A stretch of DNA of 42,859 nt, taken from NCBI GenBank assembly GCA_035369485.1, contig DAOSMC010000002.1, positions 1 to 42,859 of the forward strand. Reading direction: 5' to 3'. Below are positions 1-42,859 of the stretch, piece after piece (within the stretch, counting starts at the first letter, position 1; every line of letters starts with the position of its first letter). Under the pieces are notes generated by a model. The model did not search any database. It worked only from the letters and a program-made list of their open reading frames with translations, and was not told the DNA's origin. A program made the position numbers and the translations under genes. Origin of the DNA: Minisyncoccota bacterium. Lineage in GTDB: Bacteria > Patescibacteriota > Minisyncoccia > UBA6257 > JAAZHW01.

Positions 1-59
1 AGGCAGGGAGTAGCTGCCTTTTAAGCAGAAAGTTGCAGGTTCGAGTCCTGCCGGGGGGA
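1..59 (+). tRNA. tRNA-Lys(UUU), 3' portion only (about 14 nt of the 5' end lie outside the window)
   Basis: T arm GCAGG-TTCGAGT-CCTGC (35-51). 3' acceptor strand CGGGGGG plus discriminator A (52-59). Anticodon loop CTTTTAA (18-24) gives anticodon TTT. No CCA encoded. Confidence 0.8.
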
Positions 60-139
60 CAAAGGATCTAAAATTTAAATTGCCACTCTTGAATTGCAAA
101 ATATAATAAGATGAACTGAAAATAAAAATTAAAGAATTC

Positions 140-181
140 AAAATGGGCGGGAATTTTTTTAAAAAAATTCCCGCCCATTTT
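140..181. terminator. 42-nt perfect palindrome, likely a bidirectional intrinsic terminator between convergent tRNA-Lys and ychF
   Basis: AAAATGGGCGGGAATTTTTTT / AAAAAAATTCCCGCCCATTTT are exact reverse complements. GC clamp with A/T runs on both sides. Lies between convergent genes. Confidence 0.7.
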
Positions 182-197
182 AGTCGCTTATATATTT

Positions 198-1265
198 TTA
201 AGCATTATGCTTAATCTCAATTACATCTCCATCTTGGACGACATAATTTTTTCCTTCAGTGCGAATCAAGCCTTTTTCTCTTGCTTGAGCAAATCCGCCA
301 GCGTCAAGCAGGTCTTTCCAGTTGATAACTTCGGCTTTGATAAAAGCCTTTTCAAAATCAGAATGTATGACACCGCCGGCTTGAGGAGCTTTTGTTCCTT
401 TTTTAATAGTCCAAGCGCGAGTTTCATCTGGGCCAGTAGTAAAAAAAGTAATTAAATCGAGAATTTCATAGGATTTTTTAATGAGCAAATCAAGTTCAGT
501 GTCAGTGGGCAATCCCAATTCTTTTCTTTCTTCTTTAGACAAATTAACTGCTTCATATTCGGTTAGTAGATCAATAATTAAATAAGGCCAGCGATTTTTA
601 TTAAATTCATTAATAATATTTTGAGGAACTTCTTCGTCTTTCCCATTAAGAAGATAAAGGCGCGGCTTTGAAGTTAAAAGTTGATATTTATTTAATTCTT
701 TTAGTTCTTCTTCGGTAAATGATTGTTCAAAAAGAATTTTTCCTTCTTCGAGAATTTTTTGTGCTTTTGATAAAGCGGCATAATCTCGCATTGCCTCTTT
801 GTTGCCTCGTTTTATATCGCCTTCCAAATTATTTAATCTTTTTTCAATAGTTTCTAAATCTTTTAAAATTAATTCTGTATCCAAAATATCTTTATCGCGA
901 AGGGGATCAATGCTGTTTTGAGTATTAATAATTTTGTTATTGGCAAAAGCGCGCAAGACATAGAGAATGGCGTCAGTTTCTCTGATGTTAGCTAAAAATT
1001 TATTTCCCAAACCTTCGCCCTGGCTTGCTCCTTTTACTAAACCAGCGATATCAATAAAATCAATCGTGGCATATATTTTCTTTTGAGAATGAGTGAGATC
1101 CGCTAAAAGATCTACTCTTTCATCAGGAACAGCAACAACGCCGATATTCGGATCAATAGTGCAAAAAGGGTAATTCGCTTTATCTACTTGTTTTTGTGTT
1201 AATGTTTCAAAAAGAGTGGATTTACCAACGTTGGGCAATCCAACGATTCCAATAGAAAGTTTCAT
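198..1265 (-). CDS. ychF: ribosome-binding ATPase YchF (Obg-like GTPase family), copy 1
   Basis: 355 aa. P-loop GLPNVGKSTLF, DIAGLVKGAS, C-terminal TGS-like FFTTGPDETRAWTIKKGTKAPQAGGVIHSDFEKAFIKAEVI. Confidence 0.93.
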   Translation of the reverse strand: MKLSIGIVGLPNVGKSTLFETLTQKQVDKANYPFCTIDPNIGVVAVPDERVDLLADLTHSQKKIYATIDFIDIAGLVKGASQGEGLGNKFLANIRETDAILYVLRAFANNKIINTQNSIDPLRDKDILDTELILKDLETIEKRLNNLEGDIKRGNKEAMRDYAALSKAQKILEEGKILFEQSFTEEELKELNKYQLLTSKPRLYLLNGKDEEVPQNIINEFNKNRWPYLIIDLLTEYEAVNLSKEERKELGLPTDTELDLLIKKSYEILDLITFFTTGPDETRAWTIKKGTKAPQAGGVIHSDFEKAFIKAEVINWKDLLDAGGFAQAREKGLIRTEGKNYVVQDGDVIEIKHNA

Positions 1266-1294
1266 AGTTTTTTAAATTAATTAATAAAGTAGGT

Positions 1295-2134
1295 TTATTT
1301 ATTTCCTGTAAAAATGCAATATCGCAATAATCCTTTGGTGGCCATTTTATAATATTCATATCCGGCAGTAGTGTTGATCAAAAATTTTTGAAGTCCAAAG
1401 AGTTTTACAAACCAATATGCCCAAAGTGAAAGTTTGTGTAGTCGATAAAACGATGGAAGAACATTTTCAGTTATATCTCGTTCTTTTACATTTTTGAAAC
1501 CGACACTTTTTATAACTTCGGTGAATTGATCGTGCCGAAAATCTTTTAAGCCCATCATAGCCGAGCCTTCGATAACCACATCTAGCATTTTCTTTTCCCA
1601 TGGAGAAAATTTTTTATCGGGAGCAATAGTATATTCAAAAAGAGCAAATTTACCTCCCGGCTTCAAAATTCTTAAAAATTCATTTAATGTTTTGCGAATG
1701 TCTGGAGAGTGCGAGAGGGTTTCGGTTGTATAAATCGCATCAAAATAATTATCCGGAAAATTGGTTGAGGAATAATCCATTATCTGATAGTCGGTTTTAT
1801 CTTGAACGCCTAATTTTTTCGCTCGCTTTTGTGCTTTCTGGACTTCAAATGGAACAAGAGTAATACCAAAAACATTTGATCCAATTTTTTTTGCCAAATA
1901 AGTTGATACAATGCCTTGACCGCAACCAGCATCTAAAACAATTTGTTCTTCTTTTAGTTGTAAATTTTCGGCAACTAAATCTTGATATAATATTTGAGCT
2001 TCTTTCTCGGTGATATCTGCTTTTCCCGTTGGATAGAATCCGAAATGTTTTGAACCCCAAAGCACATAATTGAAACCCAATTTTGTTTCTGGGTTAGTAA
2101 AATACTTTACGACTTTTTGTTGATTTGTATTCAT
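1295..2134 (-). CDS. class I SAM-dependent methyltransferase (substrate unknown)
   Basis: 279 aa. Motif I VLDAGCGQG, then FDAIYTTETLSH and LKPGGKFALFEY, typical of the type-11/CFA-synthase-like fold. Confidence 0.8.
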   Translation of the reverse strand: MNTNQQKVVKYFTNPETKLGFNYVLWGSKHFGFYPTGKADITEKEAQILYQDLVAENLQLKEEQIVLDAGCGQGIVSTYLAKKIGSNVFGITLVPFEVQKAQKRAKKLGVQDKTDYQIMDYSSTNFPDNYFDAIYTTETLSHSPDIRKTLNEFLRILKPGGKFALFEYTIAPDKKFSPWEKKMLDVVIEGSAMMGLKDFRHDQFTEVIKSVGFKNVKERDITENVLPSFYRLHKLSLWAYWFVKLFGLQKFLINTTAGYEYYKMATKGLLRYCIFTGNK

Positions 2135-2244
2135 AGCAACTCTTTAATAGAAATATTAATGGTCTTGGTAAGTTTTGTCCGCAGTTTTTTGACGTTATCC
2201 TAACGATATTTCTGTCATTGTTTTTTTCAAACTTTTCCAATTAG

Positions 2245-2331
2245 CGGTGGGTGCAGGATTCGAACCTGCGAGAGGATTTCTCCTCAACTGGTTTTCAAGA
2301 CCAGCGCCTTAAACCGCTCGGCCAACCCACC
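2245..2331 (-). tRNA. tRNA-Ser(UGA)
   Basis: The reverse complement folds as a cloverleaf. Acceptor GGTGGGT/ACCCACC with discriminator G. Anticodon arm CTGGT-CTTGAAA-ACCAG (anticodon TGA). Long variable arm. T arm GCAGG-TTCGAAT-CCTGC. No CCA. Confidence 0.93.
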
Positions 2332-2400
2332 GAGGCTCTTTTATTATTGAATTTTTATTATAATAACGCAAGAAAAATTTTCAAATCAAGGGAGCAGTGA

Positions 2401-2434
2401 GGGCGGCGATTTTTCTAAAGAAAAATCGCCGCCC
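2401..2434. repeat. 34-nt palindromic element (16-bp perfect arms) in a divergent promoter region
   Basis: GGGCGGCGATTTTTCT-AA-AGAAAAATCGCCGCCC. It sits between the 5' end of tRNA-Ser (minus strand) and the 5' end of the 2510 ORF (plus strand), so it is not in a terminator position. Confidence 0.85.
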
Positions 2435-2509
2435 GGGTTTCTCCTTATAATTAGCGAAAAATTATTCACGATTTTAATTTTTCTTTAATTGGGTTTATAA
2501 TAATAAATA

Positions 2510-3064
2510 ATGACTGCTAGTGTTTTATATATAACTTTTTTGATTATTGAAATTATTCTAATGATTGCAGAGTTATTTTTAATTATTTTATTTATTTCTT
2601 TGTTTTTTTATCGAATTAAAACAGGTGTTCCTTTCGTCAAATCGAAAAAAGTACTTGTCGAAAAGATCAAAGAAGCTAATATCTTAAAAGATGATACGAC
2701 TTTTTGCGATTTAGGATCGGGTGATGGCAGTTTTTTGTATGAACTAGCAAAAGAATTTCCTCATATTCATTTCATTGGCTATGAAATTAACATTTTTTTA
2801 TACATATTTTCTAAGTTATTCAATCACTTGCCTAATATAAAATTTTATCATCAGGATTTTTTTAAAGTTGATTTAAATCAATTTGACTATATTTACGCTT
2901 TTTTGCTTTCTCCTCTGATGGAACGATTGGTGCCTAAAATTCAAAAAGAAGCCAAAAAAAGTTGCTACGTTATTGTGAATACCTTCGCTTTTAAAAATTT
3001 AAAACCCGTAAAGGAGATTGGTTCGGCGAACCCTCTCGAAAGTCTTTATTTTTATCAATTATGA
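2510..3064 (+). CDS. membrane-anchored class I SAM-dependent methyltransferase (substrate unknown)
   Basis: 184 aa. Hydrophobic N-terminal helix (LYITFLIIEIILMIAELFLIILFISLFF). SAM motif I CDLGSGDGSF. ATGA stop/start overlap with the next gene. Confidence 0.65.
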   Translation: MTASVLYITFLIIEIILMIAELFLIILFISLFFYRIKTGVPFVKSKKVLVEKIKEANILKDDTTFCDLGSGDGSFLYELAKEFPHIHFIGYEINIFLYIFSKLFNHLPNIKFYHQDFFKVDLNQFDYIYAFLLSPLMERLVPKIQKEAKKSCYVIVNTFAFKNLKPVKEIGSANPLESLYFYQL

Positions 3065-4332
3065 AAATAGTTGCTGATTTTCATATTCATTCGCGTTTTT
3101 CTCGCGCTACCGCACACGATATTACTGTGGTCAATTTAAATCAATGGATGAAAAAGAAAGGAGTCAATCTTTTGGGCACAGGCGACTTCACTCATCCCCA
3201 ATGGTTTAAGGAGTTGAAAGAAAATTTGGAGCCGGCTGAGCCGGGACTGTATCAATTAAAAAATGATTTAAACGAACAAAATTTCAGCCGTTTTATTTTA
3301 ACGAGTGAAATTGCTTGTATTTATTCTCAAGGAGGAAAAACACGAAGAATTCATCATGTTATTTTAGCCCCATCTTTTGAGGTGGTTCAAAAAATTAATG
3401 TGGCATTGAGTTGGCAAGGCAATCTTACTTCTGATGGACGGCCAATTTTAGGCCTTTCAAGCATTGAGCTTGCTAAATTACTTTTCTCTATTTCTTCGGA
3501 AATTGTACTTATTCCGGCTCATATTTGGACGCCATGGTTTTCGCTTTTTGGGTCAATGTCTGGTTTTGATTCTTTGGAAGAATGCTTTGGGGAATGGTCT
3601 TCAAAAATTTTTGCAATCGAAACTGGCTTATCTTCAGATCCACAGATGAACTGGCGTTTATCGCAACTGGACCATTTAGCTATTATTTCTAATTCTGACT
3701 CTCATTCAACTTCAAAAATTATGCGGGAAGCCAACGTGTTTGATACTGATCTTTCGTATGAAAAAATTATTGAAGCGATTAAAAGCGGCACCCCCCAAAA
3801 TTATGCACACGATCCTTCAAAATTTCTTTATACAATCGAATTTTATCCCGAAGAAGGAAAATATCATTATGATGGTCATCGATTATGCAATATAGTGTTT
3901 TCACCTGAGGAATCAAAAAAACACAATAACATTTGTCCCAAATGCAATCGACCATTAACTATCGGAGTGATGCATCGAGTAGAAGATTTAGCTGACCGCG
4001 ATCAAAATTATGTTGCTAGCGATCGGCCGCCTTTTAAAAAGTTGGTGCCGCTTGAAGAAATTATTGCGGAAGTTTTAAAAACTTCAACCACTTCCAAAAA
4101 AGTTAAAGCCGAATACGAGAGATTAATTAAAGTTTTTGGGAATGAATTAACGATTTTAATTGATGCTACTATTAAAGATATAGAAAAAGAATCCAGTCCT
4201 GAATTAGCAGAGGGGATTAGACGAGTAAGAGAAAATCGTTTAAGTATTGCTCCGGGTTTTGACGGAGAATATGGTAAGATAAAAATCTTTGTTGATGATG
4301 AGGATATTCCATCAAACAGTACACTTTTTTAA
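3061..4332 (+). CDS. endonuclease Q-like PHP-domain protein (TIGR00375-type)
   Basis: 423 aa. N-terminal PHP metal motif ADFHIHSRFSRA, LLGTGDFTHP, IPAHIWTPW, SNSDSHS. Zn-finger-like CPKCNRPL plus upstream HRLC. C-terminal PGFDGEYGKI. Length and motif order match my memory of archaeal EndoQ; no alignment was run. Confidence 0.65.
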   Translation: MKIVADFHIHSRFSRATAHDITVVNLNQWMKKKGVNLLGTGDFTHPQWFKELKENLEPAEPGLYQLKNDLNEQNFSRFILTSEIACIYSQGGKTRRIHHVILAPSFEVVQKINVALSWQGNLTSDGRPILGLSSIELAKLLFSISSEIVLIPAHIWTPWFSLFGSMSGFDSLEECFGEWSSKIFAIETGLSSDPQMNWRLSQLDHLAIISNSDSHSTSKIMREANVFDTDLSYEKIIEAIKSGTPQNYAHDPSKFLYTIEFYPEEGKYHYDGHRLCNIVFSPEESKKHNNICPKCNRPLTIGVMHRVEDLADRDQNYVASDRPPFKKLVPLEEIIAEVLKTSTTSKKVKAEYERLIKVFGNELTILIDATIKDIEKESSPELAEGIRRVRENRLSIAPGFDGEYGKIKIFVDDEDIPSNSTLF

Positions 4333-4334
4333 CT

Positions 4335-5438
4335 ATGTTTCGGTTAATTAAAAAATCAAAAAAATCGGAAGCGCGATTGGGGCAAATTAAATTAGCCTCA
4401 GGAACAATCAAAACGCCTTGTTTTATGCCGATTGCTACGCGAGGTAGCGTGAAGAGCGTGACAAGTGCTGATTTAGAGAAAATAGGAGCTGAAATTATTT
4501 TGGCGAATACTTACCATCTTTTTCAGCGGCCGGGAGATGAAGTAATCAAAAAATTTGGTGGTCTGCATCAATTTATGAATTGGCGCAAGCCAATTTTAAC
4601 TGATTCTGGAGGGTATCAGGTTTTTTCTTTGGCTCAATTAAGAAAAATTAGTTTAGCAGGCGTGGAGTTTAATTCGGAAGTTGATGGTCAAAGAATTTTT
4701 CTTTCTCCAGAAAAAGCATTAGAGATTCAAAAAAATTTAAATTCGGATATTGCTATGATTTTGGATTATTGTGTTGGTTATCCAGCTAAAAAAGCAGAAG
4801 TAGCAAGGGCGATGCAATTAACCACTTTATGGGCTGAACGCAGTCGCAAGTATGCTGATAAAATCAAATTTAAAAATCAAATTTTTGGCATCATTCAAGG
4901 AGGAATTTTTAAAGATTTAAGAAGCCAAAGTTTGCAAAATTTAATGAATTTGAATTTTGATGGTTATGCGATTGGCGGTTTGGCAGTGGGCGAGCCGGAG
5001 AAAAAAATGAAGGAAATTATTAAGTGGTTAGCACCGCAAATGCCCGCAAATAAACCGCGCTATTTAATGGGTGTGGGATATCCCGAACAAATTTTTGAAG
5101 CTATTCAAAATGGCGTGGATATGTTTGATTGCGTTATTCCAACGCGTCATGCTCGGCATGGTGAACTTTTCGTTCGCACTAATAAACAAATTGTTATTTC
5201 GAGACGGTTAAACTATCAGATCATTTCTATTGGGAAAAGCAAATATCAAAGTCAGAATTTGCCCGTTGATCGTTTTTGTCATTGTGAAACTTGCGCGAAT
5301 TATTCATTAGCCTACCTTCACCATCTTTATAAAAATAACGAATTACTTTATTATCGATTGGCGACAATCCACAACTTGAAGTTTTATTTGGATTTTATTA
5401 GAGAAGTTCGCTTAGCGATTAAAAACAATCTGATATGA
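4335..5438 (+). CDS. tgt: tRNA-guanine transglycosylase (queuine/preQ1 tRNA-ribosyltransferase)
   Basis: 367 aa. TPCFMPIATRGSVK, LANTYHL, DSGGYQVFSL, zinc site CHCETCANYSLAYLHHL. Confidence 0.93.
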   Translation: MFRLIKKSKKSEARLGQIKLASGTIKTPCFMPIATRGSVKSVTSADLEKIGAEIILANTYHLFQRPGDEVIKKFGGLHQFMNWRKPILTDSGGYQVFSLAQLRKISLAGVEFNSEVDGQRIFLSPEKALEIQKNLNSDIAMILDYCVGYPAKKAEVARAMQLTTLWAERSRKYADKIKFKNQIFGIIQGGIFKDLRSQSLQNLMNLNFDGYAIGGLAVGEPEKKMKEIIKWLAPQMPANKPRYLMGVGYPEQIFEAIQNGVDMFDCVIPTRHARHGELFVRTNKQIVISRRLNYQIISIGKSKYQSQNLPVDRFCHCETCANYSLAYLHHLYKNNELLYYRLATIHNLKFYLDFIREVRLAIKNNLI

Positions 5439-6025
5439 TTACAAAACCAAAATTAGTTCTTCATGTTTGTTGTGCCGTTTGTGGTGCTGCTTTGGTGAAG
5501 GTATTGCAAGAAAAATTCCAAGTCATTCTTTTTTATTACAATCCGAATATTTGGCCTCGTGAAGAATACGAGAAGCGGCTTGAAGCTGTTGTAAAATTAT
5601 CAGAAATTTATGGTGTGATTTTAAAGAAAGGAAAATATGAAAATAAATTGTGGTTGAAAAAGGTGAAAGGGTTTGAGAATGAACCTGAGGGAGGAAAACG
5701 CTGTCCGATTTGTTTTCAAATGCGATTAGAAAAAACAGCTGATCTGGCTAAAAGTAGTGGGGCGTTATACTTTGCTACAACACTCGCAATTAGTCCATTT
5801 AAAAACGAGGCAGTAATTAATGAGATTGCCCAAGAGGTGGCCAAAGACAAGGGTTTAATTTTTTTATCATTGGCAGATATTGGTGATAAAAACAATTTGT
5901 GGCAGGAAACACGGCTTTTAGCAAAACAATATCAACTATATCATCAAAAATATTGCGGTTGTCAATTTTCTTTGGCAGCAATGTCTAAAAAACAAACCTT
6001 GGCTAAAAATAAGAAACATTTATAA
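5435..6025 (+). CDS. queH: epoxyqueuosine reductase QueH (DUF208 family)
   Basis: 196 aa. LHVCCAVCG, FYYNPNIWPREEYEKR, EPEGGKRCPICFQMRLEKTA, YHQKYCGCQFS. ATGA overlap with tgt. Confidence 0.8.
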   Translation: MITKPKLVLHVCCAVCGAALVKVLQEKFQVILFYYNPNIWPREEYEKRLEAVVKLSEIYGVILKKGKYENKLWLKKVKGFENEPEGGKRCPICFQMRLEKTADLAKSSGALYFATTLAISPFKNEAVINEIAQEVAKDKGLIFLSLADIGDKNNLWQETRLLAKQYQLYHQKYCGCQFSLAAMSKKQTLAKNKKHL

Positions 6026-6032
6026 TTAAATT

Positions 6033-6383
6033 ATGACCCTAGATCGATTTTTTATATTTTATCTTATTGCGCTTGCTTTTAATCGTATTAAGTTGTTTCT
6101 AAAACACTGGTATTCCAATAGTTTTATTAAATTTTGGAATTTTTTCATTCAAACATTGAGGAATTTGGATCGGACTTTTGCTATTAAAATTACGGCTCGA
6201 CATTGGCTTGATCCTTTATATCAGGATCGGACAGTGGTGGGTTATATTTTGGGCTTTATTTTCCGGACTTTGCGGATTGCCATCGCGGCAGTGCTTTATT
6301 TGGCAATTTTTATTGTGGTAATGTTCGGCTATCTTATTTGGGCGGCAACGCCTATTCTTCTTATTGTTAGAGCGTTCGCCTAA
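6033..6383 (+). CDS. small polytopic membrane protein, no family assigned
   Basis: 116 aa with hydrophobic segments at both ends. Gaps of 7 nt and 12 nt to its neighbours in the same operon. Confidence 0.5.
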   Translation: MTLDRFFIFYLIALAFNRIKLFLKHWYSNSFIKFWNFFIQTLRNLDRTFAIKITARHWLDPLYQDRTVVGYILGFIFRTLRIAIAAVLYLAIFIVVMFGYLIWAATPILLIVRAFA

Positions 6384-6395
6384 TTTTTAAAATAT

Positions 6396-8918
6396 ATGAC
6401 CGTTAAAGGAAAAGTAGAACAATTTTTTTATCGCGATCCTCAATTTGAAATGTCTTTTTTTGAGCGAATTTTAGTACGCTTTTTTATTTTTCTTTTTTGG
6501 TCATTGGCGGTTGTTTTAACGATAATGCTTATTTTAATGCGAGAATCCTCGCTGCGTTTTTTGGGTTATTTCGGCATAATTTTTATTTTGGATCGCATCG
6601 TTAATTTTGATCGGCCAGACAAAAATTTTGATAAATCATTTGATCAAAAACTAGTAACGCAACCAAATTGTAAAATCAACTTGTTGCCCTACTCTGAGGC
6701 GCCGGTAAAAAGAGTGTTGGTTAATGCTTTTGAAAAAACCTTGTCTCAGGGAGGTAATTTTAATTTTCAATTATTGCTTGAATTTTTAGAAGAGAGAAAG
6801 TTTCGAGAGATTTTCGAACGATTAGAAATTAATTGTAATGAGTTAGAAAGCGCAATTCGGGAAAATTTGAAGAAAAATTTTACGAGACCCAGTAAAAAAT
6901 CATTAATTAAAACGATTAATGATTTGGTAGTAAGTGCATATTTTTTAAGAGATAAAAATTATTTACAAACAAGAGATCTTTTCGTGGCGCTATTTTATAT
7001 CAAAGACGAGGAATTGGAGCGGATAAAAAATTATTTTCGTATTCAATCTGATGATATCCGTATTGCTGCGGTGTACAGTGAATTTAAGAAGCAGTTTGGC
7101 CGTTTTTTGACACCTCGAAGACGCAGAGAATTGGTTAAGCAAACAAAGCAAGAAAAACATAAAATTATGAATCGCGCTTGGACGGCGCGGCCGACTCCAT
7201 TTTTGGATTCTGTTAGTGATGATCTAACGGATTTAGCGCGGGCAGAAAAAATCGGTTTTTTAATTGGTCATGATGGAGAGGTAAGACAGCTGATTAATAT
7301 TTTATCGCGAGCTAATCGCAATAACGCTCTGTTAGTAGGCGAACCATCTAGTGGTATTGGGGCTATTGTTCGCCACGTGGCATATTTGATTGTTAAAGAT
7401 GAAGTGCCATCGGAATTGTTTGATAAAAGATTGGTGGCACTTTCAATAGATGAGTTAGTATCAGGTTGTGAACCTCAAGCAGTGGCAGAGCGAGTGCAGC
7501 GAATCGTAAAAGAAATTTTAGATGCTGGCAATGTTATTTTGTTTATTCCCGACATCCACAATTTATTTAAAACATCCGGCCAAAACTACTTAAGCGCGGC
7601 CGAGGTTTTATTACCAATTCTATCGCGTAGTAGTTTTCAAGTAATTGGTGCAACTACGCCGGGTATTTTTAAAACAGAGATTGAACCTCGGGAAGATTTT
7701 ATGTCACTTTTTGAGGTTATTCTTGTTAATGAATTGAGTGAAGAGGATGCAATTCTGTTTTTAACTTATTCCTCGTTAATTTTAGAGAAAACATATAAAA
7801 TTAAAATTACTTACCCAGCTATTAAAAATGCGGTGAAAATTGCCCATCGCTATTTTAGAGATAAAATGTTGCCGACGAGTGCCGATGATTTATTAAAGGA
7901 GGTATTAGCAGATGTGCGTAATTTAAAACAGAAGGTTTTAACGGGCGAAGACGTGATTCGTGTTAGCCAAGAAAAAATTAATGTGCCTTTAAAATTTGCT
8001 GAAAAAGAGGAAGCGGAAAAACTTTTGAATTTGGAAAAAATCATCCACGAACGACTAATTGATCAGAATGAGGCAGTGAAAGAAGTGAGTAAGGCTTTGC
8101 GGGAATATCGAGCCGGATTATCGCGCAAAGGAGGGCCAATCGCAACTTTTCTTTTTGTGGGGCCAACTGGTGTTGGTAAGACAGAATTAGCAAAGATTTT
8201 AGCTAAAATTCAGTTTGGTTCGGAAAATAACATGATTCGTTTTGATATGTCTCGATATCAAGATAAAAAAAGCATTTTTGATTTCGTGGGAGCGCCAGAA
8301 GGTGATAGGCCGGGAGCATTAACCGAAGCCGTCAGACAAAACCCATTTTCTCTCATTTTATTAGATGAATTTGAAAAAGCGCATCCGGATTTAATGAATA
8401 TTTTTCTTTCCGTTTTTGATGATGGCCGCTTGACTGATAATTTGGGTCGAGTAATTGATTTTACCAATACAATCATTATTGCTACTTCAAATGCTCATTC
8501 GGCATTGATTAAGGAAAGAATTGAAACAGGGGTGGCGATGGAGCAAATTGCGGCTGAATTAAAACAAAAATTAACCGATTATTTTCAGCCAGAGTTAATT
8601 AATCGTTTTTCAGACATCATTGTTTTTAAGCCTTTGTCGCCTGATGATTTAATTCAAATTGCTCGATTAAATTTGGCTGATTTAGCTCAATCGTTAGCAA
8701 CTGAACAGGGGATTAAGTTGTTTTTTGATGACAAGGCCGTTAAACAATTGGTGAAAATTGGATATGATCCGGTTTATGGCGCGAGACCATTGCGTAATGC
8801 AATTTCGGATAATGTCAAAGCTGTTTTAGCCGAAAAAATTTTGAGAGGGGAAATTAAACGAGGCGATGAATTGATGCTGACTTTTGAAGGTGAACAATTT
8901 CTTTTGCTCCCGCGTTAG
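6396..8918 (+). CDS. membrane-anchored Clp/Hsp100-family AAA+ protein with degenerate first nucleotide-binding domain
   Basis: 840 aa with two N-terminal hydrophobic helices. NBD1 Walker A reads GEPSSGIGA (7338-7364) instead of GEPGVGKTA, and Walker B reads ILFIPDIH instead of ILFIDE. NBD2 is intact: GPTGVGKT (8160-8183), LLDEFEKAH, ATSN, YGARPLRN. Confidence 0.8.
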   Translation: MTVKGKVEQFFYRDPQFEMSFFERILVRFFIFLFWSLAVVLTIMLILMRESSLRFLGYFGIIFILDRIVNFDRPDKNFDKSFDQKLVTQPNCKINLLPYSEAPVKRVLVNAFEKTLSQGGNFNFQLLLEFLEERKFREIFERLEINCNELESAIRENLKKNFTRPSKKSLIKTINDLVVSAYFLRDKNYLQTRDLFVALFYIKDEELERIKNYFRIQSDDIRIAAVYSEFKKQFGRFLTPRRRRELVKQTKQEKHKIMNRAWTARPTPFLDSVSDDLTDLARAEKIGFLIGHDGEVRQLINILSRANRNNALLVGEPSSGIGAIVRHVAYLIVKDEVPSELFDKRLVALSIDELVSGCEPQAVAERVQRIVKEILDAGNVILFIPDIHNLFKTSGQNYLSAAEVLLPILSRSSFQVIGATTPGIFKTEIEPREDFMSLFEVILVNELSEEDAILFLTYSSLILEKTYKIKITYPAIKNAVKIAHRYFRDKMLPTSADDLLKEVLADVRNLKQKVLTGEDVIRVSQEKINVPLKFAEKEEAEKLLNLEKIIHERLIDQNEAVKEVSKALREYRAGLSRKGGPIATFLFVGPTGVGKTELAKILAKIQFGSENNMIRFDMSRYQDKKSIFDFVGAPEGDRPGALTEAVRQNPFSLILLDEFEKAHPDLMNIFLSVFDDGRLTDNLGRVIDFTNTIIIATSNAHSALIKERIETGVAMEQIAAELKQKLTDYFQPELINRFSDIIVFKPLSPDDLIQIARLNLADLAQSLATEQGIKLFFDDKAVKQLVKIGYDPVYGARPLRNAISDNVKAVLAEKILRGEIKRGDELMLTFEGEQFLLLPR

Positions 8919-8939
8919 CCTGTTAGTAGAGTTTTTCTA

Positions 8940-8967
8940 TTGACAAAAAAAATTTTTTGAATAGTAT
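8940..8967 (+). promoter_or_regulatory. candidate sigma-70-type promoter of rpoBC
   Basis: TTGACA (8940-8945), 16-nt spacer, TAGTAT (8962-8967). It leaves a leader of about 160 nt before the rpoB ATG. Confidence 0.5.
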
Positions 8968-9131
8968 AAAGAAAATCTTTATAAAGGGGTGGTTCCAACT
9001 ATTTAAATAATTTCTAATTGCAGTGAGGCCAATTTTTCATAATAAAAACATCTAGATCATTTAACCCGTGTATAGGGCTTTCATTTCGTATCACTCCTCT
9101 TTATAAAATTTATTAATTTTTTATCATTTTT

Positions 9132-12100
9132 ATGCCTAATCAAAAAATCTTTTCTCACTTTCCTCGTTCTCTTCAAACGTTGGAATATCTTCCTCATTTG
9201 GCAGATATCCAGATAAAATCTTACGAGTGGTTTTTAAAAGAAGGTCTGAGGGAACTTTTTGATGAAATTTCTCCGGTAAAAGATTATACAGGTAAAGATT
9301 TGGAATTATATTTTGAAGATTATTATTTTGATGAGCCTAAATTTAATGAAATTGAAAGTCAAGAGAAGAATTTGACTTATGAAGCCGCTCTTCGGCTGAA
9401 ATTAAAATTGATTAATAATAAAACCAACGAGAAAAAAAATCAGGAGGTATATTTTGGAGAAATTCCGATGATGACAAGTCGAGGGACTTTTATTATAAAT
9501 GGCGTGGAGCGAACGGTTATTTCTCAATTAATTCGTTCTAGTGGTTTGTATTTAACAGCAATTCAAAGCAGAGGGAGAAAATTGTTTGGAGCCAAAATTA
9601 TTCCTAATCGAGGAGCTTGGTTGGAGTTTGAAACTGATCTTGATTCAGTCATTTATGTTAAAATTGATCGCAAAAGAAAAGTGCCAGTGACTTGTTTATT
9701 ACGTCTTTTTGGATTGGAAAACAAAGAGAGTATTTTGAAGACTTTTGCCAATGTTGATACTGGTGAAATTAAATATATTGAAAAAACTTTAGCCAAAGAT
9801 GTTGCTACCACGCGCAGTGAAGCGCTAGTAGAAATTTATAAACGCATTAGACCGGGTGATTTAGCTACGCCAGAGAATGCGCGAGGTTTGATTGAAGGAA
9901 TGTTTTTTCGAGAAGATCGATATGATTTGGGTGAGGTGGGAAGATTTAAATTAAATCAAAGGCTCAATCGAGCATCCAAAGAAGCAGACACAAAGAGTCG
10001 GCTGCTTTCGCTTGATGATCTGATTGACGTGGTTAAATTGATCATTAGCTCTAATAATAATGAAGCGGCTGAGCCAGATGATATTGATCATTTGAGCAAT
10101 CGTCGTGTTAGGGCGGTAGGCGAGTTATTACAAAATCGATTGCGTGTTGGGATTATGAGAATGCGCCGAACTATTCAAGATCGAATGTCTACATTAGATA
10201 TTTATAGTTTGGTACCGGCGCAATTGATTAATGCTCGGCAAATGATGGCAATCATTTGGGAGTTTTTTAGTACTTCTCAACTATCTCAATTTTTAGCCCA
10301 AGAAAATCCTTTAGCTGAATTAGAACATAAGCGGCGTTTGTCGGCAATGGGGCCGGGTGGTTTACACCGGAAGCGAGCCGGCTTTGAAGTGCGCGATGTT
10401 CATCCTACTCATTATGGAAGAATTTGCCCCATTCAAACGCCCGAAGGAGCTAATGTGGGTCTAGTAACTTATTTATCTAGCTTTGCGCGTTTAAATCGTT
10501 TGGGATTTATTGAAACGCCTTATTTTCGTGTCAAAAAAGGACAAGTAACAGATGAAGTGGTTTACCTCGATGCTTATGAAGAAGAAAAATATTATATTGC
10601 TCATTCAAATATTAATATAGATAATAAAGGGAAAATCATTGACGATATTGTAGAAGCGCGATATAAGGGTGAACCGGGATTTTATCCGCGAGAAGATATC
10701 AATTTTATTGATATTTCACCTTTTCAACTTTTGAGTGTTGCTACTTCTTTAATTCCATTTTTGGAGCATGATGATGCTAATCGAGCTCAAATGGGATCTA
10801 ACATGCAAAGGCAGGCAGTTTCGTATATGTCGAGCGAAGCGCCTTTAGTAGGAACCGGGTTGGAAATGAAGGCCGCTCATGATTCAGGGCATGTTTTAGT
10901 AAGCGATGTTGAAGGCGAGGTTGTTGAAGTAGATGGCGCTCATATCAAAATTAAAATTAAAGGAACCAGTAATTTTAAAAATTATCGTTTGCGTAATTTT
11001 ATTCGAGCTAATCAGTATACTTGTATTTCTCAAAGACCGATTGTCACTAAAGGACAAAAAATTAAAAAAGGAGATGTTTTAGCTGATAGTTTACAAACAA
11101 AAAATGGCAAGCTCGCTTTGGGCAAAAATTTACTTGTCGCTTTTGTTTCGTGGGGCGGCGCCAATTACGAAGATGCGGTTATTTTATCCGAGCGAGTAGT
11201 TCGCGACGATTTGTTTACATCAATTCATATTGAAGATTTTGTTTGCGATGTTCGAGAAACTAAATTAGGGCCTGAGATGACTACGCTAGATATTCCGAAT
11301 GTTTCTCTAGAGAAATTAAAGGACTTGGATGAGGAAGGTATTGTAAGAATTGGAGCTGAAGTGAAAAGCGGCGATATTTTAGTAGGGAAAATTTCTCCTA
11401 AAGGCGAAGGTGATTTAACTTCCGAAGAAAGATTATTGAGAGCTATTTTTGGAGAAAAGGCACGTGATATTAAGGACACTTCTTTGATTTTAAAACATGG
11501 CAAGCGAGGTCGAGTTGTTGGTATTAGAATTTTTTCGCGCGAGCGAGGCGATAAATTAGAGCCAGGAATTATTAAAAGAATTCAAATTGATGTTGCTCAA
11601 CGTCGATTAATTATGGCCGGTGATAAATTAGCTGGTCGTCATGGCAACAAAGGAGTAATTTCAAAAATTGTGCCCGAGGAAAATATGCCCTACTTAGCTG
11701 ACGGAACACCGGTGGATATTATTTTGAATCCACTAGGCGTAGCTTCGCGTATGAATTTAGGTCAAATTTTGGAAACTCATTTAGGTTGGGCGGCTCATAA
11801 ACTAGGATATCAAGCAATTGTTCCGGTTTTTAGCGGCACAACAGAGGAAGATATCAAAAACGAATTTAAAGCGGCTGGTTTACCGGAAAATGGGAAAGCC
11901 ACATTGTATGATGGTCGGACTGGAGAGCCGTTTAGTGAACCAATTATGGTAGGTTATATTTATATGATGAAACTGGTGCATATGGTAGAAGATAAAATTC
12001 ACATGCGATCCATTGGGCCTTATTCTTTGATTACGCAACAGCCTTTGGGTGGAAAAGCTCAATTGGGTGGTCAACGTTTTGGAGAAATGGAGGTGTGGGC

Positions 12101-12431
12101 ACTTGAAGGATATGGAGCGGCTTATGCCTTGCAAGAAATGCTCACAATTAAATCAGATGATATCAGAGGAAGAATTGCTGCTTATGAGGCTATTGTTCGT
12201 GGCCAAGATTTTAAAAGTCCGAATATCCCAGCTTCTTTTCATGTGCTTGTGAGTGAATTAAAAAGTTTAGCTTTAAATGTTGAGTTAATTGGCGTTAAGG
12301 GCAAAGTGCATGCATTGGATGAGTCAGAGGAAGGAAAATTATTTGCAGAAGCGATGGTTGATAACAAATATCTAACTGAAAATAATCAAAATTCGAAACA
12401 AGGTCAAGATAATCAAAATCCAGCAAATTAA
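9132..12431 (+). CDS. rpoB: DNA-directed RNA polymerase subunit beta
   Basis: 1099 aa. RRLSAMGPGGL, NMQRQAV, GDKLAGRHGNKGVISKI, GGQRFGEMEVWALE. Q/N-rich C-terminal tail. Confidence 0.97.
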   Translation: MPNQKIFSHFPRSLQTLEYLPHLADIQIKSYEWFLKEGLRELFDEISPVKDYTGKDLELYFEDYYFDEPKFNEIESQEKNLTYEAALRLKLKLINNKTNEKKNQEVYFGEIPMMTSRGTFIINGVERTVISQLIRSSGLYLTAIQSRGRKLFGAKIIPNRGAWLEFETDLDSVIYVKIDRKRKVPVTCLLRLFGLENKESILKTFANVDTGEIKYIEKTLAKDVATTRSEALVEIYKRIRPGDLATPENARGLIEGMFFREDRYDLGEVGRFKLNQRLNRASKEADTKSRLLSLDDLIDVVKLIISSNNNEAAEPDDIDHLSNRRVRAVGELLQNRLRVGIMRMRRTIQDRMSTLDIYSLVPAQLINARQMMAIIWEFFSTSQLSQFLAQENPLAELEHKRRLSAMGPGGLHRKRAGFEVRDVHPTHYGRICPIQTPEGANVGLVTYLSSFARLNRLGFIETPYFRVKKGQVTDEVVYLDAYEEEKYYIAHSNINIDNKGKIIDDIVEARYKGEPGFYPREDINFIDISPFQLLSVATSLIPFLEHDDANRAQMGSNMQRQAVSYMSSEAPLVGTGLEMKAAHDSGHVLVSDVEGEVVEVDGAHIKIKIKGTSNFKNYRLRNFIRANQYTCISQRPIVTKGQKIKKGDVLADSLQTKNGKLALGKNLLVAFVSWGGANYEDAVILSERVVRDDLFTSIHIEDFVCDVRETKLGPEMTTLDIPNVSLEKLKDLDEEGIVRIGAEVKSGDILVGKISPKGEGDLTSEERLLRAIFGEKARDIKDTSLILKHGKRGRVVGIRIFSRERGDKLEPGIIKRIQIDVAQRRLIMAGDKLAGRHGNKGVISKIVPEENMPYLADGTPVDIILNPLGVASRMNLGQILETHLGWAAHKLGYQAIVPVFSGTTEEDIKNEFKAAGLPENGKATLYDGRTGEPFSEPIMVGYIYMMKLVHMVEDKIHMRSIGPYSLITQQPLGGKAQLGGQRFGEMEVWALEGYGAAYALQEMLTIKSDDIRGRIAAYEAIVRGQDFKSPNIPASFHVLVSELKSLALNVELIGVKGKVHALDESEEGKLFAEAMVDNKYLTENNQNSKQGQDNQNPAN

Positions 12432-12432
12432 T

Positions 12433-15400
12433 ATGTTGCCAGAAGATTTCTATGCTATTAAATTAAAATTGGCTTCCCCGAAAGAAATTCTTTCTTGGAG
12501 TCATGGAGAAGTAACGAAGCCCGAAACGATAAATTATCGGACGCAAAGAGCAGAAAAAGATGGTCTCTTTTCTGAAAGAATTTTTGGCCCTACAAAGGAT
12601 TGGGAATGCTATTGTGGTAAATATAAGAGAATTAGGTATAAGGGCGTAGTTTGTGATAAGTGCGGCGTTGAAGTAACGCGTTCGAGTGTCCGTCGAGAAA
12701 GAATGGGGCATATTGCTTTAGCTTGTCCTGTTGCTCATACATGGTTTTTAAGAAGCATTCCTTCTCAAATAGCTCTCTTTTTGGGCGTTAGCCAACAACA
12801 ATTAGAACGAGTGATTTATTATACTGCTTATATCATTACCAAGATTAATAATGAAGAAAAGAAAAAGATTCAGGCTGAATTGCAAGAAGAGTACAATGCC
12901 AAAAGAAAGAAAACGGATAAGATTAATATGCTGGACACTTTATATCATCACCATATAAATGAATTGAATAGCCTTGAGCCGCTTAAAATTATTCCAGAGA
13001 CAGAATATTTAGAACTCAGTAAACGGTATGGTCATATTTTTGAAGCCGGCATAGGGAGTGAGCCGATAGTTAAACTATTAGAGCAAATCGATTTAAAAAA
13101 GAAAGAAAGAGAATTAGTTAAAGCCTTTAAAACTCAAAAAGGAGATAAGAAAAAGATCCTTCTTCAATTAAAACTAGTGAAGTCATTTTTGAAAAATAAT
13201 TTACGACCGGAATGGATGTTTTTAACAATTATTCCAGTTTTACCTCCGGATTTAAGACCAATGGTAGCGCTTGATGGCGGACGATATGCCACTTCAGATT
13301 TGAATGATTTGTATCGCCGTGTCATCAATCGTAATAATCGATTAAAAAAACTAATTGAATTAAATGCTCCCGAAGTAATTATTCGCAACGAAAAAAGAAT
13401 GCTCCAAGAAGCAGTGGATGCTTTAATTGATAATGGAGCTCGTAAAACTCAAATTCAATCCAGCGCTCAAAAGAGACCTCTTAAATCTTTGTCTGATATT
13501 CTCCAGGGAAAACAGGGGCGTTTTCGACAGAATCTTTTAGGTAAACGAGTAGATTATTCTGGTCGTTCTGTTATTGCTGTTGGCCCTGAATTAAAACACT
13601 ATGAATGTGGTATTCCCAAAACAATGGCTTTGGAATTATTTAGACCTTTTGTTGTAAATAAACTTTTAGAAAGGGGATTGGTTTTTAATATTCGTAATGC
13701 TAACCGGCTAATCGATCAAGGACCAGCCGAGGTGTGGGCTATTTTAGAGGAAGTAATCAAGGATCGCTATGTGCTATTGAATCGAGCGCCAACTCTTCAT
13801 CGTTTGGGCATTCAGGCCTTTAAACCGGTTTTAATCGAAGATTTAGCAATTCGTATTCCGCCAATGGTTTGCACGGCTTTTAATGCTGATTTTGATGGCG
13901 ATCAGATGGCGGTCCATCTGCCCCTAACGCAAGAAGCACAAAAAGAAGCAAAAGAGATGATGATTTCTTCACGTAATTTTTTGAAACCAGCCAACGGCGA
14001 ACCCATTGTTAATCCCACCAAAGATATTATTTTAGGATGTTATTATCTTACTAAAATTTGGGATAATCGAAAGGGAGAAGGCAAAATATTTTCTTCACCA
14101 GAAGAAGCAATGTTGGCTTATGAAAATAAAATTATTGATTTGAAGGCGCGGATTAAAATAAGACCTTACAAAGAGCATTACTTAAAACAGATGGGAGGTG
14201 TGTTGGTGGTAGAAAAATACGAAAATCCCAATACTTTGATTGATATTTCTGTAGGTAGAATTATATTTAATGAAATTTTTCCAAAGGACTTTCCTCTTGT
14301 AACTGCTGTTGTAGAAAAGAAGTTTATTAGTCAGTTAACGGATTTTATAATTAAATATTTTGAAAGCGATAAAGTAATTGAAGTGATGGATAAAATTAAA
14401 GAGATAGGATTTAATTATGCCACTCGATCAGGTATTACTTGGTCGATGTCTGATTTGGTTATACCTGCAGAAAAAAAAGAAATAATAGATGAAGCTCGCA
14501 AAGAAATTAATCAGATTGAGCAACAATTTAATCAAGCGCTGCTTTCTAAAGAAGAAAAGAGAGTTCATGCAATAAAGGCGTGGGAAAATAGCATTTCCAA
14601 AATCTCAAAGAATATTTCAAAGGTTCTTCCGCCGGATAATGCCGTTTTTCAAATTTTTGATTCAGGTAGTCGTGGTTCCTGGGGGCAATTAAGTCAGATG
14701 ATGGGAATGAAAGGATTAGTACAAAATCCTAAAGGTGAAATTATCGAATTACCAATTTTATCATCTTACAAAGAGGGTCTAACAGTGTTGGAATATTTTA
14801 TTGCTAGCCATGGAGCTCGCAAAGGTTCGAGTGATACAGCTTTAAAGACGGCTAATGCAGGATATCTAACACGACGTTTGATTGATGCCGCTCAAGACCT
14901 CATCATTATTGAAGAAGATTGCGGGACTACAAGTGGTATTACAGTTTACCGCGATGACGGAGCAGAATATGGTCATCATTTTAGCTCTAAAATTGTAGGA
15001 CGAACAAGTTTAGAGGATATTAAGATAAAAAACAAATTAATAGTTAAAGCAAACGAAATTATTAATGCTGAAGCGGCTGAATTAATTGAGGAATCAACGA
15101 TCCAGCAAATTAAAATTCGTTCACCGATTACCTGTAAAACATTGTGGGGAGTTTGCTCTAAATGCTATGGTAATGATTTGGCTTATAATACTCCGGTCAC
15201 ATTAGGGACGCCTATTGGTATTGTGGCTGCTCAATCTATCGGAGAACCAGGAACTCAATTAACTTTAAGGACATTTCATACCGGAGGCGTGGCGGGACAG
15301 GATATTACTCATGGTTTGCCTCGTATTGAAGAATTATTTGAATGTCGTATTCCTCGCAATAAGGCAGTTATTAGCGAGGTGAATGGCACAGTAGTGAAAA

Positions 15401-16098
15401 TAGAGGAAAGGGATAAAGATATAGCCATTCAAATTAAGCCGGATCTGATTCGAAAAGAACATAGCAAGAAAGATAAGAAAGATGCGAAAACAAAAGAGAT
15501 TGGGTTAGAAGAATATTTAATTCCGAGAACTAAGAGAATTTTAGTAAACGAAGGAGATAAAGTAGTCGTTGGTCAAAAATTAAGTTTCGGCGATATTGAT
15601 TTAAAGGAATTATTAAGAGTAACGGATCGTTATACGGTTGAGCGATATATCTTAAACGAAATTCAGAGAATTTATGTTTCCGAAGGTGTTTCTATAAACA
15701 ATAAACATATTGAAATTATGATTCGTCAGATGTTTGATAAAGTAAAAATTAAAAATCCAGGTGATAGTGATTTTTTGGTTGGTGATGTAGTTTCTAAGTC
15801 AAGATTTTTGGAAGAAAACAAAAAATTGAAAAGTAAAGGCAAAAAGCCAGCTCGAGCGATTCAATTGTTTTTGGGTATTACGCGGTCGGCTTTGTTTAGT
15901 GAAAGCTTTTTGGCGGCAGCTTCTTTCCAGGAAACGCGGCGCGTATTAGTAAAAGCAGCGATTGAAGGAAGAGTGGATTATTTACGTGGTCTAAAGGAGA
16001 ATGTTATTATAGGCAGATTAGTACCAGTGGGAACCGGTTATCGTAAACGACTTGAAGAAAAGGAAAAAGAAGAAAAAAGTAAAAAGAAAGAAAATTAA
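12433..16098 (+). CDS. rpoC: DNA-directed RNA polymerase subunit beta'
   Basis: 1221 aa. Zn finger [23 protein letters not shown], catalytic [12 protein letters not shown]. The ATG lies 1 nt after the rpoB stop. Confidence 0.97.
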
Positions 16099-16130
16099 AA
16101 AATCAACCGCTTTTAAGCGGTTGATTTTTT
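16097..16130. terminator. bidirectional intrinsic terminator between convergent rpoC and pnp
   Basis: AAAAAATCAACCGC-TTTTAA-GCGGTTGATTTTTT: a 14-bp perfect stem flanked by A and T runs. Confidence 0.8.
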
Positions 16131-16139
16131 AATATTTAT

Positions 16140-18371
16140 CTAATTTCTGCGGCGAGGTCGACTTCCTGGTTGATTACGACGATCGTGACGATAGGAGGAT
16201 TGTCCGCGACGAGTTGAATGTTGTTCAGAGGATTTTTCGTGTAAAACTTGATTGGCGCGCGAATCAGCTGATGTTGATGGTTGGAGAGCTTTAAGCGAAA
16301 GATTAATACGACCTGTTGTCTCGTCAATTTTTATAATTTTTAAAGTTAAAATCTGCCCTACTTTTAGTACATCTTCAACTTTATCAATTCGTCGATTAGC
16401 AATTTCTGAGATGTGCAGTAGTCCATCTCGATTATATCCAAGATCGATAATAGCACCGAAATCAAGAATTCGACTAACAGTACCAGTAACGACCTCACCT
16501 TCTTTAAATTCATAAGTGAGGCCTTTAATAATTTCTATTGCTTGTTGGCCAGATTCGTCTGTGGGTGCGGTAATAAAAACCTGACCATCTTCGTCAATGT
16601 CAATTTCTACACCCGTACGCTTGATAATGTCATTAATAGTTTTTCCGCCTGATCCAATAATGTTTCCGATTTTATCAGGATTAACTTGCAATGTGAATAT
16701 TTTAGGCGCATGAGGAGAGAGTGAGGGACGAGGTTTTTCAATAATTTCGGCTATTTTCTGAAGAATTTGAAGACGGGCCTTTTTGGCTCTAATTAATGTT
16801 TCTTCTAAAATTTGAAGTGTAATGCCAGTAATTTTAACATCCATTTGTATTCCGGTAATGCCTTCCGTGGTGCCGGCTACTTTAAAATCCATATCACCAT
16901 AATGATCTTCTGGTCCTTGGATATCGGTAAGGATTTTATAATGCGATTCATTATCAAGCATCAAACCCATTGCAATGCCAGCAACAGGTCTTCTAATAGG
17001 CACTCCGGCATCCATTAAAGCCAAAGATGATCCGCAAACCGAAGCCATAGAAGAGGATCCGTTAGATGATAAAATTTCTGAAACTATTCTAATGGCGTAA
17101 GGAAACTCATTTTTATTAGGAATAATAGGATATAATGATTTTTCCGCTAAAGCACCATGTCCAATTTCTCTTCGCCCAGGGCCACGCATTGAAGAAATTT
17201 CACCAACCGAATAAGGGGGGAAATTGTAATGATGAATAAATCGTTTGGTATCGCATGTTTCGATGGTTTCAATCGTTAATGCATGAGAAGGAGCGGCTAG
17301 AGTAACAATGGATAAAGCCTGGGTGGATCCTCGCATAAAAAAACCTGATCCATGGACGCGAGGAATTAACCCAATTTCACAATAAAGAGGTCTAATCTCA
17401 TCTAAAGCACGGCTATCTGGTCTTTTTTCTTTTTCAAGAATATTTTTATGAACTAAAGCATCGATTTCTTCTTCTAGAACTACAAAGGCTTCACTGATAG
17501 CATTAGCATCAAAATTTTCGCTTTTCAATTTTTCTTCCAAGTTCTTTTTAAGCTCGTTTAATTTAGAAACTCGTCCTATCTTAACAGGTGTATAAATCGC
17601 ATCTTCTAATTTATCTTGTATGAATTCTTTGGTTTTGGTACGGATGTCGGGATTAATTTGTTTCAGTACAATATCAGTTTTTGGTTTAGCCAGTTGAGAA
17701 ATAATTTCTGATTGGAATTTTTGGAGTTTTTCAATTTCAATCAAAGCTAATTGAGTGGCTTGAACAATTTTTTCTTCCGGCACTTCGTCGCCGCCTGCTT
17801 CAAGCATGGTAATTTTGTTATCAGCACTGCTTAAAAAGAAGTCAAGTTGACCGCTGTTTCTGTCTTGGTAAGTAGGGTTCACTTTAAATTCATTATTAAC
17901 TAAACCAATTCGGATAGCCGAGATTGGCCCACTCCAAGGAATGTCTGAGGTGGCGAGAGCGAGCGAAGCGCCAATAAGAGCAGGAAAATCCGGATCATTA
18001 TCTGCATCAATAGATAAAACCGTAGCTACGACTTGTACCTCTCGTCGCATGTTTTGATTGAAGAGTGGTCTGATGGAACGATCAATGAGGCGAGCCGTTA
18101 AGATTGCTCCTTCAGAAGGCCTGCCTTCACGTCGAACAAAGCGGCTGCCTAAAATCTTTCCAGCTGCATAAAAACGTTCTTCATAGTCAACAACCAAAGG
18201 GAAGAAATCATTCTCGAGACGATCAGTCTTTCCCATTGTTGCTGTTATGAGAACTGTTGTTTCTCCGTATTGAACTAAAACGGAGCCATTAGCTTGTTGA
18301 GCAAGAGGGGTAAATTTTACAGTAAGAATTCGCCCTCCTACATCTAATGAAAAAACTTTTTCATCTAACAT
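16140..18371 (-). CDS. pnp: polynucleotide phosphorylase
   Basis: 743 aa with two RNase PH domains (FMRGSTQAL, GSSSMASVCG) followed by KH and S1 regions. About 45-aa Arg/Ser-rich C-terminal tail. Confidence 0.95.
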   Translation of the reverse strand: MLDEKVFSLDVGGRILTVKFTPLAQQANGSVLVQYGETTVLITATMGKTDRLENDFFPLVVDYEERFYAAGKILGSRFVRREGRPSEGAILTARLIDRSIRPLFNQNMRREVQVVATVLSIDADNDPDFPALIGASLALATSDIPWSGPISAIRIGLVNNEFKVNPTYQDRNSGQLDFFLSSADNKITMLEAGGDEVPEEKIVQATQLALIEIEKLQKFQSEIISQLAKPKTDIVLKQINPDIRTKTKEFIQDKLEDAIYTPVKIGRVSKLNELKKNLEEKLKSENFDANAISEAFVVLEEEIDALVHKNILEKEKRPDSRALDEIRPLYCEIGLIPRVHGSGFFMRGSTQALSIVTLAAPSHALTIETIETCDTKRFIHHYNFPPYSVGEISSMRGPGRREIGHGALAEKSLYPIIPNKNEFPYAIRIVSEILSSNGSSSMASVCGSSLALMDAGVPIRRPVAGIAMGLMLDNESHYKILTDIQGPEDHYGDMDFKVAGTTEGITGIQMDVKITGITLQILEETLIRAKKARLQILQKIAEIIEKPRPSLSPHAPKIFTLQVNPDKIGNIIGSGGKTINDIIKRTGVEIDIDEDGQVFITAPTDESGQQAIEIIKGLTYEFKEGEVVTGTVSRILDFGAIIDLGYNRDGLLHISEIANRRIDKVEDVLKVGQILTLKIIKIDETTGRINLSLKALQPSTSADSRANQVLHEKSSEQHSTRRGQSSYRHDRRNQPGSRPRRRN

Positions 18372-18381
18372 AATGAAAATT

Positions 18382-18459
18382 CCAGAAACAATTTTTATTT
18401 AGTGCAGAAGAGAAAATTTTTAGGGAAAAACACTCTCTTCTGCTCTAAATTGCTTCTGG
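18382..18459 (-). promoter_or_regulatory. long two-tier stem-loop in the pnp 5' leader
   Basis: On the minus-strand RNA there is an outer 13-bp helix (18382-18394 with 18447-18459; the single mismatch is a G-U on the mRNA strand). The inner helix is a perfect 10 bp, GCAGAAGAGA/TCTCTTCTGC (18404-18413 with 18434-18443). The structure ends 10 nt before the pnp AUG. Confidence 0.55.
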
Positions 18460-18485
18460 GAAAAATTTTCAAGAAGTCTTTGAAA

Positions 18486-19028
18486 TTATCGCTGAAATCT
18501 TGATTTTGATTTTTTTATTAAGGGACTTTTAATAAGAAACTTCTGAGGATTTTGTTCGAGATCCACAAATTCATCAGCAATTTCCTTTAATTTAGCAGAA
18601 GCACTGCGTCCAAAAGCCACAACTTCAACTGGTTTGCCCAGTGCTTGAAGATATTCGACAAGAGGAATAAAATCACCGTCACCTGTTACTAAAATAATGC
18701 CATCTATATTTGGAGCTAGGCGAATGGCATCGACAGCAAGCCCTACATCCCAATCAGCTTTTTTCAAACCATCGGGATAAACCTGCAATTCTTTCATTCT
18801 GAGTTCAATGCCCATCCTTTCGAGAGCTTCAAAAAAAGAAGATTCACCTTCGACGGCGTCACTTTTAACCACATAAGCAATAGCTCTTACCAATTTGCGA
18901 TTAGCAGTAGCCGCTTTTAATACTTCGTAAAAATCTACTCGAGCATGATAAAGATTTTTGGCGGAATGATAAAGATTCTGAATGTCAAAAAAAATTGCTA
19001 CGCGTTGATCTTTATATTTGATAATCAT
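18486..19028 (-). CDS. NYN-domain (LabA/DUF88-like) predicted ribonuclease
   Basis: 180 aa. VAIFFDIQNLYHSAK, then ILVTGDGDFIPLVEYL, characteristic of NYN/LabA-type PIN-like nucleases. Confidence 0.7.
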   Translation of the reverse strand: MIIKYKDQRVAIFFDIQNLYHSAKNLYHARVDFYEVLKAATANRKLVRAIAYVVKSDAVEGESSFFEALERMGIELRMKELQVYPDGLKKADWDVGLAVDAIRLAPNIDGIILVTGDGDFIPLVEYLQALGKPVEVVAFGRSASAKLKEIADEFVDLEQNPQKFLIKSPLIKKSKSRFQR

Positions 19029-19039
19029 AAACTAATAAA

Positions 19040-19303
19040 CTATTTTAGATTTAGAGATCGGGTTAACTTCTCATAACGAGTAGGAGACTCATTTTTAAGA
19101 GCGTTAAGAAGTTTTTTCCTCTTGGAAACCATTTTCAAAAGACCGCGACGCGAACTATTGTCTTTGGAATGTTTCTTTAAATGTTCAGACAATTTATCAA
19201 TCTGTTTTGTTAGTAAAGCAACCTGGACTTCGGTTGAACCAGTATCTTTTTCATGTTGGCGATGTTTACTAACGATTTTTGATTTTTCTTCCTTCTTTAA
19301 CAT
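19040..19303 (-). CDS. rpsO: 30S ribosomal protein S15
   Basis: 87 aa. GSTEVQVALLTKQIDKLSEHLKKHSKDNSSRRGLLKMVSKRKKLL. Confidence 0.95.
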   Translation of the reverse strand: MLKKEEKSKIVSKHRQHEKDTGSTEVQVALLTKQIDKLSEHLKKHSKDNSSRRGLLKMVSKRKKLLNALKNESPTRYEKLTRSLNLK

Positions 19304-19315
19304 ATTATTAAAAGT

Positions 19316-19344
19316 AATATATCACAATAATTTGAATTTTGCAA
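19316..19344 (-). promoter_or_regulatory. candidate promoter of the rpsO-NYN-pnp operon
   Basis: On the minus strand: TTGCAA (19339-19344), 17-nt spacer, extended -10 TGaTATATT ending at 19316. Only 12 nt separate it from the rpsO ATG. Confidence 0.5.
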
Positions 19345-19378
19345 GAAGGAATATAATGTTATAATAAGAGAGAAGTTT

Positions 19379-20323
19379 ATGAATCAGAAAAGCCTTTTAA
19401 ATTTAAAAAATCAATATCTGGAATATTTGGAAATAGAGAAAAACAGAAGTGCAAAAACTTTAGAAAATTATAACCGATATCTAACCGTTTTTTTGAATTT
19501 TTTAAGTGAGCGGTTGCATAAAAAATTAGAGCAATTGATCCCCAAGGATATTACGCTAGAAAACGTTCGTCAATTTCGACTCTACTTGAACCGTACTGAA
19601 GGAACCGAGGGCAATCTTAAAAAGGTAACTCAAAATTATTATATCATTGCGCTTCGAGGTTTTCTTAAATATTTGAGTAAGATGAACGTGGAATCATTGC
19701 CGGCCGAACAAGTGGAATTAGCTAGAGTAACGCGTAACGAAATTGGATTAATTAGCTTTGAGGATTTAGAAAGACTACTTAATGCGCCAGATGAAAATTC
19801 ATTGAAAGGACTTCGAGATCGAGCAATTCTTGAGATGCTTTTTGCAACGGGCTTGCGTGTTTCAGAGTTGTGTCAATTAAATAGAGAAAGCGTTAATTTA
19901 GAAAGGGGTGAATTTAGCGTTAAAGGGAAAGGCGGAAAGATTCGTTTAGTGTTTCTTTCGGATTCAGCCAAAGCGATTTTAAAAAAATATTTAGAGAAAA
20001 GAACTGACACTGAAGAGCCGCTTTTTATTACATTTAAAAAATCAAAAAACAATGAGGTGCTGGGTAGAATAACGCCACGAAGTGTTGAGCGCTTGATAAA
20101 TTTTTATGCTAGAAAATCAGGCATTGTAAAAAGAGTTACTCCCCACACGTTGCGCCATTTATTTGCGACAGATTTATTGCAAAATGGAGCAGATCTGCGT
20201 TCTGTTCAAATGCTTTTAGGGCATTCCAATATTAGCACCACCCAAGTTTATACTCATATTACCGATAAAGAATTAAAAGAAATCTATCAAACTTTTCATG
20301 CTCGGCGGCGTAAAAAACCTTGA
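19379..20323 (+). CDS. tyrosine site-specific recombinase, XerC/XerD family
   Basis: 314 aa. N-terminal SAM-like core-binding domain. Catalytic ATGLRVSEL, HTLRHLFAT, LLGHSNISTTQVYTH. Confidence 0.9.
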   Translation: MNQKSLLNLKNQYLEYLEIEKNRSAKTLENYNRYLTVFLNFLSERLHKKLEQLIPKDITLENVRQFRLYLNRTEGTEGNLKKVTQNYYIIALRGFLKYLSKMNVESLPAEQVELARVTRNEIGLISFEDLERLLNAPDENSLKGLRDRAILEMLFATGLRVSELCQLNRESVNLERGEFSVKGKGGKIRLVFLSDSAKAILKKYLEKRTDTEEPLFITFKKSKNNEVLGRITPRSVERLINFYARKSGIVKRVTPHTLRHLFATDLLQNGADLRSVQMLLGHSNISTTQVYTHITDKELKEIYQTFHARRRKKP

Positions 20324-20348
20324 CAAACGATAAAAGATATATTAGTAT
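20320..20348 (+). promoter_or_regulatory. candidate promoter of the 20361 gene pair
   Basis: TTGACA (20320-20325, overlapping the xer stop), 17-nt spacer, TAGTAT (20343-20348). 12 nt to the ATG. Confidence 0.5.
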
Positions 20349-20360
20349 AACTTTGTTAAT

Positions 20361-21440
20361 ATGGACACCAAAGATTTAGATACAATTTTAAAAGAATTTA
20401 TTGGTATTTTGTCGGAAAAACAGAGAGAAGTGATTGAAAAAAGATATGGCTTGCATGGTGAAAAGCCAATGACTCTTGAAGCCATTGGACAAGAAAAAGG
20501 GTTAACACGTGAACGCATCCGTCAAATTGAGGAGGCGGCTTTAGAAACTTTGAAAAAAAACTTAAACGAATTGAGTGATCTTATAGAAAGAATTAAATAT
20601 CAGTTAGAACTTTTAGGAGGAATTAGGCGCGAAGAACAATTATTGGAAGAAGCCTCGGCTTTATTAACTCCGAAGCCTGTTGAGTTGTGGACAAGTAAAG
20701 CGATACGAGAGCGATGGCAAAATGATATCAATTTTTTATTAGATATAAGTCCAGACTTTTTTTATTTCTTTGAAAAACCAGATATCTATTCTAACTGGTA
20801 TTTAAGGGAAGAATTTTTGAAAAAAGCGATTAATATTTATAAATTTGTTGAACACGAATTAAAAATTACAAAGAGACCCTTGCCGTTAGATCAGTATCAG
20901 TTGCTTTTGCGTAAAACAATGAAGGAATTTCGAATTCATAATGAAAACATTCTAATTTCTTATTTAGATGTTTCCAAAAAATTTAGTTTTAATCCATTTG
21001 GCGAATTTGGTTTAATAGATTGGGAATTAATTAATCCTAAAAATGTGAAAGCAAAAGCAAAGCTTGTATTGCGCAATGCCAATCGCCCTATGAGTTATCA
21101 AGAAATTACAAAAGCGATTAATGAACTTAATTTTGATGGTAAACGTGCATCAATTAATACTCTTCACAATGAATTAATTGCAAATGATGAATTTGTTTTA
21201 GTGGGGCGCGGCCTTTATGCTTTAAAGGAGTGGGGATATCGACCTGGAACTACGAAAGATATTATTATTTCTATTCTCGCGAAAAAACCGATGACTTATA
21301 GAGAGGTTTTAGAAGAGGTAAAAAAACAGCGTTTAGTTAAAGACACTACAGTATTAATTAATCTTCAAGACAAAACAACTTTTAAGAAATTACCTGATAG
21401 ACGTTATTGCTTGATTCAGTCGGCAAATAAGAAAAACTAA
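20361..21440 (+). CDS. sigma-70 region-4-like HTH fused to C-terminal HARE-HTH/winged-helix domain(s); not a complete sigma factor
   Basis: 359 aa. N-terminus LSEKQREVIEKRYGLHGEKPMTLEAIGQEKGLTRERIRQIEEAALETLKK matches sigma-70 region 4.2. No region 2 is recognisable. C-terminus AKLVLRNANRPMSYQEITKAINEL...NELIANDEFVLVGRGLYALKEWGY follows the HARE-HTH pattern seen in the RNAP delta subunit. Confidence 0.6.
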   Translation: MDTKDLDTILKEFIGILSEKQREVIEKRYGLHGEKPMTLEAIGQEKGLTRERIRQIEEAALETLKKNLNELSDLIERIKYQLELLGGIRREEQLLEEASALLTPKPVELWTSKAIRERWQNDINFLLDISPDFFYFFEKPDIYSNWYLREEFLKKAINIYKFVEHELKITKRPLPLDQYQLLLRKTMKEFRIHNENILISYLDVSKKFSFNPFGEFGLIDWELINPKNVKAKAKLVLRNANRPMSYQEITKAINELNFDGKRASINTLHNELIANDEFVLVGRGLYALKEWGYRPGTTKDIIISILAKKPMTYREVLEEVKKQRLVKDTTVLINLQDKTTFKKLPDRRYCLIQSANKKN

Positions 21441-22705
21441 TGGCCGAAGCATTAGCAATTTTGCAAGCGGTTTTAATTGCAATTGGGCATTTCTTAGGAT
21501 GGGTGTGGTGGATTGTTTTACCCATCATTTTTTTTAAAGCTGATTATCGTCTTTGGCTTGATTATGTTAAAAAAAAGTTCCTTTCCAAGGTTGAATATGT
21601 AATTTTTGAGATCAAAATTCCTAAATATATTGAAAAAAGTTTTAAATCAATGGAGGATGTTTTTAGCGCGCTTCACTCCATACAGATTTCTAAGCCGAAT
21701 TTTAAAGAGCGTGTTTTGGAAGGAAAAACGCAACTTTGGATTAGTTTTGAAATTATAGGGAATGGCGGAGGCGCAGGTTTTTATATTCGCACTCCTAAAG
21801 ATTATCGGCATTTGGTTGAATCTCAAATGTATGCTCAGTACCCTGATTTGGAGCTAACAGAGATAGATGACTATACGCAGGTATTTTCTTCAATGCTACC
21901 TAATAAATTTTGGGATTTGTGGGGATTAGATTTTACTTTTGTTAAAGAAGCGCCTTATCCTATTTTAACTTATCCTTTTTTTGAAGCGCAAAAAGAAGAA
22001 AAAACCATTGATCCCTTATCGAGTTTAATGGAGACGATTAGTAAATTAGAATTGGATGAAAAAATTTGGATTCAATTATTAATAAAGCCAGCAGATGATA
22101 GTTGTAAAAAAGAAGGAGAAAAAATTGTAAATAAATTAATTGGGAAAAAAGAGGGCAAACCGCGTTCTTATTGGGATTATATTTTAGAATTCATTTATAA
22201 TTTGATTAAAGCGCCAATTCAACCGCCCGAGTGGTCCGAGGATAAAGGGACCGAAGGTTCGCCAGGATTAATGCAGCATTTAACGCCCGGCGAAAGAGAG
22301 GTGGTTCAGGCGATTCAAAACAAAATTTCTAAATTGCTTTTTGACGCAACCATTCGTTTTGTCTACATCGATCGACAAAATGCATTTACCCGATTAAACA
22401 TTACTAGTACTATGGGTTTTTTCCGTCAATTTAACACTTTAAATCTCAACGGCTTTAAACCCCACAAACCATCAGTAACGAAAGGAACTTGGCCATTTAA
22501 AAAACAAAAGGAGTTCTGGAAAAAAACAGTGATGTATAAAAATTATCTTAAACGTAAATTTAATTCCGATTGCAAAGTAATTTTAAATACCGAAGAATTG
22601 GCTACCATTTATCATTTTCCAGTTACTGTAGTTGAAGCGCCAGTTGTTCGTCGCATTGAGGCCAAAAAAGGCGAGCCGCCTATTAATCTGCCAATAGCCC
22701 AGTAA
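21440..22705 (+). CDS. hypothetical protein with N-terminal membrane anchor, no family assigned
   Basis: 421 aa. Hydrophobic N-terminus (ILQAVLIAIGHFLGWVWWIVLPIIFF). No nucleotide-binding motif seen. TAATG stop/start overlap with the upstream gene. Confidence 0.5.
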   Translation: MAEALAILQAVLIAIGHFLGWVWWIVLPIIFFKADYRLWLDYVKKKFLSKVEYVIFEIKIPKYIEKSFKSMEDVFSALHSIQISKPNFKERVLEGKTQLWISFEIIGNGGGAGFYIRTPKDYRHLVESQMYAQYPDLELTEIDDYTQVFSSMLPNKFWDLWGLDFTFVKEAPYPILTYPFFEAQKEEKTIDPLSSLMETISKLELDEKIWIQLLIKPADDSCKKEGEKIVNKLIGKKEGKPRSYWDYILEFIYNLIKAPIQPPEWSEDKGTEGSPGLMQHLTPGEREVVQAIQNKISKLLFDATIRFVYIDRQNAFTRLNITSTMGFFRQFNTLNLNGFKPHKPSVTKGTWPFKKQKEFWKKTVMYKNYLKRKFNSDCKVILNTEELATIYHFPVTVVEAPVVRRIEAKKGEPPINLPIAQ

Positions 22706-22758
22706 TTTTTCAGGAGGAAGGAATTTTAATTATTGGAATTAAAGTATTTCCGCGTCTC

Positions 22759-22788
22759 TTGACTAATTAAGAATTTTTTTGCTATAAT
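22759..22788 (+). promoter_or_regulatory. candidate promoter of nusA-tig-clpP
   Basis: TTGACT (22759-22764), 18-nt spacer containing an extended -10 TG, TATAAT (22783-22788). Confidence 0.55.
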
Positions 22789-22797
22789 AAAGAATAG

Positions 22798-22826
22798 AAG
22801 TCCGGCAGAAACGGACTTTTATTTTT
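22798..22826 (+). terminator. terminator-like hairpin inside the nusA leader (possible attenuator)
   Basis: AAGTCCG-GCAGAAA-CGGACTT (22798-22818) followed by TTATTTTT. Lies downstream of the candidate promoter and 25 nt upstream of the nusA ATG. Confidence 0.5.
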
Positions 22827-22850
22827 CAGAGTCGATTAAATATTATTATT

Positions 22851-24278
22851 ATGTTTGATCTTAAGGAATTTTTCTCAGCCATTAATGAAATTGCTGAAGA
22901 AAAAGGTATTTCTCAAGATAAAATTCTTGAAGCAATTGAACAGGCTGTTGCAGCGGCTTATAAGAAAGAGTATGCTAACAAAAACAATATTATTCGTGCT
23001 AAAATTGATCCAGAAACAGGCGAGGTGAAATTTTGGCAAATAAAAATTGTTGTAGATGAAAGCATGCTTAAAGAAGAAGAGGAGGGAGAAGCGGTGGAAA
23101 AAGAAGAGACTTCACAATTAACAGCAACAGAGAAGCAGATTCAGCAAGGAGAAGAGTTAGCAAAGAAAATTCGTTTTAATCCCGAGCGACATATTATGTT
23201 AGAGGAAGCAGTCAAGATTAAGCCTGAAGCTAAGCCCGGTGACGAAATCATTTTTCCCTTAGAGACGCACGAAGAGTTTGGGCGAATTGCTGCCCAAACC
23301 GCTAAACAGGTTATTCTTCAAAAATTAAGAGAGGCAGAAAAAGAGGCGGTTCTAGAGGAGTTTAAAAATAAAGAAGGAGAAATAGTGAGTGGTATTATTC
23401 AGCGAATTGAAAACAGAAATATTTATATTAATTTAGGTCGTGTAGATGGCGTGATGTTTTATAATGAATCTATTCCTAATGAGCGTTACCGTATTGGCGA
23501 GCGAATGAAGTTTTATCTATTAGCGGTTCAAGATGCGGGTCGAGGGCCGATGATTGTTTTATCACGTAGTCACCCCAAATTCGTTTCAAAGCTATTTGAA
23601 TTAGAAGTACCAGAAATTGCTTCGGGCGTTGTTAAAATTATGGCGATTGCTCGTGAACCGGGTTTTCGGAGTAAGGTAGCTGTAGCATCAACTGTTGAAG
23701 GAGTGGATCCTATTGGATCTTGTGTTGGCCAAAAAGGAACTCGAATTATGGCTGTTTTAAATGAGTTGGGGCAGGAGAAGATAGATATTATCAAATGGTC
23801 AGATAATCCGGAAGAATTTGTTGCTCAAGCTTTATCGCCGGCTAAAGTTTCACGAGTGGAAATGATGCCACGAAGAGAGATGCGAGTTTTTGTTCCTGAG
23901 GATCAACTTTCTTTAGCTATTGGCAAGGGAGGACAAAATGTGAGATTGGCAGCTAAATTAACCGGATGGAAAATTGATGTTCGTAGCGAATCAGCGCCAG
24001 AGGCAAAAGTGGAAGGGGGTGTGGCGGAGGCGTTGGAAGAAAATTTTGAAGAGGAAAATTCGTCACAAGTCGCAGAGCAAGTTTCATCAGAAACAAATAA
24101 AACAATTAATGAACAATCATTGATTAAAAAGCAACTTTCCGAAAAAATTCAGGAATTACTCAAAAGTAATGGATATGATGAAGAAAGATTAAAGTCGGCT
24201 ACTAAAGAAGAGCTGATGCAAGTCAAAGGCATTGGCGAAAAAACAGCTGAAAAAATTATTCAAATTTTTCAGCAATAA
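22851..24278 (+). CDS. nusA: transcription termination/antitermination factor NusA
   Basis: 475 aa. N-terminal domain with an acidic insertion, S1 (GEIVSGIIQRIE), two KH domains (GSCVGQKGTRI, AIGKGGQNVRLA) and a C-terminal HhH (VKGIGEKTAEKI). Confidence 0.93.
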   Translation: MFDLKEFFSAINEIAEEKGISQDKILEAIEQAVAAAYKKEYANKNNIIRAKIDPETGEVKFWQIKIVVDESMLKEEEEGEAVEKEETSQLTATEKQIQQGEELAKKIRFNPERHIMLEEAVKIKPEAKPGDEIIFPLETHEEFGRIAAQTAKQVILQKLREAEKEAVLEEFKNKEGEIVSGIIQRIENRNIYINLGRVDGVMFYNESIPNERYRIGERMKFYLLAVQDAGRGPMIVLSRSHPKFVSKLFELEVPEIASGVVKIMAIAREPGFRSKVAVASTVEGVDPIGSCVGQKGTRIMAVLNELGQEKIDIIKWSDNPEEFVAQALSPAKVSRVEMMPRREMRVFVPEDQLSLAIGKGGQNVRLAAKLTGWKIDVRSESAPEAKVEGGVAEALEENFEEENSSQVAEQVSSETNKTINEQSLIKKQLSEKIQELLKSNGYDEERLKSATKEELMQVKGIGEKTAEKIIQIFQQ

Positions 24279-24296
24279 ATTTAAAATTACTAACTT

Positions 24297-25586
24297 ATGA
24301 AACACACGTTAAAATATTTATCGCAATCACAAATTGAATTAGAAGTTTCATTAACGGCTGAAGAAATGGAGCAGTTTTGGCAGGCTGCTCGTAAAAAAGT
24401 TTTAAGCGAAGTTCGTTTAGATGGATTTCGTCAAGGCAATATTCCAGAGGAATTAATAAAGAATACTGATTTAGAAGAAAAAATTTTTGATGAGGCGGCT
24501 AATCAAGCATTCAAAAAAAGCTTAAAAGAAGTTATAGATGAGTTGGATTTGGAATTGATTGGCGCGCCGGAAGTGAACATTAAGAAGATTGCGCCTAAGG
24601 AGGAATTTGTTTATGTTGTTAGAAGTGCGATTTTGCCCAAGCCAGAACTAAAAAATTATAAAGAAATAAGTCAGAAAATTTTTAAAGAGAAGAAAAATTT
24701 GAAAGTAGAGAAAGGAGAAATTCAAGAAGCGATTGAATGGCTTCAGAAATCGCGAGCTAAAATTGTACCGGTTGATCGACCGGCTCAACCCAAAGATGTT
24801 GTTGAGATAGAAATCAAGTGTTTAGAAAACGAGAAAGAAATAGCAGATTTTCCTAAATTAGACCGTTTTATTCTTGGAGAGGGTAGATGGCCGGGAGATT
24901 TTGAAAAGCAATTGGAAGACATGAAAGTAGGCGAAGAAAAAGAATTTAATGTTATCGTGCCAAATGATTATCATAATGAGAACTTGCGTAATAAAAACTT
25001 ATTTTTTCATGTAAAGCTAAATGGTGTTTTTGAGAGGCAGGAACCCGAATTAACAGATGAATGGGCTAAAACATTAGGACAATTCAATGACCTTAACGAC
25101 TTGAAGAAATCTATTGAAGAAGGGATTTTAGAAGAGAAAGAAACGAAAGAGAAAGAACGTTTGCGGGTGGCCCTTTTAGAAAAATTAATTGAGCAGACAA
25201 AAATTGAACTACCCGAAATTTTAATTGAAGGAGAAACTGAAAATCAACTTCATTCGCTAAAACATCTTATTGAAAGGCAGGGCATGAGTTTTGAGGAGTA
25301 TCTAAATAAAATTAAGAAAACCGAAGATGATTTAAAAAAAGATTTACGCAAAGAAGCCGAAAAAACTCTCAAAGGCTTTGTTGTTTTAAGAACTATTGCT
25401 AAATTAGAAAATTGTATACCATCTCCTGAAGAAATTGAAAAAACCGTAAACGAAATTATTAATTACCAAGCAATGGAAGGCAATGACGTTAATCAAATTG
25501 ACAGAGAGGCTCTCATGGAGTATACTAAAGAAAAATTAACTAACGAAAAGGTCTTTCAATTTTTAGAAAATCAAGATCAAAAATAA
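24297..25586 (+). CDS. tig: trigger factor
   Basis: 429 aa with N-terminal ribosome-binding domain, central PPIase-like region and C-terminal arm. Located directly upstream of clpP, as in many bacteria. Confidence 0.85.
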
Positions 25587-25587
25587 T

Positions 25588-26226
25588 ATGGATTTTAAAA
25601 AACCACAATCAAAAATTAAAAATTTAGAAGAAGGATATCCTTTATTAATTCCGACTGTTATTGAAAAATCACAATTTGGTGAGCGGGCATATGATATTTA
25701 TTCGCGTTTACTTAAAGAACGCATAGTTTTTTTAGGTGGACCTATTAATGATGCGGTGGCAAATAGCATTATTGCCCAACTGCTTTTTTTGGAACACGAA
25801 GATTCCAAAAAGGATATCGAGCTTTATATTAATAGTCCGGGTGGAGTTGTTACTTCGGCTTTGGCTATTTATGATACAATGCAATATGTGAAATCCGATG
25901 TTTCTACTATTTGTATTGGTCAAGCAGCGTCAGCCGCTGCTGTTTTATTGGCAGCTGGCGCTAAAGGCAAAAGGTTTGCTTTACCTAATGCAGAAATTTT
26001 ATTGCACCAAGTAATGGGTGGAGCAGAAGGGCAGGCTGTTGAAATTGAAATAACCGCTAAGCAGATTTTAAAGATTAAAAATAAAATTAACGAGATTTTA
26101 TCCAAACACACCGGCCAGCCTTTAGACAAGATTGAAAAAGATACCGATCGAGATTTCTACCTTTCAGCGTCTGATGCTAAAGAATATGGTTTAATAGATG
26201 GGATTATTACGAAAAAGAAAAAATAA
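25588..26226 (+). CDS. clpP: ATP-dependent Clp protease proteolytic subunit
   Basis: 212 aa. Ser-His-Asp contexts [29 protein letters not shown]. No clpX follows. Confidence 0.93.
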
Positions 26227-26245
26227 TTAGGAAGTAAACAACAAC

Positions 26246-26280
26246 AAAACTCCCGCGTTCGACGCGGGAGTTTTGTTTTT
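26246..26280 (+). terminator. intrinsic terminator of clpP
   Basis: AAAACTCCCGCG-TTCGA-CGCGGGAGTTTT followed by GTTTTT. Confidence 0.8.
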
Positions 26281-26295
26281 CGGTAAGCAATTTCA

Positions 26296-26331
26296 AAACT
26301 GCGGAAATTTTTTAAAAAATTTCCGCAGTTT
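26296..26331. terminator. 36-nt perfect palindrome; probable terminator of the minus-strand rplS/tRNA-Leu unit
   Basis: AAACTGCGGAAATTTTTT / AAAAAATTTCCGCAGTTT are exact reverse complements. Lies 27 nt beyond the 3' end of tRNA-Leu(GAG). Confidence 0.7.
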
Positions 26332-26357
26332 ATTTCAATTTAGTTTTTATTTTATAG

Positions 26358-26440
26358 TGCCCAGGGCGGGACTCGAACCCGCACGGCCAAAAGGCCCACG
26401 CCCCTCAAACGTGTGTGTATACCAATTCCACCACCTGGGC
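26358..26440 (-). tRNA. tRNA-Leu(GAG)
   Basis: On the reverse complement: acceptor GCCCAGG/CCTGGGC with discriminator A. Anticodon arm CACGT-TTGAGGG-GCGTG (anticodon GAG). Long variable arm. T arm GCGGG-TTCGAGT-CCCGC. No CCA. Confidence 0.9.
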
Positions 26441-26452
26441 ACGAAATAAATA

Positions 26453-26935
26453 CTAGAGAGAATCTTTTTGCGAGTTTATTTCTTTTTCTGCATTCTTATC
26501 ATCCATTTTTTCTTTATGTTCCTCGTTTACCACTTCTTCTGTATCGGTTATTTCTTCTATTTTTAGTTCTTCAGGAACTACAGATTTAAACATTGACAAC
26601 TTGCGCCTAATTTTAGTTGGAGAAAGCTTTCTGATAAAATATACTTTAGCTTTTTTTATTTTAGGCGCTTTAACAATTTCTATTTTTTCAATTAAAGGAG
26701 AATGAAGTGGCCATGTTTTTTCCACCCCAATTCCGTCTACCACTTTTCGAACGGTAAAAGTAGCACTTGGTCCTTTGCCGTGTTTTTGAGCAATAACAAT
26801 TCCTTCAAATATTTGAAAGCGTTCCCTATCTTTTTCTTTCACTTTTTCGTAAACGCGAACCTGCATTCCTGCTTTCAATCGAGGGACGTTTTTCAATTGA
26901 CCTTTAACAATTTCATTGATTATATCCGTCTTCAT
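26453..26935 (-). CDS. rplS: 50S ribosomal protein L19 with acidic C-terminal extension
   Basis: 160 aa. RVYEKVKEKDRERFQIFEGIVIAQKHGKGPSATFTVRK. About 45 extra acidic residues compared with a typical L19 of about 115 aa. Confidence 0.93.
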   Translation of the reverse strand: MKTDIINEIVKGQLKNVPRLKAGMQVRVYEKVKEKDRERFQIFEGIVIAQKHGKGPSATFTVRKVVDGIGVEKTWPLHSPLIEKIEIVKAPKIKKAKVYFIRKLSPTKIRRKLSMFKSVVPEELKIEEITDTEEVVNEEHKEKMDDKNAEKEINSQKDSL

Positions 26936-26989
26936 ATGTGAATTAGTATAAAAAAATAAAATAAAAAGTCAAAATAATTTTATTTGTAT

Positions 26990-28087
26990 TTAGATTTTAT
27001 AATAGACAATATCGCCATCATTAACGATATAATCTTTTCCTTCTACCTTTAATTTTCCCATTTCTCGAGCTTTAGCCCATGAGCCGCATTCAATAAAATC
27101 GCGCCAATTCACAATTTCGGCTTTGATAAACTTGTCTTGAAAATCTTTGTGAATTAAACCAGCAGCATCCCAAACCGTTGAACCTCGTTTTAACGGCCAA
27201 GCTCGCGTTTCTTCTGGACCATTGGTGGTGAAAAAAGTGATAAGATCTAATATTTCATAGCCTCTTTTGATCAAGTCATCGAGTTTATTAAGGAAAGGAA
27301 GGCGATTAATATTTAGCTCGGCCGCTTCTATATTAGAGAGCGTTGCTAAATCTAATTCTTTCGCCAAATTAATAGTAAAAATATCCGTTTTGTTCACTTG
27401 ATTGCCAATATGATCAATAATTTCTTCTTTAATTTTTTCTATTTCGACTGGCGTAATTGAATCATCAACATTTAATACAACAAGGAGAGGCTTTTGTGTT
27501 AAAAAGTTAAAGTCTTTTATTAATTCTTTTTCTTTGTCCGTTAGAGGAAAAGTGGAAATCCATTGACCATTTTGAAGATGCCTTTCCAACTTTTGAATTA
27601 ATTCGAATTTTTGTTGGGCTGTTTTTTCTTTTCGCTTCAAATCACCTTCAATTTTTTTAAATGCCTTTCCTAATGCTTCAAGATCGGCAAGAATTAATTC
27701 GGTCGAAATAATTTCTAAATCACGAAGAGGGTCGATTTTTTCTTCAATATGAGGAATATTAGGAGCTGAAAATAATCGGACTACTTCGGCAATTGCAGTG
27801 GTTTCTCGAATATAACTCAAAAATTGATTACCGAGCCCCATTCCTTGAGCAGCGCCTTTTACTAATCCAGCGATATCTACAAACTTTACTGTCGCGGGAA
27901 TAACATTTTTTGATTTTTGAATTTCGGCGATTTTTTGTAATCGTTCGTCAATCACTGGCGCTAAACCAATATTAGGGTCAATGGTCGTAAAAGGAAAGTT
28001 GGCGATAGCAACTTGTTTTTGGGTAATCGCTTGAAAAAGAGTTGATTTGCCGATATTGGGTAATCCTACAATTCCAATGGAAAGCAT
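26990..28087 (-). CDS. ychF: ribosome-binding ATPase YchF, copy 2
   Basis: 365 aa. GLPNIGKSTLF, DIAGLVKGAAQG, C-terminal FFTTNGPEETRAWPLKRGSTVWDAAGLIHKDFQDKFIKAEIV. Collinear with copy 1 along its full length. Confidence 0.92.
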   Translation of the reverse strand: MLSIGIVGLPNIGKSTLFQAITQKQVAIANFPFTTIDPNIGLAPVIDERLQKIAEIQKSKNVIPATVKFVDIAGLVKGAAQGMGLGNQFLSYIRETTAIAEVVRLFSAPNIPHIEEKIDPLRDLEIISTELILADLEALGKAFKKIEGDLKRKEKTAQQKFELIQKLERHLQNGQWISTFPLTDKEKELIKDFNFLTQKPLLVVLNVDDSITPVEIEKIKEEIIDHIGNQVNKTDIFTINLAKELDLATLSNIEAAELNINRLPFLNKLDDLIKRGYEILDLITFFTTNGPEETRAWPLKRGSTVWDAAGLIHKDFQDKFIKAEIVNWRDFIECGSWAKAREMGKLKVEGKDYIVNDGDIVYYKI

Positions 28088-28130
28088 ATTTTTTGATTTT
28101 TAGACAATTTTATTATAAACTATATTTATT

Positions 28131-29450
28131 GTGGAAACAATAAACAAGAAAATTTTCTTAGCTTACGATATTCGAGGCCGGCACCCTAAAGAAATTAATG
28201 GTGATGTTTTGTGGCGGTTAGGATATAACTTACCGATGATTTTGCAGAAAGAAAAGATATTGCCTAATAGAAAATTAAAAATAATAGTTGGACGTGATAG
28301 TCGACCCAGCGGTGCGATTTTAATTAAAAATCTCATTCAAGGATTGTTACAGAATGATATTGAATTGGTAGATGCGGGTGTTATTACTTCTCCGATGCTC
28401 TATTTTTTAATAAAAATGCATCATTTCGATCTGGGTTTTATCATTACAGGATCTCATTTGAGCGAAAGTTATACGGGTTTAAAAATTTATACTCATGAAT
28501 TGAATACTCTTTCTGGAAATTGGCTGGTACAATTTTTGGATATTTTCAATCGACCGGTTACCGTAGGTTTAACAAAAGGAAAATTGACAAGGAAAAATTT
28601 TATCAATGAATATGTCCAATTCCTTTTGCAAAAAAGCAAAATCAGACAATTTAAAAAAACACTTTCTTTGAAAAATATTTTAATCTGTTGTCCTAAAAGC
28701 AGTCAGCTGATTTTAGAAAAAATTAAAAAGGAATTGAAACTTAACTTGCAATTTGTTCATCGGCCAATCCCCAAAAGATTAATAGCACAAAGAAAATGCG
28801 ATTGCGTAATTCAATTTGATTCTGATGCCGATCGGATGCAGGTGTTTAATAGCAAGGGCGAACAAATTTTAGGAGATGTAATTGGTGCTTTTTTTGTGGA
28901 ATTGATGAAAAATAAGATGCCTAAAAAAATAATTCTTGATTGTCGTTCTGGCCAATTTCTGATTAATTTAGCACGCCGCTATCGTTTTAAAATAATTTAT
29001 TCGCCAGCAGGTCATGGATTTTTTAAACAGGCAATGAAGAAAAACAAAGCCTTGTTGGGCATTGAAAAATCAGGCCATTATTATTGGAAGGATTTTTTCT
29101 TTGCGGATTCGGGCATTTTTTCTTTTTTAATGCTGCTTCAATTTTTGGCTGGAAAAAAAGATAAGATAGATGATGTGGCGCGTCAATTTTTCCAAGGCGT
29201 TATTTCGCCGGAAATAAATTTTAAAATTAAAAACCAACGACAAGTCAATAAAATTTTTCAAAAAACAGAAAAGGCATTTAGTAAGAATAGAATTAATAAA
29301 ATTGATGGTTTAACAGTCTTTGATAAAAACTTTAAATTTAATTTGAGAGTTTCTCATACCGAACCAAACATTCTTCGATTAAATATTGAAGCTATCAATG
29401 AAAAAGTCTTTCAGGAAATATTGTCGAAAATTAAGCAACTAGTCAAATAA
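28131..29450 (+). CDS. alpha-D-phosphohexomutase family protein (PGM/PMM-like), divergent
   Basis: 439 aa with a GTG start. FLAYDIRGRHP. Phosphoserine loop reads ITGSHLSESYTGLK instead of the usual TASHNPxxxNG. Metal loop FDSDADR. Sugar loop GIEKSGH. Confidence 0.75.
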   Translation: METINKKIFLAYDIRGRHPKEINGDVLWRLGYNLPMILQKEKILPNRKLKIIVGRDSRPSGAILIKNLIQGLLQNDIELVDAGVITSPMLYFLIKMHHFDLGFIITGSHLSESYTGLKIYTHELNTLSGNWLVQFLDIFNRPVTVGLTKGKLTRKNFINEYVQFLLQKSKIRQFKKTLSLKNILICCPKSSQLILEKIKKELKLNLQFVHRPIPKRLIAQRKCDCVIQFDSDADRMQVFNSKGEQILGDVIGAFFVELMKNKMPKKIILDCRSGQFLINLARRYRFKIIYSPAGHGFFKQAMKKNKALLGIEKSGHYYWKDFFFADSGIFSFLMLLQFLAGKKDKIDDVARQFFQGVISPEINFKIKNQRQVNKIFQKTEKAFSKNRINKIDGLTVFDKNFKFNLRVSHTEPNILRLNIEAINEKVFQEILSKIKQLVK

Positions 29451-29455
29451 ATACT

Positions 29456-29827
29456 ATGGCCGCCTCGTATCGTCTTAAGCAGTTAAACAGCTTGATTCAG
29501 CAGCTTTTTTCCGAAATTCTTCAAAAAGAAAGTAATTTTTCCGAGGAAGTCTTTGTAAGTGTGAGCAAGGTGGAAGTTTCGAAGGATTTAGCAAATGCTA
29601 AGGTTTTCATTAGCGTTTTCCCTGCTGTTACGGATGAAATTAAAGAATATTTTAAAAAGAATATTTTTGCTCTTCAGCAATTACTTAATAAAAAATTAGA
29701 CATTCACCCTGTGCCTAAAATTCTGATTGTGTATGACGATTCGGAAGCCAAAGCCGCCCACATTGATGCTCTATTAAATCAGATTAAAAAGGACGCTCGT
29801 CGGTCAAGAAAAAGAAAAAAAGATTGA
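29456..29827 (+). CDS. rbfA: ribosome-binding factor A
   Basis: 123 aa with an RbfA-like N-terminus (RLKQLNSLIQQLFSEIL) and a basic tail. Confidence 0.8.
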   Translation: MAASYRLKQLNSLIQQLFSEILQKESNFSEEVFVSVSKVEVSKDLANAKVFISVFPAVTDEIKEYFKKNIFALQQLLNKKLDIHPVPKILIVYDDSEAKAAHIDALLNQIKKDARRSRKRKKD

Positions 29828-29946
29828 TTTTATCTTTGAACATTTACAATTGAAGAAATTAAGTTAGCCACCCAAAATTTTTAAGATACTTGATTTTTAT
29901 TGGATAATCAGGTATTTTATTATAAATGGAACAAAGAATTATTGGT

Positions 29947-30018
29947 GGCCACGTAGCCAAGTAGTAAGGCATCGGTCTGCAAAACCGATATACGTGGGTG
30001 CAATTCCCACCGTGGCCT
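29947..30018 (+). tRNA. tRNA-Cys(GCA)
   Basis: Acceptor GGCCACG/CGTGGCC with discriminator T (U73, typical of Cys). Anticodon arm TCGGT-CTGCAAA-ACCGA. T arm GTGGG-TGCAATT-CCCAC. No CCA. Confidence 0.9.
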
Positions 30019-30121
30019 CAGAAGTAATTTAAAAACTTAAAAATTAAAAAGTGGAAAGAATAAAATTAAGAAATTAAAATAACCAAAACCTCGATTTTTT
30101 ATTTTTGCATTTACCACTATT

Positions 30122-30207
30122 GCCCGGGTGGCGGAATCGGCAGACGCGTTGGACTCAAAATCCAATGACCTTTACCGGTCATGAGAGTTCGAGTCTCTCC
30201 CCGGGCA
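30122..30207 (+). tRNA. tRNA-Leu(CAA)
   Basis: Acceptor GCCCGGG/CCCGGGC with discriminator A. Anticodon arm TTGGA-CTCAAAA-TCCAA. Long variable arm TGACCTTTACCGGTCA. T arm GAGAG-TTCGAGT-CTCTC. No CCA. Confidence 0.92.
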
Positions 30208-30228
30208 CAAACGAATAAAATGAGTTTG
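30199..30228 (+). repeat. direct repeat copy 1 (last 9 nt of tRNA-Leu(CAA) plus 21 nt of trailer)
   Basis: CCCCGGGCACAAACGAATAAAATGAGTTTG. 29 of 30 nt identical to 30373-30402. Confidence 0.95.
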
Positions 30229-30372
30229 GGACCGGGAGCAAGCCAACTGCTTGGCTTGCGTGGGGACGAGAAGCGCGCAGCTATGGGCGACGAGCGAGTT
30301 GGCGAGGAGCCCAGCGAGCGGCGGGCTGCGAGCGCGAGAGCGGAAGCTTGAGCGACTTGTAGCCGAGTCCCA
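30229..30372 (+). other. 144-nt GC-rich structured insert between the direct repeats (candidate small RNA or remnant of an integrated element)
   Basis: 98 of 144 nt are G+C (68%), hand counted, in an AT-rich window. Reiterated GCGAG. Several mutually compatible helices, including a perfect 8-bp hairpin at 30238-30259 and a GGAA-tetraloop hairpin at 30338-30349. Confidence 0.45.
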
Positions 30373-30402
30373 CCCCGGGCACAAACGAATGAAATGAGTT
30401 TG
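30373..30402 (+). repeat. direct repeat copy 2 (orphan tRNA 3'-end/trailer copy)
   Basis: CCCCGGGCACAAACGAATGAAATGAGTTTG. Preceded by CGAGTCCCAC, which resembles the T-loop/T-stem of the parent tRNA (CGAGTCTCTC). Confidence 0.95.
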
Positions 30403-30410
30403 ATCCGATT

Positions 30411-30465
30411 TTATTGTCATCCTGCTTTTTATTGTCATCCTACTTTTTTAATGTCATTCTAAGGA
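30411..30465 (+). repeat. three tandem 18-19-nt units with core ATTGTCATCCT / ATTGTCATCCT / AATGTCATTCT
   Basis: Cores at 30413-30423, 30431-30441 and 30450-30460, starting 8 nt after direct repeat copy 2. Confidence 0.85.
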
Positions 30466-30536
30466 CAAGGTCCGAATCCTCCATCTCTTAGCAATAATCA
30501 GCATTTACTGCTGTGGATGAGATTCTTCGTTTCGCT

Positions 30537-30571
30537 CAGAATGACAGGAAAAAAACGTTCAGAATGATAAA
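30537..30571 (-). repeat. two inverted copies of the same core (TCAGAATGACA, TCAGAATGATA)
   Basis: AGAATGACA at 30538-30546 and AGAATGATA at 30561-30569 are the reverse complement of TGTCATTCT (second copy has 1 mismatch). Spaced 23 nt apart. Confidence 0.8.
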
Positions 30572-30626
30572 CTAGTGCTTGTGACATGGCGATGGTTAGC
30601 AGATTTAAAATTTTAATTGAAAAATT

Positions 30627-30658
30627 AAAACGGGAGCTAAGATCGCTTCCGTTTTTTT
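30627..30658 (+). terminator. orphan intrinsic terminator with no upstream CDS
   Basis: AAAACGGGAGC-TAAGATC-GCTTCCGTTTT: a 7-bp stem including one G-U, followed by a run of 7 T. The nearest upstream plus-strand genes are the tRNAs. Confidence 0.6.
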
Positions 30659-30812
30659 GTTCAACGTTTGGAAGGTTAAATTTTTAATCTTTGAATTTAA
30701 ATTATTTCCACCTTCCATTAGTATTTTATTTATCGCAATAAACTTGCAAAAAAGAGGAACAGAATATTAACCCTCTTTTTTTATGTTATGAAATTTTTTA
30801 TAATAAAAATTA

Positions 30813-31802
30813 ATGAAGAAAGAAAAGATGAAAAAGGTGGTAGTCATTGGAGGCGGAACAGGTGTGTTTGTGGTTTTGACGGCTTTGAAAAATTTTCCCG
30901 TCCATCTTTCGGCGATTATCAGTATGGCGGATTCTGGTGGTTCAAGTGGAATTTTAAGAGAAGAATTCGGTATTTTGCCGCCAGGCGATGTGCGGCGCGC
31001 TTTAATTGCTTTATCCAATTCAGACAATAAGCTTTTAGCCAGATTATTTAATTATCGTTTTAATGAAAGTTATTTTTTGGATGGTCATAGTTTTGGTAAT
31101 TTATTTATTACTGCTTTGGAGCGCATTACGGGCGATTTTCAAAAAGCGATTCGCGAGGCGGGGAAAATTTTAAACATTTCAGGCGAAGTTATTCCGGTGA
31201 CTTTAGACAACATCAATCTCGTTGCTCAACTAAAAAACGGTCAAATTATTTATGGCGAAAGCGCGATTGATCGAAGAAAAGAGAAAAATTCTTCTAAGAT
31301 TCAAAAAATTTGGATTCAACCAAAAGCCAAAATTAATCCTTTGGCTCGCCAAACAATTTTAGCAGCTGATTATATTGTTATTGGCCCGGGTGATTTATAT
31401 ACAAGTATTATTCCAAACCTTTTAGTTAGTGGTGTTACGACTGCTTTAAAAAAATCACGGGCGAAAAAGATTTTTATTACTAATATTATGACCAAAAAGG
31501 GCGAAACAGACGATTTTAAGGCCTCTGATTTTATTATTACTCTTGAAAAATATTTAGGAAAAAAAATACTTGATTATGTTTTAATAAACAATAGTCGTCC
31601 GGATAAAAAACGTTTTAAGAAATACAAAGAGGAGGGTGCTCAATTTGTAGAGCCAAATGTAGATCAATGGGGAAGGGCATTGGTTATTAAAAAAGATTTA
31701 TTACGAGAAAGGGGATTATTGCGACATGACCCTAAAAAATTAGGAACAACCCTTGGTGAAATTATTCTGGCTGAGAAAACGTATGGAAAGCTCATTAAAT
31801 AA
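30813..31802 (+). CDS. YvcK/CofD-like (UPF0052, gluconeogenesis-factor family) protein
   Basis: 329 aa. VVVIGGGTGVFVVLTALK, SAIISMADSGGSSGILREEFGILPPGDVRRALIALS. An alternative ATG at 30828 is possible. Confidence 0.85.
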   Translation: MKKEKMKKVVVIGGGTGVFVVLTALKNFPVHLSAIISMADSGGSSGILREEFGILPPGDVRRALIALSNSDNKLLARLFNYRFNESYFLDGHSFGNLFITALERITGDFQKAIREAGKILNISGEVIPVTLDNINLVAQLKNGQIIYGESAIDRRKEKNSSKIQKIWIQPKAKINPLARQTILAADYIVIGPGDLYTSIIPNLLVSGVTTALKKSRAKKIFITNIMTKKGETDDFKASDFIITLEKYLGKKILDYVLINNSRPDKKRFKKYKEEGAQFVEPNVDQWGRALVIKKDLLRERGLLRHDPKKLGTTLGEIILAEKTYGKLIK

Positions 31803-33300
31803 GAACTGGTTACAAAAAATAATTTCTCTTCCGCCGCCACATCAATTTTTGCTTATTACTATTATTTTTATTGGAGGAATTTTTTTCTCTTCTTTTTTAA
31901 ATTTTCAAATAGCTATTTTTATTGGATTGTTTATTTTTTTGATCAGTGCGATTTTGGGATTAAGCGCTATTTTAATGCAAAAACGAGCTATTTTTTTTAT
32001 TTACCCTCTTGTTTTCCTGCTAGGATTTTTCTATCTGCAGTTTTATAATTTTTATCAAGAAAATCATTCAAGCAATTATTTGAATGGGACAGAACAATCT
32101 CAAGTTTCGGCCATTATTAGCGATTTGCCAATTTATAATAATAATGTTAGTTTTCAAGTTCAATTATTAGCGCCTTTTCAAGGCAAGGCCTTAATTAAAA
32201 CACGATCTTATACTACAGATTTTCATTATGGTGATAAAATTTTAATTTCTGGAAAATTTGAACAGCCTCAAGCTTATGAAGATTTTGATTATCGCGCTTA
32301 TTTAGCTAAAGATAATGTTTACTCTGTTATTTATTATCCAGAAATCAAAATTTTAGCGCATCATCAGGGGTCTTGGTTAAAAGAAAATTTGTATCGTTTA
32401 AAGTTAAGCTTTCAAAAACAAATCGATAAAATTTTTTCGGAGCCGGAAAGTGGATTTCTGGCTGGCTTATTATTGGGTGAAAAGAGAACAATGGATAAAG
32501 ATTTACAATTGGCTCTTCAAAGAAGCGGCACCACTCACTTAATTGCTTTGTCCGGTTATAATATCACAATTATTATTCAGGCTGTTTCTTTTCTTTTAAT
32601 TGCTTTGGGATTAGCGCGACCTCAAACTTTTTGGGCGGTGGTTATTTTTCTTATTATGTTTATTATGCTTACGGGCGCTTCACCGTCAGTAGTACGAGCG
32701 GGCATTATGGGCATGATTCTTTTGTTGAGTAATAAATTAGGAAAACGTTATGAGGCGCGAAATGCTTTATTTTGCGCAGCGCTTCTGATGATTATTTTAA
32801 ATCCCAAAATTATCCGTTTTGATTTTGGTTTTCAATTATCGTTTGCCGCTACCTTGGGCTTAATTTATCTAATGCCATTTTTCGGTCGTTTATTTAAAGT
32901 CGATCAAGCCTCTTTTTTGGATTGGCGCAAAATTTTAGCAACAACCCTTTCAGCCCAAATAATGGTTTTGCCTGTTTTGGTATTACGATTTGGTTCTTTA
33001 CCTCTTATTTCTCCCTTGGCTAATGTAGCGATTATTATTTTTATTCCAGCAACTATGCTTGTAGGTTTTTTAGCGGTATTTCTTTCTTTTATTAATCTCT
33101 GGTTGGGACATTTAATCGGTTTTCTAGGATATCTTTTGCTTCATTTTGAAATTGCAATGATTAATTTTTTCGGTCATTGGAATTTTGCTGCCTTGAATTT
33201 TGGGGCTTTCCGAGAAATTGTTTTTTGGGCATCTGTGATAATTATTTTTGCCTTTGGAATTTATTTAAAAAAACATGAACTCATTAAACAAGAAATCTAG
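31783..33300 (+). CDS. comEC: ComEC/Rec2 DNA-uptake channel, N-terminal and competence (membrane) domains only
   Basis: About 505 aa from the ATG at 31783 (the ORF track extends to a TTG at 31753). Polytopic. Competence-domain motif SGTTHLIALSGYNITII. Overlaps the end of the YvcK-like gene by 20 nt. Confidence 0.85.
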   Translation: MESSLNKNWLQKIISLPPPHQFLLITIIFIGGIFFSSFLNFQIAIFIGLFIFLISAILGLSAILMQKRAIFFIYPLVFLLGFFYLQFYNFYQENHSSNYLNGTEQSQVSAIISDLPIYNNNVSFQVQLLAPFQGKALIKTRSYTTDFHYGDKILISGKFEQPQAYEDFDYRAYLAKDNVYSVIYYPEIKILAHHQGSWLKENLYRLKLSFQKQIDKIFSEPESGFLAGLLLGEKRTMDKDLQLALQRSGTTHLIALSGYNITIIIQAVSFLLIALGLARPQTFWAVVIFLIMFIMLTGASPSVVRAGIMGMILLLSNKLGKRYEARNALFCAALLMIILNPKIIRFDFGFQLSFAATLGLIYLMPFFGRLFKVDQASFLDWRKILATTLSAQIMVLPVLVLRFGSLPLISPLANVAIIIFIPATMLVGFLAVFLSFINLWLGHLIGFLGYLLLHFEIAMINFFGHWNFAALNFGAFREIVFWASVIIIFAFGIYLKKHELIKQEI

Positions 33301-34120
33301 TAAAATTTTAATTATTGCCCTTCTTATTATTTTTTGTTTTGATACTCTTTTGTGGATTGAAATTTTGAAGGAGCCAAAAAATGTAGAGGCAGATTTTTTA
33401 GATGTAGGGCAAGGCGATGCGACGCTTTTAAAATTTCCTTTTTCTGGCCAAATTCTTATTGATGCTGGTGATGGTCAGAAAATCAAAACGGCTCTGTCTC
33501 AAGTCCAGGGTTATTTTAATAAAGATATAGATGTTTGGATTTTAAGCCACGCCAATCTTGATCATTACGGAGGCTTTCTCAAATTATTAGAAACCAACCC
33601 TCCCCGAATTTTTATTTATAATGGTTTTGATAGCGAAGGAGACTCTTTTCAAGCATTAAAGAAATTACTTCACGCAAAAGAAATACCCATTCTTGTTTTA
33701 GCCGCAGGAGATAAAATTAAAATTGGTAATTCGCGATTTGATATTATATGGCCAACTGCTAATTTTTTGAGGAAGGATTTAAATGACACCTCTCTTGTTT
33801 TACGTTTTGTTGATCATAATCACTCTATACTTTTTACAGGCGATGTCTCTGCTAAAATACTTTCTAGCTTAAGCAATATTCAATCAGAAATATTAAAAGT
33901 TTCTCATCATGGGTCAAAAACAGGCATCACTGCTTCAGTGCTTGATATGATTAAACCTCGAATCGCTTTAATTGGCGTTGGATTTAATAATCGTTTTGGA
34001 CATCCTTCGGTTGAAGTGACCAGTTTATTAAAAAAAATCGGCTCTCAAATTTTTAGAACCGATTTAAATGGAACAATAAAAATTCATTTTGATGAAAATC
34101 TTTTTATTGAAACTCAATAA
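33275..34120 (+). CDS. ComEC C-terminal metallo-beta-lactamase domain as a separate ORF
   Basis: 281 aa with an N-terminal TM helix. DVGQGDATLL, SHANLDHYGG, LKVSHHGS. Starts in the +1 frame, 26 nt before the stop of the preceding ComEC ORF. Confidence 0.85.
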   Translation: MNSLNKKSSKILIIALLIIFCFDTLLWIEILKEPKNVEADFLDVGQGDATLLKFPFSGQILIDAGDGQKIKTALSQVQGYFNKDIDVWILSHANLDHYGGFLKLLETNPPRIFIYNGFDSEGDSFQALKKLLHAKEIPILVLAAGDKIKIGNSRFDIIWPTANFLRKDLNDTSLVLRFVDHNHSILFTGDVSAKILSSLSNIQSEILKVSHHGSKTGITASVLDMIKPRIALIGVGFNNRFGHPSVEVTSLLKKIGSQIFRTDLNGTIKIHFDENLFIETQ

Positions 34121-35023
34121 TCAAAGCCATTTTTTAATTTTAAAAACAGCAAGAAAAAGCAAAGCCAAAAGAACCATCAATCCAATGACATACCAGAATC
34201 CATAAGGGGAATTAACGAAGGGCATATATGCCGTGTTCATACTAAATATAGAAGAGATGAGCGTTAGAGGAAAAGTGATAAAGGCCAAAATAGTTAGAAT
34301 TTTCATAATTTCATTCGTTCGACTCTCAAAAAAGGTGTTATTAGTATTTTCGAGCGATTCAATCGTTTCTTTAAGGTTGTCCAGATTCATCCAAAGCTTT
34401 TCATAATCTCCCAGAAGATCATTAAAATAGATTTCTAAATCCTTGCCAAAAAATTGTACACCTCGTTCTTTTAATGATTCTAAAATTGAATGTTGAGGCC
34501 TGGCAATTAATCGTTGATCTAGAATGTCTCTTTTGACAATGGCTATTTGTTCAATCAGTGATTTTGGATTACTTTTGAAAATGGCATCTTCGATTTTTTT
34601 AATCTTTCCGTTGATGTGTGCGAGTTGGCGCAAGGAAAAAGTAAGCCCTTCTTCTAAAATATAGTGAAGCAGATGAGCGGGGGTTTTGTTGAGAAGGTTT
34701 GAAGGGTCATTTTTTATTTTTTCAAAAAGATTGTCAATTAATTTAAAGTTTTGATAACGCACTGAAACAAGGGCATCTTTTGTTAAAAGAAAATCAATTT
34801 CGATAGCTTCAGAAATCTGAGTTTTTTCATTGTAATTAGATAAATAATAGACGATAAACATTAAACCATCATAAACCTCAATTTTAGTGCGAGTTGATGG
34901 ATTTTTTAGTTCAGAAATAATTAAAGGATGCAAATGAAATCTTTTTTGTAAATCCGATAACTCTTCTTCTGTGGGGTTTACTATGTCGAGCCAGCTGATT
35001 TTAGAATGAAGTTCTTTGATCAT
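34121..35023 (-). CDS. corA: CorA-family divalent cation transporter with SMN in place of GMN
   Basis: 300 aa with a CorA-like cytoplasmic domain and two C-terminal TM helices. Signature loop reads IFSMNTAYMPF (SMN codons at 34235-34243). Its stop codon abuts the convergent ComEC-MBL stop. Confidence 0.8.
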   Translation of the reverse strand: MIKELHSKISWLDIVNPTEEELSDLQKRFHLHPLIISELKNPSTRTKIEVYDGLMFIVYYLSNYNEKTQISEAIEIDFLLTKDALVSVRYQNFKLIDNLFEKIKNDPSNLLNKTPAHLLHYILEEGLTFSLRQLAHINGKIKKIEDAIFKSNPKSLIEQIAIVKRDILDQRLIARPQHSILESLKERGVQFFGKDLEIYFNDLLGDYEKLWMNLDNLKETIESLENTNNTFFESRTNEIMKILTILAFITFPLTLISSIFSMNTAYMPFVNSPYGFWYVIGLMVLLALLFLAVFKIKKWL

Positions 35024-35154
35024 ATGTATAATATTATACTACAGGAAATTAAAAAATTAAATTCTTACACGCCTATCGACTAGAGATGAAGCTGTTTGAA
35101 TAATTATAGCGCTGTTAATATTGTTTGGACTTTTTTGATTACATTTGAAATGAG

Positions 35155-35191
35155 AGGCGGCGGAAATTTTCTGAAAGAAAATTTCCGCCGC
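35155..35191. repeat. 37-nt palindromic element (17-bp perfect arms) between divergent corA and rpsL
   Basis: GGCGGCGGAAATTTTCT-GAA-AGAAAATTTCCGCCGCC. The right flank CCGCCCATTTCGTCG resembles the right flank of the 140-181 palindrome (CCGCCCATTTTAGTCG). Confidence 0.85.
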
Positions 35192-35283
35192 CCATTTCGT
35201 CGTTTTTTTCTTTTTCTCATTTCGGCGGCACCTATTTTTTTATGGTTCTGACGATATGCTCTATCTAAATTCACCGCTTTTTC

Positions 35284-35312
35284 TTGACATCGGTTTTTTT
35301 ATTTGTTAAAGT
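35284..35312 (+). promoter_or_regulatory. candidate promoter of rpsL-rpsG-fusA
   Basis: TTGACA (35284-35289), 17-nt spacer, TAAAGT (35307-35312). Confidence 0.5.
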
Positions 35313-35335
35313 ATTTAACATATAAAAATTAACGT

Positions 35336-35746
35336 ATGCCTACAATTAATCAATTAGTGAAAAAAGGAAGAAAGAAGGTTGTCTATAAAAGCAAGGCACC
35401 GGCTTTGTTATGGGGATTTAATTATAAAAAAAATCGACCCGTTAAATATCCCTCTCCGTTTAAACGTGGGGTTTGTTTGAAGGTTTTTACTACAACACCA
35501 AAGAAGCCGAATTCGGCTTTGCGCAAAGTGGCAAGAGTGCGATTGACCAATGGTATTGAAGTTACCGCCTACATTCCGGGTATTGGTCATAATTTGCAAG
35601 AACACTCCGTTGTTTTAGTGCGAGGCGGTCGAGTAAAAGATTTGCCTGGCGTGCGTTATCATATTGTGCGTGGAGTTTTGGATGCGGTGGGTGTAGAAAA
35701 TCGTCGGCAGCAACGTTCTAAATACGGAGCTAAAAAGCCGCAATAA
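35336..35746 (+). CDS. rpsL: 30S ribosomal protein S12
   Basis: 136 aa. [47 protein letters not shown]. Confidence 0.97.
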
Positions 35747-35751
35747 AATTT

Positions 35752-36219
35752 ATGCGCAAGAAACATCGTCAAAAAAGAACCATCGAAGAAGATCTAATTT
35801 ATAACCGAGTTGAATGTACCCGATTTATTAATTATCTAATGCAACGCGGCCAAAAAGCAACGGCTGAAAAAAATTTTTATAAAGCGATGGAAATCATTAA
35901 AGAAAAAACCAAAAAAGATCCAATGGAAGTTTTTGATGCTGCCTTGAAAAATGTAGCGCCTATCGTAGAGGTAAAATCTCGTCGAATCGGCGGTGCCAAT
36001 TATCAAATTCCTCAAGAAGTAAAACCAGATCGACAGCTAACCTTGGCTTGCCGTTGGATTATTCAAGCAGTAAGAAGTCGAAGGGGCAAACCATTTTATG
36101 AAAAATTAGCGGAAGAAATTATTGCCGCTAGTAATAATGAAGGAGCAGCTATTAAAAAGAAACAGGATACGCATCGAATTGCCGAAGCTAATCGTGCCTT
36201 TGCTCGATTTTCCTGGTAA
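35752..36219 (+). CDS. rpsG: 30S ribosomal protein S7
   Basis: 155 aa. VEVKSRRIGGANYQIP, KKKQDTHRIAEANRAFA. Confidence 0.96.
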   Translation: MRKKHRQKRTIEEDLIYNRVECTRFINYLMQRGQKATAEKNFYKAMEIIKEKTKKDPMEVFDAALKNVAPIVEVKSRRIGGANYQIPQEVKPDRQLTLACRWIIQAVRSRRGKPFYEKLAEEIIAASNNEGAAIKKKQDTHRIAEANRAFARFSW

Positions 36220-36349
36220 TTATTGGTTTTAACGAGGATAAAAAAATAATCTAGACTTTGTAATTTAAATATTTAGTCGTTCAAATTATTATTTTGAGTG
36301 CTTGTTTGTTTGCGAGCATTCTGATTCTAAGATTTGAATTTTTAATTAT

Positions 36350-38455
36350 ATGCGAGAATATTCAATTGAAAAAACAAGGGATATTGGGATTATTGCTCAC
36401 ATTGACGCCGGAAAAACTACGGTGAGTGAGCGTATTTTATATTATACTGGTATTTCTCATAAAATTGGCGAAGTTCATGAAGGTGAAGCAATCATGGATT
36501 GGATGGAGCAAGAAAGAGAAAGAGGAATAACTATTACTTCAGCGGCTACAACGTGTTTTTGGACTCAAACATACAAAACGCCTGAGGAAAGAGCAAAAAA
36601 AGAATTTCGGATTAATTTAATTGATACGCCAGGGCACATTGATTTTACGGTTGAGGTTCAGCGTTCATTGAGGGTTTTGGATGGAGCGGTTGTGGTTTTT
36701 GATGGCGTAGCAGGAGTAGAGCCGCAATCAGAAACTGTTTGGCATCAAGCTGATAAATTTAAAGTGCCCCGCATTTGTTTTATAAATAAATTAGATCGAA
36801 TGGGCGCAAGCTTTGTTAATTCTTTAGCTTCTATTCGCGAGCGGTTGAATCCGAATGCCATGCCGGTTCAATTAAATATTGGTTTGGAATCTAGTTTTGA
36901 AGGTGTTATTGATTTGCTTCAAATGAAAGCCTTTACGTTTAGCGGAGATAAGGGGGAAATTATTAACGAGATACCCATTCCTCAAAATTTATTAGCCGAA
37001 GCAGAAAAATATCGTCATGAATTAGTAGAAAAAATTGTAGAAACAGACGATGCGCTCACCAATCGTTATTTAGAAGGAGAGGAAATTGGTATTGAGGAAC
37101 TACGAAAAGCACTTCGCAAAGCAACAATTGAAAGTAAAATTGTACCGGTTTTTTGTGGTTCGGCCTTAAGAAATAAAGGAGTTCAATTTTTATTGGATGG
37201 TGTAGTTGATTATTTACCATCGCCAGCTGATTTGCCGCCAGTGAAAGGATTTGATCCTAAAACTGGAACAGAAATTCTTCGTCAGGCAAGCGATGACGAG
37301 CCATTTACTGCTTTGGCCTTTAAAATTGCAACCGATCCTTTTATAGGAAATCTTGCTTATTTCCGTGTTTACTCAGGGACGCTCAAGCGAGGCAGTTATA
37401 TTTTAAATGCAACTAAAAATCAAAAAGAAAGAGCTGGTCGAATTGTCCGGATGCATTCAAATCATCGAGAAGAAGTTGAAGAAGTTTTTGCGGGTGATAT
37501 TGCTGCTCTTGTTGGTTTGAAATCCACCACAACAGGTGATACGCTTTGCGATGAGAGGCATCCTATAATTTTGGAGAAAATTGAATTTCCTGAACCCGTT
37601 ATTTCAATGCGCATTGAACCGAAAACCAAAGCCGATCAAGAAAAAATGAGTTTGGCTTTAAGAAAATTATCTGATGAAGATCCTACTTTTCAGGTTCACT
37701 CTGATCAAGAAACTGGCGAAACTATTATTGCGGGTATGGGAGAATTGCATCTAGATGTTCTAGTGGATCGTTTGCGACGCGAATTTAAAGTAGAAGCTGA
37801 TACTGGAAGACCTCAAGTGGCTTATAAAGAGACTATTAAAAGCACAGCTGAAGCCGAAGGAAAATATATTCGTCAAAGTGGTGGTCGTGGGCAATACGGT
37901 CATGTTTGGTTAAGAGTAGAGCCATTGGAACGAGGTAAAAATTTTGAATTTGTAGATGAAATTCGTAGTGGTGCTATTCCTCAAGAATTTATTCCGGCTG
38001 TTGAAAAGGGAGTCAGAGAAGCAGTTCAGAAAGGTGTTTTGGCAGGTTATCCTTTGCAAGATATTCGCGTTACATTATTTGATGGATCTTTTCATGAAGT
38101 GGATTCGTCGGAGTTTGCTTTTAAGATTGCTGCTTCGATGGCCTTGCAAGAAGCCGTGAAGAAAGCTAATCCAATTTTGTTAGAACCAATTATGAAGATT
38201 CAGGTAATTGTGCCGGCTAAATTTTTAGGAGAAGTGACGGGCGATTTAAATTCTCGGCGAGCTCGTATAGAGCAAATTAGCGATCGTTTAGATAGCAAAA
38301 TTATTGATGCAAAAGTACCTTTAGCGGAAATGTTTGGTTATGTGACAAATCTACGTTCTTTAACCGAAGGACGTGGCTTTATGACAATGGAGTTTGATCA
38401 CTATGAAGAAGTGCCAAAAAATATTACGGAACAAATTATTGCTGGCCGTAAGTAG
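36350..38455 (+). CDS. fusA: elongation factor G
   Basis: 701 aa. [29 protein letters not shown]. Confidence 0.97.
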
Positions 38456-38477
38456 GTTTTCTCCAAGATAAATTTTG

Positions 38478-38512
38478 GGGCCACTTGGAGAAAGCCAAGT
38501 GGCTCGTTTTTT
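38478..38512 (+). terminator. intrinsic terminator of fusA
   Basis: GCCACTTGG-AGAAAG-CCAAGTGGC (9-bp stem) followed by TCGTTTTTT. Confidence 0.8.
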
Positions 38513-38530
38513 GAAATAATCAATTGGAAA

Positions 38531-38579
38531 AGAGAGGGGCAGTGAAAAATTTCTTTGAAATTTTTCACTGCCCCTCTCT
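38531..38579. repeat. 49-nt perfect palindrome (23-bp arms, 3-nt centre)
   Basis: AGAGAGGGGCAGTGAAAAATTTC-TTT-GAAATTTTTCACTGCCCCTCTCT. Confidence 0.9.
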
Positions 38580-38619
38580 CCAGCTCATGAGTTAGCTCAT
38601 GAGCTAACTCATGAGCTGG
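38580..38619. repeat. 40-nt perfect palindrome made of three CTCATGAG octamers on a 12-nt period
   Basis: CCAG-CTCATGAG-TTAG-CTCATGAG-CTAA-CTCATGAG-CTGG. The whole 40-mer equals its own reverse complement. Confidence 0.9.
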
Positions 38620-38668
38620 ACATCATTCCTGTCTAAATTAGCAGAACCTTTTATATTAATCGATCATC

Positions 38669-38697
38669 TTGCAAAAACACTCCCAAATTTTTATAAT
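38669..38697 (+). promoter_or_regulatory. candidate promoter of ileS
   Basis: TTGCAA (38669-38674), 17-nt spacer, TATAAT (38692-38697). 15 nt to the ATG at 38713. Confidence 0.55.
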
Positions 38698-38712
38698 AAA
38701 AATACCACTTTT

Positions 38713-41592
38713 ATGATGTCCTTATTAGAAATCGAGAAAAAAATTTTAAATTTTTGGAAAGAAAATAAAATTTTTGAGAAATCACTTCAAAAAGAAGCGC
38801 CAAAAGGCGACTATGTTTTTTATGATGGTCCGCCTTTTGCTACTGGCACTCCTCATTATGGTCATCTTGTAGCCAGTTTAATGAAAGATATCGTGCCGCG
38901 TTATCAAACGATGCGAGGTTATCGTGTGGAAAGGAAATGGGGTTGGGATTGTCATGGCATGCCGATTGAAAATATTGTTGAAGAAAAATTAGGTTTAAAA
39001 ACAAAAAAGGATATTGAAAAAATTGGCATTGATAAATTTAATGAGCTTTGTCGTCAAAATGTTTTGCTTTATGTTGATGAATGGCGTAAGGTCATTGAAC
39101 GTTGGGGCCGCTGGGTAGATATGGATCATGCTTACAGAACTATGGATCTTGCTTATATGGAAAGCGTCTGGTGGGTATTTAAGGAATTATGGGATAAAAA
39201 ATTAATTTATGAAGGTTATAAGGCAATGCATATTTGTCCGCGTTGCGAAACGACGCTTTCTCAATATGAAGTAAGCGAAGGTTATAAAGATGTGATTGAT
39301 TTGGCAGTAACAGCGAAATTTGAATTAGCCGATGAACCAAATGTTTATATTTTGGCGTGGACGACGACGCCGTGGACTTTAATTGGCAATGTTGCTTTGG
39401 CAATAGGCGAAAATATTGAATATGTAAAATTTCGTCTGTCAAATCATCCGGATAAATTAGATGGAGTTTATATTGCTTCTAAAAATTATTTTGAAAAATA
39501 TCAAAAGTTCATTGCTGAAAATCCAAATTTAGCTTCAGTAAAATTAGAGCTAATAGAACAAATCGCTGCGTCAAAATTAGTAGGCCGACGTTATCAGCCG
39601 CTATTTGATTACTACTTAAATAAGCCATTAGAGCATAAAGAAAATCTCTATACTATTCAGCCAGCTAATTTTGTGACTATTGAAGATGGAACAGGAGTTG
39701 TGCATATTGCGCCGGCTTTTGGCGAAGAAGATATGGCTTTGGGATTAGAAAAGAAGTTGCCGTTTATTCAGCATGTCGGAATGGATGGTCGTTTTAAAGA
39801 AGAAGTGAAAGACTTTGCAGGTTTGGATGTAAAACCAAGAGAAGCACCCACTTTTACTGATGAAAAAGTCGTTGATTTTCTAAAAAAGAAAAATCTTATT
39901 TTTGAAGTGGAACCTTATACACATAGTTATCCTTATTGCTGGCGTTGTTATTCACCACTTCTAAACTATGCTACTTCTTCACTTTTTGTTAATGTTACAG
40001 CTTTGAAAAACCGACTTCTAAAAAATGCAGAATTTATTAATTGGGTGCCGGCTCATATTAAAGAAGGGCGATTTGGCAAATGGCTTGAAGGCGCGCGGGA
40101 TTGGGCAATTTCACGTCAACGTTATTGGGGTTCTGTGATTCCTTTATGGGTTTGTGATCAATGTGGTGAAAAAAAAGTTATTGGATCAGTAAAAGAGTTA
40201 GAAGATTTAACAGGAGAAAAAATAGAAGACCTGCACAAGCATTTTATTGATAAGCTGCAATTTCAATGCGAGAAGTGTGGCGGCACAATGAAAAGAATTC
40301 CCGATGTTTTGGATTGTTGGTTTGAATCTGGTTCAATGCCTTACGCTCAATTGCACTATCCTTTTGAAAATAAAGAAAAATTTGAGAAAAATTTTCCCGC
40401 TGAATTTATTGCTGAGGGCGTTGATCAAACAAGGGCATGGTTTTATTATTTGCATGTTTTAGCCACAGCTTTAAAGGATAAGTCCGCTTTCAAAAATGTT
40501 GTTGTAAATGGAATTGTTTTGGCAGAAGATGGTAAAAAAATGTCAAAGCATTTAAAAAATTATACTGATCCCTTAGAAGTAATGGAAAAATATGGAGCCG
40601 ATCCGATGCGTTATTATTTAGCAACCTCCCAAGTTATGGAAGCAGAAGATTTATGCTTTTCTGAAAAGGGTGTGGAGGAAGTTTTAAAAAAAGTAATTTT
40701 TATTCTTTTAAATGTTTTAAGTTTTTACAATCTTTATGCAAAACAGCAAAAGATTTTATTGATACCACATTTCAATAATGTTTTGGATAGCTGGATTGTA
40801 TCACGACTTGAATCTTTAAAAGAAGAAATGACGGAGCAATATGAACAATACAATTTGGCGAAAGCCAATCGCCCTATCGCTGAATTTATTGATGATTTAT
40901 CTACTTGGTATGTAAGGCGATCCAGAGAACGATTTAAGAATGGCGACGAAGAAGCTAAAGAGGTTTTAGGATATGTGCTTTTGGAATTAGCTAAAGTTAT
41001 TGCGCCAGTGATGCCTTTTGTAGCCGAATATATTTATAAAGAAATTGGCGGCAGCAAAGAGTCGGTCCATTTAGAAGATTGGCCAACAGTAAATAAAAAT
41101 CTTATTAATCCAGAGGTTTTGGAAAAGATGAAGCAAACGCGCAAGGCAGTAGAAATTGGTTTAGCCTTACGCTCGGAACATCAAATAAAAATTCGCCAGC
41201 CCTTAAAACTTATTCAATTTAGTGACGAAGAAATGTTTAATAATTTGTATGAGGATATAGTAAAAGAAGAATTAAATGTTAAAGAAATAGCCCTTGGAGA
41301 TAAAGATTGGTTAGATACGGAAATTACGCCTGAATTAGAGGAAGAGGGCATGTTGCGAGAATTAACGCGAAGTATTAATCAGCTCCGCAAAGAAAAGGGC
41401 TTAAAAATTGATGAGAAAAATGTTATTCTAGAATATGAGACAGAAGATATAAATTTAAAGAATCTTATTGAGAAATCAGAGGCAGATTTAAAAAAAAGTT
41501 GCCTATTAAAAACAATTGAATCAACAACAGGACTGACAACGTTTAAAGAATTAGAAATTAATGGGCAAAAAATTAAATTGAATTTAAAATAG
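38713..41592 (+). CDS. ileS: isoleucyl-tRNA synthetase (eukaryote-like type 2)
   Basis: About 960 aa from MMSLLEIEKKIL. PPFATGTPHYGHLV, DWAISRQRYWG, KMSKHLKNY. The track start at 38611 would translate the palindrome and promoter, so the ATG at 38713 is preferred. Confidence 0.93.
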   Translation: MMSLLEIEKKILNFWKENKIFEKSLQKEAPKGDYVFYDGPPFATGTPHYGHLVASLMKDIVPRYQTMRGYRVERKWGWDCHGMPIENIVEEKLGLKTKKDIEKIGIDKFNELCRQNVLLYVDEWRKVIERWGRWVDMDHAYRTMDLAYMESVWWVFKELWDKKLIYEGYKAMHICPRCETTLSQYEVSEGYKDVIDLAVTAKFELADEPNVYILAWTTTPWTLIGNVALAIGENIEYVKFRLSNHPDKLDGVYIASKNYFEKYQKFIAENPNLASVKLELIEQIAASKLVGRRYQPLFDYYLNKPLEHKENLYTIQPANFVTIEDGTGVVHIAPAFGEEDMALGLEKKLPFIQHVGMDGRFKEEVKDFAGLDVKPREAPTFTDEKVVDFLKKKNLIFEVEPYTHSYPYCWRCYSPLLNYATSSLFVNVTALKNRLLKNAEFINWVPAHIKEGRFGKWLEGARDWAISRQRYWGSVIPLWVCDQCGEKKVIGSVKELEDLTGEKIEDLHKHFIDKLQFQCEKCGGTMKRIPDVLDCWFESGSMPYAQLHYPFENKEKFEKNFPAEFIAEGVDQTRAWFYYLHVLATALKDKSAFKNVVVNGIVLAEDGKKMSKHLKNYTDPLEVMEKYGADPMRYYLATSQVMEAEDLCFSEKGVEEVLKKVIFILLNVLSFYNLYAKQQKILLIPHFNNVLDSWIVSRLESLKEEMTEQYEQYNLAKANRPIAEFIDDLSTWYVRRSRERFKNGDEEAKEVLGYVLLELAKVIAPVMPFVAEYIYKEIGGSKESVHLEDWPTVNKNLINPEVLEKMKQTRKAVEIGLALRSEHQIKIRQPLKLIQFSDEEMFNNLYEDIVKEELNVKEIALGDKDWLDTEITPELEEEGMLRELTRSINQLRKEKGLKIDEKNVILEYETEDINLKNLIEKSEADLKKSCLLKTIESTTGLTTFKELEINGQKIKLNLK

Positions 41593-41615
41593 AAAGATTA
41601 ATTAAAAAAACTTTT

Positions 41616-42859
41616 ATGACTGTTAAAGAAGAAAAAATTATTCATAAAAAAATAACTAAAAGGAGCGAAGATTATTCGCAGTGGTATTTAGATGTGATTG
41701 ATGCAGCAGAATTAGCTGAGTATGGGCCAGTAAAAGGTTGCATGGTGATTCGGCCTTATGGTTATGCAATTTGGGAGCGCATTCAAAGCATTTTGGATCA
41801 GCGATTTAAAGAAACCGGTGTGCAAAATGCCTATTTCCCTTTATTTATTCCTGAGCGTCTTTTGGAAAGAGAAAAGGATCATGTCAAAGGATTTGCGCCA
41901 GAGGTGGCGGTTGTGACTCATGCCGGCGGCAAAAAGTTAGCCGAACCGTTGGTAATTCGGCCGACCTCAGAAACAGTAATGTATGAAGTTTTTGCTCGCT
42001 GGATTCATTCTTATCGTGATCTCCCTTTGCTTATCAATCAATGGGTTAATGTAGTAAGATGGGAAATGCGGCCGCGATTATTTTTAAGAACAGTAGAATT
42101 TTTATGGCAGGAAGGTCATACAGTTCATGCTACTGAAACGGAAGCAGATGAACGAGCGCGATTGATGCTCCGGATTTATAAAGATTTTGCAGAAGATATT
42201 ATGGCCATTCCAGTGGTTGATGGAGTCAAGCCGGATTTAGAAAAATTTGCTGGAGCCCAAAACACCTATACTGTAGAAGCAATGATGCAAGATGGTAAAT
42301 CATTGCAATTCGCTACGTCACATAATTTGGGGCAAAATTTTTCTAAAGTTTTCAATATTAAATTTTTTGATAAAGATACTAAAGAATATTATGCTTGGCA
42401 AACAAGTTGGGGATTAAGTACACGAACAATTGGCGGATTAATTATGACTCATGGCGATGATAACGGACTGGTTTTGCCACCGAAGATTGCGCCTATAGAG
42501 GTTGTTTTGACTACTATTGAAACCGGTCAACGTGATGCTAGTCTCAAACAAAAAGCCGAAGAAATCAGCGGCATTTTAAAAACTAAAAATATTCGTTCGC
42601 AGGTTGATAGTAGAGATTTGAGACCGGGCGAAAAATTTTATGAATGGGAGAAAAAAGGCGTGCCTCTCAGAATTGAAGTGGGAACCAAAGAAATGAAAGA
42701 GGATGTTTTTACAGTAGCACGACGTGATACCGGAGAAAAAATAAAAATTCCCTTTAATCAATTAGCCAATGAAATAGAAAAAACTTTAGAATCTATTCAA
42801 AATAATCTTTTCGAAAAAGCTTTAGCAATGCGGCAGTCTCGTACTAAAATTGTAGATAA
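41616..42859 (+). CDS. proS: prolyl-tRNA synthetase, archaeal/eukaryotic type, 3'-truncated by the window end
   Basis: My own translation from the ATG at 41616 gives MTVKEEKIIHKKITKRSEDYSQWYLDVIDAAELAEYGPVKGCMVIRPYGYAIWERIQ...RPTSETVMY...FLWQEGHT. The frame stays open to the last base. It is absent from the ORF track because no stop codon is reached. Confidence 0.88.
   Translation, partial: MTVKEEKIIHKKITKRSEDYSQWYLDVIDAAELAEYGPVKGCMVIRPYGYAIWERIQSILDQRFKETGVQNAYFPLFIPERLLEREKDHVKGFAPEVAVVTHAGGKKLAEPLVIRPTSETVMYEVFARWIHSYRDLPLLINQWVNVVRWEMRPRLFLRTVEFLWQEGHTVHATETEADERARLMLRIYKDFAEDIMAIPVVDGVKPDLEKFAGAQNTYTVEAMMQDGKSLQFATSHNLGQNFSKVFNIKFFDKDTKEYYAWQTSWGLSTRTIGGLIMTHGDDNGLVLPPKIAPIEVVLTTIETGQRDASLKQKAEEISGILKTKNIRSQVDSRDLRPGEKFYEWEKKGVPLRIEVGTKEMKEDVFTVARRDTGEKIKIPFNQLANEIEKTLESIQNNLFEKALAMRQSRTKIVD

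Follow-up and report, generated by a model that had tools for sequence, protein, structure and literature searches.

A G+C-rich insert behind a Patescibacterial tRNA-Leu(CAA) gene is probably one unit of a tRNA-linked repeat RNA family

tRNA-linked repeats (TLRs) were described in E. coli in 1978, and most of them have no known function or origin, three 5S-linked members being the exception (PMC8144298). The 3' end of a TLR, 18-19 bp long, is identical to the 3' end of the gene upstream of it (PMC8144298). The small RNAs RrA, RrB, and RrF are derived from TLRs behind E. coli 5S rRNA, are cut from the transcript of a stable-RNA operon, and owe the position of their 3' terminus to the copy of the upstream gene's 3' end (PMC8144298). 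The ends of another RNA, YrlA, are defined by a tRNA-like acceptor/T-arm module (PMC4201824). Here we analyzed a DNA stretch of 42,859 nucleotides (the window) from a Minisyncoccota bacterium, in which a G+C-rich insert follows a tRNA-Leu(CAA) gene. We consider it probable, at roughly 0.6, that this insert is one unit of a tRNA-linked repeat RNA family found in a few Patescibacteria. This family had not been described before and is related to the E. coli TLRs only by distant analogy; the insert is not an integrase scar. The units of the family occupy the position relative to the upstream gene that characterizes TLRs (PMC8144298), have a 3' end that matches that of the upstream gene, and occur in one to several tandem copies.

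The tRNA-Leu(CAA) gene, which the earlier note had placed directly 5' of the insert, was located by ARAGORN and Rfam on the + strand at 30122-30207 (end at 30207/8), and its sequence was the same in alleles with and without the insert. Upstream of it on the same strand is tRNA-Cys(GCA) at 29947-30018 (ARAGORN; Rfam RF00005, 68.6 bits), the first gene of a presumed tRNA-Cys/tRNA-Leu/repeat-unit transcript, and a promoter-like site was seen nearby at 29881-29908. The 21 nt that separate tRNA and unit contained no promoter-like site. A terminator-like hairpin with a T-run (30627-30655, + strand; an 11-bp stem followed by a TTTGTTCAAC tail) is, from its sequence, likely the end of the tRNA/unit transcript. 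The neighbours of the insert are RbfA and CofD/YvcK.

The insert itself (30229-30372, 144 nt) contained 98 G+C (68%), as counted before, against a window mean of 35.4%, and no G+C peak in the window was higher (at 0.71 per 100 nt, it stood over 5 sd above the mean). The direct repeat that brackets it (30199-30228 and 30373-30402) was 29/30 identical, and the similarity did run 5' into the T-loop (39 nt at 92% identity from 30190/30364). Copy 1 of the repeat starts with the last 9 nt of the tRNA (30199-30207, CCCCGGGCA). The 21-nt part outside the tRNA occurred exactly twice in the window, where shuffles predicted 0.00 occurrences even at 3 mismatches. These 21 nt, linker 1 (30208-30228, + strand; CAAACGAATAAAATGAGTTTG, itself a 5-bp hairpin), had been taken for the trailer of tRNA-Leu(CAA), but they belong to the element. 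The 21-mer lay behind tRNA-Leu(TAG), (TAA), and (CAA) genes wherever a unit was present, and it was absent after the tRNA-Leu(GAG) of the window and at the naive orthologous sites L035 and L038. Linker 2 (30382-30402, + strand), a terminal partial unit, forms copy 2 of the repeat together with 30373-30381, and comparison with L035 showed that the native flank starts again at ATCCGATTTT after it.

The complete repeat unit, a predicted RNA of 153 nt, lies at 30229-30381 on the + strand and ends at discriminator A30381. It was the single match of the covariance model R1 in the window (154.1 bits, E = 2.5e-40), and all 153 nt were 100% identical to units at the tRNA-Leu(TAA) loci L018 and L023. 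The + strand fold reached -82.5 kcal/mol (z = -4.8), which 0/200 shuffles equalled; the - strand fold gave z = -1.35. From 5' to 3', the unit is made up of an acceptor-mimic strand, helices P2 to P5, and a copy of a tRNA 3' end, so arranged that P1 is an acceptor-like closing stem, P3 a T-stem-like helix, and P4 and P5 two arms replacing the T-loop. The 5' strand of P1, GACCGGG (30230-30236, + strand, as are all the following elements), imitates the 5' acceptor strand of tRNA-Leu, GCCCGGG, and pairs with the duplicated CCCGGGC at 30374-30380, where 6/7 pairs form. P2 (30238-30259), GCAAGCCAA-CUGC-UUGGCUUGC, was identical in 13/13 aligned units. The 5' strand of P3, GUGGGGAC (30260-30267), pairs with 30367-30373 and stands where the 5' strand of the T-stem would. 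The stem of P4 (30273-30322) is interrupted (GC.CGC.GCU / AGC..GCG.GC), and its apical hairpin (30285-30312) differs between subtypes; P5 (30324-30364) forms a long hairpin, GGCUGCGAGCGC...GCG.CUUGUAGCC, which is tipped by a GGAA loop and contains 2 conserved G·U pairs. The tRNA 3'-end copy (30364-30381) is of the tRNA-Leu(TAA) type and consists of CGAGT (part of the T-loop), CCCAC (the 3' strand of the T-stem and of P3), CCCGGGC (the 3' strand of the acceptor and of P1), and the discriminator A. ACTTGT-AGC-CGAGTCCCACCCCGGGCA agrees with GACTTGTGGGTTCGAGTCCCACCCCGGGCA of the tRNA-Leu(TAA) genes at L018, L023, and L025. When tRNA and unit were folded together, an alternative nesting was seen, in which the 5' strand of the tRNA pairs with the 3' copy of the unit.

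The fold drawn in the earlier note agreed with this structure in part. Its first hairpin is real, but with a stem of 9 bp, not 8 (30238-30246 with 30251-30259). Its closing helix, its TGGGC/GCCCA helix, and its GGAA hairpin were all present in the minimum-free-energy fold. However, the pairing of 30273-81 with 30325-35 was not in the family consensus, where 30273-30282 pairs with 30313-30322 in P4, and 30324-30335 pairs with 30352-30364 in P5, the latter with covariation support. The outermost helix, P1, had been overlooked.

Compensatory changes, which the earlier note had proposed to look for in homologous inserts, were present mainly in P5, and also in P1. Two subtypes, type A and type B, had wholly different apical hairpins and the same five-helix fold (type B, -85.3 kcal/mol, z = -7.7). 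In the consensus structure 98.2% of cells were paired, compared with 30-38% when the partners were slid by 1-3 columns. Between the subtypes 6 pairs were changed on both sides, and 0/500 shuffles reached the observed covariation score, although independent compensatory events were few because most changes separate the two lineages. The P5 arm held 5/6 of the doubly changed pairs, four in the stem and one in the tip; covariation was silent on P2, P3, and most of P4 because those never vary. Within type B, the apical hairpin changed from CTAACC/GGTTAG to CCAACC/GGTTGG. P1 was found in four different 5'/3' strand combinations, each with 6-7/7 pairs and with double compensatory changes included; its variants in the family were GACGAGG/CCTCGGC, GGACCGG/CCGGTCC, and GGACATG/CAGGTCC. 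The sense strand was 15-20 kcal/mol more stable than the antisense strand. Both population SNPs in stems were G-C/G·U transitions on the + strand, C/T at 30288 turning a G-C pair of P4 into G·U and T/C at 30349 turning a G·U pair of P5 into G-C. The compensatory changes together with the conserved G·U pairs indicate that the unit encodes a putative + strand RNA.

Members of the family were collected by two scans with exact 20-mers from the core, and the set is therefore biased toward conserved cores. The first scan, with one genome per species, gave a homologue behind tRNA-Ala(TGC) in Patescibacteria UBA6257, and the second, in metagenomes, gave 19 loci, of which 18 were true. Over both scans, the homologous inserts that the earlier note had hoped to compare were found at about 20 loci with a conserved core. 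L011, L013, and L026 were chance 20-mer matches in high-GC genomes, with no hairpin or tRNA context. The hosts, few in number, were Minisyncoccia-like Patescibacteria in metagenomes of sludge and digesters. At most loci the core immediately followed tRNA-Leu(TAG/TAA/CAA) or tRNA-Ala(GGC/TGC/CGC) and shared the strand of the tRNA; the exceptions, with no tRNA upstream, were L032 and second sites in L016 and L031. The gap between tRNA and unit was 8-21 nt, and the window unit begins 22 nt after tRNA-Leu(CAA). At L030 the unit sits in the spacer of an rRNA operon (tRNA-Ile, tRNA-Ala, unit, 23S).

The units were about 153-180 nt long across the family, and each opens with a strand of 7 nt that is the complement of the unit's 3' end. 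This 3' end matched that of the upstream tRNA at 18/18 positions in L021, L024, and L028 (CGAGTCCCTCCCTCGGCA) and at 17/17 in L029 and L055 (GAGTCCCCTCAGGTCCA). The window unit matched tRNA-Leu(CAA) at 15/18; the last 9 nt agreed fully, and the T-stem part was of the tRNA-Leu(TAA) type. At L017, L019, L023, L024, L027, L028, and L055 the units formed tandem arrays, the period being 168-194 nt. Loci had 0, 1, 2, or about 2.3 copies, numbers that are uncertain when taken from short-read assemblies. The right-hand boundary was reached 13 nt into the linker, at 21 nt, at 21 + 6 nt, within P2, or just past P2. A search with R1 found no cryptic copy in the window, the naive sites, or the empty alleles; among the loci it found weak partial 'end modules'. 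Other repeat modules downstream co-occurred with the units. Pfam revealed no shared protein neighbour among 10 flanking ORFs sampled at eight other loci.

The comparison with empty sites, also suggested by the earlier note, yielded empty alleles in near-identical strains and naive sites in related species. L003 and L004 were 99.9% identical to the window over 21 kb but lacked exactly 174 nt, with one linker left, while relatives with a 73-76% identical CofD had naive sites with no unit or linker. Copy number varied at single loci, with no unit or one at the window locus and one or two units at three others (L021 vs L024, L018 vs L023, L029 vs L055). One locus had exchanged its subtype (L018 vs L025, whose flanks were 91% identical), and L019, from another species with 69% flank identity, had an identical linker and core at the orthologous site. 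In the L014 and L020 contigs, the flanks of different loci were joined through the repeat; these joins may be assembly chimeras. The family appears to move between tRNA loci and between species. Recombination of the tRNA 3' end with its copies probably adds, removes, multiplies, and exchanges units, which would give the arrays, the 174-nt polymorphism, and the solo-linker scar.

One of the two readings offered by the earlier note, a small folded RNA that is transcribed together with tRNA-Leu and freed by the enzymes of tRNA processing, fits these data, because the fold is conserved in two subtypes, the unit lies on the tRNA strand 8-21 nt behind the tRNA, and it is closed by an acceptor mimic. 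The architecture seen was P1 (7 bp) stacked on P3 (5-7 bp), plus the discriminator A. From this architecture we infer that the unit would be co-transcribed with the upstream tRNA, that RNase P would cut at its 5' end, and that RNase Z would cut after the discriminator, where CCA would then be added. Cleavage by the two enzymes is proposed because P1 stacked on P3 imitates an acceptor/T-arm minihelix. Processing would free a stable tRNA-like RNA of about 153 nt. The most likely role of such an RNA would be that of a tRNA mimic which binds or titrates a tRNA-binding factor, or that of a largely selfish passenger of the tRNA operon.

The units might instead be tandemly repeated DNA of a satellite, MITE-like, or REP-like kind, selfish or neutral, that is carried from one tRNA locus to another by homologous or illegitimate recombination, possibly after natural transformation, and any RNA a by-product with no function. 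This is a real but clearly less probable reading, and it is compatible with the tRNA-linked repeat RNA explanation, from which it differs only on the cellular function of the RNA. The element is dispensable, with empty alleles in 99.9% identical strains, and is missing from sister species, which suits a selfish repeat as well as a functional RNA. Variable copy number, subtype swapping at single loci, the cross-locus joins through the repeat (L014, L020), the accompanying downstream repeat modules, and the adjoining competence gene ComEC all speak for such a repeat. Units were near-identical in species whose flanks were 69-79% identical, which suggests horizontal spread. However, the core is invariant, the fully replaced apical hairpins still pair, and P1 is maintained through double compensatory changes. 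Strand-specific G·U pairs, population SNPs that keep the structure, and the strict position and orientation relative to tRNAs also argue against a mere DNA repeat.

A further possibility, that the units truly mimic tRNAs and do work for the cell, acting as decoys or sensors for tRNA-binding factors and shaped by conflict, is less probable still, and we regard it as rather unlikely. If true, the processed minihelix would show a tRNA-Leu-like or tRNA-Ala-like end and might even be aminoacylated, and the conserved P2 and P4-P5 domain would bind the partner. Targets could be, for example, tRNA-targeting toxins, defence nucleases, and charging and stress sensors. Rapid copy-number change, subtype swapping, and horizontal spread would then reflect selection in conflict, and there would be a first functional rationale for tRNA-linked repeats, unexplained since 1978.

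Duplication of a tRNA 3' end is the classic footprint of an integrase, and the other reading of the earlier note was accordingly a miniature or decayed integrative element: a tyrosine integrase would have inserted it at the 3' end of tRNA-Leu, leaving the repeats as attL/attR and the 144 nt as a remnant. Such an origin is very improbable and the att reading was abandoned, although the insert resembles att-site duplications and cis-mobilisable integrase-less elements in the tRNA 3'-end direct repeat around it and in its presence/absence polymorphism, which is a precise 174 nt. The core was found behind six tRNA species with the duplicated end altered to suit each, whereas an integrase would use one att core. 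Units are repeated head to tail, the right junction is not fixed but lies at points from 13 nt into the linker to within or past P2, and the half of the repeat called 'trailer' is element sequence. No recombinase was found inside or beside the 144-174-nt element, nor did Pfam detect an integrase among ten ORFs flanking copies at eight other loci. As the earlier note had said, no integrase adjoins the insert; the sole recombinase gene of the window, of the Xer type (19379-20323), lies 10 kb distant amid housekeeping genes. Moreover, an att scar would not preserve an RNA fold by compensatory changes. The suggested high-GC origin was likewise unsupported, high G+C being typical of a structured RNA gene in an AT-rich genome.

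A small protein gene, in which an ORF runs from the linker ATG (30220) through the unit (MSLGPGASQLLGLRGDEKRAA...; compare the 'tpr' ORF in E. coli rtT), is slightly less probable again. Gene callers report ORFs across units in several assemblies, and the frame stays open through units in arrays with periods of 174 and 168 nt because these are multiples of 3; the other periods (170, 169, 184, and 194 nt) are not. In the window, a TGA at 30349-30351 cuts the ORF to 43 aa, a stop that the T/C SNP removes in L008. An ORF on the opposite strand had no Pfam match, chance open frames are expected at 68% G+C, and substitutions track base pairs, not codons. A protein-space search with the through-unit ORF returned 5 'proteins', all from types A and B. 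Finally, chimeric joining of a high-GC organism's DNA into an AT-rich contig, which the extreme local G+C and the metagenome-assembled source might suggest, has a negligible probability, since identical junctions were present in at least 6 independent assemblies of different samples from ENA, JGI, and NCBI (L001, L002, L006, L008, L009, and the window), and related units occur at other tRNA loci and in other species.

Known RNA families were searched as the earlier note had advised. Rfam 15 at gathering thresholds reported only tRNA and LSU rRNA across the whole window and 7 loci, and at E <= 10 it reported nothing beyond these in the region and the type B unit. A hit to a known RNA family, which by the earlier note would have told against its reading, was thus not seen, although the E. 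coli TLRs are a known class of analogues. ARAGORN and RF00005 found genuine tRNAs only, with no cloverleaf tRNA or tmRNA at 30229-30381. BLASTN in distant mode gave no match in GenBank phages and PLSDB plasmids. In viral contigs, a 28-mer across hairpin P2 plus GTGGGG gave 0 matches, and the 16 matches of the 17-mer GACGAGAAGCGCGCAGC were all chance hits in high-GC coding sequence. With Rfam giving no match, and with neither an RT nor a partner gene seen in the flanking genes that were examined, a tmRNA or YrlA, self-cleaving ribozymes, and a retron or DRT ncRNA were each discarded. A T-loop intron or split tRNA was dropped because bacteria are not known to have a splicing endonuclease, and a regulatory leader was rejected because the downstream genes differ at every locus. 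The literature searched for tRNA-like RNAs of Patescibacteria or of the candidate phyla radiation yielded no relevant report.

The tRNA-linked repeat RNA reading adds a second tRNA-linked repeat family, with no detectable sequence relation to the first, in hosts far from E. coli that have reduced genomes. A second family of this kind suggests either that such elements are made recurrently, in a general way, from tRNA 3' ends or that they have a general use. The Patescibacteria family is better suited to analysis than that of E. coli, as its strong five-helix fold is kept in two subtypes, its acceptor mimic covaries with the neighbouring tRNA, and 0-, 1-, and 2-copy alleles are available along with naive sites. 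For annotation, a G+C island that follows a tRNA in the AT-rich genome of an uncultivated organism can be an RNA gene and is not necessarily an att scar or a spurious ORF, such as the 'protein' called across units in several assemblies.

The closest known relatives of the units are the E. coli TLRs (RtT, RF00391), a relationship best described as analogy, with no detectable homology. Model RF00391 (gathering score 45 bits) had no match at E <= 10 in window positions 30050-30700 or in the type B unit of L029, and it recovered 4 copies in E. coli at 133-137 bits; model R1 had no match at E <= 1 in the E. coli region. Pairwise alignment of the unit with RtT was not significant, and homology was rejected, as the two share only the 12-13-mer GAAGCGCGCAGC(G), at a different position in the unit. 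Like the Patescibacteria units, the E. coli TLRs, among them RtT/rttR of the tyrT-tyrV operon, immediately follow a tRNA (or rRNA) gene with which they share an operon, and they are repeated in tandem 1-5 times with a unit of 178 nt, compared with 174 nt here. RtT and the Patescibacteria units both have GAGAAGC after a G-rich 5' segment whose pairing partner is the copied 3' strand of the T-stem (GGGGAAGG-AU-GAGAAGC in RtT vs GGGGAC-GAGAAGC), and the annotated rttR terminates at the copied tRNA CCA end. However, on reading its sequence no mimic of the acceptor 5' strand (GGUGGGG) was seen in RtT, whereas the Patescibacteria units are closed by P1. The RtT fold is weak (z = -1.1) and that of the Patescibacteria units strong, and the Patescibacteria family places one core behind six tRNA species in a Patescibacterium host.

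The unit of L030, within an rRNA operon spacer, recalls RrA, RrB, and RrF; these three bind Hfq and CsrA via GGA motifs. In bacterial YrlA Y-RNAs, mascRNA/MALAT1, and plant mitochondrial t-elements, an acceptor/T-arm-like module guides RNase P/RNase Z (or the CCA-adding enzyme). The mascRNA model gave one weak match at the type B locus L029 (14.8 bits), on the tRNA-Ala gene and not on the unit, and no Ro60/Rsr gene was present among the flanking genes examined. In contrast to these tRNA-like RNAs, the unit has a two-arm domain of about 100 nt in place of the T-loop and one hairpin in place of the D and anticodon arms.

The insert directly 3' of tRNA-Leu(CAA) (30122-30207, + strand; ARAGORN and Rfam) is a real, reproducible feature. 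As the earlier note had described, a direct repeat, CCCCGGGCACAAACGAAT[A/G]AAATGAGTTTG, was present at 30199-30228 and 30373-30402 with 29/30 identity, and the 144 nt between the copies contained 98 G+C (68%) in comparison with a window average of 35.4%, the strongest G+C peak of the window. Under looser identity the repeat lengthened to 39 nt at 92%, from the T-loop onward. Its 21-nt non-tRNA part occurred twice in the window and nowhere else, the shuffle expectation being 0 matches. The claim that the insert is foldable was also confirmed, since its + strand folded at -82.5 kcal/mol (z = -4.8), and z was -1.35 for the - strand. A look-up by the identical CofD/YvcK protein (30813-31802) gave ten contigs from independent ENA, JGI and NCBI assemblies, among which L005 is the window itself (GCA_035416805.1). 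The same junctions were found in five further contigs besides the window, distinguished by three SNPs, so a chimeric assembly, which the earlier note had advised excluding, is ruled out. In contigs L003 and L004, exactly 174 nt were missing and one repeat copy was left, with 99.9% identity to the window over 21 kb apart from this absence; the sample with the empty allele L004 also contained a unit at tRNA-Leu(TAG) (L056). At the window start, a truncated tRNA gene was seen at 1-59 (RF00005, 32.5 bits, model positions 14-71).

By sequence comparison, the insert is a member of a family tied to tRNA genes, whose unit spans 153 nt in the window (30229-30381, + strand). First, when one genome per species was scanned with an exact 20-mer, a true homologue emerged, L012 of Patescibacteria UBA6257, directly 3' of tRNA-Ala(TGC); two further matches, in high-GC genomes, were rejected as chance. 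A second 20-mer, GGGGACGAGAAGCGCGCAGC, gave 19 loci in a metagenome scan, 18 of them true, and a protein-space search added two loci. At most unit loci the element directly followed a tRNA on the same strand, namely tRNA-Leu(TAG) (L014, L017, L020, L021, L024, L028 and L056), tRNA-Leu(TAA) (L018, L023 and L025), tRNA-Leu(CAA) (the window locus and L019), tRNA-Ala(GGC) (L015, L016 and L031), tRNA-Ala(TGC) (L012 and L030) or tRNA-Ala(CGC) (L029 and L055). Three sites had no upstream tRNA (L032 and the second sites of L016 and L031). At seven loci the units were arranged in tandem, with periods from 168 to 194 nt, and the source names of the CofD homologues were Minisyncoccia or Patescibacteria. 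The order at L030 was tRNA-Ile, tRNA-Ala, unit, then 23S rRNA 2.1 kb on. This spacer of ~2.1 kb (2590-4723) is unusually long for an rRNA operon and contains genes; its ORFs encode an ICMT/PEMT-like methyltransferase and a protein that has a mechanosensitive-channel TM helix.

The near-invariant blocks AGCAAGCCAACTGCTTGGCTTGCGTGGGGACGAGAAGCGCGCAGC, GCGAGCGGCGGSCTGCGAG and ACTTGTAGSCGAGTCC were common to all units, and between them two subtypes, the GC-rich type A (the window's) and type B, richer in A+T, had unrelated sequence. The folds of single sequences of each type and the RNAalifold consensus agreed on five helices. P1 closes the unit by pairing a 7-nt 5' strand with the copy of the acceptor 3' strand; P2 is a 9-bp hairpin that does not vary; P3 is GGGAC/GUCCC, its 3' strand made up of the last part of the T-loop copy and the first part of the T-stem 3' strand; P4 is a stem with interruptions and a tip that varies; and P5 is a long hairpin in which two G·U pairs are conserved. 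Among 13 distinct units, 98.2% of cells were paired, against 30-38% with partners slid 1-3 columns, and the covariation score was reached by no shuffle. Six pairs showed both-side changes, and the type B tip changed from CTAACC/GGTTAG to CCAACC/GGTTGG. P2, P3 and most of P4 are invariant, so covariation is neither for nor against these helices. The three population SNPs fit the predicted fold: 30237 A/G falls in a junction that is not paired, 30288 C/T turns a G-C pair into G·U, and 30349 T/C turns G·U into G-C. The sense strand was more stable than the antisense by 15-20 kcal/mol. The conserved G·U pairs, this advantage and the structure-preserving SNPs all favour an RNA of the same sense as the tRNA. 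The structural part of the earlier proposal, a co-transcribed structured small RNA, fits the evidence, with a fold common to both subtypes and changes on both sides of pairs.

The 3' end of each unit reproduced the local tRNA, starting in the T-loop (CGAGT) and ending with the discriminator, and the 5' strand was complementary to this copy. Four P1 strand combinations, each with 6-7 of 7 pairs, were found: GACCGGG/CCCGGGC, GACGAGG/CCTCGGC, GGACCGG/CCGGTCC and GGACATG/CAGGTCC. Passing from the first to the second needs two double compensatory changes. An A2·G71 mismatch was kept in both, so the unit 5' strand is not a simple copy of the tRNA 5' strand. On the 3' strand, P1 (7 bp) runs directly into P3 (5-7 bp), the same topology as in the acceptor/T-arm stack of a tRNA; in the modelled fold, P2 occupies the position of the D and anticodon arms and P4-P5 that of the T-loop. 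ACTTGT, 5' of the T-loop remnant, was kept in all units and matched GACTTGTGGGTTCGAGTCCCAC of the tRNA-Leu(TAA) genes at L018, L023 and L025, which suggests that the family was probably derived from the 3' half of a tRNA-Leu(TAA)-type gene. The window unit carried the TAA-type T-stem strand CCCAC, versus CTCTC of its own tRNA-Leu(CAA), and across its 153 nt it showed 100% identity with units from tRNA-Leu(TAA) loci; on these grounds it was probably acquired recently from such a locus.

Rfam 15 held no match to the unit, which settled a check that the earlier note had advised, and searches of phages, plasmids and viral contigs did not find the unit. Gene callers placed ORFs across units. An annotated ORF of 43-80 aa (MSLGPGASQLLGLRGDEKRAA...) crosses the unit at 30220-30351 and at homologous positions in L002, L006, L008 and L009, paralleling the 'tpr' ORF annotated inside E. 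coli rttR, and the public-collection 'proteins' P0121-P0125 are translations of RNA units. A protein gene was rejected, since not all array periods are divisible by 3 and the window ORF is cut short by a stop codon that is polymorphic.

The 21 nt of the repeat (copies at 30208-30228 and 30382-30402) had been taken for tRNA trailer, which did not hold. This linker, CAAACGAATRAAATGAGTTTG, followed three different tRNA-Leu isoacceptor genes wherever the unit was present, was not found after the window tRNA-Leu(GAG), and was absent together with the unit at the orthologous RbfA / tRNA-Cys / tRNA-Leu(CAA) / CofD loci L035 and L038, relatives with CofD 73-76% identical; L036 and L037 bore at most a faint resemblance. 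Judged from this distribution, the linker belongs to the element. One-copy alleles, the expected empty sites, were found in L003 and L004, but the naive sites have neither unit nor linker, so these alleles are most simply secondary deletions between two repeat copies that left a solo linker, not pristine targets. Arrays ended after 13 nt of linker (L018, L020 and L023), after 21 nt (window), after 21 + 6 nt (L021, L024 and L028), inside P2 (L025) or just after P2 (L019), a variety that would not be expected from a site-specific recombinase on a fixed core. No integrase was found near the copies among the window neighbours and ten sampled flanking ORFs of eight other loci, and no neighbour gene was conserved among unit loci in the sampled flanking ORFs. 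With these array ends and flanks, the suggestion of a miniature or decayed integrative element with an att footprint was not sustained. The window has a tyrosine recombinase at 19379-20323, with an N-terminal SAM-like domain (XerC/D-type architecture), among housekeeping genes, and nothing was found linking it to the repeat.

Copy number at the same locus differed between close relatives: the window locus had 0 or 1 copies, and 1 or 2 were seen for L021 versus L024/L028, L018 versus L023, and L029 versus L055. L018 and L025, with flanks 91% identical, had type A and type B units, respectively, and L019, the orthologous locus of another species (69% flank identity), had identical linker and core. 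L018 and L023 shared 79% identity upstream and 99% from the unit onward. L014 as a whole joins the left flank of a tRNA-Leu(TAG) locus (99.9% identical to L020) to the right flank of a Leu(CAA) locus (98.8% to the window CofD flank), and L020 (7100-8713) joins the same left flank to a tRNA-Leu(TAA) right flank (99.5% identical to L023). Either the repeat mediated rearrangements here or these joins are chimeras of assembly.

Further repeats accompanied the units. Three direct copies of TTTTAWTGTCATYCT at 30409-30463 face inverted partners, CTCAGAATGACAGG and TTCAGAATGATA, at 30535-30570. A related module, TGTCATCCTGAGG ... GC-rich palindrome ... CGAAGGATC, lay downstream of arrays in L019, L025 and L031 (4540-4670), and 30489-30525 of the window resembles L031 ~4540-4575; together these look like a second repeat family that moves along with the units. 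A conserved end module, in L019 (- strand, past the last unit), L025 (3051-3200), L031 (4398-4530) and L016 (1205-1311), starts with a partial unit (5' strand, hairpin P2, GCGT), followed by AAAAATTATT, a 13-bp hairpin, GGCGGCGAAATTCT-AAAA-GAATTTCGCCGCC, and TTAAAATACGTATTTATTAGTCT; in L031 and L016 it stands alone without a tRNA (R1, the covariance model of the unit, 27.5 bits). Type B loci share another repeat, GCAAAAAAGTTYYCTTTTCYTTTTAGAAGAAAAAA...CTTTTTTGCGG, at L012 6830-6960 (- strand), L031 3030-3210 and L032 4330-4425. In L031 and L032, a junction of TCCAACAAACA with CCACTATA stands instead of the tRNA that precedes the unit in L029.

Beyond the demonstrated position, orientation, fold, mimicry and polymorphism of the unit, we propose that it would be co-transcribed from the tRNA promoter. 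The 21-nt gap between tRNA and unit lacks a promoter-like site, and a hairpin resembling a terminator is present at 30627-30655. Maturation of the unit to a tRNA-like RNA of ~153 nt would then fall to RNase P, RNase Z and the CCA-adding enzyme, and units would be gained, lost and spread as DNA by recombination of the tRNA 3' end with its copies. In the main rival reading, the repeat is selfish and its RNA has no cellular role. When tRNA-Leu, linker and unit (30122-30383) were folded as one RNA, an alternative nesting (-128.2 kcal/mol) paired the tRNA 5' acceptor strand with the unit 3' copy, and the tRNA 3' strand with the unit 5' mimic across the linker hairpin; such a precursor could in principle misfold or be regulated by alternative nesting.

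The closest known class to the unit family is the tRNA-linked repeats (TLRs) of E. coli. These number 22 in ten tRNA or rRNA operons, and the last 18-19 bp of each match the 3' end of the preceding gene exactly. They were noticed first in 1978, and a function is known only for the 5S-linked RrA/B/F sRNAs (PMC8144298). In the K-12 tyrT-tyrV region (L033, NC_000913 1286000-1288200), 178-nt repeats had the tRNA-Tyr 3' end as terminus, the annotated RttR was 171 nt, and RF00391, the model of the TLR family RtT, found four copies. The Patescibacteria family agrees with the positional definition of a TLR, and RtT and units have in common a G-rich strand paired with the T-stem copy, then GAGAAGC. Homology of the units to RtT was not detectable by the Rfam model, by R1 on the E. 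coli region or by pairwise alignment. An exact 12-13-mer, GAAGCGCGCAGC(G), was common to RtT and window 30263-30281 at a different position in the unit, and GGGGA..GAGAAGC was common at comparable positions; neither match was statistically significant alone, and these motifs may reflect either very deep homology or convergence. Unlike RtT, the units carry the P1 acceptor mimic, use one core for six tRNA species and fold strongly (z = -1.1 for RtT). No tRNA-linked repeats have been reported for the phylum of the unit family in the literature that was searched, and the family is a new, structurally well-defined variant of this class. The class itself was already known; the Patescibacteria family makes a long-standing question about it far more tractable.
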